Source: an uncultured Alphaproteobacteria bacterium
Lineage (GTDB): Bacteria; Pseudomonadota; Alphaproteobacteria; Rhizobiales; Rhodomicrobiaceae
DNA length: 64,000 nucleotides
Direction of reading: 5' to 3'
NCBI GenBank assembly: GCA_963817705.1
Contig: CAWFPF010000007.1
Span: forward strand, 7,275 to 71,274
Part shown: piece by piece, positions 1-64,000 of the stretch
How positions within the stretch are numbered: the stretch's first letter is position 1
Layout: the number at the start of each line of letters is the position of its first letter
Program-made: the position numbers and the translations under genes
Notes under the pieces: model-generated
What the model saw: the letters and a program-made list of their open reading frames with translations, nothing else
The model's database searches: none
What the model was told of the DNA's origin: nothing

Positions 1-705
1 CTGCTTCCAAAGCGCTACCACGTTGAGAAGGATGGTCGCCACCCCGGCGCCCTGGATAACCTCGACCAGGCGGCCAGGCGTGAAATTCGCCAGCGCGGCG
101 CCGAAGATCAAAGCGCTTGCGATCATGCCAAGCAGCAGCATGACATACATGAGCCCAACGACATTCGGCTGCGATTTGGGCGGCGCCAGATCGGTGGCCA
201 AGGCAAGCCCAACGGTCTGGGTCGTGTGAAGCCCGGCTCCAACGAGCAGAAAAGCCACGGCCGCGCCCGCATGCCCGACCCAGACCGGGACATTGGCCGC
301 ATTGCCGCCGCCGGAAAGAACCAGGAGCGAGAAAGGCATGATGGCGAGCCCGCCGAACTGGACCAGCGTGCCCTTCCAGATAAACGGAACCCGCTTCCAG
401 CCGAGCACCGACTTGTGCGTGTCGGATTTGAAGCCGATGAACGCGCGGAAGGGGGCGAAAACGAGCGGAATCGAGATCATGATGCCGACGAGCGAGGCCG
501 GAACATTAAGCTCCACGATCATGACCCGGTTGAGCGTGCCGATCAGCAGCACGAGCGCCATGCCGACCGAGACCTGGAACAGCGAGAGGCGCAGGAGCCT
601 GGACAGCGGCAGCTCCGGGCTTGCCGCATCGGCGAAGGGGAGGAAGCGGGGTCCGAGATTCACCCAGGCTTGCGTCAGTTTTCTTGCGACAGGATACGTC
701 TTCAT
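1..705 (-). CDS. lhaA: PucC/LhaA family light-harvesting complex assembly protein (BCD-family MFS), runs off the left edge
   Basis: Manual translation from ATG 705: MKTYPVARKLTQAWVNLGPRFLPFADAASPELPLSRLLRLSLFQVSVGMALVLLIGTLNRVMIVEL...APFRAFIGFKSD...LNVVALWKQ; no stop before the edge, so absent from the ORF track. pucC vs lhaA not fully resolved. Confidence 0.88.
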   Translation of the reverse strand, partial: MKTYPVARKLTQAWVNLGPRFLPFADAASPELPLSRLLRLSLFQVSVGMALVLLIGTLNRVMIVELNVPASLVGIMISIPLVFAPFRAFIGFKSDTHKSVLGWKRVPFIWKGTLVQFGGLAIMPFSLLVLSGGGNAANVPVWVGHAGAAVAFLLVGAGLHTTQTVGLALATDLAPPKSQPNVVGLMYVMLLLGMIASALIFGAALANFTPGRLVEVIQGAGVATILLNVVALWKQ

Positions 706-752
706 GCTTACGCTTTTGTCCAGCTTTAACAGGTATTTATTTCTGAGTTTAC

Positions 753-796
753 TGTAAAGTAATCTTCACACTCCGAAGTGTCAATTTCATATTACA
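753..796 (-). promoter_or_regulatory. Two tandem PpsR/CrtJ palindromes (TGT-N12-ACA) overlapping a sigma70 promoter for lhaA
   Basis: TGTAAAGTAATCTTCACA (753-770) and TGTCAATTTCATATTACA (779-796), 8 bp apart; on the minus strand TTGACA (784-779), 17 bp spacer, TACTTT (761-756). Confidence 0.85.
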
Positions 797-958
797 CCTG
801 CCTTACCGCGACTCCAGCGTATCGGCCTGCTCGCGGTGTCGCATCCCAGTTGCGTGCGCCGCGTTTATCTTGCCTCCGGCGTCAATGTTTGCCACATAAA
901 GAGGGTAAACGGCCCGCCCGCTTTCCGTCCTAATGCCGCACCCGCCCGGAGTCCTCCC

Positions 959-1744
959 ATGGTCCAGCTCTCGCTGCCGAAAAATTCGACCGTACGCAAA
1001 GGCAAGACCTGGAATCAGCCGGAGCAGGGCGGAAAGGGTAAGTGGCGCAAATTCGAGGTCTACCGCTGGGATCCGGAAGGCGGCGAGAACCCGTCAATTG
1101 ACAGCTATTACATAGACCTCGATCAGTGCGGCCCGATGGTGCTCGACGGGCTCATCAAGATCAAGAATGAGATCGATCCTACGCTCGCCTTCCGGCGCTC
1201 CTGCCGCGAAGGCATCTGCGGCTCTTGCGCGATGAATATCGGGGGAACGAACACCCTAGCCTGCACCAAGGCGATCGAGGATGTGAGCGGCACCGTGCGC
1301 ATCTATCCCCTGCCGCATATGGATGTGGTGAAGGACCTTGTGCCCGATCTGACGCACTTTTTTGCTCAGCACCGCTCCATCGAGCCTTGGCTCAAGACCG
1401 AGACGCCGGCGCCCGGCAAGGAATGGCTGCAAAGCCGCGAAGACCGTGCCGAACTCGATGGCCTCTATGAGTGCATTCTTTGCGCGTGCTGCAGCAGCTC
1501 ATGCCCGTCCTATTGGTGGAACGGAGATCGCTATCTCGGGCCAGCCGCGCTTCTCCAGGCCAAGCGCTGGGTGGCGGACAGCCGCGACGAGGCGACCGGC
1601 GAGCGGCTCGACAACCTCGAGGATCCGTTCCGCCTGTATCGCTGCCATACCATCCTGAATTGCGCTCAGGTATGCCCGAAGGGCCTCAATCCCGCAAAGG
1701 CGATCGCCGAGCTGAAGATGATGATGGTCGAGCGCCAGCTCTAA
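959..1744 (+). CDS. sdhB: Succinate dehydrogenase iron-sulfur subunit
   Basis: Cys motifs [20 protein letters not shown] and [12 protein letters not shown]; GGAG RBS before ATG 959. Confidence 0.96.
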
Positions 1745-1919
1745 GGGCGGGGTGCCACCGGGGTTGGTCTGGCTACCGTTCGTCGTGCGCCACTGCCGCC
1801 CTGGTTCGGATTGTTTCGCGCGGCTCATAATTCCGGGCGTTCACCGCAGGGGCAGCCGAAGGCGGTCATCCAAAGCCTCCGAACGACCCGCCGGAGCCTA
1901 TCTCATCTGCCTTGTTTCG

Positions 1920-1951
1920 CCCCTCTCCCCATGCGGGAGTGGGGCGAGGGG
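1920..1951. repeat. Degenerate right-half remnant of the CCCCTCA...TGAGGGG palindromic repeat family
   Basis: CCCCTCTCCCCATGCGGGAGTGGGGCGAGGGG resembles the right arm of the copies at 34201, 48007, 55822, 56317 and 59936; lies between convergent sdhB and the aminotransferase. Confidence 0.5.
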
Positions 1952-1957
1952 TTTAGA

Positions 1958-3181
<1,224 letters not shown>

Positions 3182-3309
3182 TCAATGGTTTACGCTATGC
3201 CTGCCCGCCGTCAGGCGCAAGAGATAGCCGCGCGGGTGCGCTTCTTCGCACATGGAACTTTCACGCGGTACGCCAGTGGAGTTGAGAGTTGTGCCTATAA
3301 CGCAATCGG

Positions 3310-3510
3310 CTAATGAACATTGCAGGGCGCGCCATCGCGCTGCTTGGTTTGCAGATGAATTTCGTAAAGACGCTCTCTAATGGAATTGACTTCGCGCCAA
3401 AGTTCCCGCGCTTCCGTGAGATAGCTATCGGACCGGGGGGATAAATTCTTGACAGCCTCGCTCGTCATCTGGAGCCTGCGGCCCAGTTCCTCAATTTCGT
3501 CTCTTGCCAT
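3310..3510 (-). CDS. Small helical hypothetical protein
   Basis: 66 aa amphipathic ORF (MARDEIEELGRRLQ...) in an otherwise empty interval. Confidence 0.5.
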   Translation of the reverse strand: MARDEIEELGRRLQMTSEAVKNLSPRSDSYLTEARELWREVNSIRERLYEIHLQTKQRDGAPCNVH

Positions 3511-3829
3511 CAGTAGCCTTCCCGAAACTGCCCAAACCAGAATGAATCTTAGCTCGGGCCTCGCCGTCCGGCAAGCTATCCGTTCGCATCAAGTATGCCA
3601 AGTCTTATGCGGTGGCTTGTCACAATCGCGTTGGAGTGATCTATCACAGGCCGGTGTTATGGACGCCGTCTGCCTTGGAGCTGTCAAAGATAAGGATGCC
3701 CTCTGCGGCAGCGGTCCGCTCTCCCATGGGAAGAGGGACATGGTGATAGCGGGTGCGAGAGACCTCAGCACTTCGAGCGTCAGGCCTCCGAAGCATCCGG
3801 CTGCTTCGCACGCCGGATGCTAGCGGTCT

Positions 3830-4252
3830 TTACTTTGCCGCCGTGAGCTGGCCACGGATCTCGCCGCTCTTGTGATCGGCGGTGTGAACGTTGACGTACA
3901 GCTTTCCGGCCGTTAGTTCGGCGGCCTGCGCATCGGTGAGAGTTGCGGAGCCTTCGATGGGGCTTTCAGGGTTTGCGAAAGCAATCACCACACTTGCATT
4001 CTTGCCAGGTTCAGCGGGACCGTGAATGTGGGCCATCGTGGCGGGACCGCTGAGTCCGGAATAGGTGACCGTCCATTTCAAAAGCTTGGCTTCGGGATCG
4101 TATGTGACCACCGCCGTGCCGGTCCCTTTGCTATCGGTGGCCGGAACCTCTTGCGCCCCTGTCAGATCGGCTTTGAAGGTCACGGGCTCTGCCAAAGCGC
4201 CGGTAGAAAAGGCTGCCAAAAGAAGGGCTGCAGCAATCGCTCTTTTTTTCAT
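3830..4252 (-). CDS. Secreted CHRD-domain protein
   Basis: Signal peptide MKKRAIAAALLL; LTGAQEVP, AHIHGPA and LYVNVHT...GEIRGQL motifs. Confidence 0.92.
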   Translation of the reverse strand: MKKRAIAAALLLAAFSTGALAEPVTFKADLTGAQEVPATDSKGTGTAVVTYDPEAKLLKWTVTYSGLSGPATMAHIHGPAEPGKNASVVIAFANPESPIEGSATLTDAQAAELTAGKLYVNVHTADHKSGEIRGQLTAAK

Positions 4253-4461
4253 GGACTTTCTCCCCTGAGTTAACAGCCTTGCCGGGCTCAAACTGAGTGC
4301 TTTCCCAATGGGATGCACGCTGTCCATCCACTCTTAAGGCCGAGCCGCCGGTACCAAAAGTAAATCCGTTGTGTTCAATCCGGTTCCCCGGATGGCTTTA
4401 CTTCTTAACGTAGGAGTGCCAAGCTGTGATTCAGGAGCAACAACCGGAAGGAGGTGATCTG

Positions 4462-4542
4462 ATGTCGAGTGGGATATCTGCGCTGAAGCAACAGCTTGTG
4501 CGTGCCACGGGAACGTTAGAGCAGCCTCTGGCGTCTGCCTGA
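4462..4542 (+). CDS. Putative 26-aa small protein MSSGISALKQQLVRATGTLEQPLASA
   Basis: Preceded by AAGGAGGTGATC (4448-4459), an extended Shine-Dalgarno match; followed by an intrinsic terminator. Confidence 0.5.
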   Translation: MSSGISALKQQLVRATGTLEQPLASA

Positions 4543-4605
4543 CACGCATGGATCGCGCCTGCGGAAGCGGAGCGTGATCGGCTGTCGCGAACAGCCAGAC
4601 TCACG

Positions 4606-4634
4606 GGCCGCGGACACTGATCCGCGGCCTTTTT
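4606..4634 (+). terminator. Intrinsic terminator
   Basis: GGCCGCGGA-cactga-TCCGCGGCC followed by TTTTT. Confidence 0.8.
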
Positions 4635-4650
4635 GTTGTGCGCGAGCCGC

Positions 4651-5145
4651 CTACTTGCCTTCGTAGACGGGCTGCAGTTCCACCTCCGCGACGGCGACGG
4701 CGGCGTTGAGCCCGGTTTGCCCTTGCACACTCAAAGGCTGCAGCGAAATCGCGTTGTTAGACCCTCCAACGAGCACATTCGCGCCGCCGCCGACACCGGC
4801 CGATGCATCGGCTGCGATGCCCACATAGGTACCGCGAAGCGCACCCGCATAAAGGCCGCGGTTTGGAGCCAGCACGATCCAGGTCAAGAGCGCATTACCG
4901 GTCATTCCGATATCGAACCCATATTTCCGGATTTGCCCCTCGTAACGCTCACCTTCATCCGAAGGGCTCGCGCGGAAGACGCACCTCAGCTCTTTCGTGG
5001 ATCCGATGAAGAAGCTGACGCCGCCCTTTACGCCGCAGGTGAGCTGACCCACCGCAATCTGGCCGTCCGCATACGCGGAGGGTGCCATCGCCGTGGAGGC
5101 CACGGCGGAAAGAAGTGCCAAAGTTCTGAGAAAGCTTGCAGCCAT
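4651..5145 (-). CDS. DUF992 domain secreted protein
   Basis: Signal peptide then GQLTCGVKGGVSFFIGSTKELRCVF...LQPLSVQGQTGLNAAVAV. Confidence 0.88.
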   Translation of the reverse strand: MAASFLRTLALLSAVASTAMAPSAYADGQIAVGQLTCGVKGGVSFFIGSTKELRCVFRASPSDEGERYEGQIRKYGFDIGMTGNALLTWIVLAPNRGLYAGALRGTYVGIAADASAGVGGGANVLVGGSNNAISLQPLSVQGQTGLNAAVAVAEVELQPVYEGK

Positions 5146-5242
5146 GCCCATCTCCGCCTGTCTTGTTGCCCCCAGCTTCGTTCTAGCATCTTCCTCCGCA
5201 GAAGAAAGACTTTTACTTGTGGATAATACACCGGCCGCTATC

Positions 5243-5268
5243 GGAACTTGTCCCGTTCGCGGGGCGTT
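5243..5268 (+). promoter_or_regulatory. Sigma-EcfG (general stress) promoter
   Basis: GGAAC-N17-CGTT ending 25 bp upstream of the DUF3072 start. Confidence 0.7.
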
Positions 5269-5293
5269 CTGCGCGAGCAGGAGGCCGAACAGA

Positions 5294-5545
5294 ATGGCAA
5301 AGGATAGCAGCCGGGCGAATGCACCTTCCGGTTCGAATGCCGCCAAGGACCCGAATGAGTGGGTGACGGGCGGCGAGCCCATGACCGGCGCTCAGGCTTC
5401 GTATTTGAAAACGCTGTGCGGCGAGACCGGCGAGACGTTCGATCCGGATTTGACAAAGGCTGAAGCGTCGAAGCGGATCGATGAACTTCGCGAACGAGAC
5501 CCGCGCCTCCGCCGGCAAGGGTCTGGAAAAAAGAGCCCGCAATAA
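5294..5545 (+). CDS. DUF3072 domain protein
   Basis: KDPNEWVTGGEPMTGAQASYLKTL...LTKAEASKRIDEL; GGAGG RBS. Confidence 0.9.
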   Translation: MAKDSSRANAPSGSNAAKDPNEWVTGGEPMTGAQASYLKTLCGETGETFDPDLTKAEASKRIDELRERDPRLRRQGSGKKSPQ

Positions 5546-5609
5546 ACTTTGTGTCTGCTAAAGCTCTTGGATCGCGTGCGCCAAGGGGAAATCACAGCGG
5601 AGTTCCCGC

Positions 5610-5825
5610 GTGTCAGTTTTGAAATTCATCTATTTTAGCTTCCAGGGCAGCATCGGCCGGCGGACCTGGTGGCTGGCTTGGGCGCTGCTGCTCATGGCAG
5701 AGGTGAGCGCGAATTATGTCCTGTCGAAAGCCATGGATGACGACGCGCTCTGGACGCTGATCACACTCGGTTTCCTGCCATCGAAAGCTGAGGCGATGAG
5801 CGATCAGACCACAACTTTGCGGTAA
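5610..5825 (+). pseudogene. Internally deleted DUF805-like membrane protein remnant
   Basis: N-terminal FSFQGSIGRRTWWL and C-terminal LWTLITLGFL blocks present; central KRLHD-type segment missing; only 71 aa. Confidence 0.5.
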
Positions 5826-6595
5826 AGATGCCAACTCGCATGACCTAACACGGGCAGCGCGACGGTCAGGCCTAGCAGCGCGGGCAGCGATGCAACGATC
5901 AGCACCACGACGATAAAGGCCGCCCAAGCAAGCATTGGCACCGGATTGGCCAACACAGCCTTCAGCGACGTCACGATGGCGGCAGGCGCGCTCACGTCGC
6001 GGTCGACGAGGAGCGGGAACGAGATCACGCTGATCGAGTAAGACACAAGCGCGAACACGAGGCCAACCAGGTTTCCCACAATCATGAGCCGGGTGCCCCC
6101 GGGCGTCTCGAAGACGTCATGCACAAATCCGCTCAGCGATGTCACGGGTTGATCCCCGAAAATATTTTCGAAGATGAATTCGGCACTCCAGATCCATAGG
6201 AAGAAGATCGCCATGAGCAGCGCGCCCATCGTAAGAATCGCGCCACGCGAATGGCTCCGCACCAGGCTGAGGACATCCCACCAGGATGGGTCTACGCCTT
6301 GCTCCCGCCTGCGGCTGATCTCATAAAAGCCAATGGCCGCGAACGGCCCTAGAAGCGCAAAGCCTGCCGCGAGCGGGAACAGGATCGGCAAGATGTTGTA
6401 GCCGAACGTCAAGCGGGCGAGCAGGAGGCCAATCACGGGATAGAGGATGGCAAGCGCGATGACATGGCCCGGTTTGTGCCTAAAATCCTCAAGGCCCAGC
6501 GCCAGAGCCGAGCGCAGATCGCCGAACGTGATTTTGCGGATCGCAGGTAGAGCAGGCGGGGCATAAAGGTCTGCGGCTGCGGACTCTTGGACCAT
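5804..6595 (-). CDS. DUF2189 integral membrane protein
   Basis: DLRSALALGLEDF, AAGFALLGPFAAIGFYEISRRRE and LPVLGHASWHLYR motifs. Confidence 0.9.
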   Translation of the reverse strand: MVQESAAADLYAPPALPAIRKITFGDLRSALALGLEDFRHKPGHVIALAILYPVIGLLLARLTFGYNILPILFPLAAGFALLGPFAAIGFYEISRRREQGVDPSWWDVLSLVRSHSRGAILTMGALLMAIFFLWIWSAEFIFENIFGDQPVTSLSGFVHDVFETPGGTRLMIVGNLVGLVFALVSYSISVISFPLLVDRDVSAPAAIVTSLKAVLANPVPMLAWAAFIVVVLIVASLPALLGLTVALPVLGHASWHLYRKVVV

Positions 6596-6704
6596 ATCGC
6601 GCTCCCGTTCGTCACGGCACGCCGGTGACGCGCATGACTTTGTTGTAGCGCGCTGACCGCGCGCATTGCCTTATCCGGCCCCTCGCCGTTAGCCTGATTG
6701 CATA

Positions 6705-7278
6705 TTACGCGTTTTGCGGCGATTTGTCTCGGCTCCCATCGCCGGGAGCAGTCCAACTCCGATCAACTTCAAGGGCGATGGGTTCGGCAAACGGAATTCC
6801 GGCGCTGAAATAGGTCAAAAGTGGCTCGCCGCCGAGAAGCGCGCGGATGACGCGGATGGGTCCCGCATGAGTGATGGCGAGCACCGGCGGTCCGTCCGGT
6901 TCAAGTCCGCTCAACCAAGCCTCACAGCGGCTGGCCATGGCGCTAAGCGTTTCTCCGTTCGGTGGCGTGGAGTTCTGGCAGGCCGCGCTGCCACGTCTCG
7001 ACGGCGTTGCGGCCGATATCGTCCCAAAGGCGGCCTTCCCAATCGCCGAAATCAAGCTCCCGGAGGAGCGGCTCGATGGCAAACGAGGCGCCGAGCCTCT
7101 TAGCAAGATCGAGCGCACGGCAGGCGGGGCTGGTTACAATCCGGCACCCGACGGCGTATCCGGTCAGGCTTGTTGCTGCGGCCTCCAACGCTTGGGGCTC
7201 GCAGTCGAGATCGAGCCGGCCATAGCAAAGCCCCGTCTCGCAAATGGGCTTGGGATGGCGCACCAAAATCAAGCGCAC
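6705..7278 (-). CDS. cobC: Histidine phosphatase family, CobC-like alpha-ribazole phosphatase (one apparent +1 frameshift at 6970-6975)
   Basis: GTG 7278 gives MRLILVRHPKP...CYGRLD...ELDFGDWEG; continues in a second frame PPNGETL...ITHAGPIR. Removing one base from GAGTTC joins the frames. Downstream of cobS. Confidence 0.8.
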
Positions 7279-8018
7279 GTTGCGGCACCGAGAAGAAAGA
7301 CGATCTCGTACGCTTGCTCGACCGCACCCAGCACGTCGCCCGTATATCCTCCAAGCAGGCGCCGCGCCAACAGAGTTGCCAGCCCGGCAGCAATTGCCGC
7401 CGCGAGCAGAGCCGGCACAGCCATCCAGCCCGGCAGTAACAGGAGAGGAAGAATGCCTGAGCCCAGGGCGACGGCAAGGTCTGCTTGCGTGATCCCTTCG
7501 CCCAGAGGCTTGATCTTCGCGGCCGCGATTCCGCCTGAATAGGGGAGCGTGGAGATCACGCCAACAGTGGCGAGCCGTCCGCCTGCATGCGCCGCGACAA
7601 GGCATGCCGCACCAGCGAGGACCGGGAGCGCGGCCAGTGCAAAAACCTTGATCCCGATGCCGGCGCCGAGCGCAAGAACGCCATAGGTGCCGAGACGGCT
7701 GTCCTTCATGATGGCGAGCCGGGCCTCGCGGGTCGCCCCGCCCATGGAGTTGAAAAAATCGGCGAACCCGTCCTCGTGCATGCCGCCAGTGATGGCGATG
7801 CCGGCTGCGATCGTAAGCAGAGCCGGCAGCGGTTCGCTCCAAAGTTTCGATCCGCCCAGCAGAATGGCTGCGCATAGCGCGCCGACCAGCGCGCCCGTCA
7901 GCGGAAAATACTTCACGCCGCGTTCCATCCACTCCCCGGAAAACCCGTCCACCTCTGGAACGGGAAGCCGGGTCAAGATCTGGACGGCCGCAAGGAAGTA
8001 TCTGAGTTCTGCGTGCAT
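7269..8018 (-). CDS. cobS: Adenosylcobinamide-GDP ribazoletransferase
   Basis: LTRLP, TGGMHEDGFAD, MKDSRLGTYG and GGYTGDVLGA motifs. Confidence 0.95.
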   Translation of the reverse strand: MHAELRYFLAAVQILTRLPVPEVDGFSGEWMERGVKYFPLTGALVGALCAAILLGGSKLWSEPLPALLTIAAGIAITGGMHEDGFADFFNSMGGATREARLAIMKDSRLGTYGVLALGAGIGIKVFALAALPVLAGAACLVAAHAGGRLATVGVISTLPYSGGIAAAKIKPLGEGITQADLAVALGSGILPLLLLPGWMAVPALLAAAIAAGLATLLARRLLGGYTGDVLGAVEQAYEIVFLLGAATCA

Positions 8019-8021
8019 TGG

Positions 8022-9056
8022 CTAGTTTGGATGGGGGCCGGGCAAATCGGCCATGTCATTCAGCAACCCCTCCGCCATGCGCACGAGCGGGATGGCGAGC
8101 GCGGCACCGGTGCCTTCGCCAAGCCGCATGCCGAGATCGAGAAGCGGCGCGGCGCCAAGCCATTCGAGGAGCGCACCGTGGCCAGCTTCCGGGGAGCGGT
8201 GCGCAAAAATGGGATAATCGCGCAGGTTTGGCTCGATGGCGATCGCCGCGCAGGCCGCCGCTGTTGCGATGAATCCATCCACGATCACGATTTGCCTTGC
8301 CCTCGCGCCGCCTATCATTGCGCCTGCAAGCATGACCATCTCGAAGCCGCCGAACTCGCGCAACGCATCGCGCCCGCCCCGAACGGGTGCGCGGCGATAG
8401 GCGCGCGACAGCACATCGCGCTTATGGCCGAGACCCGCCGGCGGTGCGCCCGCGCCATTTCCGATGAGCGTGTCAAGCGGCAAGCCGGTCACGCTATGCG
8501 CGACGATAGCGGCCGCGCTCGAATTGCCGATGCCGATTTCGCCAAGCGCGAGAATGCCGAATCCCTTGGCGTGCAAGGACGCGGCTACGTCCGCACCCGC
8601 TTCGAGGCCCTGCGCAAGCTCCGCCTCCGTCATGGCCGGCCGCAGGAGGAAATTGTCCGTGCCGCTGAGGATTCTCTTCGAGATCAGCGCATTGTTCGGC
8701 AGCGGCGCAATTTTGAGCCCCCCGTCGATTAGAAAAACATCGGCGCCGGCAGCACGCGCCGCGATATTCGCCCCAGCCTTGCCTTCAAGCACCATTTGCG
8801 CGATCAAGGCCGAAACTTCGGACGGGTAAGCGGTCACACCCTCCGCCACAATCCCATGGTCGCCGGCGAAGATCGCTAGCGCAGCGCGCCCAAGGCTGGG
8901 CTTCAAGGACTGGGTCACAAGACCAATATGCAGGCCAAGCGCCTCTATACGGCCAAGCGACCCGAGCGGCTTCGCTTTCGCTTCAATAGCGGCCTTCAGA
9001 CGCGGCTCAATTTCGCGCGCGAGAGGCGTAACACACTGGTTGTTTCCGGTATCCAT
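8022..9056 (-). CDS. cobT: Nicotinate-nucleotide-dimethylbenzimidazole phosphoribosyltransferase
   Basis: KPLGSLGRIE, FAGDHG, GEIGIGN and LDLGMRLGEGTGA motifs. Confidence 0.95.
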   Translation of the reverse strand: MDTGNNQCVTPLAREIEPRLKAAIEAKAKPLGSLGRIEALGLHIGLVTQSLKPSLGRAALAIFAGDHGIVAEGVTAYPSEVSALIAQMVLEGKAGANIAARAAGADVFLIDGGLKIAPLPNNALISKRILSGTDNFLLRPAMTEAELAQGLEAGADVAASLHAKGFGILALGEIGIGNSSAAAIVAHSVTGLPLDTLIGNGAGAPPAGLGHKRDVLSRAYRRAPVRGGRDALREFGGFEMVMLAGAMIGGARARQIVIVDGFIATAAACAAIAIEPNLRDYPIFAHRSPEAGHGALLEWLGAAPLLDLGMRLGEGTGAALAIPLVRMAEGLLNDMADLPGPHPN

Positions 9057-9082
9057 CTCTTCACGGAATGAGGGGCGCCACC

Positions 9083-9577
9083 ATGAGCGGACAAGACCAC
9101 ACCGGCAATGGGCCGGTCAATGAGCGAATTTTCCCGCTTCCGCCCATGGTGGCGGCGCTCTTTATCGCGGCGGGCTGGTTGCTCAACCATTTCGTTCCGA
9201 TGGTGGATCGCGCCGGTCCGGCTCCCAATGAAAGCAGGCTCGTAGGCGGGCTCATTATCCTTTGCGCGTTTGTCATCGGCGGCTTGGCGTTATTGGATAT
9301 GCGCCGGGCGAAAACGCCTTTCCATCCCGGCGCGAAGGCGAATGCGCTTGTGCTCTCGGGTGTCTACAAGCGCACGCGCAATCCCATGTATTTAAGCCTG
9401 GTTCTCGTCACGCTCGGCCTTGGGATAGCGACTGCCAACCCATGGCTCGTCCTCATGGCGCCGCTTCTGCTTTTTTATTTGCAAGAGCGGGTGATCAAAC
9501 ACGAGGAAAGATATCTCGCAGCGCGCTTTGGCTCAGACTACGAGGCCTACCGGGGCAAGGTTCGCCGCTGGTTTTAG
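9083..9577 (+). CDS. Isoprenylcysteine carboxyl methyltransferase (ICMT/PEMT) family membrane protein
   Basis: GVYKRTRNPMYL and EERYLAARFGSDYEAYRGKVRRW motifs. Confidence 0.9.
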   Translation: MSGQDHTGNGPVNERIFPLPPMVAALFIAAGWLLNHFVPMVDRAGPAPNESRLVGGLIILCAFVIGGLALLDMRRAKTPFHPGAKANALVLSGVYKRTRNPMYLSLVLVTLGLGIATANPWLVLMAPLLLFYLQERVIKHEERYLAARFGSDYEAYRGKVRRWF

Positions 9578-9737
9578 AACGTATCCAGTCAGCCCTAAGG
9601 GGACCCGGGCCGCGTGGCATCCGGACGCCGGTCAAGCAGCTATTTTCCTTAAGACCAAAGTAAGGATATTGGCCGCCCCCATTGTTGCGGTTAAGAGGCT
9701 AGCACTATAGTCTCGGTAGCAGGAGGAAGCGTAGGGT

Positions 9738-12700
9738 ATGCTTTTCGAGCTGCAAGGCGCGGCCAGCCTAAGCCGTGGGCGGTGGGGCAGGCAGCGTCAT
9801 AGCATTCCTTTTTTGTTCGGCCTGTCTCTCGCCGCCGGTGTGGTTTACTTCCTCGCCGCGTGGCTTTCGATGCCCCTGACAGCGCCTGAAGGGGTTGCCC
9901 AATTCTGGCCGGCAGCTGGTATCGCAGTAGGCGCGCTTATCGTCTGCGGCAAGCGCGCGCGGCTATCGCTCGCAGCAAGCGTGGCCGCTGCGAGCTTCCT
10001 TGCTAACGCGGCTGCGACCCGCTCTCTTCCCGTTTGCATAGCTTTTGCTATTGCAAATGCAGGCGAAGCCGTCTTTGTCGCGGCCCTGATCGCGCGCTGG
10101 TTCAAGCGTCCCTTCGAGCTTGACCGTCTGATAAATGTCATCGGGCTTTTTGGGGCCGCCATCATTGTCACGGCCGCCTGGGAAGCCTTTACCGCCGCCA
10201 TGCTCGGTCTCGCTGGGTTTCCGTCCGCAGCCTTCGCGCATGTGTGGCTCCGGCTCGTATGGGGGAATGTCGCCGGCATTGCGATAACCGCGCCCCTCAT
10301 TCTTGGGATCGCTGCCGCGCTGCGAAGGGCGCCGCCCCGGCGTTTGCTGATCGAGGGTGCGGGCGTCTTGTGTCTTCATGCGCTGGCTTGCGCGCACGGT
10401 TTTGGCCTTCTGTTCACCCAGTTCGGCCAGTGGATGCTGCTTTACCCGCTTATGGAACAGCTTCCGCTCTTTCTCTGGCTCGCCCTTCGTTGCGGACCTC
10501 TTTTCGCTGCGGCAGGCACCTTCGTGTTCGGTGTGTGTGCCATGGCTTCGATGCTCATCGCGCCTGACCGCTTCGCGGGAACGTTGCTGCCTCTTGCTGA
10601 GCGGGCGGATGCTTCTCAATATGCGCTGCTCATGATGTCTTTCGTGGCGCTCTCCCTCGCCGCGTTGATCGCCGAACGGGAAGATGCCGAAGCGGCTGCA
10701 TGCCGGAGCGAAGCCCAGCTGAAGCTCAGTCTCGATGCAGGCAAGCTCGGAACATTCGATTTCAATCCGGAGACAGGGTCGTTCGAAGCGTCGGACAGGG
10801 CGAGAAGCTGTTTTGGCCTGCCCTCGGGCACACCGCTCTCGCTCGTTTCTGTCACGAAGGCGTTGCATCCCGGCGACCGGGGACTGTGCGAGTACATGTT
10901 CGCAGGGGCAGTTGAGGAAGGAGCGATTATCGACAGCGAACTCCGTGCTGTTTGGGCGGATGGGAGCCTGCATTGGCTTCATGTCATGGGACGCGCGGCC
11001 GACGATGGCCAAGGCAACTGCAGGGTCACCGGGGCCGTGCGCGACATCACCGAACAAAAGGCAATGGCATCCCTGAAGGAGACCTCCGAACAATTCCGGT
11101 TGTTCGTTGAGCAGGCGCCCGTTGCTATTGCCATGTTTGACCGGGACATGCGCTATCTTGCCGCGAGTGAGCGATGGACGGAGTTGCACGGGCTCGTGCG
11201 TGACGGCCTCATCGGCCGGTCGCATTACGAGGCTGTCCCAGATCTTCCAGAGCGCTGGAAGGACGTTCATGGGCGTGGCATTGCGGGGGCGAGCGTTCGC
11301 GAGGAAGAAGACCTCTTCCCGCGAGCCGATGGCCGCTCACTCTGGATAAAATGGGAGGTGCGGCCCTGGCGCACTGCAGATGGAGGCACGGGTGGAATCC
11401 TCATATTCTGCGACGACGTGACGGATCGCGTCTCTGCGGAGCGCGCTTTGCGCGACAGCCGCAGCGACTTGGACCGTGCGCAGGCCGTCGCCCATATCGG
11501 CAGTTGGCGGATCGACATGCGCCGTGACGTGGTGACTTGGTCCGCTGAGACGTATCGCTTGTTTGGCATCCCTCCGGGCACGCCGCTGACCTATGAGAGT
11601 TTCCTCGCCGCCATCCATCCCGATGACCGCCAATTGGTGAACGGCAAATGGAAGTCGGCACTGGCCGGCGAGCCTTACGACGTCGACTTCCGGATTGTCG
11701 CGGGAGGGCAGACAAAGTGGGTCCGCGGGCTGGCCGAACTGGAGGCGGATGCCGCGGGCCAGCCTATCGGCGGCTTCGGCACGGTTCAGGACATCACGGC
11801 CAAGAAACAGGCGCAGGACAAGCTTCGCGAAAGCGAGGAACGGCTGCGCCTGTCCAACGAGGCAGGGGGGATCGGCACGTTCACAATCGACGTCGAAACC
11901 GGCCGAGCGGAATTCTCGGACGAACTCGCACGCATGATCGGATTTCCCGGCTTGAGAGCGGTGGGTGTCGAGGACGCCTTCTCGCGCGTGCACAGGGACG
12001 ATTCGGTCCGGATTCGGGCTCTCTATGATGCGGCTTTGCGTGCGGGAGGTGGCCATTTCAAGATGGATTTCCGCTTCGTCCGACCTGGCGGTGAGATCCG
12101 TTGGATTACCTGGACGGGCCGGGTAAAATTCCGCGACGGGGTCAAAGGACGCGAAGCGTTGCGCGTCACTGGCGCCTGTGTCGATATCACAGAACTCAAG
12201 CAGGCCGAAAACGCGCTCCGCGAAAGCGAGGAGCGGTTACGTCACCTCGGCGATAGCCTCCCCGATAGCGCCGTTTACCAATATACTCACGATCTAGACG
12301 GTAAGCCTCGCTTTTCTTATATAAGTGCGGGCGTTCAGAAGCTCAACGGCGTGAGCGCAGCAGAGGTGATTGCAGATGCCCGTGCGCTCCACGGTCAGAT
12401 CCTTCCCGATTATTTGGAACCGCTTTATGAAGCAGAGCGCCGAAGCGCCCGCGACCTCTCCGACTTCAAGATGGAAGTCCCTATGCGCCGGCCTGACGGC
12501 GAGATCCGGTGGGTCCGGTTGCGGTCGCGCCCGCGCCGGTTGCCGGATGGCCGCGTGATTTGGGACGGCGTGAAAACGGACATTACCGATTTCAAAAAGG
12601 TCGAAGACGTGGTGCGAGCCAGCGAGGAGCGGCTCAGAGCCATCGTCTCCACGGCCGTGGACGCGATCATCGTCATCGACGAGGGCGCGCTGATCCAATC

Positions 12701-13616
12701 GATTAATCCTTCGGGAGAACGCATGTTCGGTTACGCCGAAAGCGAACTTATAGGCCGGAACATTTCGGTTCTCATGATGGACCCCGACCGCGCACAGCAC
12801 GACCGCTACATGGAGGCTTATCAAAAGACGGGTAAAGCCAAAATCATCGGGATCGGCCGGGAGGTGCTTCACCGGCGCAAGGACGGTTCAAGCTTCCCGG
12901 GCGATCTCGCTGTCGCGGAATGGCGTGTGGGTGGCAAGCGTTACTTTACGGGCACCGTTCGCGACGTGACAGACCGCAAACGGCAAGAGGAGAAAGTTCA
13001 GCTCTTGCTGCGAGAGGTCAATCATCGCTCGAAGAATATGCTCGCGCTGGTCCGGGCCATCGCCTCACAGACTGCGGCGCCTGCCCAAGACGAGTTCATC
13101 AAGAGTTTTTCGGAACGTCTTTCTGCACTCGCGACGAGCCAGGACTTGCTTGTGAGCAGCGGCTGGCAAGGAGTCGAACTCGGCGCCCTGGTGCGTTCCC
13201 AGCTGTCGCATTTCGCAAGCCTTATCGACGATCGCATCACGCTGTCGGGGGCTCCCATGAAGGTGTCCTCGCCAGCAGCGCAAACGATCGGCATGGCGCT
13301 GCACGAACTGGCGACCAATGCCGGCAAATACGGGGCGCTTTCAGATGGCACCGGCGCAATCTGCATTACCTGGCAGGTCGCGCAAGGCATGAACGGGGAC
13401 AAGCGATTCGCATTGACTTGGATCGAGCATGGCGGACCCGAGGTCGCGCCGCCGGAACGGACCGGCTTTGGCACGACCGTAATCGAGGTCATGCCACGCA
13501 TGGAGTTGGATGCGGAGGTGACACTCGATTACGGACTGGAAGGACTGCGCTGGCACTTGGATTGCCCAGCCGCGAGCGTTCTCGAAGACCTGGAAACCGG
13601 CGTAAACTCGCAATGA
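9738..13616 (+). CDS. MASE1 / multi-PAS / HWE histidine kinase
   Basis: N-terminal TM block with FWPAAG; several PAS/PAC repeats; EVNHRSKN H-box, LHELATNAGKYGAL and WIEHGGP. Confidence 0.93.
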   Translation: MLFELQGAASLSRGRWGRQRHSIPFLFGLSLAAGVVYFLAAWLSMPLTAPEGVAQFWPAAGIAVGALIVCGKRARLSLAASVAAASFLANAAATRSLPVCIAFAIANAGEAVFVAALIARWFKRPFELDRLINVIGLFGAAIIVTAAWEAFTAAMLGLAGFPSAAFAHVWLRLVWGNVAGIAITAPLILGIAAALRRAPPRRLLIEGAGVLCLHALACAHGFGLLFTQFGQWMLLYPLMEQLPLFLWLALRCGPLFAAAGTFVFGVCAMASMLIAPDRFAGTLLPLAERADASQYALLMMSFVALSLAALIAEREDAEAAACRSEAQLKLSLDAGKLGTFDFNPETGSFEASDRARSCFGLPSGTPLSLVSVTKALHPGDRGLCEYMFAGAVEEGAIIDSELRAVWADGSLHWLHVMGRAADDGQGNCRVTGAVRDITEQKAMASLKETSEQFRLFVEQAPVAIAMFDRDMRYLAASERWTELHGLVRDGLIGRSHYEAVPDLPERWKDVHGRGIAGASVREEEDLFPRADGRSLWIKWEVRPWRTADGGTGGILIFCDDVTDRVSAERALRDSRSDLDRAQAVAHIGSWRIDMRRDVVTWSAETYRLFGIPPGTPLTYESFLAAIHPDDRQLVNGKWKSALAGEPYDVDFRIVAGGQTKWVRGLAELEADAAGQPIGGFGTVQDITAKKQAQDKLRESEERLRLSNEAGGIGTFTIDVETGRAEFSDELARMIGFPGLRAVGVEDAFSRVHRDDSVRIRALYDAALRAGGGHFKMDFRFVRPGGEIRWITWTGRVKFRDGVKGREALRVTGACVDITELKQAENALRESEERLRHLGDSLPDSAVYQYTHDLDGKPRFSYISAGVQKLNGVSAAEVIADARALHGQILPDYLEPLYEAERRSARDLSDFKMEVPMRRPDGEIRWVRLRSRPRRLPDGRVIWDGVKTDITDFKKVEDVVRASEERLRAIVSTAVDAIIVIDEGALIQSINPSGERMFGYAESELIGRNISVLMMDPDRAQHDRYMEAYQKTGKAKIIGIGREVLHRRKDGSSFPGDLAVAEWRVGGKRYFTGTVRDVTDRKRQEEKVQLLLREVNHRSKNMLALVRAIASQTAAPAQDEFIKSFSERLSALATSQDLLVSSGWQGVELGALVRSQLSHFASLIDDRITLSGAPMKVSSPAAQTIGMALHELATNAGKYGALSDGTGAICITWQVAQGMNGDKRFALTWIEHGGPEVAPPERTGFGTTVIEVMPRMELDAEVTLDYGLEGLRWHLDCPAASVLEDLETGVNSQ

Positions 13617-13990
13617 AAGGAAATGTGATAAAGGCGCGCATCCTCATTGTGGAAGACAACGCTCTGGTGGCCATCGATCTTGCACAAACCTTGGAAGCAG
13701 CCGGATTTGAGGTCATCGGGCCGGCCATGACTTGCGCCCGGGGGCTCGCGATGCTTAACGATCCGGGCTGCGACGCCGCGATCCTCGATATCAATCTGCG
13801 CGGGGAGACTTCGGAAGCGATCGCAGATGAGTTGAAAGCGAAGGCCATCCCTTTTTTGACGATGACGGGCTATTCACTCGCCCAGCAGCCACCGGCTTTC
13901 GACGGGGCTCCGGCTTTGACAAAGCCCGTTGCCCCGCAAATCGTCATCAACGAAATCCGCCGGTTTTTCGGGGATGGCGCCGCCGGGTAA
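13613..13990 (+). CDS. Single-domain response regulator
   Basis: ILIVEDN...AILDINL...FLTMTGY...LTKP; ATGA overlap with the kinase stop. Confidence 0.92.
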   Translation: MKGNVIKARILIVEDNALVAIDLAQTLEAAGFEVIGPAMTCARGLAMLNDPGCDAAILDINLRGETSEAIADELKAKAIPFLTMTGYSLAQQPPAFDGAPALTKPVAPQIVINEIRRFFGDGAAG

Positions 13991-13999
13991 AGCTTCGAA

Positions 14000-15031
14000 T
14001 TACACGATGCGTTTGATAAGCCCGGAAATGGCTTCCAAGCTAAGCGAGAGCGATGACGGTCTCCGCTTCTTCATGGCGAGCGTTTCCGAGGGTAGCTCCC
14101 CGAACAATTGCCTGTAGCGTTTCGAAAAGCGGCCAAGTTCATAAAAACCGTGCCGGGTCGCAACATCGGTAACCGGGCCCATCCCCTGGGCCAACTCCCT
14201 ATGCGCACGGCACAGCCGGAATACCATGATGTATTTCAGAGGGCTGGTATCCAGAAAATAGCGGAACGCGCGTTCGAGCCGGCGGCGGCTGACTCCCAGG
14301 CGAAGACACAAATCCGCGACGCTCACAATGGCGCCTGCGTCCTGCCTCAGGAGGTCTTCCACCTCCCGCACGAGCCGGGCATCCGCCGGCGGGAGCGGCC
14401 TGCGTTGCGTGCCCTCGGCGGGTTCCATTGCCGCGAAAAATGCCGCTGCGAGCGTTGCGGCGAAAGCCTTGCTGTCGAATTGCGGGCTTGGGTTATCCTT
14501 CAATCTTTTGAGAATGGTCCTCGCTTCGAAGACGGCCTGTCTCAGCGTTTTGCGCGGACCGGCCGTAGGCGTCCAAAGTGCGGGCGAGCCGAGATGCGGA
14601 AGAAGCCCGGGGTACAGAACTCCAGCGGCGTGAAGTCCGGCAGCTTCCGGCAGAAATATCGACGCATGTCCGAATCTCCCTCCGGGGTTTGCGGTATCGA
14701 ATTCCCCTCCAACCGTGCTGAACATCACGCCGGCATCTCCGCCGTAGGCCGTTTCAGTTCCCCAGACCCGGGCGGGCTGTCCGGCTCCAAGCTTGAAGAC
14801 AACCGAGAGAACCGCGGGCTGAAAATCTCCCCGCGCCCGGACCGGACTTTGGCAATCCAACCGGCCAAAGATAAAACTACTTTCGCCCAGCATCGCACTG
14901 GAAACCCGCCCGAAAAAGCGCCCTGAGCGCAGTTGGGTGACCTCGAAAGCGTGTCCGCCAACCGGCGAACGCACGTCTGCGATATCCCTGATCGAATGCC
15001 GAGCCAGACTAAAGCCGGAGATATTGTCCAT
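14000..15031 (-). CDS. AraC-family transcriptional regulator (EutR-like)
   Basis: C-terminal VSRRRLERAF...VTDVATRHGFYELGRFSKRYRQLFGELPSETL; start uncertain (15031 chosen). Confidence 0.88.
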   Translation of the reverse strand: MDNISGFSLARHSIRDIADVRSPVGGHAFEVTQLRSGRFFGRVSSAMLGESSFIFGRLDCQSPVRARGDFQPAVLSVVFKLGAGQPARVWGTETAYGGDAGVMFSTVGGEFDTANPGGRFGHASIFLPEAAGLHAAGVLYPGLLPHLGSPALWTPTAGPRKTLRQAVFEARTILKRLKDNPSPQFDSKAFAATLAAAFFAAMEPAEGTQRRPLPPADARLVREVEDLLRQDAGAIVSVADLCLRLGVSRRRLERAFRYFLDTSPLKYIMVFRLCRAHRELAQGMGPVTDVATRHGFYELGRFSKRYRQLFGELPSETLAMKKRRPSSLSLSLEAISGLIKRIV

Positions 15032-15299
15032 GGCGAAAAAACACCATTTTTGTTTTAGAATAAGTGTAAACTTTAGCTTAAGCAACGGAGCATTCAGGAG
15101 CAACAAGCTCTCACGATTCCACCCGGAAACTGAACTGAGAACCAGAGCATATTTGTCTTAGTGACGCTTCGAAACGCCGCAACCGGAATCCACAAGTAAG
15201 TAAGGCGACGCCGCATACTGCATAGCGCGTTGCGACTTTTTAGAAAATATGGCAAGTGCCACGAACTTTTTTTCGTAGTGCGTACATGTGGGGATAATC

Positions 15300-16311
15300 A
15301 TGAGGAAGCATGCTGCCGCCTATAATAACCAAAAGCTTTTGTGCACGTGCAAGCATCTGAAGGAAAAAGTCTTCGACAACATAGCGGGACCACTCGCAGT
15401 CTTGCGTGATGATTGCGAGGTATTATTTCCGAATACAGCTTCAGGCTTGCAACGTCCTGCCGGCCCGCAAAGAAGGTCCAGTCTCTCAAAATGCCGGGCT
15501 TGCGACCTGGGCCCCTGCATCCTGGCATTGCCTCTCCATGAAGTGCTCGCAAAGAGCGCCGGCGGCGAAGAGACTGTCACCCAACATGAGTGCGAACTCG
15601 AGAGCGGAGACTCGCTCCGCCTGCAGATCAGCGATCTTGGCATCCGGCAAGCATTCTTCCTCATGCTGCGAGACGCGGCAGAAAGGCAAGCAGACACGGG
15701 GAGAAGGACACCTCTCGCGTCCGAACTCAATCATAGGATCAAGAATGCACTTCAGATCGCGAGCTCAATAGCCTCGGAAACGGCCCGGCACAGCACGTCC
15801 GTAGACGGCTTCTTGAGTGCTTATGAGGGCCGCCTCTCCGCCTTCGGGCAGGTTCAAACCATGCTGTCTCGCAACGATTGGGGCCCAGTAGAACTGCAAG
15901 CGATCCTGGATCAAGCCATCTGCCTGCACGATCTCGAAGAGCGGCGGGTGAAGATTGCACCTGGCCCGGCCGTCGAGGTCCCGCCGCCGGAAGCCTTGTC
16001 GTTGCGTTTGGTTCTGCATGAGCTTTTTACCAACGCGCTGACACATGGCGCGCTCTCCGTCTCCGGCGGAAGAGTGGACGTGTCATGGAAAACGACGGCT
16101 GGAGGCGAGTTCGAGAGTCTACTTCCATTGGAAGGAAACTGGCGGACCGAGGGTCGCGCCGCCCCGTAAAAAGGGATTCGGTACCGAACTTATCGAGTTG
16201 CTTCTGCCTTTCGATCTCAACGGAAGAGCAAGACTGCGGTTCGAAAGCCCCGGCCTGCGCTGCGAGCTGGAGTTTCCCTTGCCGGAGCCCGGCCCTGTCA
16301 CATTGTCCTAA
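15300..16311 (+). CDS. HWE histidine kinase with Cys-rich N-terminus (apparent +1 frameshift at 16107-16112)
   Basis: ELNHRIKN and LHELFTNALTHGAL in frame 1; WKETGGPRVAPPRKKGFGTELIE in frame 2; joined by removing one T from GAGTTC. Confidence 0.82.
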
Positions 16312-16529
16312 CGCGCAGACAGGCGAGCCGAGCATCCGTTCTCGGTAGAGGCATGGGTGTTGCTCCATGGCCCCCTGCCACGATAGGGGTCGCCGCGACG
16401 TCAGGGTCGTGACGCTGTCCCAGCAGCCGCGCCACTGCCGGTGGGCGCAGGGGCAGCAGGGCCGCGCCGGGAACTTCGTTACGATAAGACTACTTATGTT
16501 GTGTCCTTGCGCCGATCTCTTAGCCCTAG

Positions 16530-17273
16530 CTAGGAGAATAAGTTTGGATTTGGTCCGTGCTTATTTGTGGCACCTTCCGAAGGAAGAAAGACGACTACAA
16601 TGGTAATTCCAGTGAGTATCAGCCACCCCGACAGCCCCACATCGTGAAATCTTCGCACGAGAATAGCCAAACTTGGAACGAAGAATGTCAACGCAAATAA
16701 AATGTATAAAATTGTTGTTACAGGAAACGCCTGCGGGGAAGAAGCGGCCAAGCGTCCTGATAAACCATGGATGAACCCATCAATAAATGGGCCCACAAAC
16801 CCAACAATAACGAAGAAAAACATCACGTAAAAAAGAACAAACGACCAATACTCTTTTCGCTGAGCCCTTCCGTGAAACTCGCCATACTTCTCCGTAAAGG
16901 CGCGCGTAAAGCACTCCCACATGGAGAGGTTATTAGCCGGACCCGCCGCTTCGAACCGTAGGGGTATTCCCTGATGCTCTCGCGGCAAACCAAACGCCGG
17001 CACCGCAACCGTTGGCGGTTGCCCAATCAACTTGCTAATTGTGGTTTCGAAATCGGCGAGGCGGATTTGCTGACTGCCCGTGATCTCTGCTTCAGAGATC
17101 CGGCGCCACGCGCCGTCTTGGAGCAGAAAGGTACCTCCGGTCGAATTAAGGTCCTGAATAAGGTAACGGTCGCCACCGAGATATCTAACCTGAAGATGGG
17201 AACGGCTAACGTACTTCGAAGGAATAACTATGCTTGCCTTACCGGCATCACGTCCAACCACATAATCAAGCAT
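16530..17273 (-). CDS. FHA domain + DUF805 membrane domain fusion
   Basis: VGR...VSRSH...DLNSTGGT (FHA); GRAQRKEYW...VRRFHDVGLSGW...NKHGPNP (DUF805). Confidence 0.85.
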   Translation of the reverse strand: MLDYVVGRDAGKASIVIPSKYVSRSHLQVRYLGGDRYLIQDLNSTGGTFLLQDGAWRRISEAEITGSQQIRLADFETTISKLIGQPPTVAVPAFGLPREHQGIPLRFEAAGPANNLSMWECFTRAFTEKYGEFHGRAQRKEYWSFVLFYVMFFFVIVGFVGPFIDGFIHGLSGRLAASSPQAFPVTTILYILFALTFFVPSLAILVRRFHDVGLSGWLILTGITIVVVFLPSEGATNKHGPNPNLFS

Positions 17274-17600
17274 CCAAGCCCCCCCGACACGCTAATAATG
17301 TGTTAAAGTTTGGACTGATAACTCGGCTTTGCTGTATCTATCGTATTGCCGGTCACACCGTCTTTCACGTGAGCATAACTACTGGCGACCCCGCCGCCAA
17401 ACCCGTATCCAATGCTTCCGGATAGTTTGTTAAATAATAGCGGCAAATCGGAGCGATCGCAAGCTTAGCAGCGCAGTGCCGTCCTCTCCTAGAGGGCCGC
17501 ATCAAGTGCGCCCTGACCAGGGGGTCAAGCGCGCCGGCATAGTTTTTGCTTGTTAAGGGTTGAATGTCCTGCGAAGCTGCAGGCAAGCGGAGACTTTGCA

Positions 17601-17996
17601 ATGGCGAGCAGACTGCATCGGCGCAGGCGCGCTGAATCGCAATTCGATGAAGAAGGGCTCATGGCCATTTGCTTCGCCTTTGCCCACAAGTTTGGCCGCC
17701 TTCCCCGCGGCAGCGATCCAGTCTTTTTCGATCCGGAGGCGAACGAACCCCGTTCTTTGCCGTCATCCAGCGCGCAACGTATACTGCTCGAAGCGATGCT
17801 TGAGAATGGCACAGCTCCTCAGATCGTCTATGCTTATTGCCGGACCGGTTTTGCCGTGTCCGAAAAGAACCGGAGCGGCCTGCCACAAGACCGGCTCTTC
17901 CAATGGGACACCGCAATCAATGAATATCTTGCTTTCGGAGAGAAAGCGGCCAGGTTGCATCACTACAGATTCCGGTTACTTAGCGTTGCCCCCTAA
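17601..17996 (+). CDS. Hypothetical protein
   Basis: GGAG RBS; KFGRLPRGSDPVFFDP...IVYAYCRTG...WDTAINEY looks like a real globular protein. Confidence 0.65.
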   Translation: MASRLHRRRRAESQFDEEGLMAICFAFAHKFGRLPRGSDPVFFDPEANEPRSLPSSSAQRILLEAMLENGTAPQIVYAYCRTGFAVSEKNRSGLPQDRLFQWDTAINEYLAFGEKAARLHHYRFRLLSVAP

Positions 17997-18014
17997 GCCC
18001 TCTCAAAACGCCGT

Positions 18015-18269
18015 TTATCGCCTGACCACCCGCAAAACGAACAGCAATAGAACCGCCCCCACGGTGGAGGTGACGATCGAGGCGACCGTTGGGTTTGCCG
18101 AAACCTTCGCACCCAAGGCGGGGAATAAGTAGAACCCTATTGCAGCCCCGAGCACGCCGACAACAATCGCGCCAATGACATCGAGCCCCGTGGGTATCAC
18201 GATGCTTGCGAGGACGCCCGCTACCAGGCCGATAAGAATGATGTAGATCAGTGAATTTGCATCGGGCAT
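18015..18269 (-). CDS. GlsB/YeaQ/YmgE family (transglycosylase-associated) membrane protein
   Basis: IILIGLVAGVLA...IVVGVLGAAIG...STVGAVLLL; 84 aa. Confidence 0.88.
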   Translation of the reverse strand: MPDANSLIYIILIGLVAGVLASIVIPTGLDVIGAIVVGVLGAAIGFYLFPALGAKVSANPTVASIVTSTVGAVLLLFVLRVVRR

Positions 18270-18342
18270 TTCCGTCTCCCCAGATTGGCGCCGCGGGATG
18301 CGGCCACCTTCGGCGCGGCTGGCGCGCCACGCTTCTCTGGAA

Positions 18343-18367
18343 AAGGCGTCCCTAATAGGAACGTTCC
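18343..18367 (-). promoter_or_regulatory. EcfG-like promoter variant
   Basis: GGAAC-N16-CCTT upstream of the GlsB/YeaQ gene; one mismatch to CGTT. Confidence 0.45.
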
Positions 18368-18452
18368 AATTGGCAGGCAAATTTCAGAAAAATGGAACTT
18401 TTCGGCTCCTGCCGTGCTGTGGGTTGAGAAGTGTCTCAAAGGAGGAATTTTA

Positions 18453-18692
18453 ATGAGAACCATCCCATCGGCATTCTTTGCTCTTGCACTTGCAGTTTCA
18501 TCACTCGCGGTGGCAACCATCCCAGTTTCGGCAGTGGAAGCTCCCGTGGCTGTTCCCGCTGTCGAGCACGGTATCACAAGGGTTGACGAGCGCGACCATG
18601 AGCGCTGCGAACGTATCCGGCATGAGTGCCGCGAGCGGCACGGCGATCATGACCGGGAATACCGCGAATGCGTCGAAAGGGAGCATTGCTAA
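18453..18692 (+). CDS. Small secreted Cys/His/Glu/Arg-rich protein
   Basis: GGAGGA RBS; signal peptide; C-terminus DERDHERCERIRHECRERHGDHDREYRECVEREHC. Confidence 0.78.
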   Translation: MRTIPSAFFALALAVSSLAVATIPVSAVEAPVAVPAVEHGITRVDERDHERCERIRHECRERHGDHDREYRECVEREHC

Positions 18693-18780
18693 AAGCAAAG
18701 CCTTATCGAACCGAGCTAAATGGTTGGGTTTCTTTTTAGAACAAGGCCCCGGCAGCCCTCTGTTAACCAGGGCTGCGCCG

Positions 18781-18876
18781 GTCATGGGCGCCCTAGATGC
18801 GGCCATCCAAGGGATGACTTAGAGCCTTTGTTCTTGGAGGGCCGGGTCATGGCCAGGTCGTGGCCCGGCCATGACG
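18781..18876. repeat. GTCATGGCC...GGCCATGAC-type REP-like palindrome
   Basis: GTCATGGGCG...GGCCATCCA...GGCCCGGCCATGACG between convergent genes; related to 35542-35623. Confidence 0.7.
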
Positions 18877-18914
18877 AGGTGCACGCAAAACTCAACGTGC
18901 TCTAAACGCGAAAT

Positions 18915-19337
18915 TCAGTTCGCTGCGGCCGGGGCGGCACGTTCGCTCAAAAGCCGCCTGCATGACTTAAGGACAGCCAAGGCGCCATAGGGTTTTGAAA
19001 AGAAGCCATCGGCGAAGTTCTGGGGCGGCGAGCAAAATAATTGCCCGGAGACGATGATGATTTTCACCTCGCTGTATATTTCGCGCGCACGCGCTGCGAG
19101 TTGCACGCCGTCCATCGAACCCGGCATGATGACATCACTGATTATGAGATCGACCGGCTGAGACTGAAGAACTTCAAAAGCCTCATCTGCGTTCGAGGCC
19201 TCGATCACGTCATATCTGGCGCCCCTCAGCTCCGAAGCGAGATGCAGCCTGATGAGAGGCTCATCTTCCACGAGCAAAACTTTTGCCGCTAAAGCTTGCC
19301 GCGGGTCATCCAGAGCTTTGCCAACGTACATATGCAT
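18915..19337 (-). CDS. Single-domain response regulator
   Basis: VLLVEDEPLIR...LIISDVIMPGSMDG...IIVSG...FFSKPY. Confidence 0.9.
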   Translation of the reverse strand: MHMYVGKALDDPRQALAAKVLLVEDEPLIRLHLASELRGARYDVIEASNADEAFEVLQSQPVDLIISDVIMPGSMDGVQLAARAREIYSEVKIIIVSGQLFCSPPQNFADGFFSKPYGALAVLKSCRRLLSERAAPAAAN

Positions 19338-19701
19338 TCACCTTTGGTACACAAACACAACCCAACGCCTTCAGAAGAGGCAAACGCACGCGCTTACGGT
19401 TCTGTTCCCTAAGAGTTTGAAGAAGTGCGACCGGCAGCCGGTTCAAAAGTTCGTGACAAGACACTGAAGCATGCGGGCCGGCCCACGATGCGGGAAACTT
19501 TATTGCAACTTCGCAAGAACCATGTTCGAAAAATAGCGGCATAGATATGCCGTGCTATGATAAGATCAAGATGACGGCACGTAAGAAACGACATTTAAAA
19601 ATTAAATAACCGTGCTGTCAGGCCTAAGTATAGTAAGTTCCAACGCGTAAACTAGTCTGTGTTCCGTGCCGTTAACGGCGGCAAAAAACGCGAGGCGAAT
19701 A

Positions 19702-22700
19702 ATGCGTAGCGGCGTCCTTCGAGAGAGCGGACAGAGCGGCTTGCTGATCGATCTGGCTTCCTCCGAAGCCGGCGCCTGGGATTGGGACATGCGCGACGAA
19801 CGGCCGCTTTGGTCCCTGGAGACTTTTCGCCAATTCGGTCTAGACCCTGCTGGTGGCGTTCCTCCTCTACGCGAGTGGCTTGAGCGATGCGTTCACCCCG
19901 ACGATCATCATCATTGTGAGCGCCGCGCCCATGCCGTGCTCGGCGGCGAAGAAACAGCGTTCACGCTTGAATACCGCGCGATCCACCCCGAACGCGGCGT
20001 TCGCTGGATTACAACGCGCGGCCGGATCTTCCGTGCCGCGGACGGCAAACCTTTACGAATGAGCGGCCTTAACTTCGATATCACCGAACAGAAGGAGATC
20101 GAAGACACTCATCGGGCCCGGGAGGAGCGGCCGGATTGGGCACGCCAAGCTTCCCCCGGTCTCACTGGCCGCTCGTTTTCCGAGGTTATGGCGGAACAAG
20201 CCGAGGCGCGCCGGAGACTCGCCTTGAGCGAGGCGCGTTTTCGCACGGTATTCGAAAATGCCGCGGCCGGCATGGCGCAGGTCGGGCCCGGCGGCGCCTT
20301 GCTTGCTGTCAACAAGCGGCTCTGCGAGATGCTCGGCTATTCGGCAGCCGAGCTTCTCACCAAGAGGTTCCATGACATCACGCACCCGGAGGACCTCGAA
20401 GCCAATTTGACTTACGTGCAGCGCCTGCTCGACGGCGTTGCCGACACCTATTCGATGGAAAAGCGCTACCAGCGAAAGGACGGCTCGATCTTCTGGGCGA
20501 GACTGACGGCGGGGTGCTTGCGCAAGGCAGACCGCGCCGTCGATTTTTTCATCAATGTTGTGCAGGACATTTCTGAGCGCAAGCGGGCTGAAATCGCCTT
20601 ACGCGAGAGCGAGGAAAGGCTCGCCGCGGCGCTGAGAGCAGGCAAGCTCGGTGTTTACGACTACGATCCACGCACCGGCCTCATCGAGTGGGACTCGACC
20701 CTTCGCCAGATTTGGGGCGTGCCCGCCGGCGAAACCGTCACCCTTGAGACCTTCGAGGCGGGCCTTCATCCCGAGGATCTCGCGCCGGTCCGCGCGGCGA
20801 TGAGCCGGTCTTACGAGCCGGATGGCACACGCCATTACGACGCCGAATACCGGGTCATCAACCGGGTCGATGGCTCGGTCCGTTGGGTCTTTGCCGATGG
20901 CGATGTCTTCTTCGATGGGGAGACACCTTGCCGGATGGTCGGCATCGCGCAAGACATCACCGAAAGCAGGCGGGCCAAGGATCGGCTCCGCGAAAGCGAG
21001 GAGAGGCTCGCCGCGGCGCTGCGTGCAGGCAAACTCGGTGTCCACGATTACGATCCACGCACGGGTTTGATAAAATGGGACGCGACGCTTCGCCGTCTTT
21101 GGGGCGTGTCTGACGGCGAAATCGTCACGATAGAGACCTTCGAAGCCGGCCTTCATCCTGACGACCTCGCCACAGTCAGGGAGGCGATTGCCCGATCATT
21201 CGATCCGGATGGTACGCGCCATTACGAAGGCGAGTACCGGGTCGTCAACCGGATCGACGGATCCATCCGTTGGGTTTTCGCCGATGGCGACGTTTCCTTC
21301 GACGGGGAAACGCCTTGCCGCATCGTTGGCATCGCCCAAGACATCACGGAGCGAAAGAATGCCAAAGAAGCCCTGCGCGAAAGCGAGAAGCGGCTCCGCT
21401 ATGCTTTGAATGCAGCGTCGGCTGGCATCTGGGATTGGGACATCCGCTCGGGTAACGCCCACTGGTCCCCTGAAGACTACGCGCTTTACGGCCGTGAGCA
21501 GACAGGCGCCCCCGTTACTTACTCGGACTGGGAAAGCTGCCTTCACCCCGATGATCGCGAGGCCGCCAACCTGGCCGTGAGCCGCGCCCTTGCAGGCGAG
21601 GTGCCCGAATACCGTAACGAATTCCGGGTTATTCACCCGGACGGTACGGTACGCTGGCTTCTAGCCCTCGGCCAAGTGGATCGCGAAGCGGATGGCACGC
21701 CCTCGCGGATGGTCGGCATCAACCTCGACATCACAGAGAGAAAACTTACCGATGAGGCATTGCGTGCGAGCGAGGAGCGGTACCGCGGTATCTTCCAGAA
21801 CGCCGGCACAGGCATCGCGATAGCGGACTTGGATGGCCACTTCCAGTCCTGCAATCCCGCCTACACCCGGATGATCGGATACAGCCTCGATGAACTTCAC
21901 GCGCTCAGTTTCCCCGATCTCGTGCATCCCGCAGACCGCGAAGAGAACCTCTTGCAGATCCGCCGGCTGATTGCGCAGGAAATTTCATCCTTCGAAATCG
22001 TCAACCGGAAGATCGGAAAACACGGCAAGCCCATTTGGGTGCACAAGCACGTTTCGCTGCTGCGTGACCGCGCGGGGACGCCAGCCAGCATCATTTCGCT
22101 TGTCACCGATATCACCGAGCGTAAGCAGCACGAGGAGCAGATCGCCTTGCTTTTGCGCGAGGTCACCCACCGCTCGAAGAACATCCTTTCCCTCGTGCAA
22201 GCCATCGCGTGGCACACCGCCGCCAAGACGCCGCAGGAGTTCGTGCAGCGCTTCGATGAGCGCATCAGGGCACTGGCTGTGAGCCAGGATCTTCTCGTGA
22301 CGGGGGCATGGAATGCCGCGGACCTCGAAAAGCTTATCAAATCGCAGCTCGCCCATTTCCGCGACCTGATCGGCATCCGAATCGTGCTGCAAGGGCCACC
22401 GCTTTCGGTTTCCGCATCCGCAGCTCAGGCCATCGGAATGGCGATGCATGAACTCGCCACCAATGCCGGCAAGTATGGCGCGCTTTCCAACGCGGGAGGC
22501 AAGGTGGAGATTGACTGGGACCTCGTGGCAGAAGACGGGGGCGAAGACGTTTTCGTCATGAACTGGCGGGAAAGCGGCGGCCCTCCTGTCGAAGCACCGT
22601 CAAGGCGAGGCTTTGGCTCCACTGTCCTTTGCCGCATGGCACAGGCGAGCTTGAATGCGAAAGTCGATCTCAAATTCGCACCCAGCGGCCTTTGTTGGCA

Positions 22701-22734
22701 GCTCCGGTGCCCGGCGAAGCATATTGCGGACTAA
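19702..22734 (+). CDS. Multi-PAS HWE histidine kinase (cytoplasmic)
   Basis: Six PAS/PAC modules; EVTHRSKN, MHELATNAGKYGAL and WRESGGP; start could be GTG 19666. Confidence 0.92.
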   Translation: MRSGVLRESGQSGLLIDLASSEAGAWDWDMRDERPLWSLETFRQFGLDPAGGVPPLREWLERCVHPDDHHHCERRAHAVLGGEETAFTLEYRAIHPERGVRWITTRGRIFRAADGKPLRMSGLNFDITEQKEIEDTHRAREERPDWARQASPGLTGRSFSEVMAEQAEARRRLALSEARFRTVFENAAAGMAQVGPGGALLAVNKRLCEMLGYSAAELLTKRFHDITHPEDLEANLTYVQRLLDGVADTYSMEKRYQRKDGSIFWARLTAGCLRKADRAVDFFINVVQDISERKRAEIALRESEERLAAALRAGKLGVYDYDPRTGLIEWDSTLRQIWGVPAGETVTLETFEAGLHPEDLAPVRAAMSRSYEPDGTRHYDAEYRVINRVDGSVRWVFADGDVFFDGETPCRMVGIAQDITESRRAKDRLRESEERLAAALRAGKLGVHDYDPRTGLIKWDATLRRLWGVSDGEIVTIETFEAGLHPDDLATVREAIARSFDPDGTRHYEGEYRVVNRIDGSIRWVFADGDVSFDGETPCRIVGIAQDITERKNAKEALRESEKRLRYALNAASAGIWDWDIRSGNAHWSPEDYALYGREQTGAPVTYSDWESCLHPDDREAANLAVSRALAGEVPEYRNEFRVIHPDGTVRWLLALGQVDREADGTPSRMVGINLDITERKLTDEALRASEERYRGIFQNAGTGIAIADLDGHFQSCNPAYTRMIGYSLDELHALSFPDLVHPADREENLLQIRRLIAQEISSFEIVNRKIGKHGKPIWVHKHVSLLRDRAGTPASIISLVTDITERKQHEEQIALLLREVTHRSKNILSLVQAIAWHTAAKTPQEFVQRFDERIRALAVSQDLLVTGAWNAADLEKLIKSQLAHFRDLIGIRIVLQGPPLSVSASAAQAIGMAMHELATNAGKYGALSNAGGKVEIDWDLVAEDGGEDVFVMNWRESGGPPVEAPSRRGFGSTVLCRMAQASLNAKVDLKFAPSGLCWQLRCPAKHIAD
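20602..21375 (+). repeat. Tandem 387-bp duplication of a PAS-PAC module inside the kinase
   Basis: Units start at 20602 and 20989 (RESEERLAAALRAGKLGV...SVRWVFADGDVFFDGETPCRMVGIAQDITE vs ...SIRWVFADGDVSFDGETPCRIVGIAQDITE). Confidence 0.9.
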
Positions 22735-22769
22735 CCCGATCTCGCAGGAGCCGAAGAAGGAAGACCAGC

Positions 22770-22985
22770 ATGGCCATCATAACGCCAGAAAGCAAAATCG
22801 AGGTGCTCGGCTTATCGGAACACGCCGCCACTTGCCTGAGACAGGCCGGCATCCTCTTTGTCTGCGACCTCTTGCAAAAGGCGGGCGCTGAATTGCGGAT
22901 TACATGCGATCAGGAGGCCATGGACGAAATCAAGAATGTCCTCGCGAGGGCGGGTCTACGCATCGGCGAGGGTCTCGGAGACTGA
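22770..22985 (+). CDS. Stand-alone RNA polymerase alpha-subunit C-terminal domain-like protein
   Basis: IEVLGLSEHAATCLRQAGILFVCDLLQKAGAEL...MDEIKNVLARAGLRIG aligns by eye with the alpha-CTD pattern; 71 aa. Confidence 0.78.
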   Translation: MAIITPESKIEVLGLSEHAATCLRQAGILFVCDLLQKAGAELRITCDQEAMDEIKNVLARAGLRIGEGLGD

Positions 22986-23018
22986 CGGCCTTGGCCTCCG
23001 GATTGGCTCGCGCAAGCT

Positions 23019-24140
23019 TTACGATGCTGGCGTAACGCTGACAATTTGAAGTCTTGTAGACTTGCCCTCCGGCGTGCGATGTACCCCCGCTCGAAGGGAT
23101 CGCGACGGCTTCAACAGCGAGCGATAGAGGCTGGCGTAATCGTTGGCCATCCGCGCCGCGGTGAAGCGTTCTTCGAACCGCCGGCGCACTTTTTTGCGGT
23201 CGAGCCCAATGACACGCGGCAGCGCCGCAATGGCCTCTTCGACGGTTCTCACGATCGCGCCGGTGAGGCCGTCCTCGACGATCTCCGGAACCGAGCCACA
23301 GCGAAACGCCAGCACGGGCGTACCGCAGGCCATGGCTTCGATCATGACAAGGCCGAAGGGTTCAGGCCAGTCGATGGGGACGAGCAGGGCGAGCGCCCCG
23401 CCTAAAAACTCCGCCTTCTGTCCTTCGCCGATCTCGCCGATGAATTCAACGCTGCCGCATTCGAGCAGAGGGCGGATTTCGGTCTGGAAATAATCGGCAT
23501 CGGCCTTGTCGACCTTCGCGGCAATCCTCAGCGGAAGTCCGGCATTGGCTGCAATCTTGATTGCGCGATCGAGCCCCTTTTCTGGCGACGTCCGGCCGAG
23601 AAAGGCGAGATAGGTCTGATCGGCCATTGCGGGCTTTAGGAGACCGGAGGGAAGTCCATGCGGCACGGTGCCGATCCAGTTCGCGTTAGGCAAGGGAAGG
23701 CGCTGCGCGTCCGAGATCGATACAAGCGGGGCATTGGGGAACGCTTCGAAGATAGGTTGAAGCTCCGGAAGGTCCAGCCGTCCATGAAGGGTCGTCACAA
23801 AGGGAGTTCCCAACCTGGAAAAAACAGAGAACGGATGATAGTCCAAATGAAAATGAAGGATGTCGAAATCCCGCGCACGGCGCGCCACAAATTCCAGCAT
23901 GAGCGCATCGAGCGCCCGTGGATCGCGGGTGGCGCCGTCCAACCGCAAAGCGCGCGGCCACACAGGTTCAAGCTTGGCGGCCGTGACGGAGTCTCCGCTC
24001 GCAAACAGAGTGACATCGTGGCCTTGCTCGACGAGAGCTTCCGTGAGCCATGAGACCACTCGCTCGGTGCCGCCATAAAGCTTCGGAGGCACGGCTTCCG
24101 TTAGCGGCGCGATTTGCGCGATCCGCATTCCCGTTTCCAT
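23019..24140 (-). CDS. Glycosyltransferase family 4
   Basis: MRIAQIAPLTEAVPPKLYGGTERV and WPEPFGLVMIEAMACGTPV motifs. Confidence 0.93.
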   Translation of the reverse strand: METGMRIAQIAPLTEAVPPKLYGGTERVVSWLTEALVEQGHDVTLFASGDSVTAAKLEPVWPRALRLDGATRDPRALDALMLEFVARRARDFDILHFHLDYHPFSVFSRLGTPFVTTLHGRLDLPELQPIFEAFPNAPLVSISDAQRLPLPNANWIGTVPHGLPSGLLKPAMADQTYLAFLGRTSPEKGLDRAIKIAANAGLPLRIAAKVDKADADYFQTEIRPLLECGSVEFIGEIGEGQKAEFLGGALALLVPIDWPEPFGLVMIEAMACGTPVLAFRCGSVPEIVEDGLTGAIVRTVEEAIAALPRVIGLDRKKVRRRFEERFTAARMANDYASLYRSLLKPSRSLRAGVHRTPEGKSTRLQIVSVTPAS

Positions 24141-24305
24141 GAATATCGTCCTTGTTATCGCGCATCCAGGCGGCGCGTTGCCTTCCTGGGTTTGAAGTAG
24201 CGCCAGGATAAAAAGTGTTGATGTTAGGGAAGCGCGAAGAACAGCTTTCCGCACAGCTGTGCAGTTTAGGGGAGCGGGCTGGACGCCGCTCCCGGGCGCT
24301 GAACG

Positions 24306-24692
24306 CTAATTGCTAACCTTCGGCAGTTGCTTTGCCGCCGCAGCCGTCAGATCGAGCACGACGCGGTCGCTCTGCAAACTGAACTGGGCTGCCGGAACGG
24401 AGATTTCATGTTGGCCGATGCCCAGAAAGCCGCCGATCTCGGCGCGCAATTCCGTGATCTTGTTGTCGGCGGATCGCATGATGGAAGCGACTTCACCGAG
24501 ATTGCTGCCATCGCTGCTATAGACGGGCTTGCCCACCCAGGCCTGAGCCTCCGGCGTGGTGAGTATCGAAACGGCACCCATTTGAGTGGAAGGCGCGCTC
24601 GTTGCTTTCGAAGGAGAGTTGACGTCTTCGGCACTTGCCGGCAGCGCGATGACTGCGGCAAGAGCAGCCGCAAGTGTTAGCGTACGCATCAT
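24306..24692 (-). CDS. Secreted PRC-barrel domain protein
   Basis: Signal peptide; WVGKPVYSSDGSNLGEV...IGGFLGIGQHEISVP. Confidence 0.9.
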   Translation of the reverse strand: MMRTLTLAAALAAVIALPASAEDVNSPSKATSAPSTQMGAVSILTTPEAQAWVGKPVYSSDGSNLGEVASIMRSADNKITELRAEIGGFLGIGQHEISVPAAQFSLQSDRVVLDLTAAAAKQLPKVSN

Positions 24693-24741
24693 GATATAAA
24701 CTCCTAATATGGGGCGGCTGGCCCGCCGCGCACTTTTGTTA

Positions 24742-24766
24742 AAGGAAATATCGAACGGATCGTTCC
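24742..24766 (-). promoter_or_regulatory. EcfG-like promoter variant
   Basis: GGAAC-N16-CCTT upstream of the PRC-barrel gene; same variant as at 18343. Confidence 0.45.
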
Positions 24767-24982
24767 AATTAGCGAAAAAAGAGATGGGAATTGAAATTTT
24801 GACGCCACGGCCAGTTGGCTGCGGGAAAGGAGGCCGCGCGATTGCGCCCCGGGTTCGAGGCTGAGCTGGCGCGGCTCTAGGCTACGGGCGAACAACCGCG
24901 GCGCGATCGTTCCAAAATGCGGCGAAAGAACCCTCCCCGGCTGGAGGTAGGACCTACGGAGAGGGAGTGCGAAAGGCGATGC

Positions 24983-25504
24983 TCAGCGCAACGCCATGTA
25001 GCTGGCCTGGTAGTAGTTGGGAGGTGTTCCGGGAATGGTGGGAATTGTGTGGCCGAATGCAACGTCAATAGCGGGATCGCCCCAGCCTTTCAGCCATTGC
25101 GTGAATACTTTCCAAGCTTTTTCTTCTGCGCTCCAATGAAATTGGGTGTATACGTCGGAATGCAAACCTGTGATCACCTTGACATAAGCATCGTCGTTTC
25201 CGGCTGAGATGACTTCGGTCAAGATCAAAGTGTGATCGATGGGAACAAAACGCAGGACGCCCTGGCAAGTAGCCTTTTCGCCACCCGTTTCAGCATCCGG
25301 CTGCCAAGTCAGACCATAAAGTAAAATGCCATCCCCATTGCTCTTGCGGCCGCAGCGAACAGCAACCACACTGCCATTGGTCGCGATTCTATAGTCTCGC
25401 AATTGATCCAATGTCAGGTCATGTGCCACAGCGCCAGAGACACTCTGCACTTCGACGATGTCTGTATTGGTACCCGAATAAGATACAGTTAGACCACGGG
25501 CCAT
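24983..25504 (-). CDS. Orphan hypothetical protein (173 aa, lower GC)
   Basis: AAAGGAACTAAA RBS; beta-rich, Trp/Tyr-rich sequence; no family recognised. Confidence 0.7.
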   Translation of the reverse strand: MARGLTVSYSGTNTDIVEVQSVSGAVAHDLTLDQLRDYRIATNGSVVAVRCGRKSNGDGILLYGLTWQPDAETGGEKATCQGVLRFVPIDHTLILTEVISAGNDDAYVKVITGLHSDVYTQFHWSAEEKAWKVFTQWLKGWGDPAIDVAFGHTIPTIPGTPPNYYQASYMALR

Positions 25505-25857
25505 TTTAGTTCCTTTATGTTGGGTGCGCGGAGTTGCAGGAAGGCTTCATTCCGAGGTGAGACGAGCTTGCGGGTAGTAACATGGACTGAAGCGCTTTTG
25601 GATAGTCAAGTCAACGCTGTATCCCCAAACGCGGGCGCCGGATACGCCAGCCGCAGCCCCAGGCTCCGTTCCCCGCATTCATCGGCATGAGATTCAAAAG
25701 CGAGCCAACTGAGCAGGTTGGGTTTCCCTCAAGTCCCTTGCGTTTCGCAATCTAGATCATGAATGCCGGCTTGTGGAGTGTCTTGTATCGCCAGGCTGCG
25801 GCGCGCTGCCGCAGGCCCGGCACCGCTTCTGCGGCAAGCAGCCGCAACGCGCCGGCT

Positions 25858-27672
25858 TTAGGCCTCGCTCTGACCCGCATGCCGGCGCTGATGCGCGGGC
25901 TTGTCCGCAGCGGCGAGGTTTTGCGCCGTATTCACGAGCGCGACCTGCGAGAATGCTTGCGGGAAGTTGCCGAGCATCCGGCCGGAACCCGAATCGTACT
26001 CTTCCGAAAGCAATCCTACATCGTTGCGCAGTGTGAGAAGGTACTCGAACAGCTCCCTGGCCTCGTCAGTGCGCCCGAGCAATATCAGATTGTCGGCGTA
26101 CCAGAAGCTGCAGGCGAGGAAAAGGCCCTCGCCCCCTCTGAGGCCGTCGGTCCCGGCGCGCGGGTTGTACCGCCGGATCAGCCGGCCATCGGTGAGCCGT
26201 TCGCCGATTGCTTCGATCGTGGACCGCACCCTTGGATCTCCCGGCGGCAGGAAGCCGACGAGCGGGATCAGGAGCGCACCCGCGTCGAGTTCTTCCGAGC
26301 CGTAGCTCTGAACGAAGGCTCCGATTTTCGGGTCGAAGCCCTCATTGCAGACTTGATCGTGAATCTGCTGGCGCACGGAGCGCCAACGCTCCAAGGGCCC
26401 TTTGAGCCGGAAGCGCTCCGCCATCTTGATCGCCCGGTCGAATGCGACCCACGCCATGACCTTCGAATGCGTGAAATGGCGAGGGCCGCCGCGGACCTCC
26501 CACAAACCTTCGTCGGGCTCCTGCCAGACATCCTCCAGATGCCTCGTCAAAAGACACTGCAAGGGCCAAGCCTCATGACTTGGGTCGAGGCCGCCCATGG
26601 CGCTGTGAAAAAGTGCGTCCATGACTTCGCCGTAAACGTCGAGCTGCAACTGATCCGACGCCGCGTTGCCGATGCGCACCGGCCGCGAATTCTCAAAACC
26701 CGCTAGCCAGGGGATTTCGCTTTCGACGAGGCGGCGTTCTCCACCCAACCCATAGACGATTTGCATTTGCTGCGGCGAGCCGGCGACAGCGCGCTGTAGC
26801 CAGATGCGAAACTCCGACGCCTCCCGGCGGAAACCCGAATTGAGGAGCGCGAGGAGCGTGAAGGTCGCATCGCGAAGCCAGCAGTAGCGGTAGTCCCAGT
26901 TGCGGACGCCGCCAATCTCCTCAGGGAGTGAAGTGGTTGGAGCCGCGACAATGCCCCCCGTTAACGGGTAAGTCAGCGCCTTCAACGTGATCAGAGACCG
27001 GAGCACGGCATCGGAATAGGCGGTCCCGGCCAGGTTGAAATCCCTCTGCCAGAGGTCCCATGAGCTTTGAGTCTCGTCCAAGGCCGCCTTGGCATCGATC
27101 GGTGCCGGATTGGGCCTAAACGACCGGCCATAGCTGAGGACAAAGGAGACGGTCTCGCCGGCAGCGACCGTAAATGTCCCGCGGTGACGATACCCATCGG
27201 CCACCAGCGGCACGTCCGTGCGCAAAACGGCCTTGTCCGGCCCCGCCACGCCTTCGAGCCCGCAGCCGTCGATTTGGGTGATCCAGGGGACGATGAGGCC
27301 ATAATCGAAGCGGAGCACGAATTCGGTCGTCATCTCCACATGGCCGCCCTGCCCCTGAACGAGCCTGACCACGTGGCTGCTGCCGCCATCGCGAAGCGGC
27401 ATGAAATCGGTCACGGTCGCGGCGCCGGTTGCTGTTTCGATATGCGTTTCGAGGATCAACGAGTTACCGCGGTATCGCCGGGTGACGGCCGCATCCTTCG
27501 ACTCGGCGCCCAGGCGCCAGCAGCCATTTTCTGGCCCGCCGAGCAGGCTTGAGAAGACGGAGCCCGAGTCGAAGCGCGGCCAGCAAAGCCAGTCTATCGA
27601 GCCGTCGCGTCCAACGAGCGCCGCGCTTTCGCAGTCACCAATAAGGGCATAATCCTCGATCCGTTTTGCCAT
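25858..27672 (-). CDS. Glycoside hydrolase family 15 (glucoamylase/trehalase-like)
   Basis: IEDYALIGD, AAPTTSLPE, RNWDYRYCWLRDA, GLLSEEYD and GNFPQAFS motifs. Confidence 0.94.
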   Translation of the reverse strand: MAKRIEDYALIGDCESAALVGRDGSIDWLCWPRFDSGSVFSSLLGGPENGCWRLGAESKDAAVTRRYRGNSLILETHIETATGAATVTDFMPLRDGGSSHVVRLVQGQGGHVEMTTEFVLRFDYGLIVPWITQIDGCGLEGVAGPDKAVLRTDVPLVADGYRHRGTFTVAAGETVSFVLSYGRSFRPNPAPIDAKAALDETQSSWDLWQRDFNLAGTAYSDAVLRSLITLKALTYPLTGGIVAAPTTSLPEEIGGVRNWDYRYCWLRDATFTLLALLNSGFRREASEFRIWLQRAVAGSPQQMQIVYGLGGERRLVESEIPWLAGFENSRPVRIGNAASDQLQLDVYGEVMDALFHSAMGGLDPSHEAWPLQCLLTRHLEDVWQEPDEGLWEVRGGPRHFTHSKVMAWVAFDRAIKMAERFRLKGPLERWRSVRQQIHDQVCNEGFDPKIGAFVQSYGSEELDAGALLIPLVGFLPPGDPRVRSTIEAIGERLTDGRLIRRYNPRAGTDGLRGGEGLFLACSFWYADNLILLGRTDEARELFEYLLTLRNDVGLLSEEYDSGSGRMLGNFPQAFSQVALVNTAQNLAAADKPAHQRRHAGQSEA

Positions 27673-27806
27673 AAAGCGACCCTTCCGTAGACTTAGCGAA
27701 CACGCGGGCTATGTTTGCGTTTCCGGTGTTGCAGGCGCAAGGCGGGTTGCGCGCATCGGTTCCGCTGCCAATGTTCTCCTTGAACGCCCGCCAGAGTCAT
27801 ACCTGT

Positions 27807-29538
27807 ATGAGAGATCTGTTTTCCCAGTTCTGGACCTTGACCGGTCCCTATTGGCGCTCCGAAGAGCGCGCGAAGTCCTGCCTCATCCTGCTCGCGGTCG
27901 TGGTCCTCAATCTGGGCTCGGTCTACATCATGGTTCTGATCAATCTTTGGTATGCCTTGTTCTATAACGCATTGCAGAATTGGGATTTTGCCGCGTTCAC
28001 CTACCAGATCCTCCGGTTCAGCGGGCTGGCCGCGGTTTATATCTTCGCCGGCGTCTATCAAGTTTACTTGCGGCAAATGCTGCAAATCCGCTGGCGCAAC
28101 TGGCTGACGGGGCGCTATGTCGAGCGCTGGCTGCAAAACGGCACCTTTTACCGCATGCAGCTCTCGAACGGCGGCGCCGACAACCCGGATCAGCGCATTG
28201 CCGAAGACATTAACGGCTTTGTGGGCCAAACGCTGATTCTCGGACTTGGTGTCCTGGAATCCGTTGTCACGCTCGGCTCATTTGCATTTATTCTTTGGGA
28301 GCTCTCAGGCTCCATTACCATCGCAGGTCTCACGATCCCGGGCTATATGCTCTGGGCAGCCATTCTCTACGCGATCGTCGGAACCTGGCTGACGAACCGC
28401 CTCGGCTTGCCTCTGGTGTCGCTCAACTTCCAGCAGCAGCTCTATGAGGCCAACTTACGCTTCGCGCTCGTCCGTCTGCGCGAAAACGCCGAAGGTGTCG
28501 CGCTTTACGGAGGAGAAGAGGCGGAGCAGAAGGGCATCGAGTCGCGCTTTTCCAACGTCGTCTCCAATTGGTGGGGGATCATGCGGCGGCAGAAGCTGCT
28601 GAGCTGGTTCTCTTCCGGCTACACCCAGATTGCGATTATCTTCCCCTTTGTGGTGGCGGCTCCACGCTATTTCGCGGGCGCCTTCCAACTCGGCGAGTTG
28701 ATGCAAACGGCGCAGGCCTTCGGTCAGGTTCAAACCGCGCTGTCCTGGTTCGTCACGAATTACACGAGCCTTGCCGAGTACAAAGCGACGGTCAACCGGC
28801 TGAGCGGCTTCGAGCAGGCGCTGGCCGCAACGGCGCAACCGGGCCTCCAAGGTCTCACCGAAGTCAAAGTCAAGGACGCCGCGCGCACTCTCGGTTTCAA
28901 AGGCGAACATCTATCTTCCCGACGGATCGCCGCTTCTCACCGGCCTCAATTTTCAGCTCGCCTCGGGAAGCCGGGTCCTTGTTTCGGGCCCGTCGGGCAG
29001 CGGAAAGAGCACGTTGCTGCGGACCCTTTCCGGGATTTGGCCTTATTGCGATGGCGCCATCCACCGGCCTGCCGGCGAGCGGACGCTGTTCTTCCCGCAG
29101 AAGCCCTATCTGCCGCTCGGCTCATTGAGCGGTGCGATCTGCTACCCGGACGCACCCTCCAGCCACGCGAGCGGCGATGTCGAGTCCGCGCTTGTCCTAT
29201 GCGGCTTGGAGGCCTTTGCGGCCCGGCTGCAGGAGGAGTCCAACTGGGCCCTTCAACTTTCGCCCGGCGAGCAGCAGCGCATCGCGTTCGCGCGCGCCCT
29301 GCTCTTAAGGCCGCATTGGCTTTTCCTCGACGAGGCGACGTCTGCTCTCGACGAGGAGTTTGAGGCCATGTTGTACGGGCTCATCCTGAAGACCGTACGG
29401 AATTGCGCGGTTATCAGCGTAGCACACCGCAAAAGCCTGACGCGTTTCCACGATCAGCAGATCGTCTTTACGAAATGCGGCGGCGGCTCGCAACTTCGGT
29501 ACAGCGCCGGGCTCGAAGCCGGGGCGGCACCCGTCTAG
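27807..29538 (+). CDS. Fused ABC permease/ATPase, YddA/BacA-like (ABCD type); apparent +1 frameshift at 28860-28865
   Basis: DNPDQRIAEDI and EANLRFALVRLRENAE in frame 1; GPSGSGKST and LSPGEQQRIAFAR...FLDEATS in frame 2; removing one A from GAAGTC joins them. Confidence 0.85.
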
Positions 29539-29549
29539 CGCTGCACCGT

Positions 29550-30104
29550 TTACCCGTCATCCCCCGGGTAATCTTCGCCGAAGAGGGCCGCAACAGGCAC
29601 TTCCATACCCGGCGGATTGAATGTCAGCGTGCTTGAAGCACCCATGATCGCGGTTACAATCGTCCCGTCCGGCCCGCGTCTATGGTGCAAAACGGAGCGA
29701 TCCTCGATTGTCACCAAAAGGTAATGCTGGATCGAGGGATGCCGGAAGTATTGCTTGAACTTCAACGCGAGGTCCCGCCGCTCGCTGGAGGGAGACACTA
29801 CTTCCACGACAATGACAGGGGTTGGCGCGATCAAGCTCGCGCGCGGCACCCGCTCTCCGCAATTGACGAGCGCATCGGGCTCGAAAACCGTCTCGTCGTC
29901 GATCTTGACGCCCAAACTATCGACGAACGCCTGACATTTGAGCCCATTCGATTTGATGGCGGCTTCCAATGCATTCGCGACACGCCTTTTCACGTCGCCA
30001 TGCTCCGCACGTTCGGGCGCCATCGCCATGATTTCCCCTCGCGCGAGTTGATAGCGGCCGCGCTCCTGACGCTCGGCCCAAGCAAGGAAAGTGTCCGCGT
30101 TCAT
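29550..30104 (-). CDS. Uma2 family (DUF820) PD-(D/E)XK-like endonuclease
   Basis: YQLARGEIMAMAPE, FEPDALV and VVEVVSPSS motifs; start may be GTG 30128. Confidence 0.88.
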   Translation of the reverse strand: MNADTFLAWAERQERGRYQLARGEIMAMAPERAEHGDVKRRVANALEAAIKSNGLKCQAFVDSLGVKIDDETVFEPDALVNCGERVPRASLIAPTPVIVVEVVSPSSERRDLALKFKQYFRHPSIQHYLLVTIEDRSVLHHRRGPDGTIVTAIMGASSTLTFNPPGMEVPVAALFGEDYPGDDG

Positions 30105-30416
30105 TTTTTGTTTCGCTGTCGGTTGCACCGGATAAGAATACCATTGGCAAGATGCGCGCCGCAATAGGAGTGCTTAAGCGCTAGCAGGTTTGGAGAGGTA
30201 ATAACGAGCCTGCACCAAGCAGAAGAGACGGGGGAGCGCTCTCCGCAGCCATTGGACGGCAGTAAGGTTGGCGAATCCTGACGCAGCCCCGGGTGCTTGC
30301 TGTACAATCTTTTTGTGATGAGCGGCGCCTTTCTCTTGCCTTTTTGGCGCTGAGGTTCCTTCTAAACGCAATGAAGAGACTCGCCGATGGCGGCGAGATA
30401 CGCAAAACGGTGGTGG

Positions 30417-30761
30417 ATGAGAACTTTCAAGGAAAAAGACTTTAGCGAGCGCCTCGCGGCGGCGGCAAAGGCCAAGCAAGCGGCGCTGCAGCAATTCGCC
30501 GAACGGCAAGCGAACGAAGACCCGGCCGCTCTTGCAAGGAAAGCGGCGCGGATGGACGCAGCCAAAGCCCGCGCGGCGCGGGCGGCGGAGCGTGAAGCGA
30601 AAAAGCTCGAAGAGAAGGCGCGTCTGGCCGAGGAGAAGGTTCGGAAGGCGGCGGAGGCCGAGCTTGAGGCAGCTCGGGCCGAGGAACGGAAGGTGGCACT
30701 TGCCGCCGAGCAGAAAGCGGCGCGGGATGCGCGGTACGCGGCGCGGAAGGCGAAAAAGTAG
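30417..30761 (+). CDS. DUF6481-like Ala/Lys-rich helical protein
   Basis: FSERLAAAAKAKQAAL...KAARDARYAARKAKK. Confidence 0.82.
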   Translation: MRTFKEKDFSERLAAAAKAKQAALQQFAERQANEDPAALARKAARMDAAKARAARAAEREAKKLEEKARLAEEKVRKAAEAELEAARAEERKVALAAEQKAARDARYAARKAKK

Positions 30762-30885
30762 CGTAATTCCAGGCGTGGGCGGCAAGGCGTTGCCGCAGCT
30801 TCGCGATCGATTTCGAGCGCGCCCCCTCAACAAGCACCCGCGCGCGCGTGGACTTTTAACAGAACTGGCGAAGCTGATGCCTTAT

Positions 30886-31242
30886 CTATTGAGGAAGTTT
30901 ACGCATGCGAATGCGTTTGGGCTCAATGACGGAAAAATGTCCGGCCCAATCTTCGCGTTCCTCGATGCGCAACGCTAGCTTCCTACCGGCGGTAGACGGC
31001 GCAGGCATGGAAACGCGGAAGAGAATGACGCCAGACGCCGCCGGGAGGCGGGCGCGCCACGCAAGCTCCCCGAAGTCCTTATCGAACGTAATGAGAATCC
31101 GCTCGTCGCGCACGGCCCAGGCCAGAACATCCGAATCCTTAATACCCGGAGCTGCGGTTCGCACCCAGGTCACGTCGTGGCCGCTCCGTCGAAGAGCGTC
31201 CACGGCGGCACGCGGAAAATTCTCGTTAGCGAGAAAACGCAT
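30886..31242 (-). CDS. DUF5615 PIN-like toxin
   Basis: MRFLANENFP...GHDV...RILITFDKDFGEL; directly downstream of DUF433. Confidence 0.88.
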   Translation of the reverse strand: MRFLANENFPRAAVDALRRSGHDVTWVRTAAPGIKDSDVLAWAVRDERILITFDKDFGELAWRARLPAASGVILFRVSMPAPSTAGRKLALRIEEREDWAGHFSVIEPKRIRMRKLPQ

Positions 31243-31243
31243 G

Positions 31244-31474
31244 TCACGCCGCACTCGGGTAAACTTTTTCCGAGCTTAATATGTCCCGAGCATAGCCTAG
31301 ACACGCGGCGATATCTTCGTGCGTAAGACCCTGGTAATTGTCTAATATGTCCGCCTCGCTCCAGCCTTCGGCGAGAAGGCCGATGATAAAATCCACAGCA
31401 AGCCGCGTCCCTGTGATGACGGGCTTTCCGGCGAGAACGGCAGGGTCGAGGGTGATGCGCGCGTGGTTAGACAT
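31244..31474 (-). CDS. DUF433 antitoxin
   Basis: RITLDPAVLAGKPVITGTRLAV...YQGLTHEDIAACL. Confidence 0.92.
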   Translation of the reverse strand: MSNHARITLDPAVLAGKPVITGTRLAVDFIIGLLAEGWSEADILDNYQGLTHEDIAACLGYARDILSSEKVYPSAA

Positions 31475-31539
31475 TTTCGTTCCTCACCACAATCATGTTA
31501 GACGGATTTTGCAAAAAGCTCCATACGGGAGAGTGACTG

Positions 31540-32288
31540 TTGGCAGGTCAAAGATTTCAGGGTCATTGCTCAGTAAGTCCGCTGCGTAGGCTAATTCTTG
31601 CTCTTGGCCTTATCGCAGGCCTCGCCGGCAGTGCGCGCAGCGAGCCTCTTATCTTCCATGCATCCACCTCGGGGCAGCAAACTCAGGATCGAGGGGAAGG
31701 AGGGGGCAATCCGTTTGCCAGCTCCCTTATTGAGATTCTTCAACTTAAAGAGGTGCGGCTTGCGGGCTTGCCCCAGATGCTGCGAAGGCTCACAATTAAT
31801 AAAAGCCAAGGCCAGCAAACCCCTGATGTTCCAAGATCTGTTTTTCGTCAAGATTGGAAGCTCGTTCCACCGCTCGCCAAAGAGAAGCGAATCGCCCTTA
31901 TCTAGTTGTTTCTAATTATCGAGAGTCCGATGCACAATCGTTGCCGGGTGCGGCGCTCGATGCTCGTCGCATCGGCTCAGCTCTGACCAGCGCGGGGTTT
32001 ACTACGGACATCGCATTGGACTTCAAACTAATTGAAATGAGAAAGAAACTGAGTGAGTTCGCAGACGCTAGCGCCAACTATGAGGTTTCGGCCATTTATA
32101 CGACCGGACACGGAGTGGAATCCAACGGAACTGTCTATCTGATACCAGGCGATTTTCCAGTGCAACAGGGCAATTCGGCCTTGCCGGGGCATGCTCTGCC
32201 GCTGTCCGAGATCGCTCAGGCGTCTCGTGCCAAGAAGGTAAACTTGATATTCTACGGTGGCTGCAGGGACGATCCTCTGGCCAACTGA
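31540..32288 (+). CDS. Secreted circularly permuted caspase-like (C14) peptidase; one base missing near 31900
   Basis: Signal peptide, then a p10-like block (LIFHASTSG...NPFASSL...QQTP), then a p20-like block (KRIAL/LVVSNY...TGHG...YLIP...GGCRDDP) in the -1 frame; stop 7 codons after the Cys. Confidence 0.78.
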
Positions 32289-32381
32289 AGTGCATGAGAT
32301 TGAGCCATGGGTTGACGCGCGCCTCCGCCGTCCACATAGTCGCCACATTCGCCATCCCGCCCAACACGAACGGCACACATA

Positions 32382-33980
32382 ATGACCGCCGCCGCGCAAT
32401 CGCCCGCAGAACTCGCCGCAACCTCCAAGGCCTGGCCCTTCGAAGAGGCGCGGAAGCTCCTGAAACGGCTGGACAAGCGCGATCCGGCTCGCGAGGTGGT
32501 GTTCGAGACCGGCTACGGCCCGTCCGGCCTGCCGCATATCGGCACCTTCGGCGAGGTCGCGCGCACGTCCATGGTGCGGCACGCGCTCGAAGTGCTGCGG
32601 CCGGGCGTGAAGACGCGGCTCGTCTGCTTCTCCGACGACATGGACGGGCTGCGCAAGGTGCCCACCAATGTGCCGAACCAGGAGCTGCTCAAAGCTGCGC
32701 TCGACAGGCCGCTGACCGCGGTGCCTGATCCGTTCGGCACGCATTCCAGCTTCGGCGCGCATAACAACGCGCGGCTGCGGGCTTTTCTCGATAGCTTCGG
32801 CTTCGAATATGAGTTCCTGTCGTCCACCGAGTGCTATCGCTCCGGCATTTTCGACGAGACGCTGCTGCGCATGCTCGAAGCCTACGACAAGGTGATGGAG
32901 ATCATTTTGCCGACGCTTGGGCCGGACCGGCGTGCGACCTATTCGCCGTTCCTGCCGGTTTCGCCCACGTCAGGTAAGGTGCTGCAGGTTCCCATCGAGC
33001 AGCGCGACCTCAAGGCCGGCACCGTCTTCTATACCGATCCCGATAGCGGCAAAAAGGTCGAGACGCCGGTCACGGGTGGCCATGTGAAGTGCCAGTGGAA
33101 GGCCGATTGGGCCATGCGCTGGGTGGCGCTCGGGGTCGATTACGAGATGGCCGGCAAGGACCTGATCGACAGCGTCACGCTGTCCTCGAAGGTTTGCCGC
33201 GCGCTTGGCGGTACGCCGCCCGAGGGCTTCAATTACGAGTTGTTCCTCGACGACGGCGGGCAGAAGATTTCCAAGTCGAAGGGCAACGGCATCGCGGTCG
33301 AGGAATGGCTCGCCTATGCGACGCCGGAAAGCCTCAGCCTCTATATGTTCCAGAAGCCGAAGACGGCGAAGCGGCTGTATTTCGACGTGATCCCGCGTGC
33401 GGTGGACGAGTATTTCTCGCTGCTGGAAGCCTATCACAAGGAAGCGCCGGAGCAGCGGCTCAACAACGCCGTCTGGCACATTCACAGTGGCACGCCGCCG
33501 CAGCATCATGTGCCGGTGAGCTTTGGGCTGCTATTGAACCTCGTCAGCGCCTCCAACGCACACACCAAGGAGATCCTCTGGCAGTTCGTGCGCAACTACG
33601 CACCGGAGACGAGCCCGAAGGACTTCCCGGAACTCGACCGGCTGATCGGCTTTGCGATCCGCTATTTCGAGGAACGCGAAAAGCCGTTCAAGGTCTATCG
33701 GGCGCCTACGGAGTTGGAGCGCGGGGCCATGCTCGATCTCAATGAGCGCTTGGCGGCGGCCAACGCGGACAAGAGCGCGGAAGAGCTGCAAGCTATCGTC
33801 TATGAGGTTGGCAAGGCGCACCCCTTCGAGAATTTGCGCGACTGGTTCAAGGCTCTGTATGAGGTGCTATTCGGCGAGAGCCAGGGACCGCGCTTCGGCT
33901 CGTTCATCAAGGCGTACGGGCTCGAAAACACGCGCGCGCTGATCGCCGGGCGGCTGCAAGACGCGGCTAAGGCGGCCTAA
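32382..33980 (+). CDS. lysS: Lysine--tRNA ligase, class I
   Basis: [22 protein letters not shown] and GPRFGSF motifs. Confidence 0.97.
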
Positions 33981-33985
33981 GCCGG

Positions 33986-34456
33986 ATGCCGGCAAGCACG
34001 ATCTACAAGCTCCTCACGCGCACCGAATGGGAAGCGGCGCAAGCTGCGGGCGTCTATTGCGGCTCGGCGCACGATAGGCGCGACGGGTTCATCCACTTTT
34101 CCGCGGCGGGGCAGCTTGCGGAGACGGCGCGAAAGTATTTCTCTGGCGTGCCCGATTTGGTCTTGCTGGCGGTTGATGCCGCCGCTTTGACGGAAAGTCT
34201 TACCCCTCATCCCGCCCTTCTCCCAATGGGAGAAGGGACGCTTGAACATGGCACAATGCCAGCCGCAACGTCCCCTCTCCCAGAGGGAGAGGGACAGGGT
34301 GAGGGGTATCACTCTCTCCGCTGGGAACCCTCCCGAGGCGGCGATCTCTTTCCGCACCTCTACGCCAATCTGCCCATCGCGGCGGTGACGAGCGTCATCG
34401 CAATCCCGCTTGCCGCTGATGGCGTTCCCATTATCCCGAGCGAACTCGCGCCATGA
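33986..34456 (+). CDS. DUF952 family protein carrying an in-frame repeat insertion
   Basis: IYKLLTRTEW...DRRDGFIHFS...LRWEPSRGGDLFPHLY; 36 extra codons from the repeat; usual position upstream of pyrD. Confidence 0.9.
   Translation: MPASTIYKLLTRTEWEAAQAAGVYCGSAHDRRDGFIHFSAAGQLAETARKYFSGVPDLVLLAVDAAALTESLTPHPALLPMGEGTLEHGTMPAATSPLPEGEGQGEGYHSLRWEPSRGGDLFPHLYANLPIAAVTSVIAIPLAADGVPIIPSELAP
34201..34308. repeat. Palindromic repeat copy A (108 bp, in-frame in DUF952)
   Basis: Termini TACCCCTCA/TGAGGGGTA; two internal hairpins CCCTTCTCCCAATGGGAGAAGGG and CCCTCTCCCAGAGGGAGAGGG. Confidence 0.9.
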
Positions 34457-35517
34457 ACCGCTTCTGGTCCGCCGCGCAAGCAGGCCTCCTCGTCCTCGAC
34501 CCCGAGACGGCCCACGAAGCATCGCTGCGCGCTCTGGAGGCCGGCATCTATCCCAGGAAAAGCGGGCCTGACGATCCGCGCCTCGCCCAGACACTCTTCG
34601 GCCTCCCCTTTCCCAATCCCATCGGCGTGGCGGCAGGCTACGATAAGGATGCTCGCGTCTACAATGCGCTCTTCGCCATGGGATTCGGCTTTGCAGAGGC
34701 CGGCACTGTCACGCCCGAACCGCAGACGGGCAACCCGCGCCCCCGTGTCTTCCGGCTCATGCGGGAGCGCGGCATCATCAACCGCCTCGGCTTCAACAAT
34801 GCGGGCCACGCGGCCGCGATTCTGCGCCTTGCGGGGCGCCCGCAAAAGGGGATTCTCGGCGTGAACATCGGCGCGAACCGCGAGACGCCGGAGCCCATCA
34901 CGGATTACGTCGCCGGCGTGCACGCCTTTGGCACGCTAGCGTCCTACCTCGCGATCAACATCTCGTCGCCAAACACGCCGGGCCTGCGCAATTTGCAGGC
35001 GCCAGACAGGCTCAATGCGCTGCTCGAAGCCGCAATGGCTGCGCGGGCGAGCCTGCCACGGCCGGTGCCCATTCTGGTCAAGCTCTCTCCCGATCTCGGC
35101 GACGGGGACGTTGAGCCCGTCGCGGCCTGCCTCATGGCGCATGGCGTCGATGGCGCGATCCTCGCAAACACGACGCTGTCCCGCGAAGGCGTCCCGCCCA
35201 GTGCTCACCGCGGCGAAGGCGGCGGACTCTCGGGGCGCCCACTCTTTGTGCGCTCGACCAGACTATTGGCCAGGTTTTTCCTCGCAACCGGAGGCAAGTT
35301 GCCGCTGATCGGCGTTGGCGGGATCGATAGCCCGCAAGCGGCGCTGGCCAAGATCCGGGCTGGAGCCTCTCTCATCCAGCTCTATACGGGGTTGGTCTAC
35401 AAAGGGCCAAGTCTGCTGGAGGACATCAAGGCCGCCCTCCTCGCGGAAATCGCCGGCCGGTCTGGCTCGCTCACTGGTATGGTTGGAACGGACGCGCCCC
35501 GCTGGGCTGGCAGCTAA
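34453..35517 (+). CDS. pyrD: Quinone-dependent dihydroorotate dehydrogenase
   Basis: NPIGVAAGYDK, INRLGFNN, NISSPNTPGLR and GGLSG motifs. Confidence 0.96.
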   Translation: MNRFWSAAQAGLLVLDPETAHEASLRALEAGIYPRKSGPDDPRLAQTLFGLPFPNPIGVAAGYDKDARVYNALFAMGFGFAEAGTVTPEPQTGNPRPRVFRLMRERGIINRLGFNNAGHAAAILRLAGRPQKGILGVNIGANRETPEPITDYVAGVHAFGTLASYLAINISSPNTPGLRNLQAPDRLNALLEAAMAARASLPRPVPILVKLSPDLGDGDVEPVAACLMAHGVDGAILANTTLSREGVPPSAHRGEGGGLSGRPLFVRSTRLLARFFLATGGKLPLIGVGGIDSPQAALAKIRAGASLIQLYTGLVYKGPSLLEDIKAALLAEIAGRSGSLTGMVGTDAPRWAGS

Positions 35518-35541
35518 AGCGGAATGCGAATCATCCGCCAA

Positions 35542-35623
35542 TCATGGCCACACTTGATGCGGCCACCCATAACATGGGCTCTGCGCCCTCCACTGGACGG
35601 CCGGGTCAAGCCCGGCCAAGACG
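35542..35623. repeat. GTCATGGCCGGGCTTGACCCGGCC-type REP-like palindrome
   Basis: TCATGGCCACACTTGATGCGGCCA...GGCCGGGTCAAGCCCGGCCAAGACG between convergent pyrD and amn. Confidence 0.78.
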
Positions 35624-35665
35624 ATGGGGCAGGCTAAACGCAAGTCCTTTAGCCGCCGATCTTTC

Positions 35666-37135
35666 TCATCGAAACGGCGGTTCGTCGAAGGACCGCAGCT
35701 TTCTCGAATGGAGGCTATCGCGGCCTTCCTTGAGCAGGTCGAGTGCCGCAAGGCTGATCTCCAGATGCTGGGCGATCGCCGTCTCATAGAAGGCGCTAGC
35801 GGCGCCAGGCAGCTTGATCTCGCCATGGAGCGGCTTGTCCGATACGCACAGAAGCGTGCCATAGGGGACGCGCAGGCGAAATCCCTGAGCGGCAATCGTG
35901 CCGCTCTCCATGTCGACGGCGACAGCGCGCGACAGGTTGATGCGCTTGCGCTCCTGCGTAAAGCGCAATTCCCAGTTGCGGTCGTCGTTGGTAACGACCG
36001 TGCCGGTGCGAAGGCGCTGCTTCAGTTCGTCGCCGCCACAGCCGGTCACGGACGCCGCTGCTTCCTGCAGCGCCACTTGGACTTCGGCGAGCGCTGGGAT
36101 GGGGATTTCCGGCGGCACCAAATCGTCGAGGATATGGTCTTGCCGGAGATAGGCATGGGCAAGGACATAATCCCCGATGGACTGCGTGTCGCGAAGCCCT
36201 GCGCAATGCCCGACCATGAGCCAGCAATTGGGACGGATGACGGCCAGATGGTCCGTGATCGTTTTGGCGTTTGACGGGCCGACACCAATGTTGATGAGGG
36301 TTACCCCGGAATCGCCGCCGCCCGTTAAGTGGTAAGCGGGCATTTGGTAGCGATGCCATTTGGAGCTAGTCACAAGCGCCTCGGCCTCCGTGGGCGAATG
36401 GTGCCGGCCAACGATGACGTCGCCGGGCAGCACGAGGCGGTCGAAGGCGCCTTCGCGCTTGATCTGCTGGCACCCCCAGCGCACGAACTGATCCACGTAG
36501 CGGTGATAGTTGGTCAAGAGGATCCAGCGTTGCACATGGCGCCAGTCGCTGCCTGTATAGTGGACGAGCCGGCGGAGCGAGAAGTCGGTGCGGGCGGCAT
36601 CGAACAGTGCAAGAGGATAAGGTTCACCCTCCTTGCGCTCCCACAGCCCGTCGGCGACTTCGTCGCCAACCTCCGAAAGCCGCGGCGTTGGGAAGTGGCG
36701 CGCAAGTTCGCTTGCGGTGACGTCGGCATTGATGATCTCCTCCGCACGCTCGATCACATAGGGATAAGGGATTTCCTGAGAACTGACCCCAACCTCGATC
36801 TCGACACCGTACTCCGACACAAGAGGATCGAGTTGCTCGATAAGGTAGCTGCGAAAGGGAAGCGGGTGTGTGATCGTTGTCTCGTAGACGCCGGGCCGCT
36901 GTACCTTTGCGAAGGCGCGGCGCGTATGGAGGCGCGGATGCTTTTCGTTGCGGTAGATCACGCGCAGGAACGGATAATGGAACTTGGAGCGCAGCTCTGG
37001 CGGCGGCGGCGTGCGCGTGTCGAGATAGCGGTCAACCGCTTGCGCCAACGCCGAGGCAGCCTTGGCATAGATCTCTTCCAGCCGGTCTACCGCGGCGGCG
37101 GGTGTGGCTGGCTTCGAAAGATGCGGCTTTGCCAT
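35666..37135 (-). CDS. amn: AMP nucleosidase
   Basis: LLTNYHRYVD, QMPAYHL, NIGVGPSNAKT and VSDKPLHGE motifs. Confidence 0.96.
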   Translation of the reverse strand: MAKPHLSKPATPAAAVDRLEEIYAKAASALAQAVDRYLDTRTPPPPELRSKFHYPFLRVIYRNEKHPRLHTRRAFAKVQRPGVYETTITHPLPFRSYLIEQLDPLVSEYGVEIEVGVSSQEIPYPYVIERAEEIINADVTASELARHFPTPRLSEVGDEVADGLWERKEGEPYPLALFDAARTDFSLRRLVHYTGSDWRHVQRWILLTNYHRYVDQFVRWGCQQIKREGAFDRLVLPGDVIVGRHHSPTEAEALVTSSKWHRYQMPAYHLTGGGDSGVTLINIGVGPSNAKTITDHLAVIRPNCWLMVGHCAGLRDTQSIGDYVLAHAYLRQDHILDDLVPPEIPIPALAEVQVALQEAAASVTGCGGDELKQRLRTGTVVTNDDRNWELRFTQERKRINLSRAVAVDMESGTIAAQGFRLRVPYGTLLCVSDKPLHGEIKLPGAASAFYETAIAQHLEISLAALDLLKEGRDSLHSRKLRSFDEPPFR

Positions 37136-37254
37136 GAAATGCCTATCGCGCTTGATGGAGCAGCCTTAGAATCTCAGAGCCGAGTCGTTTTGTCCACCGG
37201 GGCCTGTACAAAACGCCCGCCTAGTTTGGCAGCAGCCCCTGGCGGATTGTAAAC

Positions 37255-39492
37255 GTGAATTCAGGCCCCCTCCAGATTTCCGGCCTTAAGCTCCTGTGGT
37301 CGCCGCGTCTCGCGGGCCTTGCCGCCCTAGCCATGCTGGCGGCTCTCCGGCTCTGGGATCCCGCGCCGATTGAAGCGGCACGGAACTTTTTCTTCGATTT
37401 CCTGCAGAAAGCGCATCCGCGATCGGTCCAGGAGCGCACCGTCACCATCGTCGACATCGACGACGCGAGCTTGCGCGAGATCGGACAATGGCCCTGGCCG
37501 CGTGCGACGCTCGCCAAACTCGTCGAACGGCTCAATGCGGATGGCGCCGCCGTCATCGGTTTCGACATCATATTTCCCGAGGGCGACCGTTTGTCTCCGC
37601 GCCGGCTCGCGGACCTCGTCCCGGGCGATGAGGACCTGAAACGAAGGCTCGCGGCGTTGCCGGATCATGACGCGCTCTTTGCCGACGCGATCCGCAGCGC
37701 ACGCGTGGTCTTGGGCCGTACGGCAGTCAACGCCGCCGCCCCTTCCGAGGCTTCGGAAAACAGGGCGCCGCCAAATGTTGCGATCGCTACCATTGGGGGA
37801 GACCCAAAGGACGATCTTCTGCACTTTCCCGCCATGCTTAAGAATTTACCGGCGCTTGAAAGCGCTTCTGCGGGCATCGGCATGCTTGCGGTGAGGCCGG
37901 AGCGCGACGGATTGATCCGGCGGGCCCCTTTACTGCTCACCGCCGGAAATGCCATAGCGCCAGGCATGGCGGTCGAACTCCTACGGGTGGCGGCCGGCGC
38001 ATCCTCTATCGTGGTCAAGCGCGATGAGGCGGGCGTGCGCGCCATCGCCTTCGCCGGTGCGGAAATCCCGGCTGACAGGGACGGGCAGTTATGGGTGGCC
38101 TTCGCGCATCATGACCCGGCACGTTACGTTCCAGCGGCGGCCGTGCTTGCGGGAACCGTTCCGCGCGAGCGCATCGAGGGCAAGATCGTGCTCGTGGGGA
38201 CGTCCGCCTCAGGACTGTTCGACCTCAAATCCACGCCTCTCGACCGGGTCATCCCGGGCGTCGAGATCCACGCGCAGATCGTGGAAAGCATTCTTGCCGG
38301 TGCAACGCTGAACAGACCGAATTTCGCGCCCGGCCTTGAGATTGCGCTTGCGTTTGCTGCCGGCGCGATCCTCGTTGCCGTGGCCCCTCTCACCGGCGCC
38401 TTGGGCAATCTTTTTATCGCCGCCGGAATCGCGGCTTTGCTCGCCGCCGGGTCCTGGTACGCGTTTCTTTCGCACCGGATGCTGATCGACATGTCCTACC
38501 CGCTCGCGTCGAGTTTCGCCGTGTTTTTGCTCATGACATTCCTCAACTATCTGCGTGAGGAAAGGCGCCGCACGCAGGTCCGCGCGGCTTTCCGGCACTA
38601 TCTGTCGCCGGACCTCGTGGAGCAGCTTATTCGCGAACCCGGCCGCCTGGTTCTAGGCGGAGAAACACGCGAGATGTCGATCTTTTTCAGCGACGTCAGA
38701 GGCTTCACCTCGATTGCGGAGGGCTTCAAACAGAACCCCGCCGGGCTTACCGCGCTCATGAATTGCATGCTCACCTCGCTGTCGATTCCGATCATTCAGC
38801 GCCGCGGGACCATCGATAAATATATTGGCGACGCCATCATGGCGTTCTGGAATGCCCCCCTCGACGATCCGGACCACGCGCTTCACGCATGCGAAGCGGC
38901 GCTGGAGGTTTTGGCGCGGCTCGACGATCTGAATGACGGGCGGCGCCGGGAAGGGCTCCAGTCAGGAACTGCGGTCCACGATATGCAGATCGGCATCGGC
39001 ATCAGTTCGGGCTTGACCGTAGTCGGCAATATGGGCTCCGCCATCCGCTTCGATTATTCGGTTCTGGGCGACTGCGTGAATCTCGCGTCGAGGCTTGAGG
39101 GGCTGACAGCGATCTATGGCCTTCGCATCCTCGTTGCCTCGGAAACCGCGCGCCTCTGCATGGACAAGTTCGCTCTTTTCGAAGTCGACCGCGTGCTTGT
39201 AAAGGGCAAGAGAGAACCCGAAACGGTTTACACTATACTCGGCGGTCCCGATATGGCCCAGCGGGCAGACTTCATGTCCTTTCGGAGCGCATTTCAAGAG
39301 ATGCTCCTTGATTACCGCGCCGGGGATTGGGCGGAGTCGTTTAGCCACCTCGAACGGGCCAGAACATACGCAGCGGCAAGAAGCCTGACCAAGTTATTAG
39401 ACCTATACGCGGCGCGCATGGGCGGATTTACCGGCAATCCTCCGCCTCCAGACTGGGACGGCGTGTTCAAGGCGTGGTCTCCGGCCGGATAA
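37255..39492 (+). CDS. CHASE2-domain adenylate/guanylate cyclase
   Basis: IVDIDDASL...WPWPR (CHASE2), three TM helices, FSDVRGFT, DKYIGDAIMAFW and GDCVNLASRLE. Confidence 0.93.
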   Translation: MNSGPLQISGLKLLWSPRLAGLAALAMLAALRLWDPAPIEAARNFFFDFLQKAHPRSVQERTVTIVDIDDASLREIGQWPWPRATLAKLVERLNADGAAVIGFDIIFPEGDRLSPRRLADLVPGDEDLKRRLAALPDHDALFADAIRSARVVLGRTAVNAAAPSEASENRAPPNVAIATIGGDPKDDLLHFPAMLKNLPALESASAGIGMLAVRPERDGLIRRAPLLLTAGNAIAPGMAVELLRVAAGASSIVVKRDEAGVRAIAFAGAEIPADRDGQLWVAFAHHDPARYVPAAAVLAGTVPRERIEGKIVLVGTSASGLFDLKSTPLDRVIPGVEIHAQIVESILAGATLNRPNFAPGLEIALAFAAGAILVAVAPLTGALGNLFIAAGIAALLAAGSWYAFLSHRMLIDMSYPLASSFAVFLLMTFLNYLREERRRTQVRAAFRHYLSPDLVEQLIREPGRLVLGGETREMSIFFSDVRGFTSIAEGFKQNPAGLTALMNCMLTSLSIPIIQRRGTIDKYIGDAIMAFWNAPLDDPDHALHACEAALEVLARLDDLNDGRRREGLQSGTAVHDMQIGIGISSGLTVVGNMGSAIRFDYSVLGDCVNLASRLEGLTAIYGLRILVASETARLCMDKFALFEVDRVLVKGKREPETVYTILGGPDMAQRADFMSFRSAFQEMLLDYRAGDWAESFSHLERARTYAAARSLTKLLDLYAARMGGFTGNPPPPDWDGVFKAWSPAG

Positions 39493-39587
39493 GAAGCCTG
39501 CGGGCGCAGCCGGTATAAGCTTCCCGAGAGAGCCGGGCAGGCTCCCGGTTCATGGAGTGAGCAGCGCGGACGGTTAGGGCAATTCTG

Positions 39588-40670
39588 TTAGGGGCTCGCT
39601 GGATGTGCCGATTGGACATTAGACAGAGCCACCGCGAGGCCAGCAGCGCCCGCCACTCCCCCGATGAGAATGGGAGCGGAAAAACCAGAGGCCGATGGGA
39701 CTTCTCCTGCGGGAGAGCTAGAAAGAACCAGCGCCACTTGCCCGCTGGTCACGGGGACCGTCGTCCCGTTGTCGTAGACGATATCGGCCGAACCCGTCAC
39801 GGCCTGGACGCGATAACCAGGCAAGATAGGCGTGTCTCCGCTCACGGGCTGGAAGCCTAGACCCATGTTCACCAGAACGACACCGCGCACATTGGCTAGA
39901 TGCCCCACGGGCGTGTTCGTGGGTTCTGCCGGAGTTTCTGCAACCGCGGGTTCGCTGGAAGAGTCATTTGGCGGAAATCTCCGCACCGGGTCGATGGCAA
40001 GCGTTCTGCCCACGAACGGAAAAGCCGTGCTGGGACTTACGCCCGGCATCAGCGACCCATTCCACCGCGGTTGGACCGATATCACACCCTCCGCATCGAC
40101 GACCACGATGCCCTGGCCCTGACCTTGCAGCACGCAAGACCGGGCTTTATTGCAAACGTTGACATTCCCCTCGTGCACCAGCACAGCGGTGTCGCCGGTG
40201 TCGCTGATGAATGCATCGAAGATTGTGCCCCTCAGTCCCAATGAGGCCGTGGGCGTCTTGATGTCGTAGGCAGCTTTAGGCGCATTGCCGGTCATGAACC
40301 GGAACGCACCCCTTGAAAGCGTTAGGGCGATAGAGCCCGGCGATTTTCCCGCCTTATAGGAAAACCTTCCCAGTACGAGCCGCGCCTCCGGTCCGATGGC
40401 GAGTTTCGTCTGGTCCTGCAGCTCAACCTCGGCGTTTGAAGCGGTGGCGCTCACGAGCGTCTCACCCTCGCGGATCGCGGAGCCTACCGATAAGGGATGC
40501 GGGCCGCTGCCACCACCTTCGAGCGCGACTTCGTTTTGAACGGCCACGAGTTTCCCGATTTCGGTCGCGGCCAAGGCTCCTTGCCCCGCGAGATTTGGTA
40601 CCAGGACGAGCGCAACAGCGAGATGGCGTAACACGAACTTTCGCCTTTCTATGATTTTAATACAATCCAC
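39588..40670 (-). CDS. Secreted FecR-domain protein with an extra C-terminal beta domain
   Basis: LSRGAFRFMTG...IKTPTASLGLRGT; start uncertain. Confidence 0.82.
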   Translation of the reverse strand: MDCIKIIERRKFVLRHLAVALVLVPNLAGQGALAATEIGKLVAVQNEVALEGGGSGPHPLSVGSAIREGETLVSATASNAEVELQDQTKLAIGPEARLVLGRFSYKAGKSPGSIALTLSRGAFRFMTGNAPKAAYDIKTPTASLGLRGTIFDAFISDTGDTAVLVHEGNVNVCNKARSCVLQGQGQGIVVVDAEGVISVQPRWNGSLMPGVSPSTAFPFVGRTLAIDPVRRFPPNDSSSEPAVAETPAEPTNTPVGHLANVRGVVLVNMGLGFQPVSGDTPILPGYRVQAVTGSADIVYDNGTTVPVTSGQVALVLSSSPAGEVPSASGFSAPILIGGVAGAAGLAVALSNVQSAHPASP

Positions 40671-40707
40671 TACAACGACACGCGTGTATCATCCGCGTCA
40701 ATCAATT

Positions 40708-41230
40708 TCAAGTTGAATTGCATGGCGCTGTCGAGGAACGGCATCGACGGCGGTTTACGGCCGCGGCGACCCCTCGCTCCGCAATGCGTTGAAGCGCGAT
40801 GTCTGGGATTTCGGGCCCAAAGATCCGGGTTCGCCCCCGGGGCCGCGATGGCTTCCATCCCGGACGAGCGGCCTGCGAGCGATCCATCTCGGGTGATGAG
40901 ACGCCACTCATAGGTGACCGTGATGATGTTTTTTCGACGCGCGATCTTAAGGCCGCATTCTAGGCGGTAATCGCCGCCGGCGCGCTCGTAATTCAAAAGC
41001 ACGATGCCTGCGCGGCGTGTCTCGTCATCGAGCCGATGCACAAGCCGGTCCGACACGGCCGCAGGTGGACCTGCCACATCGCCCAAAGCGACGGCAGCAA
41101 CTTGCGGCGCCTCCGGCCTGATCTGTGCGGACCCTGGCATTGGGACGGGTGGAACCAACGACCCGCATCCCGCAAGCTCCGCCGCCGTAGCCGCGAAGAG
41201 CATTGCCGCAGTGCGTGAAAGGAGACGCAT
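40708..41230 (-). CDS. Putative lipoprotein (apparent +1 frameshift at 40807-40812)
   Basis: Lipobox LAGC; removing one A from minus-strand GAAATC gives ...PDLWARIPDIALQRIAERG and a stop at 40708. Confidence 0.68.
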
Positions 41231-41581
41231 CCTCAAAGCCTTATGATTTTGACTCAATCTTAAAAAAGACTTTTAATGAAACGGATAAAAAGGTCAAGCC
41301 CCAGCAGCAAACTGCCCGTCCCGAACGTTATGATCTGCGCGGAAGCGCTTCTTCCGCGCACCGCCATACGCCGATCCAAGTCACGTCTGCGGTTCCGGTT
41401 TGCCACGGCGGAAATCTCGCCTCCCGATAACGGCGGCGTCCGTAAAAGGCACACACGCTCGATGTGAACGGCTTAGCCGGCGCTGATTTGGCGCCGCTGG
41501 CCATTGCGGAGGGCAGGAGCCTCGTCACACGGTTACAGTCCGCCCGGGGCGGTCGCGGTCTCCCGTGTAATCGATGCAGAA

Positions 41582-42961
41582 TCAATACGCGCCTTCAGTG
41601 AAGATCGGCCTGACGTCGCCCTTCCAGTCGCCGTGATACCGCGCCAGAAGGCGTTCCGCCTCGGTTTGACCGGACGCCGTAATATCCATCAAAGCTTGAA
41701 GAAAAACGGTCTCGTCAGCGGAATCCAGTCCGGCGTGGCCCCGCGCCTTAAGCCCGGCCGAGGCCAGATCCACGGCTGCGCGCGCGATGCCAAGGACGGT
41801 GCCGTTCCGGAACGGCGTCTTAAGCGCAAGCCGGGGTACATCGTCGCGCAGCTGCTGCCGCTCCTCCGCCGTCCAATCCTTGATGAGATCATAGGCAGCA
41901 TCGAGGCTTGCCTGCTCATAGAGCAGCCCCGTCCAAAAAGCAGGCAGAGCGCACAGGCTGCGCCATGACCCGCTGTCAGCGCCTCGCATCTCCAGGAAGC
42001 GTTTGAGCCGGACCTCAGGGAACAGCGTCGTCAGGTGATCGGACCAATCTGTGAGAGTGGGCTTTTCGCCGGGAAGCTGCGGAAGACGTCCCTCCATGAA
42101 ATCACGGAAGGAAGCGCCCGAGACATCGATATAAGCCTTGTTCCGGCGCACGAAATACATCGGCACATCGAGCGCGTAGTCCACGTAGCGCTCATAGCCC
42201 ATGCCCGCTTCAAAGGCGAAAGGCAGCATGCCGGTACGCGCCGCATCCGTATCGAGCCATATCGCGCTGCGGAAGCTCAGATAGCCATTTGGCTTTCCTT
42301 CGGTGAACGGTGAATTGGCAAAGAGCGCTGCCGCGATGGGTTGCAAAGCCAGCGAAACGCGCAGCTTCTTCACCATGTCCGCTTCGTCCGCAAAATCGAG
42401 ATTCACCTGAACCGTCGCGGAGCGGTACATCATGTCGAGACCGAGCTTACCGACCTTCGGCATGTAGGAGGTCATGATGGCATAGCGGCTCTTCGGCATG
42501 CGAGGCGTTTCTGCCAGCGTCCATAGCGGGGAGAAGCCAAGGCCAAGGAAGGAGATACCGAGCGGATCGGCGATTTCCCGCACTTGCTTCAGATGCCGCC
42601 CAACCTCCTCACAGGTTTGGAAAATCGTCTGAAGCGGCGCGCCGGAAAGCTCGAACTGGCCGCCCGGCTCAAGCGTGATGGAGCCTCCAAGTTCGCTGGA
42701 GGCGTCATCCAGCGCGATCACGTTCTCTTTGTCGAAGAGAAGGCGCCAGCCAAAGCGGCTCGCCATTCCCTCAAGCAGAGCCCGGATGCCCGCCGGGCCA
42801 TCGTAGGGAACCGGACGGAGGCCGTCGCAATAGAAAGGAAACTTCTCGTGCTCGGTTCCGATGCGCCAATCGGCTTTCGGTTTCTCGCCCTGCTCGATAT
42901 GCGCCACGAGTTCGTCACGATTCTCGATGGGCAGTTCTGTTTCGCCGGAGGCTAGCATCAT
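41582..42961 (-). CDS. gshA: Glutamate--cysteine ligase
   Basis: RIGTEHEKF, ITLEPGGQFELSG, QVNLDF and FPEVRLKRFLEMRGAD motifs. Confidence 0.96.
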   Translation of the reverse strand: MMLASGETELPIENRDELVAHIEQGEKPKADWRIGTEHEKFPFYCDGLRPVPYDGPAGIRALLEGMASRFGWRLLFDKENVIALDDASSELGGSITLEPGGQFELSGAPLQTIFQTCEEVGRHLKQVREIADPLGISFLGLGFSPLWTLAETPRMPKSRYAIMTSYMPKVGKLGLDMMYRSATVQVNLDFADEADMVKKLRVSLALQPIAAALFANSPFTEGKPNGYLSFRSAIWLDTDAARTGMLPFAFEAGMGYERYVDYALDVPMYFVRRNKAYIDVSGASFRDFMEGRLPQLPGEKPTLTDWSDHLTTLFPEVRLKRFLEMRGADSGSWRSLCALPAFWTGLLYEQASLDAAYDLIKDWTAEERQQLRDDVPRLALKTPFRNGTVLGIARAAVDLASAGLKARGHAGLDSADETVFLQALMDITASGQTEAERLLARYHGDWKGDVRPIFTEGAY

Positions 42962-43031
42962 GGTTCGCTCTGTTGCCGGTTGGAACGCTTAATCTTGTGC
43001 ACGCTTTTTAGGCTCGCTTATAAGCGGACTT

Positions 43032-43757
43032 CTATCGCCAGTCTCCCAAAACCGCGTTGATCAGGGCCAGAACCGCGACCGCGGCAGTATCGGCGCGCAT
43101 GATGCGCGGTCCAAGCGATATTGGATAGACGAAATCCTTCGATAGCAAAAGCTCGCGCTCGTCAGGCGAAAAGCCACCCTCCGGTCCAATGAGCGCCGCC
43201 AATTTGCGGCCCTCAAGCGTCCCGATCGCTTCGAGCGGGGATGCTGCCGGCGCGTTCTCGTCGCAAAAAACTACAGCCCGGCTATTTTCGCAAGTCCTAA
43301 GCAGTGTTTCAAGTTTGACCGGCGCATTGATGCCGGGAACCGCGAGTATGCCGCATTGTTCCGCGGCTTCGATGGCATTCGCCTGCATGCGCTCGATGTT
43401 TGGCCGCGAAACCGCCGTCCGGGCCGTCATGACAGGCTGCAAAACCGATGCTCCCATCTCGACAGCCTTTTGAACCATGTAGTCGAGCCGGGCTTGCTTC
43501 AACGGCGCAAACGCATAGTGGAGGTCCTGTGCCGGCGTCTGCTCCCGGACTTTGCCGGTCACCTTCAGGACGCAACTTCTCTTCTTTGCAGAGGCGATCT
43601 CAGCGGCCCATTCGCCGTTTTTGCCATCGAAGAGCAGAACCTGCGCACCGTCCGAAAGCCTCAAGACGTGCAGGAGATAATGAGCATGGGCCGCCCCGGG
43701 AACGATCTCCCGCTCTGCGCTGAGATCATTTGCGACAAACAGTCTATAAACAGTCAT
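43032..43757 (-). CDS. rsmE: 16S rRNA (uracil1498-N3)-methyltransferase
   Basis: HVLRL, EAAEQCG, IGPEGGFS and LGPRIMRADTA motifs. Confidence 0.96.
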   Translation of the reverse strand: MTVYRLFVANDLSAEREIVPGAAHAHYLLHVLRLSDGAQVLLFDGKNGEWAAEIASAKKRSCVLKVTGKVREQTPAQDLHYAFAPLKQARLDYMVQKAVEMGASVLQPVMTARTAVSRPNIERMQANAIEAAEQCGILAVPGINAPVKLETLLRTCENSRAVVFCDENAPAASPLEAIGTLEGRKLAALIGPEGGFSPDERELLLSKDFVYPISLGPRIMRADTAAVAVLALINAVLGDWR

Positions 43758-43860
43758 TGCGCGAGAAAATCTTTTGTGCTGTTGACATAAGACCCTCCTA
43801 AAATTGGCACATTATTTGTATCATCATTCGGGAGCGGGGAAGAATTGGGACGATCGAGCC

Positions 43861-44835
43861 ATGCAAGCAATTGGTGACCGCTCAAGCGTCAAGACTGCCA
43901 TCGAAGAAGCCCCTGGCCCCGTTGCCGACGCGGGCCGCGCCAACTGGGTTGACCGCTTCGCGCCTTCTGGGCTCAAGCCCTGGCTGAGGCTCGTCCGGGC
44001 CGACCGTCCTATTGGCGCCTGGCTTCTGCTATGGCCGTGCTGGTGGTCCGTCGCCCTGTCTGCACGCGCGGCCGGCGAATTCCCCGATCCGTTTCTACTT
44101 CTGCTTTTCGCCATCGGTGCCTTCGCCATGCGCAGCGCGGGCTGCATTTACAATGATATTATAGACCGCGACATCGATGCGAAAGTGGCAAGAACCAGAG
44201 CCCGTCCCCTCGCCAGCGGGCAAATCCCAGTGACCTCGGCGATGGCGCTAGGCGTTGGCCTGTGCTTTATCGGCCTGCTGGTTCTGCTCAATTTCAACCC
44301 GTTCGCGATCGCGCTCGGCTTCGGCTCCGTCGGTATCGTGCTGATCTACCCGCTCATGAAAAGGGTGACATTCTGGCCTCAAGCCGTGCTCGGCCTCGCC
44401 TTTTCCTGGGGTGCGCTCATGGGATGGGCGGCGGATGTTGGCGGCTTGGAGCTCGCGCCAGTGGTGCTATATGCCGCCGCGGTTGCTTGGACCATCGGCT
44501 ACGACACGATTTACGCTCATCAAGACAAAGAAGACGACGTCCTGATGGGGCTTAAATCGACCGCGCTGCGCTTCGGAACCAATACGCCGCTATGGCTTAG
44601 CCTGTTTTTTGGCATAACCATCGGAGGCATAGCTTTCTCTGGGTGGCTTGTTGGAGCTGGCGCAATATTCTATTGCGGCCTGGTTGCCGCGTCCGCCCAT
44701 TTGATCTGGCAGGTTGCGACACTTGATATCAACGATTCTCAAAACTGCCTCGACCGATTCCGGAGCAATCACGGATTTGGCGCTATCGTATTCCTGGCCC
44801 TCGTGCTCGATGTGGTACCCCTTGCGGTTTCATAG
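43861..44835 (+). CDS. ubiA: 4-hydroxybenzoate octaprenyltransferase
   Basis: RADRPIG, NDIIDRDIDAKVARTRARPLASG and YDTIYAHQDKEDD motifs. Confidence 0.96.
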   Translation: MQAIGDRSSVKTAIEEAPGPVADAGRANWVDRFAPSGLKPWLRLVRADRPIGAWLLLWPCWWSVALSARAAGEFPDPFLLLLFAIGAFAMRSAGCIYNDIIDRDIDAKVARTRARPLASGQIPVTSAMALGVGLCFIGLLVLLNFNPFAIALGFGSVGIVLIYPLMKRVTFWPQAVLGLAFSWGALMGWAADVGGLELAPVVLYAAAVAWTIGYDTIYAHQDKEDDVLMGLKSTALRFGTNTPLWLSLFFGITIGGIAFSGWLVGAGAIFYCGLVAASAHLIWQVATLDINDSQNCLDRFRSNHGFGAIVFLALVLDVVPLAVS

Positions 44836-44856
44836 GCGGGCCTCCTATACACCGGG

Positions 44857-45651
44857 ATGAGCGATCTCACCCAGGATTTCGATTTGCTTCGAGAAGCCGC
44901 GCGCGCGGCCGCCGCGCTGGCCATGAGTTATTGGGGGCGCCCACTCCGGCACGACCGCAAATCCGATGGCAGCACGGTCACGGAGGCCGACATGGCCGTC
45001 GACGAGATGCTTGCGGCACGGCTGAAAGAGGCGCGCCCGGCCTATGGCTGGCTCTCCGAGGAAAGCCCAGAACACACAGCCCGCCTTGCCGCGAGCCGGG
45101 TCTGGGTCGTCGATCCCATCGACGGCACCCGCGACTTTCTTCGCGGCGGCCGGGATTGGACCATCGCTCTGGCCTTGGTCGAGGATGGTGCGCCCGTCCT
45201 GTCTTCCGTTATCAATCCGGTTCACGAGGAAATCTTCGAGGCTCAAGCGGGAAAGGGAGCTTGGCTCAACGGGCACCGCATTCATGTCAGCAGCCAAGAC
45301 CGGCTCGCCGGAGCACGGGTCGCGATTGGGCGCGCCGGGTTCACCAAGGGAGCTTGGCGCAAGCCATGGCCGGAAGCCTCTCTCGTTCCCGCCAATTCTA
45401 CGCTTTACCGGATGGCCCTCATTGCTTCAGGGCGTGCGGACGCGTCTTTTGCGTTGAACCCGAAATGGGAGTGGGATATCGCTGCCGGCGCGCTTCTCGT
45501 CACGGAGGCTGGCGGCGTGATCACGGCAGCTTCGGGAGCGCCACTGAAATTCAACTCGAAAGAAGCGCAAACCCAGGGATTTGTAGCTGCAACCCCGGAT
45601 TTGCATCCGGCCTTGATCGCACATTTAGGACGGACCGGCAGCGGTTCGTAA
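44857..45651 (+). CDS. Inositol monophosphatase / CysQ family phosphatase
   Basis: VTEAD, WLSEE, DPIDGT and WDIAAG motifs. Confidence 0.92.
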   Translation: MSDLTQDFDLLREAARAAAALAMSYWGRPLRHDRKSDGSTVTEADMAVDEMLAARLKEARPAYGWLSEESPEHTARLAASRVWVVDPIDGTRDFLRGGRDWTIALALVEDGAPVLSSVINPVHEEIFEAQAGKGAWLNGHRIHVSSQDRLAGARVAIGRAGFTKGAWRKPWPEASLVPANSTLYRMALIASGRADASFALNPKWEWDIAAGALLVTEAGGVITAASGAPLKFNSKEAQTQGFVAATPDLHPALIAHLGRTGSGS

Positions 45652-45675
45652 CATCCGATCGATGAGGATTTCAAA

Positions 45676-45933
45676 ATGAGTGACATCGAAAACCGTCAGC
45701 TGCTGCATCTGGTGTTCGGTGGCGAGCTGAAGTCCGTGGACAGCACGGAATTTCGCGATATATCCGCGCTGCACATCCTTGGCGTTTACCCAAACTATGC
45801 CTCGGCCTACGACGCCTGGAAGGCTGCAGCTCAGCGCACAGTAGATAATGCGCTCATGCGTTATTTCATCGTGCACATGCATCGCTTGCTCGACCCCTCG
45901 ACCGATCCCGCACAGAGCAATCCCGGCGCCTGA
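45676..45933 (+). CDS. DUF4170 domain protein
   Basis: LHLVFGGEL...YPNYASAYDAWKAAAQRTVDNALMRYFIVH. Confidence 0.9.
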   Translation: MSDIENRQLLHLVFGGELKSVDSTEFRDISALHILGVYPNYASAYDAWKAAAQRTVDNALMRYFIVHMHRLLDPSTDPAQSNPGA

Positions 45934-47376
45934 TGACGGACTCCGCTCCCATAAAGCGCGGGCCACGCGATACGGATGAAGCAGCGATGGACGAAACGGC
46001 CAACGAGGCGGCGGGCCGGTTTCAGCGCACGGGCAACGGCGGTTGGGTTCCGCGCGGCAAGACCGGCGGGTCCAACGGGTCTGGCCTTCTGCTGACCCTC
46101 TACCGGGGCGCCACCTGGGCGGCGCGCCCCGTGGCCATGCCGATTTTGCGCCGGCGCGCGGAACAAGGCAAAGAAGTGCCGGCGAGGCTTTCCGAGCGCC
46201 TTGGCATTGCGACGATCCCCCGGCCCGCCGGCCCGCTCTTCTGGTTTCACGCGGCGAGCGTCGGCGAGACGAACGCGGTGCTGCCGCTCATGCATAAGCT
46301 TAGGGAAAGCTACCCGGCGCTCAATATCCTGCTGACGACCGTCACCGTGACATCGGCCAAGATCGCCGCGGAACGGCTCCCGAACGGGGCGATTCATCAA
46401 TTCATGCCGCTCGATAGCCCGCGCTTCTGCCAGCGCTTCATCGAGCATTGGCGGCCCGATCTTGGACTTTTCACCGAGTTCTGAAATCTGGCCGAATCTC
46501 ATCGTCGAGGCGAGCAGCCGCAACGTGCCCCTGGTGCTCGTCAATGCGCGGATGTCGCAGCGATCCTGCAAGCGATGGGCCCGGCTTTCGAGCCTCAGCA
46601 GACCCGTGTTTTCGCGTTTCGATCTGGTTCTGACGCAGAATGGGCGGTTCGCCCAACGTCTCACCGGGCTTGGCGCTCCGGCAGCGCTCGTCACTGGCAA
46701 CCTGAAATACGACTCCCCCCCTCCGCCCGTGGACATGCGCGCCGCGGCGGAATTGCGGCGCAGCGCCGGGGACAGGCCCGTGTTTCTGGCCGCGAGCACG
46801 CATCCCGGCGAAGACGAGGTGGCCGCGCGCGTGCACGAATTGCTACAAGCCGCAATGCCCTCCTTGCTGACGGTCATCGTCCCGCGCCACCCCAATCGCG
46901 GCGAAGCCATCGCTTCGCTTCTCGGCGAGCGGCACCTGCCAGCCGCCCGGCGCTCGGCCCGCGAGCCAGTGACAGGTGAAACGCAGGTCTACCTTGCCGA
47001 TACGATCGGCGAGTTGGGGCTGTTCTACACACTTGCGCCGCTGTCTTTCATAGGCGGGTCGCTGGTGGTCCATGGCGGGCAAAACCCCATCGAAGCGGTG
47101 AAGCTCGGTTCCGGCGTTCTGAGCGGCCCGCATACCTTCAATTTTGCCGAGACCTATTCGGTCCTTCAGCACCACGAAGGCTTCAAACTTGTCGTAGGCC
47201 CGGACGATCTCGCCGCCGCGCTCCGGAGACTGTTCGAGAACCCCGCCGAGGCGGAGGAGATGAAACGCCGGGCGGCGGCAGCTATCGGTACGCTTTGCGG
47301 GGCGCTCGAAAAGACGCTGGAGGCGCTGAAGCCCTATCTGTCCGCCGCCTTTGGCACAGCGGTACATGCCGCTTGA
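45933..47376 (+). CDS. waaA: 3-deoxy-D-manno-octulosonic acid transferase (apparent +1 frameshift at 46476-46481)
   Basis: WFHAASVGE in frame 1; removing one T from GAGTTC restores ESEIWPN; ASTHPGE, VPRHP and GGQNPIE follow. Confidence 0.93.
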
Positions 47377-48550
47377 GCCGCCTCCATGGTGGTACGATGG
47401 CCAGATCCCACTGGCCGCCTGGGGGCTGCTTCCTATCTCGGCGGCCTATGGTGCCATCGTGCAAAGGCGGTTCCGGACCGTTTCGCCTTACCGGAGCAAG
47501 CTTCCGGTTATCTGCATCGGCAATTTCACCATGGGCGGCGCGGGCAAAACACCGGTTGCCCTAAAGCTTGCGCCGCTCTTGCTGGGCGCGGGCCGAAAGC
47601 CGGCGTTTCTTTCGCGCGGCTATGGCGGCCATGAACTTGGTCCGCATGTGGTGGACGCCGCCTTGGACGAAGCCGGCCGGGTGGGCGACGAACCGCTGCT
47701 CTTGGCGGAGGTAGCGCCAACCGTAGTCAGCCGGGACCGTCCGGCGGGTGCCCGGCTCATCGAAGCGCTCGGCGCCGATACCATCGTCATGGATGACGGT
47801 TTTCAAAATCCGTCGCTCAAGAAAGATTTCAGCCTGATCGTGGTGGACGCTGGGGCAGGCATTGGCTCGGGCCGCATCTTTCCGCTCGGCCCCTTGCGCG
47901 CGCCGCTGGGCTTCCAAGCGGGCATGGCCGATGCCATTCTGATTTTGGGCGAAGACCCGGCGGGGGAGAGCCTTCAACGGGTGAACGCCAGTTTGAGAGG
48001 AAGATACCCCTCACCCCAACCCTCTCCCGCAAGGGGAGAGGGGGCAGGGCGCGCGCGTTGTGAGGGCGTCCCTTCTCTCCCGCAAGCTAGCCTTGACGAG
48101 CTTGCCATTCCGAGATCCAGCAAGCGGATGCGGACGGGAGAAGGACAGGATGAGGGGGCCTGCTTCTGCCGCGGCCTAAACGCCTTCGAGGCCAAAATCG
48201 TGCCGCGGATCACCGATGATATGCGCGGCCGGCGGTTCCTCGCGTTTTGCGGCATCGGGCGCCCCGCCAAATTTTTTGAGACGTTGCGTCAGGCCGGCGT
48301 CGCAGCGGTCAGAACCCGGAGCTTCCCCGATCACCACGCTTATTTGGAGACGGACGCGCTTTCGCTCCTCGGCGAAGCCAACGCGCTCGGCGCCGGGCTG
48401 ATCACCACCGGAAAAGACCTCGTGCGCCTCAGACACAAGTCCGGCGCCTTGGGAGAGCTAGGCCGGTCCACGCTTGCCTTACCGGTCACGGTCGAATTCG
48501 CGGACGGCCACGAGGCTTTGCTGATTAAGGCCCTGCAAGCGCGCTTTTAA
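47366..48550 (+). CDS. lpxK: Tetraacyldisaccharide 4'-kinase with an in-frame repeat insertion
   Basis: IGNFTMGGAGKTP, SRGYGG, GDEP, MDDGFQ, AFCGIGRP and FPDHH motifs. Confidence 0.95.
   Translation: MPLEPPPWWYDGQIPLAAWGLLPISAAYGAIVQRRFRTVSPYRSKLPVICIGNFTMGGAGKTPVALKLAPLLLGAGRKPAFLSRGYGGHELGPHVVDAALDEAGRVGDEPLLLAEVAPTVVSRDRPAGARLIEALGADTIVMDDGFQNPSLKKDFSLIVVDAGAGIGSGRIFPLGPLRAPLGFQAGMADAILILGEDPAGESLQRVNASLRGRYPSPQPSPARGEGAGRARCEGVPSLPQASLDELAIPRSSKRMRTGEGQDEGACFCRGLNAFEAKIVPRITDDMRGRRFLAFCGIGRPAKFFETLRQAGVAAVRTRSFPDHHAYLETDALSLLGEANALGAGLITTGKDLVRLRHKSGALGELGRSTLALPVTVEFADGHEALLIKALQARF
48007..48157. repeat. Palindromic repeat copy B (in-frame in lpxK)
   Basis: CCCCTCACCCCAACCCTCTCCCGCAAGGGGAGAGGG...GGGAGAAGGACAGGATGAGGGG. 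Confidence 0.9.
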
Positions 48551-48626
48551 AGCCCACGCAGAGGCGTATTACCCTCAATCCTGGGAACCTTGTTTTTCCC
48601 TCTCGGACGAGACGGCCGCTGCCGGG

Positions 48627-49283
48627 CTAAGGGCCTGGATTAGGGTGCGGCACAGGCGTCGCGGCGCGTCTGAAATAGAAGTAAAGAAGTGTGCTACCGG
48701 CAGCGGCGAAGAAACACCAGACCGAGATGAAAGTCGTGAAATAAACGTAAGTGGAGACAAGGAAACCTATCACCACGATCGCGCCGAACCTACGGATCGC
48801 TCCGCTCGAAGAAAGCAGAAGCGGAACGCAGGTGCACACGAGATAAAGAAAACTCTGCCAGGAAAACGCCTTCTCATTGCCCCGGTAGTCGATGCTTTGC
48901 CCGCAGATCGGGACAGGCGGCGGGTTCTCGATAAGACGCTGAAGCATATAAATGGCGATCGTGCCGCCGAGCGCGGCGATGACGTAAAGAACGCGCCTGC
49001 GCCGGACATCGGGCTCAGTGAAAAGCACGGCGGGCGCGACGTAGGCTGGCCACAGGACTTTGGCAAATACCAGAAAACACATTGAAAGCGCAGCGACCGT
49101 ACTGCCGCCACTGCCCGGTAATCGCAGCCAGAGGGCGCCCTCAATGGCCTGCTGAAATGCGAAGAGAAGTGGTATGGCTGCGAGCGGCAGCTCGCGTGCT
49201 TGTTTCACTTGTCCAAGGGTAGCAACGCCGATCACGGCGGTGATTGAGGCGGCTGAGAAACTCGCTGTCGCTGAAAAACACAT
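48627..49283 (-). CDS. DUF6629-like membrane protein
   Basis: MCFSATASF...PLLFAFQQAIEG...ISVWCFFAA. Confidence 0.85.
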   Translation of the reverse strand: MCFSATASFSAASITAVIGVATLGQVKQARELPLAAIPLLFAFQQAIEGALWLRLPGSGGSTVAALSMCFLVFAKVLWPAYVAPAVLFTEPDVRRRRVLYVIAALGGTIAIYMLQRLIENPPPVPICGQSIDYRGNEKAFSWQSFLYLVCTCVPLLLSSSGAIRRFGAIVVIGFLVSTYVYFTTFISVWCFFAAAGSTLLYFYFRRAATPVPHPNPGP

Positions 49284-49433
49284 GCCAGCCGCGCGCGCCG
49301 CTCCCGAGTAGCCCGCGTAAGGTCCGTGGAAGCCGCTGTGGACGGGCGCGAGAGCCAGCGAAATGCTGTCCACTACCCCATATCACAAAGAGAACGTTAA
49401 TCCCGGAAGAAATTCGACGGCGCGCGAACGCCA

Positions 49434-49460
49434 GAAAGGCCCGTCTGAGACGGGCCTTTC
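49434..49460 (-). terminator. Intrinsic terminator downstream of csbD
   Basis: GAAAGGCCCGTCT-g-AGACGGGCCTTTC hairpin. Confidence 0.75.
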
Positions 49461-49478
49461 TCGTGATTTGAGCAATGC

Positions 49479-49676
49479 TTAAAGTCTGCCGTGCCAATCG
49501 TGGAGCTGGCGCTCGGCTTCTTCTTTCGTGATCCCGTAGCGCTCCTGGATCTTGCCGGCGAGCAACTTCTGGTCGCCCTTCACTTCCTGCAAATCGTCAT
49601 TCGTGAGCTTTCCCCACTGCTGCTGCACTTTGCCTTCAAACTGCTTCCAGTTACCCGAAATCTGATCCCAATTCAT
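49479..49676 (-). CDS. csbD: CsbD family stress protein (YjbJ type)
   Basis: MNWDQISGNWKQFEGKVQQQWGKLTNDDL. Confidence 0.93.
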   Translation of the reverse strand: MNWDQISGNWKQFEGKVQQQWGKLTNDDLQEVKGDQKLLAGKIQERYGITKEEAERQLHDWHGRL

Positions 49677-49705
49677 AGATTGTCTCCCTGGTGAACTAAG
49701 GGGTC

Positions 49706-49730
49706 AACGCATCTTCCGGCGCGAAGTTCC
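49706..49730 (-). promoter_or_regulatory. Sigma-EcfG promoter
   Basis: Exact GGAAC-N16-CGTT ending 29 bp upstream of csbD. Confidence 0.82.
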
Positions 49731-49755
49731 GCCAAGCTCCCGGAGGCCTCGGAGG

Positions 49756-51516
49756 TTAGAGGTCGATAATGGATGGCGCGGAACGCTGGCTATAGAGCAA
49801 TGCGATCTCGCCGGCGCGTGTGTTCTCGATCACGCGTGCGTTTACCGATCCTTTGTCCGTGAGCTCATGTTCGCGAGCGTTCAGGGGGGAGGCAAGGATC
49901 AGCAGGCGCCTTATCCGCCCGATTGGATCCGCCCCACTGGCCAGCGGCTCTGCGATGCGCCGGCGGATCTCGCTTGATAAGCTCTCCGAGTTGAGATCGC
50001 TGTGGTGCTGGGCCGGCGCATCGGGACCAAGGCAGAGCAAGGCTGTGACGAAGGGCCGGTCAGGACCCAGTATGACCGCGTGCTTTACAAGCCCGCCGAG
50101 CGCGGCGGTCAAGGCCTCGCAGAGGGGGCCGGTACGAACCCACTCACCATTCGCAAGTTTGAAATCCTCCGCAAGCCGGCCGTCGAAGCAAAGGCCCTGT
50201 ACGGGATCGTCTTTAGCCGCCCAGCGCAAGGCGTCTCCGATGCGGAAATAGCCTTCTTCGTCGAAGGCGGCGCGCGTTGCGGCTTCGTTGCGCCAGTAAC
50301 CGGGGCTGACGGCGAGTCCCTTCACCCGGGCCTCGAAGGTATCGCCGTAAGGGATCAGCTTGACCGATGTGCTTGGCAAGGGAAGTCCAACGCTCCCCCA
50401 TGGGCCGCTGCCGGAAACGCGCACGAGCGCAGCCGGCGCCGTCTCGGTTGCGCCATAGCCGGTTAGGAAGGGTATTTTCCGCCCCACGATACGCATAGCG
50501 GCTTCATCGAAGCCTTCCCTGGTTTTGGCCGAAAGGCTCGCCGCTCCATAGAACAGTATGCGAAGACGAGCAAAAAAGCGTTCCGCAAGAGCGTCATCCC
50601 GCTGCAAATGATGCAGTAAGAGGTCGAACCCCGACGGAACGTTGAAATAGACGGTCGGCGGGACCTCGCGGAGGGTGGCGAGCGTTTGTCCGATACCGGA
50701 AGCCGTAGGCTTTCCGCCATCGATATAGAAACTTCCTCCGTGATAGAGGGCCAATCCAAAATTATGGTTGGAGCCGAAGGCGTGACTCCACGGCAGCCAA
50801 TCGGCAAGCACTGGCGGCTCTTGTTCAAAAAAAGGAAAAGCGTGAGCCAGCATCGCCTGGTTTGCCAGCATCATGCCATGGGTTTGAATGACAAGCTTCG
50901 GTGAGCCCGTGGTACCGGAGGTTAGGAGAAATTTCGCGATTGTGGATGGGCCCACGCGCGCGTTCGCGGCGGCTACATCGGCTTCAGCCGCAGCGCAAAA
51001 GGAACTTCGCGCCTCCAACGTGTCCTCAGCGATCACCGGCACATTGAGCGCGAGGAGATCCGGAAGAACCACAGCTTGGGCGGCTTCATCGTCCATATAT
51101 AGAAGGCCTGGCGTCAACACGCGCAACACATTGCGCAGCGCTTCTTTGCGGTGCCGGTCGCCATAGAGAGAGGCCGGAAGAGCGCAAAACGGGATGCCGG
51201 CATGGAGCGCACCGAGCATCACAAGCGCATGTCCGGTCGAATTCCTGGAAAGGATGACCAAAGGGCGTTCAGGGCCAAGGCCGTACTGGAGGAGATGCCC
51301 CGCGAGTTGCTTCACCGACGCTGCCGCAGCAGCGAAGCTGAGCCGCCGCCACTCGACGCCGTCCTCGCGCCCAGCGATAAATGTCCGGCCCCGTTCCGAT
51401 GCCGCCCAGCGAAACAGACGGTCGCTCACACAGCGGTCCGGAATCTGCAAATCAACGGCCGAGCGAACGATCTGCGTGCCACTGGACCGCGTCTCAATCG
51501 AAAACGTCAAGGTCAT
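49756..51516 (-). CDS. fcs: Feruloyl-CoA synthase-like acyl-CoA ligase
   Basis: FLLTSGTTGSPK, DWLPWSHAFGSN, YGATETAP and EDFKLANGEWV motifs. Confidence 0.85.
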   Translation of the reverse strand: MTLTFSIETRSSGTQIVRSAVDLQIPDRCVSDRLFRWAASERGRTFIAGREDGVEWRRLSFAAAAASVKQLAGHLLQYGLGPERPLVILSRNSTGHALVMLGALHAGIPFCALPASLYGDRHRKEALRNVLRVLTPGLLYMDDEAAQAVVLPDLLALNVPVIAEDTLEARSSFCAAAEADVAAANARVGPSTIAKFLLTSGTTGSPKLVIQTHGMMLANQAMLAHAFPFFEQEPPVLADWLPWSHAFGSNHNFGLALYHGGSFYIDGGKPTASGIGQTLATLREVPPTVYFNVPSGFDLLLHHLQRDDALAERFFARLRILFYGAASLSAKTREGFDEAAMRIVGRKIPFLTGYGATETAPAALVRVSGSGPWGSVGLPLPSTSVKLIPYGDTFEARVKGLAVSPGYWRNEAATRAAFDEEGYFRIGDALRWAAKDDPVQGLCFDGRLAEDFKLANGEWVRTGPLCEALTAALGGLVKHAVILGPDRPFVTALLCLGPDAPAQHHSDLNSESLSSEIRRRIAEPLASGADPIGRIRRLLILASPLNAREHELTDKGSVNARVIENTRAGEIALLYSQRSAPSIIDL

Positions 51517-51760
51517 TCCGCCGGAAAGAGGTCCAAGCTAGCGCAATTACCGGCAGCCGGCACAACGAAAATGTCTAAATTGTTTAAAGAGACCGCGAAA
51601 GATTTCTTGAAGCGGCCTGAAATGAGAAGGCGCAACCACAAGCTTCTAAGGAAAAAGAGTTATACATTTAAGTATATCGATGCCAAAGCACCGTCTTGGC
51701 TGCGCCTTAAGCTGAGGGAGCGGCCCCATGATACGGCGCCGCTCCCTGGAGGTTCGGGTG

Positions 51761-51934
51761 CTATTTGCCCTTCACAGCGTCCTTAATTCCGCCAATGGTG
51801 CTCTTTGCCTTACCGGCAGCCTTATCGGCCTGTCCTTCGGTTTTCATCTTGGTGTCGCCCGTCACCTTACCGGCGGCTTCCTTGAGAGAACCCTTCGCCT
51901 GCTCTGCGGAACCCTTGACGCGTTCTTTGTCCAT
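51761..51934 (-). CDS. csbD: CsbD family stress protein (57 aa; not in the ORF track)
   Basis: MDKERVKGSAEQAKGSLKEAAGKVTGDTKMKTEGQADKAAGKAKSTIGGIKDAVKGK; AAGGAG RBS. Confidence 0.92.
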   Translation of the reverse strand: MDKERVKGSAEQAKGSLKEAAGKVTGDTKMKTEGQADKAAGKAKSTIGGIKDAVKGK

Positions 51935-51966
51935 CGTCCTAACTCCTTTGCGTTAGCTGAAGGGTG

Positions 51967-51991
51967 AACCCCCGAGACCGGAAAGGGTTCG
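51967..51991 (-). promoter_or_regulatory. EcfG-like promoter
   Basis: CGAAC-N16-GGTT upstream of the second csbD. Confidence 0.5.
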
Positions 51992-52149
51992 CGCCTTAAT
52001 GACTTTGCCTCAGCGCTAAGTGCCACAACTCAGCGGAAGCCTTTCGAAGGAGCGACTCCGCTCATTGAAAATCGCAGAGCCGGAGAGCAGCGCATGATAC
52101 GCTTTGGGTCGTTGGACGCCGGGCTGCACGAAATGTTCGAGGTCATTTC

Positions 52150-52839
52150 ATGAAGGTCACATTGCAGGTTTTGTTCGCGCTTGGCTTCGTCGCGGGGTTC
52201 GCCGACACCGCGACTTTTATTCATCTGTCCGGCTTGTTCAGCTCGCACGTCACAGGGAATTTCGTGATGCTTGCCGCGTCCATTACAAAAGGCGCGAACG
52301 ACGGCGAACTGCTCAAAATTCTCGCTGTGCCGGTGTTCGTGCTGACTGTTTTTGGCGCAACGCTGGTTCACGACCGGCATCAAGCAGACAAACCCGAGAC
52401 GGCGCTAGACCGCCGGCTTGCCCCTGCCGCGGGCATCCTTCTCCTTGTTGCCGCCGCGATTGCGTTTGCCTACGGCCGGCGCGTCACGTCTACGGACTTC
52501 ACCACGGGAGACGCCCTTGCCGGTATCGTCGCCGTGGTGGCGATGGGCATTCAGAATGCCATGCACCGTTTCGCAGCGCCGCTCGGGCCAACGACAACCG
52601 TTATGACCGGCAATCTGACGCAACTCACGGTCATGGCTTCGCGGTCGCTGCTGAGGGGAGCGCCTCCGGCTGAAAAGGCCCCGGCTCAGCCGTTCTCCCT
52701 TTCCGGAATGGCGGGACTGGCGCTTGCGTTCGGGGCCGGCTGCGCCGTTTCGGCATTCCTGACGCTTGCCTTCGGCCTCATTTCGCTCGCAGTTCCAGGC
52801 TTGCTCTTGATTGCCACGTCATTTTGGGATCGCGCCTAA
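52150..52839 (+). CDS. YoaK/DUF1275 membrane protein
   Basis: AGFADTATF...FSSHVTGN...AMGIQNA...TTVMTGN. Confidence 0.92.
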   Translation: MKVTLQVLFALGFVAGFADTATFIHLSGLFSSHVTGNFVMLAASITKGANDGELLKILAVPVFVLTVFGATLVHDRHQADKPETALDRRLAPAAGILLLVAAAIAFAYGRRVTSTDFTTGDALAGIVAVVAMGIQNAMHRFAAPLGPTTTVMTGNLTQLTVMASRSLLRGAPPAEKAPAQPFSLSGMAGLALAFGAGCAVSAFLTLAFGLISLAVPGLLLIATSFWDRA

Positions 52840-52950
52840 CGATACATCGGCGAAATCGAATGCATTAGCAGTTCGGCTAGATGGCGAAACGGATGGCAAA
52901 TGCTAAGGTCCATTTGCTGCTTTTTTCGCCAGGCGAGTTGCTCCAAAAGA

Positions 52951-54939
52951 ATGTCCGACACCCTGCCCAAAGTGCTGCTTCATAACGCGCGGGTGTTCGC
53001 GAAACGGCCTGCAATCCGGTTGAAGGATCTCGGCATTTGGCAGACCTGGACTTGGGCCGAAGCCGCAGAAGAAGTGCGGGCCTTCGCCATCGGGCTCAAC
53101 CGGCTTGGAGTCCGGCGGGGGGAGACGATTGCGATTGTGGGCGACAACAGGCCACGGCTTTACTGGGCGATGATGGCCGCGCAGAGCCTCGGCGCCATTC
53201 CGGTTCCCATGTATCAGGACTCGGTGGCGCAAGAGATGGCCTATGTGCTGGGCCACTCCGAGGCGAGGCTCGCCGTCGCTCAGAACCAGGAGCAGGTGGA
53301 CAAGCTCCTATCCATCGCCGAAGAGGCGCCGCTGTTACACCAGATCGTTTACGACGAGCCGAGGGGGTTGCAGGATTACGAGACGGGCCGTGTCCGGAGC
53401 TTCGAGAGCGTCGCCGCGGAGGGGCGCGCCGCCCTGAAACGCGAGCCGAAGCTTGCGGAGGGCTGGCTCGCGGACGTCGAGCGCGGGTCGGGCAACGATC
53501 CCGGCGTTATTCTCTATACCTCCGGCACCACCGGCCAGCCCAAGGGCGTCGTCCTCAGCCACAGCAATGTGCTCGTAACGGCACGCAACGCGAATGCGTT
53601 CGACAAGATCTCGGAGAAGGACGAAATCATCGCCTATCTGCCCATGGCTTGGGTCGGCGACCACATCTTCAGCTATGGACAAGCGCTCGCGGCCGGGTTT
53701 TGCGTGTCATGCCCCGAAAGCCCGCAGACCGTACTGGAGGACCGCCGGGAGATAGGGCCGACCTATTTTTTCGCGCCGCCCCGCGTCTACGAGAATCTCC
53801 TCACCTCCATCATGGTACGCATGGAGGATGCGGGCTCCATCAAGCGCGCCATGTTCAAAGGCTTTATGGCCGTCGCAAAACGGGCGGGCGAGCCGATCTT
53901 GAATGGCGAGCGTGTTTCCCCTTTCACGCGCGCGCTTTATGGCCTTGGCCAGGTTCTGGTTTATGGACCTGTCAAGAACCGGCTGGGGCTCACCCGCGCG
54001 CGCGTGGCCTATACGGCCGGTGAAGCCATCGGGCCGGAGATCTTCCGCTTCTACCGTTCCCTCGGCCTAAACCTGAAGCAGTTCTACGGCCAAACCGAAG
54101 CCAGCGTGTATGTGACCTTGCAGGCCGACGGCGAGATTGGCGCGGAGACCGTAGGCAGGCCCGCGCCGGGCGTTGAGGTGCGCGTGTCGCCCTCGGGCGA
54201 GGTCGAATATTGCGGACCCGGCGTTTTCCTCCGCTACTTTAAGAATGACGAGGCTACCGAAAATACCAAGACACCCGATGGCTGGGTGAAGACCGGCGAT
54301 GCAGGGATCGTCGAGCCGGATGGGTCGCTGAAGATCATCGACCGGGCCAAGGATGTGGGCCGGCTGACCGGCGGCGCGCTGCTGCCGCCGAAATATCTCG
54401 AAAACAAGCTGAAATTCTATCCAAACATCAAGGAGGCGGTGGCATTTGGCGACGGGCGCGATTTCGCGGCGGCCTTCATCAACATCGATCTGCTCTCCGT
54501 CGGCAATTGGGCCGAACGCAACAACGTCACCTATGCGAGCTATCAGGAGCTCGCCGCCCACTCGCGAGTCTACGACATGGTTCGTGCCCATGTCGATGAG
54601 GTTAACCGGAGCCTTGCGAAGGAGCCCATGCTTGCGGGGGCACAGATCCGGAGATTTCTCATCCTGCACAAGGAACTCGACGCAGACGATGGCGAGCTGA
54701 CGCGCACGCAGAAAGTCCGGCGAGGCTTCATTGCGGAGCGCTATGCGCCGCTCGTCGCCGCGCTTTATGACGGCTCGGCGGAGAAACACATTGCCACCGC
54801 CGTTACCTTCGAGGATGGCCGCAAAGGCGTGATCGAGGCAACCGTGCGCATCGCCGATATGCCGGCCTATACAGCCGAGGGGAATCCGATGCCCGCAATC
54901 GCGATGCCCTCCCAGTCTCATTTGGAGGCGGCGGAATGA
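52951..54939 (+). CDS. Long-chain fatty-acid-CoA ligase (AMP-binding)
   Basis: YTSGTTGQPKG, FYGQTE and KTGDAG motifs. Confidence 0.92.
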   Translation: MSDTLPKVLLHNARVFAKRPAIRLKDLGIWQTWTWAEAAEEVRAFAIGLNRLGVRRGETIAIVGDNRPRLYWAMMAAQSLGAIPVPMYQDSVAQEMAYVLGHSEARLAVAQNQEQVDKLLSIAEEAPLLHQIVYDEPRGLQDYETGRVRSFESVAAEGRAALKREPKLAEGWLADVERGSGNDPGVILYTSGTTGQPKGVVLSHSNVLVTARNANAFDKISEKDEIIAYLPMAWVGDHIFSYGQALAAGFCVSCPESPQTVLEDRREIGPTYFFAPPRVYENLLTSIMVRMEDAGSIKRAMFKGFMAVAKRAGEPILNGERVSPFTRALYGLGQVLVYGPVKNRLGLTRARVAYTAGEAIGPEIFRFYRSLGLNLKQFYGQTEASVYVTLQADGEIGAETVGRPAPGVEVRVSPSGEVEYCGPGVFLRYFKNDEATENTKTPDGWVKTGDAGIVEPDGSLKIIDRAKDVGRLTGGALLPPKYLENKLKFYPNIKEAVAFGDGRDFAAAFINIDLLSVGNWAERNNVTYASYQELAAHSRVYDMVRAHVDEVNRSLAKEPMLAGAQIRRFLILHKELDADDGELTRTQKVRRGFIAERYAPLVAALYDGSAEKHIATAVTFEDGRKGVIEATVRIADMPAYTAEGNPMPAIAMPSQSHLEAAE

Positions 54940-55793
54940 ACGCGCCTGAAACCGTTACGGTGGCCGGCAGCGCCCCCCTGGAAGAAGCGCCGGCGCCGCG
55001 CCGTCAGTTTTCCGAGGTTCTCCTCTCAGTCGAGAACATCACGCTGAGTTTTGGCGGCGTACGCGCGCTGAACGCCATCAGCTTCGACATCCGCAAGGGC
55101 GAAATCCGCGCCATCATCGGCCCCAACGGCGCCGGCAAAACCTCGATGCTGAATGTCATCAACGGCTTCTATCATCCGCAATCCGGGCTTATCACATTCA
55201 AGGGCAGGAAGCGCCGCCGCATGCGTCCGCACCGGGCCGCCGCGCAAGGCATCGCACGCACTTTCCAGAATGTCGCGCTGTTCAAGGGCATGAGCACGCT
55301 CGACAATCTTATGGCGGGGCGGATGCTGAAGATGCGGCGCGGCCTGTTCTGGCATGCGCTCTACTGGGGGCCGGCGCAGTGGGAGGAAATCCGCCACCGG
55401 CGCGTGGTCGAGGATATCATCGACTTCCTGCGCATCGAGCACATCCGCAAAACACCGGTCGGCAAGCTGCCCTACGGCTTGCAAAAGCGGGTGGAGCTTG
55501 GACGCGCGCTGGCCATGGAGCCCGAACTGTTGCTGCTCGACGAGCCCATGGCAGGCATGAACGTCGAGGAGAAGGAGGATATGTCCCGCTTCATCATCGA
55601 TGTGAACGAGCAATTCGGGACAACGATCGCGCTCATCGAGCATGACATGGGCGTGGTGATGGACCTGTCGGACCGCGTTGTGGTGCTGGACTACGGACGC
55701 AAGATCGCGGATGGCCCGCCGTCCGAGGTGCAAGCGAACCAGGCTGTGATCGGCGCCTATCTCGGCGTCCCCGATAGCGAGGGTGCGGCATGA
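54936..55793 (+). CDS. LIV-type ABC transporter ATPase (LivG-like)
   Basis: GPNGAGKT, LPYGLQKRVE and LLDEP motifs. Confidence 0.94.
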   Translation: MNAPETVTVAGSAPLEEAPAPRRQFSEVLLSVENITLSFGGVRALNAISFDIRKGEIRAIIGPNGAGKTSMLNVINGFYHPQSGLITFKGRKRRRMRPHRAAAQGIARTFQNVALFKGMSTLDNLMAGRMLKMRRGLFWHALYWGPAQWEEIRHRRVVEDIIDFLRIEHIRKTPVGKLPYGLQKRVELGRALAMEPELLLLDEPMAGMNVEEKEDMSRFIIDVNEQFGTTIALIEHDMGVVMDLSDRVVVLDYGRKIADGPPSEVQANQAVIGAYLGVPDSEGAA

Positions 55794-55978
55794 GAAGCGT
55801 AGCTGACGGCACTGCCAAGTTCCCCCTCACCCCAACCCTCTCCCCGAGGGGAGAGGGAGCAAAAGCCGCGACCCTCTCAAGAGAAGTGGCTGCGGCCCAC
55901 TTCCAGAGCGGAAAGGGAGATGTTGGCGTCCCTTCTCCCCTTGGGGAGAAGGACAGGATGAGGGGGTCTTGCCCATGA
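55790..55978 (+). CDS. 62-aa bridging mini-ORF encoded by repeat C
   Basis: ATGA overlaps with both the ATPase stop and the DUF559 start; protein function doubtful. Confidence 0.35.
   Translation: MRSVADGTAKFPLTPTLSPRGEGAKAATLSREVAAAHFQSGKGDVGVPSPLGEKDRMRGSCP
55822..55966. repeat. Palindromic repeat copy C
   Basis: CCCCCTCACCCCAACCCTCTCCCCGAGGGGAGAGGG...CCCTTCTCCCCTTGGGGAGAAGGACAGGATGAGGGGG. Confidence 0.93.
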
Positions 55979-56472
55979 AAGTCGCCCTGACCCCTATTGC
56001 ACGGAAGTTACGGCACGAAACCACCGATGCGGAACTCCGCCTGTGGCTTGCCTTGCGAAACCGGCAAATCAAAGGGTTCAAGTTCAAGCGGCAAGTGCCA
56101 TTCGGCCCCTACATCGCGGACCTCCTCTGCGTTGAAGCAAGGCTGATTGTCGAAGCCGACGGCGGCCAGCACGCTGTGCAAGAGGCTTCCGGCCGAACGC
56201 GAACGGCATACTTGGAGAGCCAAGGCTATCGCGTGCTGCGGTTCTGGAATAACGATGTGCTTCAGAACCTGGAGGGGGTGCTTGAAACAATTGCGGAAAC
56301 GCTGGGGAGCGAGTCTCCCCTCACCCTGACCCTCTCCCCGAGGGGGGAGGGAAAAAAAGCCGCAGCCCTCTCAAGAGAAGTAGTTGCGGCGGCCGATCCC
56401 ATCGGAGCGGCCGCTTCCTGCGTCCCTTCTCCCCTTGGGGAGAAGGACAGGATGAGGGGGTCTTCCTCATGA
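55975..56472 (+). CDS. DUF559 (Vsr-like) endonuclease; C-terminal about 50 aa read through repeat D
   Basis: ARKLR...TDAE..LW..LR...FKRQVPFGPYIAD...EADGGQH...GYRVLRFWNNDV. Confidence 0.92.
   Translation: MKVALTPIARKLRHETTDAELRLWLALRNRQIKGFKFKRQVPFGPYIADLLCVEARLIVEADGGQHAVQEASGRTRTAYLESQGYRVLRFWNNDVLQNLEGVLETIAETLGSESPLTLTLSPRGEGKKAAALSREVVAAADPIGAAASCVPSPLGEKDRMRGSSS
56317..56460. repeat. Palindromic repeat copy D
   Basis: Shares the right end GCGTCCCTTCTCCCCTTGGGGAGAAGGACAGGATGAGGGGGTCTT exactly with copy C. Confidence 0.93.
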
Positions 56473-57365
56473 CGTTCTTCGCAGAAACGGTCATCAGCGG
56501 CCTCCTGACGGGGGTGATGTACTCGCTCGTCGCGCTCGGCTTCGTGCTGATCTACAAGGCAAGCGGCGTCTTCAATTTCGCGCAAGGCGTCATGGCGCTG
56601 TTCGCGGCGCTGACGCTCACGGGTCTGATGAACGAGTATCACGTGCCGGTGTGGGGCGCGATCCCGCTCACGATTCTGGTCATGATCGCGCTCGCTTTCG
56701 TGGTCGAGTGGGCGATCCTGCGGCGCCTCGTGAACCAGGAGCCGATCGTGCTGTTCATGGCGACGCTCGGCCTCGCCTATATCCTGGAGGGGCTTGGCGA
56801 CATCGTCTGGGGGCCGGACGTCAAGGTTCTCGACCTCGGCCTGCCGGAGGGCGCGAACAACTGGCTCCTCGACAATTTCAACATCTACATCGAGCGCATC
56901 GAGATCTTAGCGGCCGCGACGGCGGCAATCCTGGTCGCGGTGCTCGCAATCTTCTTCCAGCGCACGCGCACAGGCCGCGCCCTGCGCGCGGTGGCCGACG
57001 ACCATCAGGCCGCACTCTCTGTCGGCATCTCCCTATCCGCGATCTGGGTGATCGTGTGGTCGGTCGCGGGCATTGTGGCGCTGGTGGCGGGCATCATGTG
57101 GGGTGCGAAGTCGGGCGTGCAGTTCTCGCTTTCGCTCATCGCGCTGAAGGCGCTGCCCGTGCTGATCCTCGGCGGCTTTACCAGCGTTCCCGGCGCTATC
57201 GTTGGCGGTCTCATTATCGGCGTCGGCGAGAAGCTTGCGGAAATCTACGCCGGGCCAATCATCGGCGGCGCCATCGAGAACTGGTTCGCCTATGTGCTCG
57301 CACTCATGTTCCTGCTGGTGCGGCCGCAGGGCCTCTTCGGCGAGAAGATCATCGAGCGGATTTGA
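56469..57365 (+). CDS. LIV-type ABC permease (LivH-like)
   Basis: YSLVALGFVLIYKASGVFNFAQG and RTRTGRALRAVADD motifs. Confidence 0.94.
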   Translation: MTFFAETVISGLLTGVMYSLVALGFVLIYKASGVFNFAQGVMALFAALTLTGLMNEYHVPVWGAIPLTILVMIALAFVVEWAILRRLVNQEPIVLFMATLGLAYILEGLGDIVWGPDVKVLDLGLPEGANNWLLDNFNIYIERIEILAAATAAILVAVLAIFFQRTRTGRALRAVADDHQAALSVGISLSAIWVIVWSVAGIVALVAGIMWGAKSGVQFSLSLIALKALPVLILGGFTSVPGAIVGGLIIGVGEKLAEIYAGPIIGGAIENWFAYVLALMFLLVRPQGLFGEKIIERI

Positions 57366-57384
57366 GTATGAAGAAAAGGTACGC

Positions 57385-57484
57385 CGTCATTGCGAGCGAA
57401 GCGAAGCCATCCAGGAGGGGCGATCTCAAACGGAGAGCCAGTTTCCCCGGGATCGCCAAGGCGGCTCTGCCGGCTCGCGATGGC
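57385..57484. repeat. CGTCATTGCGAGCGAAGCGAAGC-type REP-like palindrome
   Basis: Typical left arm with a degenerate right arm; covered by a 46-aa ORF at 57368-57508. Confidence 0.78.
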
Positions 57485-57510
57485 AACAAGTCCGGAGCTT
57501 GGAACTAATA

Positions 57511-58587
57511 ATGTTCTATCGCGAAGCAGGGCAGCTCAAGACAAGCTATGCGAGTGACATGGCGATCTTCCCGCTGAGGGAAGACCGCAAGCTCATACTG
57601 GTGATCCTCGCCGCCGCCTATCTGGTCGTCCCGTTCTTTCTGACCGATTTCTGGCTGAGCGCGGTTGCGATTCCGTTCCTTGCCTATGCCATGGCGGCAA
57701 TGGGGCTCAACATTCTCACGGGTTATTGCGGCCAGCTCTCGCTCGGAACAGGTGGATTTCTCGCCGCCGGGGCGTATTCCGCTTACAAGATCACCACCGC
57801 TTTCCCTGATCTGAACCTCATTTTCGTGTTCCTCGGCGCGGGGCTCTGCACTGCGGCCGTCGGGCTCGCCTTCGGCATTCCCTCGCTTCGGATCAAGGGC
57901 TTTTACCTCGCGGTCGCAACGCTCGCGGCGCAGTTCTTTATCGTCTGGCTGGTGACGCGCGTGCCCTGGTTCACGAACAACAGCGCGTCCGGGCAGATCC
58001 AAATGCCCACTCGCACCGTCTTCGGCTTTCCGGTGACAGGCGGCGCGATCTCAGGCACGGCGCAGTATCTCTTCGCGCTCACCTTCGTCACCGTGTTCGC
58101 GCTCATTGCGAAGAATCTCAGCCGTACCAATACAGGCCGGGCCTGGATGGCTATCCGCGACATGGATATCGCGGCGGAGCTGATCGGCATCCGGCCGCTT
58201 TTCGCCAAGCTGTCGGCTTTCGCGGTCTCGTCGTTTTACATCGGAATCGCGGGCGCGATGATGTTCGCCCTCTGGCTGTCGAGCGTCGAGCCGTCGTCGA
58301 GCTTCGGCATCAACCAGTCATTCCTGGTTCTGTTCATGGTCATCATCGGCGGGCTCGGCACGGTTCTCGGCTCATTTTTGGGCGCGGGCTTTCTCGTCCT
58401 GCTGCCGCTGCTCCTCAGCTACGTGCTTGTTGGATGGTTTGGGATTTTTCCAGCCGAGGCGAAGCACGCCGAAATTCTGACCATGGGCGTTTTGATCGTT
58501 TTCTTTCTCATCGCCGAGCCGCACGGCCTCGCAAAAATCTGGCAAACAACACGCGAGAAGCTGCGGCTCTGGCCATTTCCGTATTAA
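57511..58587 (+). CDS. LIV-type ABC permease (LivM-like)
   Basis: MFYREAGQ, LNILTGYCGQLSLG and GRAWMAIRD motifs. Confidence 0.94.
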   Translation: MFYREAGQLKTSYASDMAIFPLREDRKLILVILAAAYLVVPFFLTDFWLSAVAIPFLAYAMAAMGLNILTGYCGQLSLGTGGFLAAGAYSAYKITTAFPDLNLIFVFLGAGLCTAAVGLAFGIPSLRIKGFYLAVATLAAQFFIVWLVTRVPWFTNNSASGQIQMPTRTVFGFPVTGGAISGTAQYLFALTFVTVFALIAKNLSRTNTGRAWMAIRDMDIAAELIGIRPLFAKLSAFAVSSFYIGIAGAMMFALWLSSVEPSSSFGINQSFLVLFMVIIGGLGTVLGSFLGAGFLVLLPLLLSYVLVGWFGIFPAEAKHAEILTMGVLIVFFLIAEPHGLAKIWQTTREKLRLWPFPY

Positions 58588-58601
58588 CCAGGGAGGACTG
58601 C

Positions 58602-64000: not shown

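Follow-up and report, generated by a model that had tools for sequence, protein, structure and literature searches.

Caspase-fold proteases are normally inactive until the linker between their two parts, p20 and p10, is cut; the reverse caspases rev-caspase-3/-6, in which the parts are swapped, were reportedly engineered by Srinivasula in 1998. Engineered caspases with the p10-p20 order are constitutively active single chains that adopt the active fold without cleavage (PMC7760212). In nature, the p10-before-p20 order has been described for type III metacaspases from algae that carry secondary plastids, such as Guillardia theta GtMC2 and Phaeodactylum PtMCA-IIIc (Choi & Berges 2013, PMC3734836; PMC8455989); the algal enzymes depend on Ca2+, process themselves and are specific for Arg (PMC8455989). 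For Bacteria and Archaea, a 2019 survey that covered 11,208 prokaryotic p20 proteins reported no type III architecture (PMC6426788), and a literature search, with subscription journals outside its reach, produced no paper on a bacterial permuted caspase. The canonical bacterial homologues (PF00656; orthocaspases and bacterial type I metacaspases) encompass p20 followed by p10, with a linker of about 25–28 residues in between and an Asp two positions upstream of the Cys (Cys-2), and are usually larger, multidomain proteins of 300–1000 aa; the orthocaspases are defined by the lack of p10.

The gene described here is located in the window (the entire stretch of DNA that was analyzed, 64,000 nucleotides) and probably encodes an exported caspase homologue that is circularly permuted by nature, its frame break being an artefact; considered on its own, the circular permutation, with the p10-like part placed ahead of the p20-like part, is almost certain. 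The protein and its relatives (hereafter, the permuted family) share with the type III metacaspases a natural caspase fold, the position of the p10 part N-terminal to p20, a predicted His-Cys dyad and an acidic residue close to the beginning of p10. However, type III metacaspases are eukaryotic and intracellular, whereas the permuted family is bacterial, carries a predicted signal peptide and is much shorter. The Cys motif of type III metacaspases is of the D-x-C-H-S-G type, in contrast to the G/A-G/A-C-R-D-N-P-F motif of the permuted family, of which the C-R-D-N-P-F portion is common to the canonical bacterial “DACR” homologues. In the window protein, Pfam models did not detect a metacaspase-type p10 (the N-terminal half has no match), and the Cys motif is G-G-C-R-D instead of the metacaspase type.

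The engineered reverse or permuted caspases (cpCasp2; PDB 8vp4 and 9c2y) resemble the permuted family in the succession of a small-subunit part, a short connector and a large-subunit part, in having the termini where other caspases carry the activation linker, and in being the best full-length structural matches; but they are man-made from Asp-specific animal caspases, dimeric, and only 15–16% identical to the permuted family, which is natural, apparently exported, and different in the S1 pocket residues. With the canonical bacterial homologues, the family has in common the same fold and the motifs R-[IV]-A-L-[VL]-[VI], L-x-G-A-x-x-D-A, G-H-G, C-R-[DSN]-N-P-F and, downstream of the Cys in the canonical order, G-x4-D...N-S-P-F, but it forms its own group in a tree of p20 domains; unlike the orthocaspases, it possesses a p10-like part, at the N-terminus.

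Organization of the locus

Two overlapping open reading frames (ORFs) on the plus strand, 31540–31905 and 31854–32288, are a single gene that is divided by a 1-nt frame break (Table 1). ORF 1 starts with TTG, encodes 121 aa and ends with AKEKRIALI; ORF 2, in the frame one base back from that of ORF 1, reads LVVSNY...YTTGHG...FYGGCRDDPLAN up to its stop codon (in a longer reading, ...LVVSNYRESDAQSLPGAALDARR...AIYTTGHGVE...NLIFYGGCRDDPLAN). The two ORFs fuse as KRIAL-I-LVVSNY when one base is counted as missing at the break; KRIAL of the p20-like module comes from the frame of ORF 1, up to 31899, and LVVSNY and the remainder come from the frame of ORF 2, starting at 31902. The p10-like module consists, in this order, of the strand EPLIFHA, the GQQTQD...GGGNPF loop, two helices and the QTPDVP...WKLVPP strand, and includes the Asp that is invariant in the family (codon 31687–31689). 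Re-reading of the sequence placed the conserved His (YTTGHG; codon 32109–32111) and Cys (FYGGCRD; codon 32262–32264) exactly where the original prediction had them, with the gene ending, as also predicted, 7 codons past the Cys. The upstream promoter-like site matches the consensus in 9 of 12 positions; the consensus scan found three such sites in the region, against 0.6 expected.

Table 1 Features of the permuted caspase gene and its upstream region (window coordinates)
Feature	Position	Strand	Remarks
Promoter-like site TAGACA-17 nt-AATCAT	31468..31496	+	About 44 nt 5' of the start codon; weak
Shine-Dalgarno-like GGGAGAG	31527..31533	+	6 nt 5' of the TTG; read from sequence
TTG start and 34-residue Sec-type signal peptide MAGQRFQGHCSVSPLRRLILALGLIAGLAGSARS	31540..31641	+	Predicted cleavage site precedes the conserved Glu
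p10-like (small-subunit-like) module and connecting segment	31642..31881	+	HMM of the N-terminal part and structure model
p20-like catalytic module	31885..32285	+	PF00656 match; His and Cys invariant in alignment A1
Frame break	31900..31905	+	Window ATCTAG; second assembly with one more C
Stop codon TGA	32286..32288	+	Read from sequence

A family of intact permuted proteins

The two pieces of the window gene were read through as one protein and searched against 41 related genomes. Intact permuted homologues, on which the original prediction depended, do exist. Single-frame orthologues that align nearly end to end, with 60–63% identity, were detected in three genomes of the same genus (loci L001, L002 and L004), whereas other matches, about 16 of them in the window's own genome and many more in other genomes, cover the C-terminal half only and represent ordinary caspase paralogues. 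The gene is present in 4 of the 25 genomes of the genus, and the search for closer relatives found no intact one above about 66% identity.

Beyond the genus, the 232-aa L001 protein matches at least 244 clusters in a large protein collection; those listed are mostly 230–255 aa long, match over nearly the full length, and are annotated at most as “caspase family protein.” At E ≤ 1e-30, an exhaustive profile search of 1.84 billion representative sequences yielded 245 clusters (50% identity level), most of them 220–260 aa long and matched in one stretch. In a pattern scan of species-representative genomes, the permuted family was found at 80 loci in many phyla, the carriers including Hyphomicrobiales, Hyphomonadaceae, Sphingopyxis, Acidobacteriota, Nitrospirota, Gemmatimonadota and Bacteroidota, along with Geomonas, Thauera, Zoogloea, Lamprocystis, Thiomargarita, cyanobacteria and others. 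Cultured strains among the carriers include Geomonas paludis Red736, Thauera sinica CGMCC 1.15731, Lamprocystis purpurea DSM 4197 and Sphingopyxis sp. H073. In the alignment of 82 family members (A1), the invariant residues are His176, Cys227, Arg228, Arg102, Asp35, Gly30 and Gly41 (numbering of the intact orthologue). These proteins make up a widespread bacterial family that has apparently not been described before; its members are small, with a mature length of about 215 aa, and are predicted to be Sec-exported, caspase-fold (MEROPS C14-like) cysteine peptidases.

In one protein of the representative set, P0224 (565 aa), the permuted module (residues 313–526) is preceded by a lipoprotein-like N-terminus and by a region in which esterase-like motifs were recognized by eye; the module is thus found in multidomain proteins as well.

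Homology of the N-terminal half to p10

In the canonical arrangement of C14 domains, the order is p20, linker, p10; this arrangement is absent here. The original prediction held that the order is inverted and that both halves belong to a caspase domain, with the Pfam profile for Peptidase_C14 (PF00656) to be applied to each. This profile recognized the C-terminal half of the window gene (profile positions 10–107 of 233, E = 5.6e-9, 36.5 bits against a cut-off of 21.4; 52.4 bits for the intact orthologue); the N-terminal half, scanned by itself against Pfam, gave no match. When the L001 protein was de-permuted artificially, by placing the N-terminal part behind the C-terminal part, the span of the PF00656 match grew from 1–106 to 1–211 of 233, although this adds only about 4 bits to the score. 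Among the NCBIfam models, there was a weak, sub-threshold match of the p20 part to caspase_w_EACC1.

The N-terminal part of alignment A1 was turned into an HMM, with which the complete set of 14,528 six-frame ORFs from the window's genome was searched. Apart from the self match, the best matches were to caspase paralogues, each about 28 residues past the end of the p20 match (p20 550–679 and N part 707–780, E = 4.4e-6; p20 56–187 and N part 215–289, E = 2.9e-5; p20 476–605 and N part 633–706, E = 4.7e-5), and about 10 weaker matches showed the identical p20-then-N-part geometry. In other genomes, the N-part profile also matched 3' of p20 in canonical genes adjoining family members and, likewise, after p20 in tandem-domain proteins. 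These profile matches show that the N-terminal half and the p10-like part of ordinary caspases are homologous, and the de-permutation and the structure model, as two further independent tests, agree. The inverted order, p10-like and then p20-like, is borne out by the geometry of these matches, by the structure model and by the full-length match to permuted caspase-2 (see below).

The alternative, namely, a truncated, p20-only orthocaspase preceded by a secreted domain of unrelated origin that resembles p10 by chance, is very improbable. It would accord with the lack of any Pfam match in this half and with the many bacterial caspase homologues that have been reported without p10 (PMC3734836, PMC6426788), but the matches of the N-part HMM are nearly all in caspase paralogues and always downstream of p20, the motif G-x4-D...G-N-x-P-F is common to the N-terminal part and the canonical relatives, and the structure model matches circularly permuted caspase-2 over its full length with a TM score of about 0.7, compared to about 0.45 for p20-only matches.

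Predicted structure

The AlphaFold model of the intact orthologue, obtained with alignment A1 as the input, has a pLDDT of 91.9 and a pTM of 0.88. The order of the elements in the model, a signal helix, a strand, a loop, two helices and a strand, followed by strand-helix-strand-helix-strand (GHG)-hairpin-helices-strand (GGC), is that expected for p10 and then p20; the Asp/Glu/Gly-rich loop LDQGEGGGNPF is modeled with a lower confidence (about 72) than the rest. In a Foldseek search of the PDB, which aligns structures sequentially, the top four matches were to the engineered circularly permuted caspase-2 (8vp4, 9c2y), with TM scores of 0.69–0.73 over about 241 columns, whereas natural caspases and MALT1 aligned over about 140 columns only, in the p20 half alone, with a query TM score of about 0.45. 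There were 147 PDB matches with E ≤ 0.001, and all the matches among the 50 that were listed are caspases or MALT1. The model and these matches support a caspase-type alpha/beta fold with a six-stranded sheet, and, in the model, the N-terminal half completes this fold by taking the place of p10, as the original prediction required and as is also indicated by the permuted caspase-2 being the best match. A search of PDB sequences with the family profile gave only weak p20 matches, to caspases and MALT1 and not to metacaspases, and was of no use in mapping the p10 part.

The frame break

An internal ORF of 83 aa from the C-terminal half was found on one other contig, contig_38660 of a metagenome assembly (ENA ERZ25039472; locus L093), which, by sequence comparison, is a second assembly of the same population. 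Over the gene, L093 (2490–3270) and the window (31530–32300) are 99.6% identical and differ at three positions. At the break, L093 has ATCCTAG where the window has ATCTAG, and is in frame; 22 nt downstream of the break, L093 contains an extra A inside GAGTC (window 31923–31927), which breaks its own frame; and at 31734, the first base of GATTC, there is a G in the window and an A in L093. Thus, each of the two assemblies is intact where the other is broken. The differences at 31734 and 31923–31927 both fall in CcrM-type GANTC motifs and fit methylation-linked base-calling errors, whereas the break itself is not at a GANTC site. Two other genes in the window are also split in two frames, namely, waaA (45849–47373; at position 98/99 of the Pfam Glycos_transf_N profile) and a cobC-like gene (6708–8055, minus strand; at position 106/109 of the Pfam His_Phos_1 profile). 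The broken waaA, the gene for Kdo transferase, suggests indel errors in the assembly rather than biology.

Among the causes originally considered, an error, a pseudogene and a recoding site, a sequencing or assembly error is the best supported, given that L093 is in frame and that waaA and cobC are split too, and the break is very probably of this origin. Inactivation of a once-functional permuted caspase by a real 1-nt deletion, which would make the gene a true pseudogene, is improbable. The window sequence as given does carry the break, outside of any GANTC motif, the patchy presence of the gene in the genus implies that it is dispensable, and split copies exist in two other metagenome-assembled genomes (L039, 1282–2014, and L051, 5917–6652), where family members are divided into two overlapping ORFs, perhaps by further assembly frameshifts or by real decay. 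All this notwithstanding, the nearly identical L093 is in frame here and broken elsewhere, at a GANTC site; the window copy, other than the break, keeps every residue that is invariant in the family; and the split waaA and cobC suggest that indel errors are frequent in the assembly.

Next to no credence can be given to recoding, in which a programmed -1 ribosomal frameshift would regulate the production of the full-length enzyme: passage from the first to the second frame would indeed need a -1 shift, but 31894–31905 lacks a slippery heptamer of the X XXY YYZ form, uninterrupted frames encode all orthologues as well as about 75 members of the family from other genomes, and L093 is in frame at the break.

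Genomic neighborhood

The gene for class I lysyl-tRNA synthetase (lysK) starts at 32382, 94 nt downstream of the caspase gene, and this gene order is kept in related genomes; in the Rhodomicrobium-like group, the caspase gene is located upstream of those for class I lysyl-tRNA synthetase, a DUF952 protein and dihydroorotate dehydrogenase. Across 83 loci, no conserved partner gene was found, the synteny being lineage-specific only, and a search for defence systems with PADLOC gave no match. The lysyl-tRNA synthetase is 532 aa long in the window (32382–33980) and 462 aa long as called on L093 (3557–4945), which may reflect another start call or another indel difference.

On the minus strand, directly upstream of the caspase gene (30886–31474), there is a toxin-antitoxin-like pair consisting of DUF433 (31244–31474) and DUF5615 (30886–31254), with the Pfam labels taken from the gene table of the sister contig, L093; the same table identifies a putative restriction-endonuclease-like gene of the Uma2 family (PF05685) at 29550–30164, minus strand. 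The window (30387–30761, plus strand), L001 (3225–3599) and L002 (3172–3681) all encode, near the caspase gene, a conserved small protein rich in Lys, Ala and Glu, M..RWWMRNFKEKGF...AARKAKK; its gene is upstream of the caspase gene in the window but downstream of it in both L001 and L002, which implies a local rearrangement.

Predicted export signal and new termini

The signal peptide that had been predicted at the N-terminus was recognized both in the window and across the family. The window protein begins with a signal-peptide-like sequence, LRRLILALGLIAGLAGSARS, followed by EPL; by sequence rules, its start, RRLILALGLIAGLAGSARS followed by E, combines a positive region, a hydrophobic core and small residues at -3 and -1. 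A hydrophobic core is apparent in 79 of the 82 aligned members, with small -3/-1 residues among which AxA is the commonest combination, and the first conserved (mature) residue, directly ahead of the first strand, is Glu or Asp in 75 of the 82. At the other end of the protein, the chain stops 5–7 residues past the Cys in 73 of the 82 members. Because the chain ends there and the mature N-terminus is right at strand 5, the new termini are placed at the linker position of ordinary caspases. In the canonical relatives, about 25–28 residues separate C-R-D-N-P-F from the next strand; this segment corresponds to the intersubunit linker and is the very piece that is missing from the permuted family.

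Catalytic residues and predicted activity

Both the His after strand 3 (G-H-G) and the Cys after strand 4 are invariant in A1 (82 of 82) and are kept in the window. The replacement of DACR by GGCR, which had been noticed in the window sequence, turned out to be a family-wide trait: the Cys-2 position is occupied by Gly or Ala in the permuted family versus Asp in the canonical relatives. Given this substitution, the specificity may differ from that of the canonical relatives, in line with the altered P1 preference that was proposed originally. Alignment of the p10-loop Asp (G-x4-D; D35 in the orthologue) suggests that it equates with Glu500 of MALT1 and with the p10 Asp of metacaspases, and the retention of this p10-side Asp in the putative S1 pocket suggests a basic P1 residue and a modified pocket.

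In the proposed mechanism, the p10-like part comes first and would supply strand 5, the S1/S3 loop with the invariant Asp, two helices and strand 6, and the p20-like part would follow with strands 1–4, the His and the Cys. No cleavage of a linker would be required, as in the engineered p10-p20 reverse caspases; competence would be gained upon loss of the signal peptide during export, and the site of action would be the periplasm or the outside of the cell.

There is perhaps an even chance that the activity is independent of cleavage, a reading based on analogy with the engineered forms. The permuted order by itself is no proof of constitutive activity because the type III metacaspases, which have the same order, need Ca2+ and autoprocess. 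Caspase-fold enzymes of the legumain and GPI8 types are able to act as processing enzymes or transpeptidases. It is conceivable, albeit unlikely, that the permuted proteins are catalytically competent without being always-on degradative proteases, that is, that they are processing enzymes or transpeptidases, or depend on a cofactor (Ca2+) or on a further cleavage. Apart from the example of the type III metacaspases, such a possibility is favored by the altered S1 pocket and by the lower confidence of the Asp/Glu/Gly-rich loop in the model, but a compact protein of one domain whose termini fall where the linker would be resembles the engineered constitutively active forms.

Origin of the permutation

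In a tree of p20 sequences only, which included 112 permuted and 45 canonical domains, all permuted domains fall on one side of a single branch with an SH-aLRT support of 100. This tree left out 22 rows of unclear architecture (fragments and p20 domains without a detectable p10, including the window's own C-terminal half), and when these rows were kept in, there were 11 changes of the “permuted” label; the canonical rows, the top profile hits together with paralogues from the window's own genome, are a biased sample. Within this sample, the tree is consistent with a single origin of the permuted proteins. The C-R-D-N-P-F motif that they have in common with the bacterial DACR-type homologues suggests that the permutation occurred independently of the algal type III metacaspases.

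Four secreted tandem proteins (P0197, P0233, P0235 and P0259) have the p20-p10-p20-p10 architecture, and the permuted profile matches them continuously across the first p10 and the second p20; judging by this match, such proteins could be duplication intermediates. Under this scenario, a tandem p20-p10-p20-p10 protein would have shed both outer parts to give rise to the permuted form. The complete reading, in which a bacterial “reverse caspase” evolved independently from tandem proteins, needs no activating cleavage, matures solely through export and removal of the signal peptide, and has a rebuilt S1 pocket that confers a new specificity, is put forward tentatively.

The genome that contains the window is rich in caspase paralogues, with about 28 caspase-domain ORFs; one of these, C2_1_0_48751 on contig C2 of G000 (643 aa), encompasses two tandem caspase domains, with p20 matches at 91–222 and 400–537.

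Implications

For the window's genome, the break in the caspase gene is probably an artefact of error-prone long-read assembly. At the level of the family, the p10 model employed in the 2019 survey (PMC6426788) would miss the permuted proteins because their N-terminal half has no Pfam match, and the family would fill the prokaryotic gap that the survey left. With the putative duplication intermediates still present in the databases, the duplication route to circular permutation can be examined cleanly in this family, which can also serve structural biology and biotechnology as a very small, single-chain caspase scaffold. If the proposed mechanism is true, evolution has reached the same route to always-active caspases that protein engineers took, exchanging the two parts and dispensing with the linker, and the coupling of activity to export would spare the cytoplasm.

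Follow-up and report, generated by a model that had tools for sequence, protein, structure and literature searches.

A DUF559 nuclease gene framed by BoxC/TMECO-type triplex-motif repeats in the Rhodomicrobiaceae: a candidate protein partner for a widespread bacterial repeat

The DUF559 cassette at the livG/livH junction

The window (the whole stretch of 64,000 nucleotides that we analysed, from an uncultured member of the Rhodomicrobiaceae) carries a DUF559 gene between two genes of an ABC transporter, a livG-like ATPase gene (54936–55793, + strand; ABC_tran E 9e-31, with BCA_ABC_TP_C) and a livH-like permease gene (56469–57365, + strand; BPD_transp_2 E 1.8e-31). The DUF559 ORF (55975–56472, + strand; PF04480 E 7.9e-40) encodes a protein of 165 amino acids with a predicted Vsr-like PD-(D/E)XK fold, and is reached through a 62-codon mini-ORF from the ORF list (55790–55978, + strand) which spans the upstream repeat, repeat C, in frame and ends in the ATGA that starts DUF559. 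The left boundary of the insert is marked by a first CATGA (55789–55793, + strand) which holds the TGA stop of the livG-like gene and the ATG of the bridging mini-ORF, a second CATGA lies at the join between repeat C and the DUF559 start (55974–55978), and a third (56468–56472, + strand) marks the right boundary and supplies the stop of the DUF559 frame and the ATG of the livH-like gene. The overlapping ATGA junctions that lead from livG to the mini-ORF, DUF559 and livH form a coupling chain.

Repeat C (about 55816–55978) and the downstream repeat D (about 56312–56472) are each a pair of inverted ~35-nt units (55822–55857 and 56318–56351 on the + strand, 55931–55964 and 56425–56458 on the − strand) and share 82% identity over 158 nt, which bears out the view of the initial annotation that the nuclease gene sits between two double-hairpin repeats. 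The left unit of repeat C (55822–55857, + strand) consists of a C-rich head pointing outward, a 3-nt linker and a hairpin, and matches the TMECO pattern (PMC4666352), while the right unit (55931–55968, − strand) runs through hairpin and linker to a head directed towards the DUF559 start and includes a conserved GTCTT tail which recurs at other copies. The left unit of repeat D (56318–56351, + strand) has its head towards the end of DUF559 and one slightly degenerate hairpin arm, and the right unit (about 56425–56462, − strand) has its head outward and is followed by GTCTT and CATGA.

DUF559 is among the most widespread nuclease families of "unknown function" and includes E. coli YcjD. The window protein matches PF04480 with 135.6 bits (cut-off 20.6) over profile positions 4–108 of 109, with the domain covering residues 6–110 of 165 and the last ~55 residues being repeat D read in frame, and it also matches PDB 3HRL (E 1.7e-36), a solved structure of the family without an assigned function. 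Among 19 DUF559 sequences D49, D62, Q65 and H66 are invariant and E60 is present in at least 90% (window-protein numbering), and these acidic residues and the histidine would form a Vsr-like active site with a catalytic role. The dN/dS ratios (0.09–0.16 between the window gene and its orthologues, and 0.05–0.25 for the DUF559 genes of the genus) indicate purifying selection, and with the conserved residues they argue that the function of DUF559 is retained. When we looked for a Vsr profile or methyltransferase linkage, the window protein matched only DUF559 and, below threshold, MTES_1575, and no methyltransferase gene adjoins DUF559, the neighbours being the ABC transporter genes. Genomes of the genus carry 0–3 copies of the gene at three syntenic loci with the same neighbours across the genus; the exceptions to this synteny are c-type DUF559 genes found at new sites, such as that of G007, which is at another site.

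The livG/livH junction itself exists in several states among the relatives of the genome under study (G000). G013 has nothing inserted there, G021 and G007 have a doublet alone, G003 has the gene with no upstream doublet, and G000 and G002 have the full cassette. The initial annotation had suggested that the CATGA repeats bound an insert which splits an original gene junction; the flanking CATGAs are present and the empty site of G013 has a single CATGA, but a duplication cannot be separated here from the requirements of translational coupling, which also needs this sequence at the livG/livH junction, the only place where the direct repeat was seen.

Identity and copies of the repeat

For about thirty years BoxC/PIT/TMECO repeats have been on record, and hundreds of bacterial genomes contain them; to our knowledge, neither their origin nor an enzyme or function has been established. 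Judged by its sequence pattern, the repeat of the window is this intrastrand-triplex motif, with each half of a doublet being one motif, and the idea that it represents a private and new family is not upheld given its match to the published pattern. The literature on BoxC/PIT/TMECO (1990s; Hoyne and Maher 2000; PMC4666352) describes the same unit pattern, occurring as singles and as inverted pairs of two subtypes, and there as here the number of units varies widely between close relatives and the units mark unstable sites. Only for the E. coli motif has the formation of an intrastrand triplex been demonstrated in vitro, and genomic instability has been associated with triplex units (PMC4666352). 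The papers on the motif name no associated protein, and Holder et al. (2015; PMC4666352) reported that they found no mobility gene close to it, whereas in our genomes DUF559 lies between units and the two tend to occur together.

The unit pattern we matched comprises a C-stem, a loop of 3–6, a G-stem, a loop of 3 and a G-rich head. The general pattern has 159 matches in G000 and none when read backwards, and our census of this genome gave about 170 loci with 157 strict units, or 217 units at ≤1 mismatch, of which 103 are solo. As the backwards pattern gives 0 against 157 strict units, the abundance of the repeat in G000 is far beyond chance. Covariation is almost perfect, with head position 7 concordant with stem position 3 and its partner in 151 of 152 units (p = 9e-43), which suggests that the head mirrors the G-stem, as in base triplets, although common descent of two subfamilies could give the same covariation. 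Other lineages have other matched sets of head and stem, and the stems and heads of units are kept between species whose synonymous sites are saturated. The copies in G000 are old, with the best full-length partner at most 95% identical (median about 85%) and none recent.

Nuclease-free copies had been proposed at four places in the window, and we confirm three: a doublet of the same family at 34204–34305, in frame inside a DUF952 gene, a copy at 48008–about 48157, inside the LpxK reading frame and with a divergent right unit, and a doublet with heads outward at 59936–60028. The fourth, at 1921–1960, is a degenerate single unit. Most genomes of the genus have units at the DUF952 site, though not all of one type, and doublets persist at orthologous sites but are flipped at two of the four sites shared by G000 and G002. 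Both cassettes and doublets occur in frame inside genes. The doublets of G000 and the genus have heads outward, with many copies in frame within genes, whereas most E. coli doublets have heads inward and a spacer of 18–29 nt, so that no single derivation from the cassette fits both.

We found no consistent target duplication at the DUF952 site across 24 genomes, in 400 kb of G002 compared with G000, or in two E. coli BoxC pairs compared with strains that do not have them. What separates filled from empty alleles is instead a stretch of replaced or filler sequence, or a deletion that lies between the paired C-stems. At the ycjD site of E. coli IHE3034 an efflux-gene island is found in place of the gene, and the insertion boundary is therefore unreadable there.

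Association between DUF559 and the repeat

All three DUF559 copies of G000 are flanked on both sides by a unit whose G-rich head points to the gene, in a genome with only about 7 head-in neighbour pairs within 700 bp. Other genes found between head-in units in G000 were rejected as candidates, being ordinary genes with separate repeat insertions. Every full-length DUF559 copy we fetched from the genus is flanked on both sides except that of G003, where the upstream unit is absent, and each of the three syntenic loci has its own unit subtype. Across 76 loci from the Alpha-, Beta-, Gamma- and Deltaproteobacteria, Chloroflexi, Binatia, Nitrospirae and others, 89% have flanking inverted repeats scoring above the 95th percentile of the controls (median score 21 vs 8), and the controls, which were shifted windows from the same loci, contained no such repeats. 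At least one head-proximal unit is present in 82 of 101 DUF559 loci from many phyla, and in 58 of the 101 there is one on both sides, with orientation and gene–unit spacing (a few to a few tens of bases) alike across phyla. E. coli ycjD has a degenerate unit at the gene end and a TMECO 167 nt downstream, again oriented with the head facing the gene. The adjacency of DUF559 and this repeat, suggested at first from the single locus, thus extends from this genome to the genus, the order and many phyla, and in the literature we found no paper that links DUF559 to BoxC.

The genome-wide census further indicates that repeat abundance tracks DUF559 presence, both in the genus and among 200 Alphaproteobacteria. 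Across 24 genomes of the genus, unit counts are 21–327 (median 137) where there is an intact gene and 0–34 (median 7) where there is none (Mann-Whitney p = 1e-4), and there have been several losses of DUF559 which are nested in the species tree. Forward-strand ratios bearing on decay after gene loss were 0.41–0.75 without the gene and 0.50–0.94 with it, in a 2-mismatch count where overlapping matches are counted repeatedly, and they show no clear acceleration of decay once the gene is lost. For the 200 Alphaproteobacteria, ten or more units are present in 25 of 48 genomes with the gene and 4 of 152 without it (odds ratio 40), and the odds ratio is 23 for three or more units and 12.8 when only genomes of 3 Mb or more are counted. 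E. coli K-12, in which ycjD is present, has about 24 units and IHE3034, in which it is absent, has 2.

There are also exceptions to this association. Among 5426 E. coli genomes, for which we have totals only, there is a match to the K-12 doublet in 4618 but to ycjD in no more than 3378. Fifteen of the 48 gene-bearing Alphaproteobacteria have no unit by the pattern used, while G171 (86 units) and G220 (72 units) are repeat-rich and have no detectable DUF559. The PF04480 search of genomes left the E. coli control unflagged although K-12 has ycjD, so that the absences may include false negatives, and the main exceptions, G171 and G220 among them, were re-checked with a family profile. G005 and G018 have the 'a' paralogue alone and yet carry about 150 short-linker units each, and the long-linker units belonging to this paralogue are found only at the gene itself and are not amplified. 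A strict logic in which each paralogue serves its cognate subtype is not borne out by such short-linker-rich genomes.

Possible roles of DUF559 and its repeats

A low-copy, syntenic and selected gene lying between inverted copies of a genome-wide repeat gives the layout parallel to REP/RAYT systems which the initial annotation had recognised. In REPIN/RAYT systems (REPtrons; Nunvar 2010; Bertels and Rainey 2011, PMC3116915) a low-copy, vertically inherited and selected gene is likewise found between inverted repeats, the repeat is spread through the genome singly and as inverted doublets, its population tends to be small where the gene is missing (here with G171 and G220 as exceptions), and there are several gene paralogues, each with its own repeat subtype. 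They differ in that a Vsr-like PD-(D/E)XK nuclease is found here instead of an HUH Y1 transposase, and covalent single-strand transposition is therefore not open to it; unlike REP repeats, the repeat here has no GTAG/CGTC head, and it has a third mirror-repeat segment and old whole-doublet copies. We rejected RAYT as the mobiliser in G000, where the Y1 (PF01797) genes are ordinary IS200/605 copies that have ends of their own and lack neighbouring triplex units.

Vsr is a site- and structure-specific nickase, and we know of no PD-(D/E)XK nuclease that can perform strand transfer itself. Vsr, Caulobacter VsrA and I-Bth0305I belong to the same fold family as DUF559; the homing endonuclease I-Bth0305I, which is grouped with DUF559, demonstrates that the fold can drive homing (PMC3424549), and Caulobacter VsrA is an example of a DUF559 protein able to cause DNA damage in vivo (PMC12907096). 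In contrast to Vsr and the homing nucleases, the gene here is free-standing between repeats and has no adjacent methyltransferase, intron or intein. Insertion sequences and their MITEs are similar in having terminal inverted repeats that frame a gene and gene-less derivatives scattered in the genome, but the protein here lacks a transposase fold and the filled sites show no consistent target duplication. Rickettsia palindromic elements are similar in that copies are tolerated in frame within proteins, and their sequences are unrelated.

Our preferred reading, which we hold tentatively and at a little less than an even chance, is that DUF559 and the surrounding triplex units are one genetic unit, with the nuclease acting as the protein partner of the genome-wide BoxC/TMECO-type repeats. 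DUF559 would be a Vsr-like nicking or cutting enzyme that recognises the unit (the hairpin plus mirror-repeat head), probably once this has been extruded as non-B DNA, and makes its cut next to the unit, and the host would repair the break by copying from other units. Such repair would keep the ~35-nt units alike while spacers and flanks drift, would allow doublets to flip in place, and would occasionally copy a doublet or the whole cassette into a new break, as at the CATGA overlap of livG and livH. Repeats or the gene itself would sometimes be placed in frame within genes and operon junctions, and the resulting instability of repeat sites would be that already described for them. Lying between its own sites, the gene would travel with them, and the system would be functionally like REPIN/RAYT with the chemistry of a homing nuclease rather than of an HUH transposase.

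The next reading, which we regard as unlikely though deserving of serious attention, is that the cassette alone is selfish, with the units as its own ends and the gene-less doublets as footprints of past insertions rather than elements mobilised in trans. These footprints would arise by internal deletion or by recombination between the two doublets, in the manner of a collapse to a solo LTR, and since C and D are direct repeats such recombination would leave an ATGA-bounded lone doublet like those of G021 and G007. The head-in E. coli BoxC pairs with their short spacers have the layout of the cassette minus the gene, as does the one gene-less head-in pair of G000 (C1:1963334–1963422), and the in-frame positions of cassettes and doublets alike and the co-occurrence of gene and units in the Alphaproteobacteria are what this reading also predicts. 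It would, however, need hundreds of insertions per genome from a gene that is confined to 0–3 syntenic loci and is under purifying selection, the minimal cassettes of locus b have no direct repeats for a collapse, and nearly half of the units in G000 are solo.

It is less likely again, and in our view rather improbable, that DUF559 is a host caretaker, a repair or structure-specific nuclease kept where triplex repeats abound because it lessens their harm, either by nicking mismatches like Vsr, which has been proposed for Caulobacter VsrA, or by resolving hairpins or triplexes, with the flanking units regulating or insulating the gene. DNA damage induces Caulobacter VsrA, itself a DUF559 protein, and VsrA has a functional tie to a cytosine methyltransferase (PMC12907096); triplex units are tied to instability (PMC4666352), the gene keeps its synteny and low copy number under purifying selection, and the co-occurrence fits repeats that depend on the enzyme. 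A caretaker leaves unexplained, however, why the gene lies exactly between inverted head-in units in many phyla, why it came to be inserted at an operon junction where G013 has no insert, and why many genomes have the gene and only its two units (Table S1 of PMC4666352, counts of 2); nor does a methyltransferase gene adjoin DUF559 here. Finally, the absence of any functional link, with repeats accumulating around a dispensable gene or both favouring the same permissive intergenic sites, would suit the variety of sites in which repeats are found, coding frames included, and the repeat-rich G171 and G220, but it is already hard to hold against the constant orientation and spacing across phyla, the repeat-free control windows and odds ratios of 13–40, and we consider it very improbable.

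Returning to the reading of gene and units as one genetic unit, the REP/RAYT-like system that had been proposed stands as far as the strong association and the parallel layout are concerned; that the nuclease spreads or maintains the repeat is a step we infer, and G171, G220 and the genomes with only the 'a' paralogue count against it. So do the gene-bearing Alphaproteobacteria in which no unit was matched, the E. coli totals, the age of the copies in G000, the want of a consistent target duplication, the opposite head orientations of doublets here and in E. coli, and the inability of a PD-(D/E)XK nuclease to perform strand transfer. Because the gene and the repeat occur together across bacteria, the DUF559 family is the best candidate for the BoxC protein partner. 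More tentatively still, DUF559 may be the missing enzyme partner of BoxC/PIT/TMECO throughout bacteria and, jointly with this, the pair may form a second class of long-lived replicators, each a repeat plus a single-copy enzyme, with a mechanism unrelated to REPIN/RAYT in which a Vsr-like nickase recognises non-B DNA and copying is break-induced.

The link between DUF559 and BoxC gives the repeat and the nuclease family each a testable role. If true, it would provide a non-HUH counterpart to the REPIN/RAYT paradigm, suggest a different interpretation of the DNA-damage phenotype seen for Caulobacter VsrA, and account for the repeat-derived peptide inserts seen in essential proteins.

The livG/livH insert and its repeat units

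The insert between the livG-like ABC ATPase gene (54936–55793) and the livH-like permease gene (56469–57365) is 678 bp long and runs in the order CATGA, a leader of ~30 nt, repeat C, CATGA, the DUF559 ORF (55975–56472; PF04480, E 7.9e-40, residues 6–110), repeat D and CATGA. Coordinates and sequence comparison bear out the initial annotation, which had described double-hairpin repeats around DUF559, CATGA bounds and further copies. Repeats C and D are direct repeats with 82% identity, each a doublet of two inverted ~35-nt units, and the C-terminal 55 residues of the ORF are a read-through of repeat D. Three overlapping ATGA junctions chain livG, a 62-codon mini-ORF crossing repeat C (55790–55978), DUF559 and livH, and therefore coupled translation could persist through the insert; it may be that only inserts which keep this chain survive here. 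Such selection would confound the reading of CATGA as a target duplication. The motif could be a target duplication, microhomology, or sequence left by selection for translational coupling.

In each unit a C-rich head (CCCTCACCC or CCCTCATCC) is joined through a 3-nt linker to a hairpin (CCCTCTCCC or CCTTCTCCC, loop, complement). At the level of sequence the opposite strand is exactly the published BoxC / PIT / TMECO “intrastrand triplex motif” pattern, with 3610 copies across 262 proteobacterial genomes (Holder et al. 2015, PMC4666352). These authors reported that the motif forms a triplex in vitro and that two subtypes of it occur as inverted pairs, tied it to genomic instability, and never saw transposase or integrase remnants near it (PMC4666352). 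If the head were a mirror-repeat third strand, it would have to vary together with the stem and the stem's partner, and it does so in 151 of 152 units of the source genome (G000); descent from two subfamilies could also produce this pattern. A census of this genome found ~170 repeat loci, and 217 units at ≤1 mismatch, the latter arranged as 57 heads-outward doublets (heads facing away from the pair centre) and 103 solo units.

The nuclease-free copies reported at 34201, 48007, 59936 and partly at 1920 were found at 34204–34305 (inside a DUF952 gene, in frame), 48008–about 48157 (inside LpxK, in frame) and 59936–60028, with a degenerate unit near 1921–1960. Further loci in coding sequences of G000 lie at C1:925096–925825, C1:1022973–1023636 and C1:1833336–1834044, and the in-frame hosts include LpxK, the DUF952 protein, a cobyric-acid-synthase-like gene and a transglycosylase-like gene, where doublets contribute peptides such as PLTLSPxGEG, similar to the peptide-adding in-frame inserts of Rickettsia palindromic elements. 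The DUF952 site is filled in most genomes of the genus, with varying unit types.

The suggestion of a REP/RAYT-like system survives in part, as the gene is framed by a genome-wide repeat which tracks it, but a strict REP/RAYT system was rejected: the only Y1 transposase genes of the genome are of the IS200/605 type (two identical copies at C2:284881–285237 and C4:20841–21197, and a partial copy at C1:2045279–2045545), with no units nearby and with GC-rich hairpin ends of their own that bear no relation to the triplex units. The ORF here does not match the Vsr profile and has no methyltransferase gene beside it.

Framing of DUF559 genes and co-occurrence with the repeat

The DUF559 gene and its flanking units form one inherited unit. 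The source genome has three copies, two intact and one fragment, each with a hairpin-then-head unit directly upstream and a head-then-hairpin unit directly downstream such that the heads face the gene. Across 24 genomes of the genus DUF559 occurs 0–3 times per genome at the same three syntenic loci, each with its own unit subtype: one flanked by a cysS-like and a citramalate-synthase-like gene (a), one after a suf-type gene (b), and the livG/livH junction (c). Four more families of the order have the identical layout with different sequence variants, and a wider scan using one genome per species added 80 DUF559 loci from Alpha-, Beta-, Gamma- and Deltaproteobacteria, Chloroflexi, Binatia, Nitrospirae and others, with the same hairpin–linker–head build throughout. 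The flank-to-flank inverted repeat exceeded the control 95th percentile in 89% of 76 scorable loci (median score 21, versus 8 in shifted control windows). The proposed adjacency thus holds in the genome, the genus, the four families and many phyla, with at least one head-proximal unit at 82 of 101 DUF559 loci and both at 58.

In Escherichia coli K-12 the 3' end of ycjD, the best-known DUF559 gene, falls inside a degenerate unit. Next come a duplicated fragment of the 3' part of the gene and, after it, the unit numbered TMECO no. 9 by Holder et al., which their supplementary table places beside ycjD without comment (PMC4666352). Exactly two motifs are listed in Table S1 for many genomes, e.g. 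Neisseria gonorrhoeae, several Xanthomonas, Sphingobium and Sphingomonas (PMC4666352). A count of two would be expected if a genome's sole copies are the two units on either side of a DUF559 gene. We take N. gonorrhoeae to be the source organism of PDB 3HRL. Separately, the relative G003 (L034) carries two tandem ~92-nt unit-plus-spacer copies and more units directly 3' of DUF559, with none upstream, a pattern resembling local amplification next to DUF559.

Gene and genome-wide repeat population occur together. Within the genus, unit counts are 21–327 (median 137) where the gene is intact versus 0–34 (median 7) in nine gene-less genomes (p = 1e-4), and two fragment-only genomes have 24 and 40. 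Gene-less genomes do not form one clade on a four-protein species tree: G013 + G021, G009 + G023 and G016 fall inside the large gene-bearing clade, with G016 beside G012, which retains a gene fragment only, G024/G008 branch just outside it, and two basal genomes have neither gene nor units. Among 200 evenly drawn Alphaproteobacteria (184 genera, completeness ≥90%), at least three units were found in 31/48 gene-bearing versus 11/152 gene-less genomes (odds ratio 23) and at least ten in 25/48 versus 4/152 (odds ratio 40); for genomes ≥3 Mb the odds ratio was 12.8. There were exceptions to this association: fifteen gene-bearing genomes in this sample had zero units by the search pattern used, and DUF559 was not detected in G171 (86 units) or G220 (72 units) even with a family-profile search, for which recent gene loss or a different partner enzyme are candidate explanations. 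The units of these two mostly form heads-outward doublets. E. coli K-12, with ycjD, has ~24 units versus 2 in IHE3034, without it; the totals over 5426 E. coli genomes, by contrast, form another exception, with a K-12 doublet matched in 4618 and ycjD found in 3378.

Junction states, mobility and age

Four states of the livG/livH junction were seen among six related species: a single CATGA in G013, the empty site the initial annotation had called for; a lone, ATGA-bounded doublet (G021, G007); the gene immediately behind livG, followed but not preceded by units (G003); and the full doublet–gene–doublet cassette (G000, G002). In more distant genera the junction is short and ordinary. G007 has its c-type gene at another site, and DUF559 of G003 is only 59% identical to that of G000 though livH is 90% identical; within the genus the gene has therefore changed position or undergone replacement. 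The main alternative to a partner role for DUF559 (below) is that mobility belongs to the cassette alone, the doublets being what it leaves behind on collapse, since recombination between direct repeats C and D would leave exactly the lone doublet of G021 and G007, and heads-inward, short-spacer E. coli pairs resemble cassettes minus the gene; we regard this as possible but doubtful. A consistent target duplication was not found at the DUF952 site, in G000/G002 pairs or in E. coli BoxC pairs.

Four of five E. coli BoxC pairs are heads-inward, opposite to the heads-outward doublets of this genus. The sole close pair of that kind in the source genome (C1:1963334–1963422, gene-less, 25-nt spacer) has the layout of a DUF559 cassette minus the gene. 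When K-12 NC_000913 164547–164631 and 3239599–3239698 (L218, L219) were compared with ST131 (L220), 2547 (L221) and LR-25 (L222), pair-less strains had 15 nt of unrelated filler or one head-less hairpin, consistent with deletion between two C-stems, and an unrelated ~290-bp segment occupied the same spot in one strain.

The system is for the most part old and stable. DUF559 genes are syntenic with dN/dS of 0.05–0.25, and on the family tree each of the three paralogue groups is monophyletic and widely separated from the others. G000 and G002 have doublets at orthologous sites despite flanks only 75–80% identical, and at two of four shared sites (G002:C18 about 40754–40834 and 152614–152711 versus G000 C4:165600–165790 and C4:329750–330050) the doublet is flipped, with unit subtypes swapped left/right, either by inversion in place or by conversion. 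Pairwise comparison of G000 doublets found none >95% alike. Protein and units are both under constraint: stems and heads are conserved across species with saturated synonymous sites, while loops, spacers and flanks drift.

A candidate partner protein

Our tentative preference, from sequence comparisons and at slightly less than even chances, is that DUF559 is the partner protein of the genome-wide repeat; the exact mechanism is less certain than this role. The nuclease would recognise the unit and nick or cut beside it, and the break would be repaired by copying from other units. This would explain homogeneous units with non-homogeneous spacers, in-place doublet flips, the instability of sites, and the occasional doublet or whole cassette in a new break. 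A role as host caretaker would fit the Caulobacter VsrA data but leaves framing and insertion unaccounted for, and is improbable.

The repeat and the DUF559 family are each already known. We found no paper on repeats in the DUF559 literature and none linking DUF559 to BoxC repeats. Holder et al. identified no gene associated with their motif (PMC4666352), Vsr goes unmentioned in the REPIN/RAYT literature, and DUF559 is given, without comment, as enriched among the predicted inversion targets of a 2023 survey. New here are the co-occurrence figures, both within the genus and across the class, together with the tree; the succession of states at a single junction, an empty site among them; the flipped orthologous doublets; and the finding that doublets can have their heads outward or inward, depending on the lineage.

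Follow-up and report, generated by a model that had tools for sequence, protein, structure and literature searches.

The window, that is the whole stretch of 64,000 nucleotides that was analysed, contains a transporter operon in which all the genes lie on the + strand. The operon begins with an AMP-binding, acyl-CoA synthetase-like gene (52900..54939; Pfam PF00501, E = 9e-67) and continues with a LivG-like ABC ATPase (54936..55793; Pfam PF00005 and PF12399), a 62-aa ORF (55790..55978), a DUF559 ORF of the Vsr-like PD-(D/E)xK nuclease family (55975..56472; Pfam PF04480, E = 8e-40), the LivH-like permease 1 (56469..57365; Pfam PF02653, E = 2e-31), a 46-aa ORF (57368..57508), the LivM-like permease 2 (57511..58587; Pfam PF02653, E = 2e-30), a periplasmic binding protein (58602..59909; Pfam PF13458) and a second, LivF-like ABC ATPase (60053..60895; Pfam PF00005). 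The gene of the binding protein was called with our own gene caller and its start is uncertain, the frame being open from 58434. Three junctions of the operon carry repeats. Repeats A1 (55818..55970) and A2 (56312..56466), detected by the repeat search, are 82% identical and belong to family A. The junction between the permeases is occupied by REP-B, a low-copy hairpin of the GTCATTGCGAGCGAAGCGAAGC... type (57386..57484) detected by folding. Copy E (59930..60030) is a short form of family A with two arms and no middle.

In the preliminary description, the genes from the ATPase to permease 1 were read as an unbroken coupled chain, and every coordinate of this chain was reproduced to the base. 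The TGA of the ATPase overlaps the ATG of the 62-aa ORF at 55790, the TGA of the latter overlaps the ATG of the DUF559 ORF at 55975, and the TGA of the DUF559 ORF overlaps the ATG of permease 1 at 56469, each time as ATGA. The 62-aa ORF spans repeat A1 and is preceded by GAGG 8 nt 5' of its ATG, as is the uninterrupted junction of the related genome G043. Only residues 6-110 of the DUF559 ORF match the Pfam family; residues 113-165, a tail of 53 aa, are translated from repeat A2 and run to the ATGA of the permease start. The same arrangement was found in G002. The 46-aa ORF of the next junction was likewise recovered, starting 2 nt past the stop of permease 1 and ending 2 nt short of the ATG of permease 2 (57511). 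Started from the TTG at 57362, which overlaps the permease 1 stop, this ORF would be 48 aa long. Copy E had been described as having no bridge, and indeed only a 22-aa ORF was found over its right arm, with no start near the stop of the binding-protein gene. Further upstream, the stop of the AMP-binding gene overlaps the ATPase start (ATGA) in all 10 genomes of the genus; the overlap is widespread in the same operon of 80 named genomes, in a survey that was too noisy at the start sites to show more. The promoter and terminator scan of the inserts gave nothing exceeding the background, and no relevant family was found by Rfam in 55000-60500.

A family A element, as seen in A1, consists of two mutually inverted arms of about 40 nt, each palindromic in itself. 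With a complementarity of 85-86% over 40-42 nt, the arms constitute the terminal inverted repeats of a MITE, and the whole element is predicted to form one hairpin. The predicted folds of the A1 and A2 regions were -95.3 kcal/mol (z = -4.3) and -107.6 kcal/mol (z = -5.95), respectively. Both hairpins reach as far as the downstream AUG. In the predicted fold, the stem of A2 pairs the nucleotides immediately 5' of the permease 1 AUG, and the region before the downstream start is occluded by the modelled hairpin. The REP-B hairpin was weaker (-56.7 kcal/mol, z = -1.8) and was equalled by 9 of 200 shuffles. The two strong hairpins which had been described for the coupled chain were found with A1 and A2. 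REP-B has just 7 short matches in the genome and occupies the same junction in G002 and G007.

The ATPase/permease junction was compared in 10 genomes of the genus, which, as members of one genus, are not independent of each other. The junction is a bare ATGA overlap in two of them (G013 and G043) and carries an insert in eight. In seven of these eight genomes, with inserts of three unrelated types, an ORF crosses the insert from one ATGA to the next; in G003 the chain is broken. The ORFs across the inserts were 62, 53, 76, 53, 57, 51 and 53 aa long, and the corresponding ATGA-to-ATGA distances of 185, 158, 227, 158, 170, 152 and 158 nt all equal 2 mod 3. Among them, the orthologues of the 62-aa ORF have 53 aa in G002, 76 aa in G007 and 53 aa in G021. 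According to the alignment, the left arm of G021 and G007 has a 1-nt deletion which is compensated downstream. The phase also holds across indels of 12, 18, 27, 57 and 69 nt (12, 18 and 57 in the alignment). The peptides switch frame between genomes and both ends remain docked. G054 has retained the ATGA docking even though the tail of its ATPase is remodelled; here the bridge is formed by another, quite dissimilar repeat and by unique flanking sequence, as also at other junctions. All genomes with an insert have a GAGG 7-8 nt before the left ATGA, and so does G043 at its uninterrupted junction, by which the right-hand ATGA is recognised as the host's own junction. Functional micropeptides were considered and rejected, as the Pfam search gave no match for the mini-ORFs, the 62-aa ORF included, and the frame differs between genomes.

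Similar states were observed at other junctions. Between the two permeases, counterparts of 37 aa are present in G002 and G007, and a 58-aa ORF runs over a family A copy in G045. At the junction of copy E, G003 has a bare ATGA, four genomes (G002, G043, G045 and G046) are bridged and two (G007 and G013) are not. Two further junctions, picked because they are bridged in the genome of the window (G000), were followed in about 25 genomes each. Their bare states ranged from -4 to +7 nt, and the inserts were bridged in 10/14 and 12/16 insert-bearing genomes (22/30) by ORFs of 12-80 aa. One mod-3 class of spacer length accounted for 10/14 and 13/16 genomes, respectively. When 1 or 2 nt were deleted as a frameshift control, the bridged counts dropped to 1.3/4.0 and 2.0/3.7. 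Because the related genomes keep the frames in phase, the mini-ORFs have probably been under selection for handing ribosomes over the inserts. At one unbridged locus of G000, the relatives have a spacer of about 18 nt without overlap and the repeat is present only in G000, which weakly fits a dependence on the context. A second unbridged locus had too few orthologues.

The proposal that repeats inside operons are bridged by ORFs more often than by chance was evaluated genome-wide in G000, using the calls of our own gene caller and the criterion of a single ORF. The genome contains 180 family A loci, of which 89 lie between co-directional genes, 59 between convergent or divergent genes and 32 inside called genes. 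The bridged repeat-bearing co-directional spacers numbered 15 of 67, compared with 7.2±2.1 after permuting the repeats among the loci. The observed value was above every one of the 500 permutation runs, the maximum of which was 14. Frameshift deletions in the 67 spacers lowered the count to 4.4 and 5.0, whereas a 3-nt deletion left it at 15.2; bridging is therefore about 2-3 times commoner across G000 than in the frameshift and permutation controls. No excess was detected in size-matched spacers without family A (52/819 vs 39 and 52 in the controls). Bridging was more frequent where the residual spacer was short (10/27 vs 6/43). With permissive chains, in which any number of small ORFs, starts from -8 to +10 nt and TTG were allowed, 37/70 spacers were bridged vs 33 expected. 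The single-ORF criterion was adopted because this permissive one had no discrimination. Altogether, the comparative and genome-wide tests raise bridging above chance. It is non-random, with the phase kept through insertions and indels, and the preliminary description was right in this respect; as a general property of intra-operon repeats it did not hold, since 52 of the 67 co-directional copies, copy E among them, are unbridged and the permissive chains are not enriched.

One alternative is that G+C-rich, stop-poor palindromes with a duplicated ATGA target dock by luck and without selection. Family A is not depleted of stops: 3.25 of the 6 frames are open vs 3.44 in dinucleotide shuffles, which makes an ORF through a copy cheap. 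The bridging probability of a random family A copy placed at the position of A1 or A2 was 0.22 and 0.18, respectively, and the chain of G000 by itself is therefore only mildly unlikely. The many unbridged copies and the lack of enrichment under the lenient criterion agree with such an origin. So does the presence of ATGA left and right of the inserts, in the manner of a target-site duplication, although at this junction, the only one surveyed for it, selection for docking could equally give such flanks. However, luck would hardly keep the phase through independent insertions, a compensated frameshift and five sizes of indel, nor retain the docking in G054 after the ATPase tail was remodelled. 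The permutation maximum below the observed count and the 22 bridged cases of 30 at the two other junctions, compared with 1.3-4.0 per junction in the frameshift controls, make an unselected by-product very unlikely.

Another alternative places the design in the element itself. Family A, perhaps with DUF559 as the enzyme, would target start codons and bring along its own phased ORF, a stop/start (the GGATGAGGGGG end) and a ribosome-binding site. In accordance with this, the 3' end of family A is always G(G/A)TGAGGGGG, which contains TGA and GAGG, the tail GTCTT-N-CATGA is common to A1 and A2, the start of the closest DUF559 subfamily lies on ...CATGAAAGT directly after an arm, and at two loci the downstream gene begins on the ATGA of the element. 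The absence of Shine-Dalgarno sequences that had been predicted for the downstream starts of the bridged loci was not borne out, which speaks for a built-in design and against the relay outlined below: the complementarity was stronger there (-7.3 vs the average of -4.35 kcal/mol), because the G-rich 3' arm lies at these positions. In contrast, the frame and orientation in which family A is read differ among loci, and permuting the copies among co-directional loci halves bridging, which indicates that the phase was fitted locus by locus. The 59 copies between convergent or divergent genes and the 32 inside genes also speak against a start-codon-targeting element, and the right-hand ATGA belongs to the host junction. 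As a different repeat and unique flank sequence bridge equally well in G054 and at other junctions, a built-in design appears quite improbable. With no stop depletion, unconserved peptides and many unbridged copies, the bridges look like the result of a selective filter acting locus by locus at formerly overlapping junctions and not like a design feature of the element.

Nearly every DUF559 gene in the genus is flanked by a right arm of family A on one side and a left arm on the other. It is conceivable, if doubtful, that gene and repeat make up a single selfish system. The Vsr-like nuclease would then perform mobilising or homing, and the system would have become 'operon-safe' by targeting stop/start overlaps or surviving at them, riding there on the translational coupling of the host. 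If true, Alphaproteobacteria would have a new partnership of nuclease and repeat that lives in the manner of MIRUs. An association with RAYT was rejected: three PF01797 matches were found, two with identical scores, and the nearest family A copies are 1.8, 16.6 and 37.5 kb off.

The observations are probably best explained by a ribosome relay, combining melting of the hairpin with the locus-by-locus selection of phased bridges at formerly overlapping junctions. The ancestral cistrons would have been joined by 4-nt ATGA stop/start overlaps, and it is proposed that downstream translation therefore relied on the ribosomes coming from the preceding gene. Palindromic family A repeats, the DUF559 gene with its flanking repeats and the second repeat type would have arrived in these junctions. 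With an insert in place, the downstream coding sequence would be cut off from the ribosome-binding site and start that it originally had, and this ribosome-binding site would now open a short frame into the insert. Alleles would survive only if the frame was stop-free, in phase and ended on or within a few nt of the downstream start. The translating ribosome may unwind the very stable hairpin that would otherwise bury the region 5' of the downstream start, exposing the G-rich, Shine-Dalgarno-like 3' arm, and may terminate where a restart on the next gene is possible. The relay peptide itself would be a throw-away. In this model the mini-ORFs would be translated, ribosomes would reinitiate on the next gene, and downstream expression would fall once the phase is lost.

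The benefit of the bridges could also be transcriptional, as proposed in the preliminary description, with the ribosomes keeping Rho off about 150 nt of C-rich RNA that is otherwise left untranslated and sparing the permeases from polarity. The 5' arm of family A is very C-rich and G-poor (CCCCCTCACCCCAACCCTCTCCCC), and the conservation of phase fits this reading as well as the relay. Yet the predicted hairpin of -95 to -108 kcal/mol ties up the C-rich arm in its stem; Rho prefers unstructured RNA and very stable hairpins are its poor substrates. Coverage alone would suffice against polarity and would not demand a stop docked <=4 nt from the start, but the docking at -4 is conserved, and copy E of similar length remains unbridged in the same operon. 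Protection from polarity is therefore regarded as an unlikely main cause. Given the very stable predicted hairpins and the pairing just before the downstream AUG, anti-polarity is no more likely than a delivery of ribosomes with melting of the hairpin at the downstream start.

Translational coupling by 4-nt overlaps is very common and the cellular need for it is hard to measure. The junctions described here are natural experiments, being bare or filled by one repeat, by a nuclease gene together with two repeats or by a repeat of unrelated kind; across these states the sole constant is the phase of a throw-away ORF. Relay frames could hence serve as a sequence-only read-out of the junctions which depend on ribosome hand-over, and would account for the persistence of hairpin repeats near -100 kcal/mol (predicted) inside operons. 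They are also a warning for annotation, as 'hypothetical proteins' of this kind and long C-terminal tails such as that of the DUF559 protein may be relay frames and not functional peptides.

The REP and BIME sequences of enterobacteria and pseudomonads are abundant extragenic imperfect palindromes, often co-transcribed in operons. A role as untranslated RNA hairpins is ascribed to classical REPs, the REP of malE-malF being an example of an mRNA stabiliser. Copy E, located after the binding-protein gene, has such a classical position, whereas the copies at the tight junctions are read through. In REP/RAYT systems a single-copy Y1 (RAYT) transposase gene is flanked by the repeats and mobilises them, whereas in this genome no Y1-transposase gene has a family A copy beside it. 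Chunjie is a MITE of Geobacter uraniireducens (Chen et al. 2008, as cited in the review PMC10969869). Rickettsia palindromic elements are described in the same review as in-frame insertions inside genes. Family A palindromes similarly tolerate translation, since within the window copies lie in-frame inside LpxK and a DUF952 protein. The LpxK with the insert has 399 aa and matches its profile of 328 positions end to end; in the DUF952 protein the match is broken into two stretches. The relay ORF differs from these in being a separate mini-cistron between genes.

Mycobacterial interspersed repetitive units (MIRUs; Supply et al. 1997, as presented in the review PMC12548453) are dispersed short repeats at the intercistronic junctions of operons, and the role proposed for them in that review is that the insert can stay in place while downstream expression is hardly affected. 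Family A is likewise dispersed at intercistronic junctions of co-directional genes (89/180 loci), with ORFs docked at -4/-4 (55790-55978 and 55975-56472), and the ORF 57368-57508 is docked at +2/+2. Unlike in MIRUs, the ORF and its phase are not intrinsic to family A: frame and orientation vary and a part of the ORF is flank sequence. Moreover, a family A copy is a long and strongly palindromic hairpin of the REP/MITE kind from an alphaproteobacterium, which by its description differs from MIRU-type units. Most of the copies lie outside operon junctions, and a protein-coding gene, DUF559, belongs to the chain. By analogy, the bridging idea proposed for mycobacterial MIRUs may thus extend to generic palindromic repeats of Alphaproteobacteria, with the phase fitted locus by locus.

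The operon, with genes assigned from ORFs and Pfam matches, is located on the + strand of the window and comprises an acyl-CoA-synthetase-like gene (52900-54939), an ABC ATPase (54936-55793), two branched-chain-type permeases (permease 1, 56469-57365; permease 2, 57511-58587), a periplasmic binding protein ending at 59909 and a second ATPase (60053-60895). Additional DNA was found at three junctions. The ATPase/permease 1 junction carries two palindromic repeats of family A, A1 (55818-55970) and A2 (56312-56466), which are 82% identical and enclose a DUF559 gene; within its ORF the domain extends to about residue 110, and the last 53 residues are translated A2. The permease 1/permease 2 junction contains a hairpin repeat of another family, REP-B. 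Copy E, a short form of family A (59930-60030), begins 21 nt past the stop of the binding-protein gene; the position after a highly expressed first product is the classical site of a REP mRNA stabiliser. When the frames were re-read, the three ATGA overlaps of the preliminary description (55790, 55975 and 56469) were all present, as was its 46-aa ORF (57368-57508), each end separated by 2 nt from the neighbouring gene. The predicted folds of A1, A2 and the second repeat family were -95.3, -107.6 and -56.7 kcal/mol (z = -4.3, -5.95 and -1.8), respectively, and the predicted A2 stem pairs the nucleotides immediately 5' of the permease AUG.

The genome holding the window (G000; 4.8 Mb, 60% G+C, 7 contigs) contains 180 family-A loci: 89 between co-directional, 48 between convergent and 11 between divergent gene pairs, and 32 within called genes. 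Three Y1-transposase (PF01797) matches were detected in G000 (C2:284881-285237, C4:20841-21197, C1:2045279-2045545), two of which score identically, as expected of an IS200/IS605-type element; no family-A repeat lies near any of the three. The copies are not short of stop codons, having 3.25 open frames of six compared with 3.44 in dinucleotide shuffles, so that an open frame across a copy comes cheaply. The probability that a randomly chosen family-A copy would dock at both ends is 0.22 in place of A1 and 0.18 in place of A2. The G000 chain by itself proves little.

The preliminary description had proposed a statistical test of whether repeats inside operons are bridged by ORFs more often than chance. 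With genes from a purpose-made caller, a spacer was counted as bridged if a single ORF started -4 to +6 nt from the upstream stop, covered the repeat and ended -4 to +6 nt from a downstream-frame start. An excess was obtained: 15 of 67 repeat-bearing co-directional spacers (≤400 nt) were bridged versus 7.2±2.1 after permutation of the repeat segments among the loci (maximum 14 in 500 permutations). Deletion of 1, 2 or 3 nt left 4.4, 5.0 and 15.2 bridged spacers, respectively. Bridging was found in 10/27 cases with a short residual spacer (repeat subtracted) and in 6/43 otherwise. There was no excess in 60-300 nt spacers without family A (52/819 versus 39 and 52 in controls), nor any enrichment in G000 under a lenient criterion accepting chains of tiny ORFs. 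Bridging as a property of the element was rejected, since frames and orientations vary by locus, permutation removes half of the bridging and most copies are unbridged.

The orthologous operon was compared in ten genomes of the genus. The ATPase/permease junction is an insert-free ATGA overlap in G013 and G043, and seven of the eight insert-bearing genomes are covered from the ATGA of the ATPase stop to that of the permease start by a single ORF or by an ORF plus DUF559. The inserts are a single family-A copy in G021 and G007 (with a further hairpin nested inside in G007), a divergent repeat variant in G045 and G046, an unrelated repeat in G054, and repeat, DUF559 and repeat in G000 and G002. 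The ATGA-to-ATGA distances were 185, 158, 227, 158, 170, 152 and 158 nt, every one equal to 2 mod 3. In the alignment, the left arm of G021 and G007 has a 1-nt deletion compensated downstream, so that the peptide is out of frame over about 30 nt before the original phase is regained; the remaining length changes were 12, 57 and 18 nt. By eye, GAGG lies 7-8 nt 5' of the left ATGA in all insert-bearing genomes and at the uninterrupted G043 junction, and thus the mini-ORF appears to use the former initiation region of the permease itself.

The junction not spanned is that of G003 (L036), with DUF559 followed by several repeats. A gap of 186 nt separates the end of its DUF559 frame from the permease, and a different frame does reach the ATGA. 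No repeat precedes this DUF559, which starts right at the ATGA of the ATPase stop and is 59% identical to that of the window, the flanking genes being about 90% identical. The arrangement may reflect an independent insertion event, decay of the chain or an error in MAG assembly.

The permease 1/permease 2 spacer is bare (9-41 nt) in G013, G043 and G046 and filled by a single ORF of 37, 37, 46 or 58 aa in 4/4 repeat-bearing genomes. In G054 (L037) a 142-aa gene, whose product has an N-terminus reminiscent of ArsC/Spx-type proteins, lies 8 nt past the upstream stop and 2 nt short of the next start. By eye, the 41-nt spacer of G046 (L032) resembles the sequences on either side of REP-B in G007 (L031), less the element itself, and may represent an empty site or a precise excision. 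The junction 3' of the binding-protein gene is bridged in four genomes, unbridged in G007, G013 and G000, where copy E had indeed been described as lacking a bridge, and a bare ATGA in G003.

Among genus DUF559 loci (L040-L069), the family-A right arm (...GGGAGAGGGACAGGGTGAGGGG) ends about 10 nt 5' of the start of nearly every gene, and the left arm (CCCCTCACCC...) lies directly 3' of the domain in nearly every case. This arm-gene-arm unit (55818-56466 in the window) has a polarity opposite to that of the short element. The ORFs usually extend 28-35 aa into the downstream arm, and only 8 of about 26 genes are fully chained to both neighbours. The second G000 copy, outside the window (C1:765100-765690, - strand), was read by eye as a single open frame that starts at a GTGA on the upstream stop, crosses a repeat variant, the DUF559 domain and another repeat, and closes at an ATGA on the next start.

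As a replication, two further G000 junctions bridged from ATGA to ATGA were each fetched from about 25 genus genomes; both were chosen as bridged in G000 and the genomes are related, so the counts are not independent trials. Before a gene that we take, from its N-terminal sequence, to be RND-pump-like, 11 genomes have a bare junction (-4 to +7 nt), and 10 of 14 insert-bearing genomes are bridged (ORFs of 20-75 aa), compared with 1.3, 4.0 and 10.0 after 1-, 2- and 3-nt deletions. Before a presumably FtsX-like permease, assigned likewise, 7 genomes have a bare junction (-4 or -1 nt), and 12 of 16 insert-bearing genomes are bridged (12-80 aa), compared with 2.0, 3.7 and 11.7. A single spacer length class mod 3 covers 10/14 and 13/16 cases, respectively, and the bridge peptides differ greatly among genomes. 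The spread of spacer lengths nevertheless requires many separate phase-keeping indels.

On these sequence comparisons, bridging seems best explained as a filter at former stop/start overlaps, where only inserts in phase, or restored to phase, would survive. The ribosome would translate through the insert, melt the hairpin and hand over to the next gene. Ribosome coverage could instead protect the insert RNA from Rho; this is less favoured than hand-over with hairpin melting, because the conserved feature is docking at the following start, beyond coverage alone, the insert RNA folds as a highly stable predicted hairpin, and its stem runs up to the downstream AUG. The prediction of weaker anti-SD pairing at bridged downstream starts failed: it was stronger, -7.3 versus a genome mean of -4.35 kcal/mol, owing to the element's G-rich 3' arm at this position. 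This strong complementarity would fit an arm exposed only while the ribosome unwinds the hairpin, and it leaves room for some independent initiation at these starts.

Incomplete literature searching found neither comparable bridging of alphaproteobacterial REP-like repeats nor a DUF559-repeat link. Two family-A copies, the cases with confirmed in-frame insertion out of the 32 within genes, are translated within LpxK (47351-48550; 399 aa versus a 328-position profile) and a DUF952 protein (33986-34456; domain match split in two), and resemble the Rickettsia palindromic elements, a precedent of translated palindromes within genes (PMC10969869). A 2025 review (PMC12548453, citing Supply et al. 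1997) describes MIRUs as mobile repeats whose insertion sites are start codons, so that a MIRU ORF and the gene are coupled at -4 nt, which probably minimises the effect on expression. The principle, an ORF through a repeat coupled to a gene, is identical in the window; new are the generic palindromic family, the phase fitted per locus and a protein gene, DUF559, within the chain.
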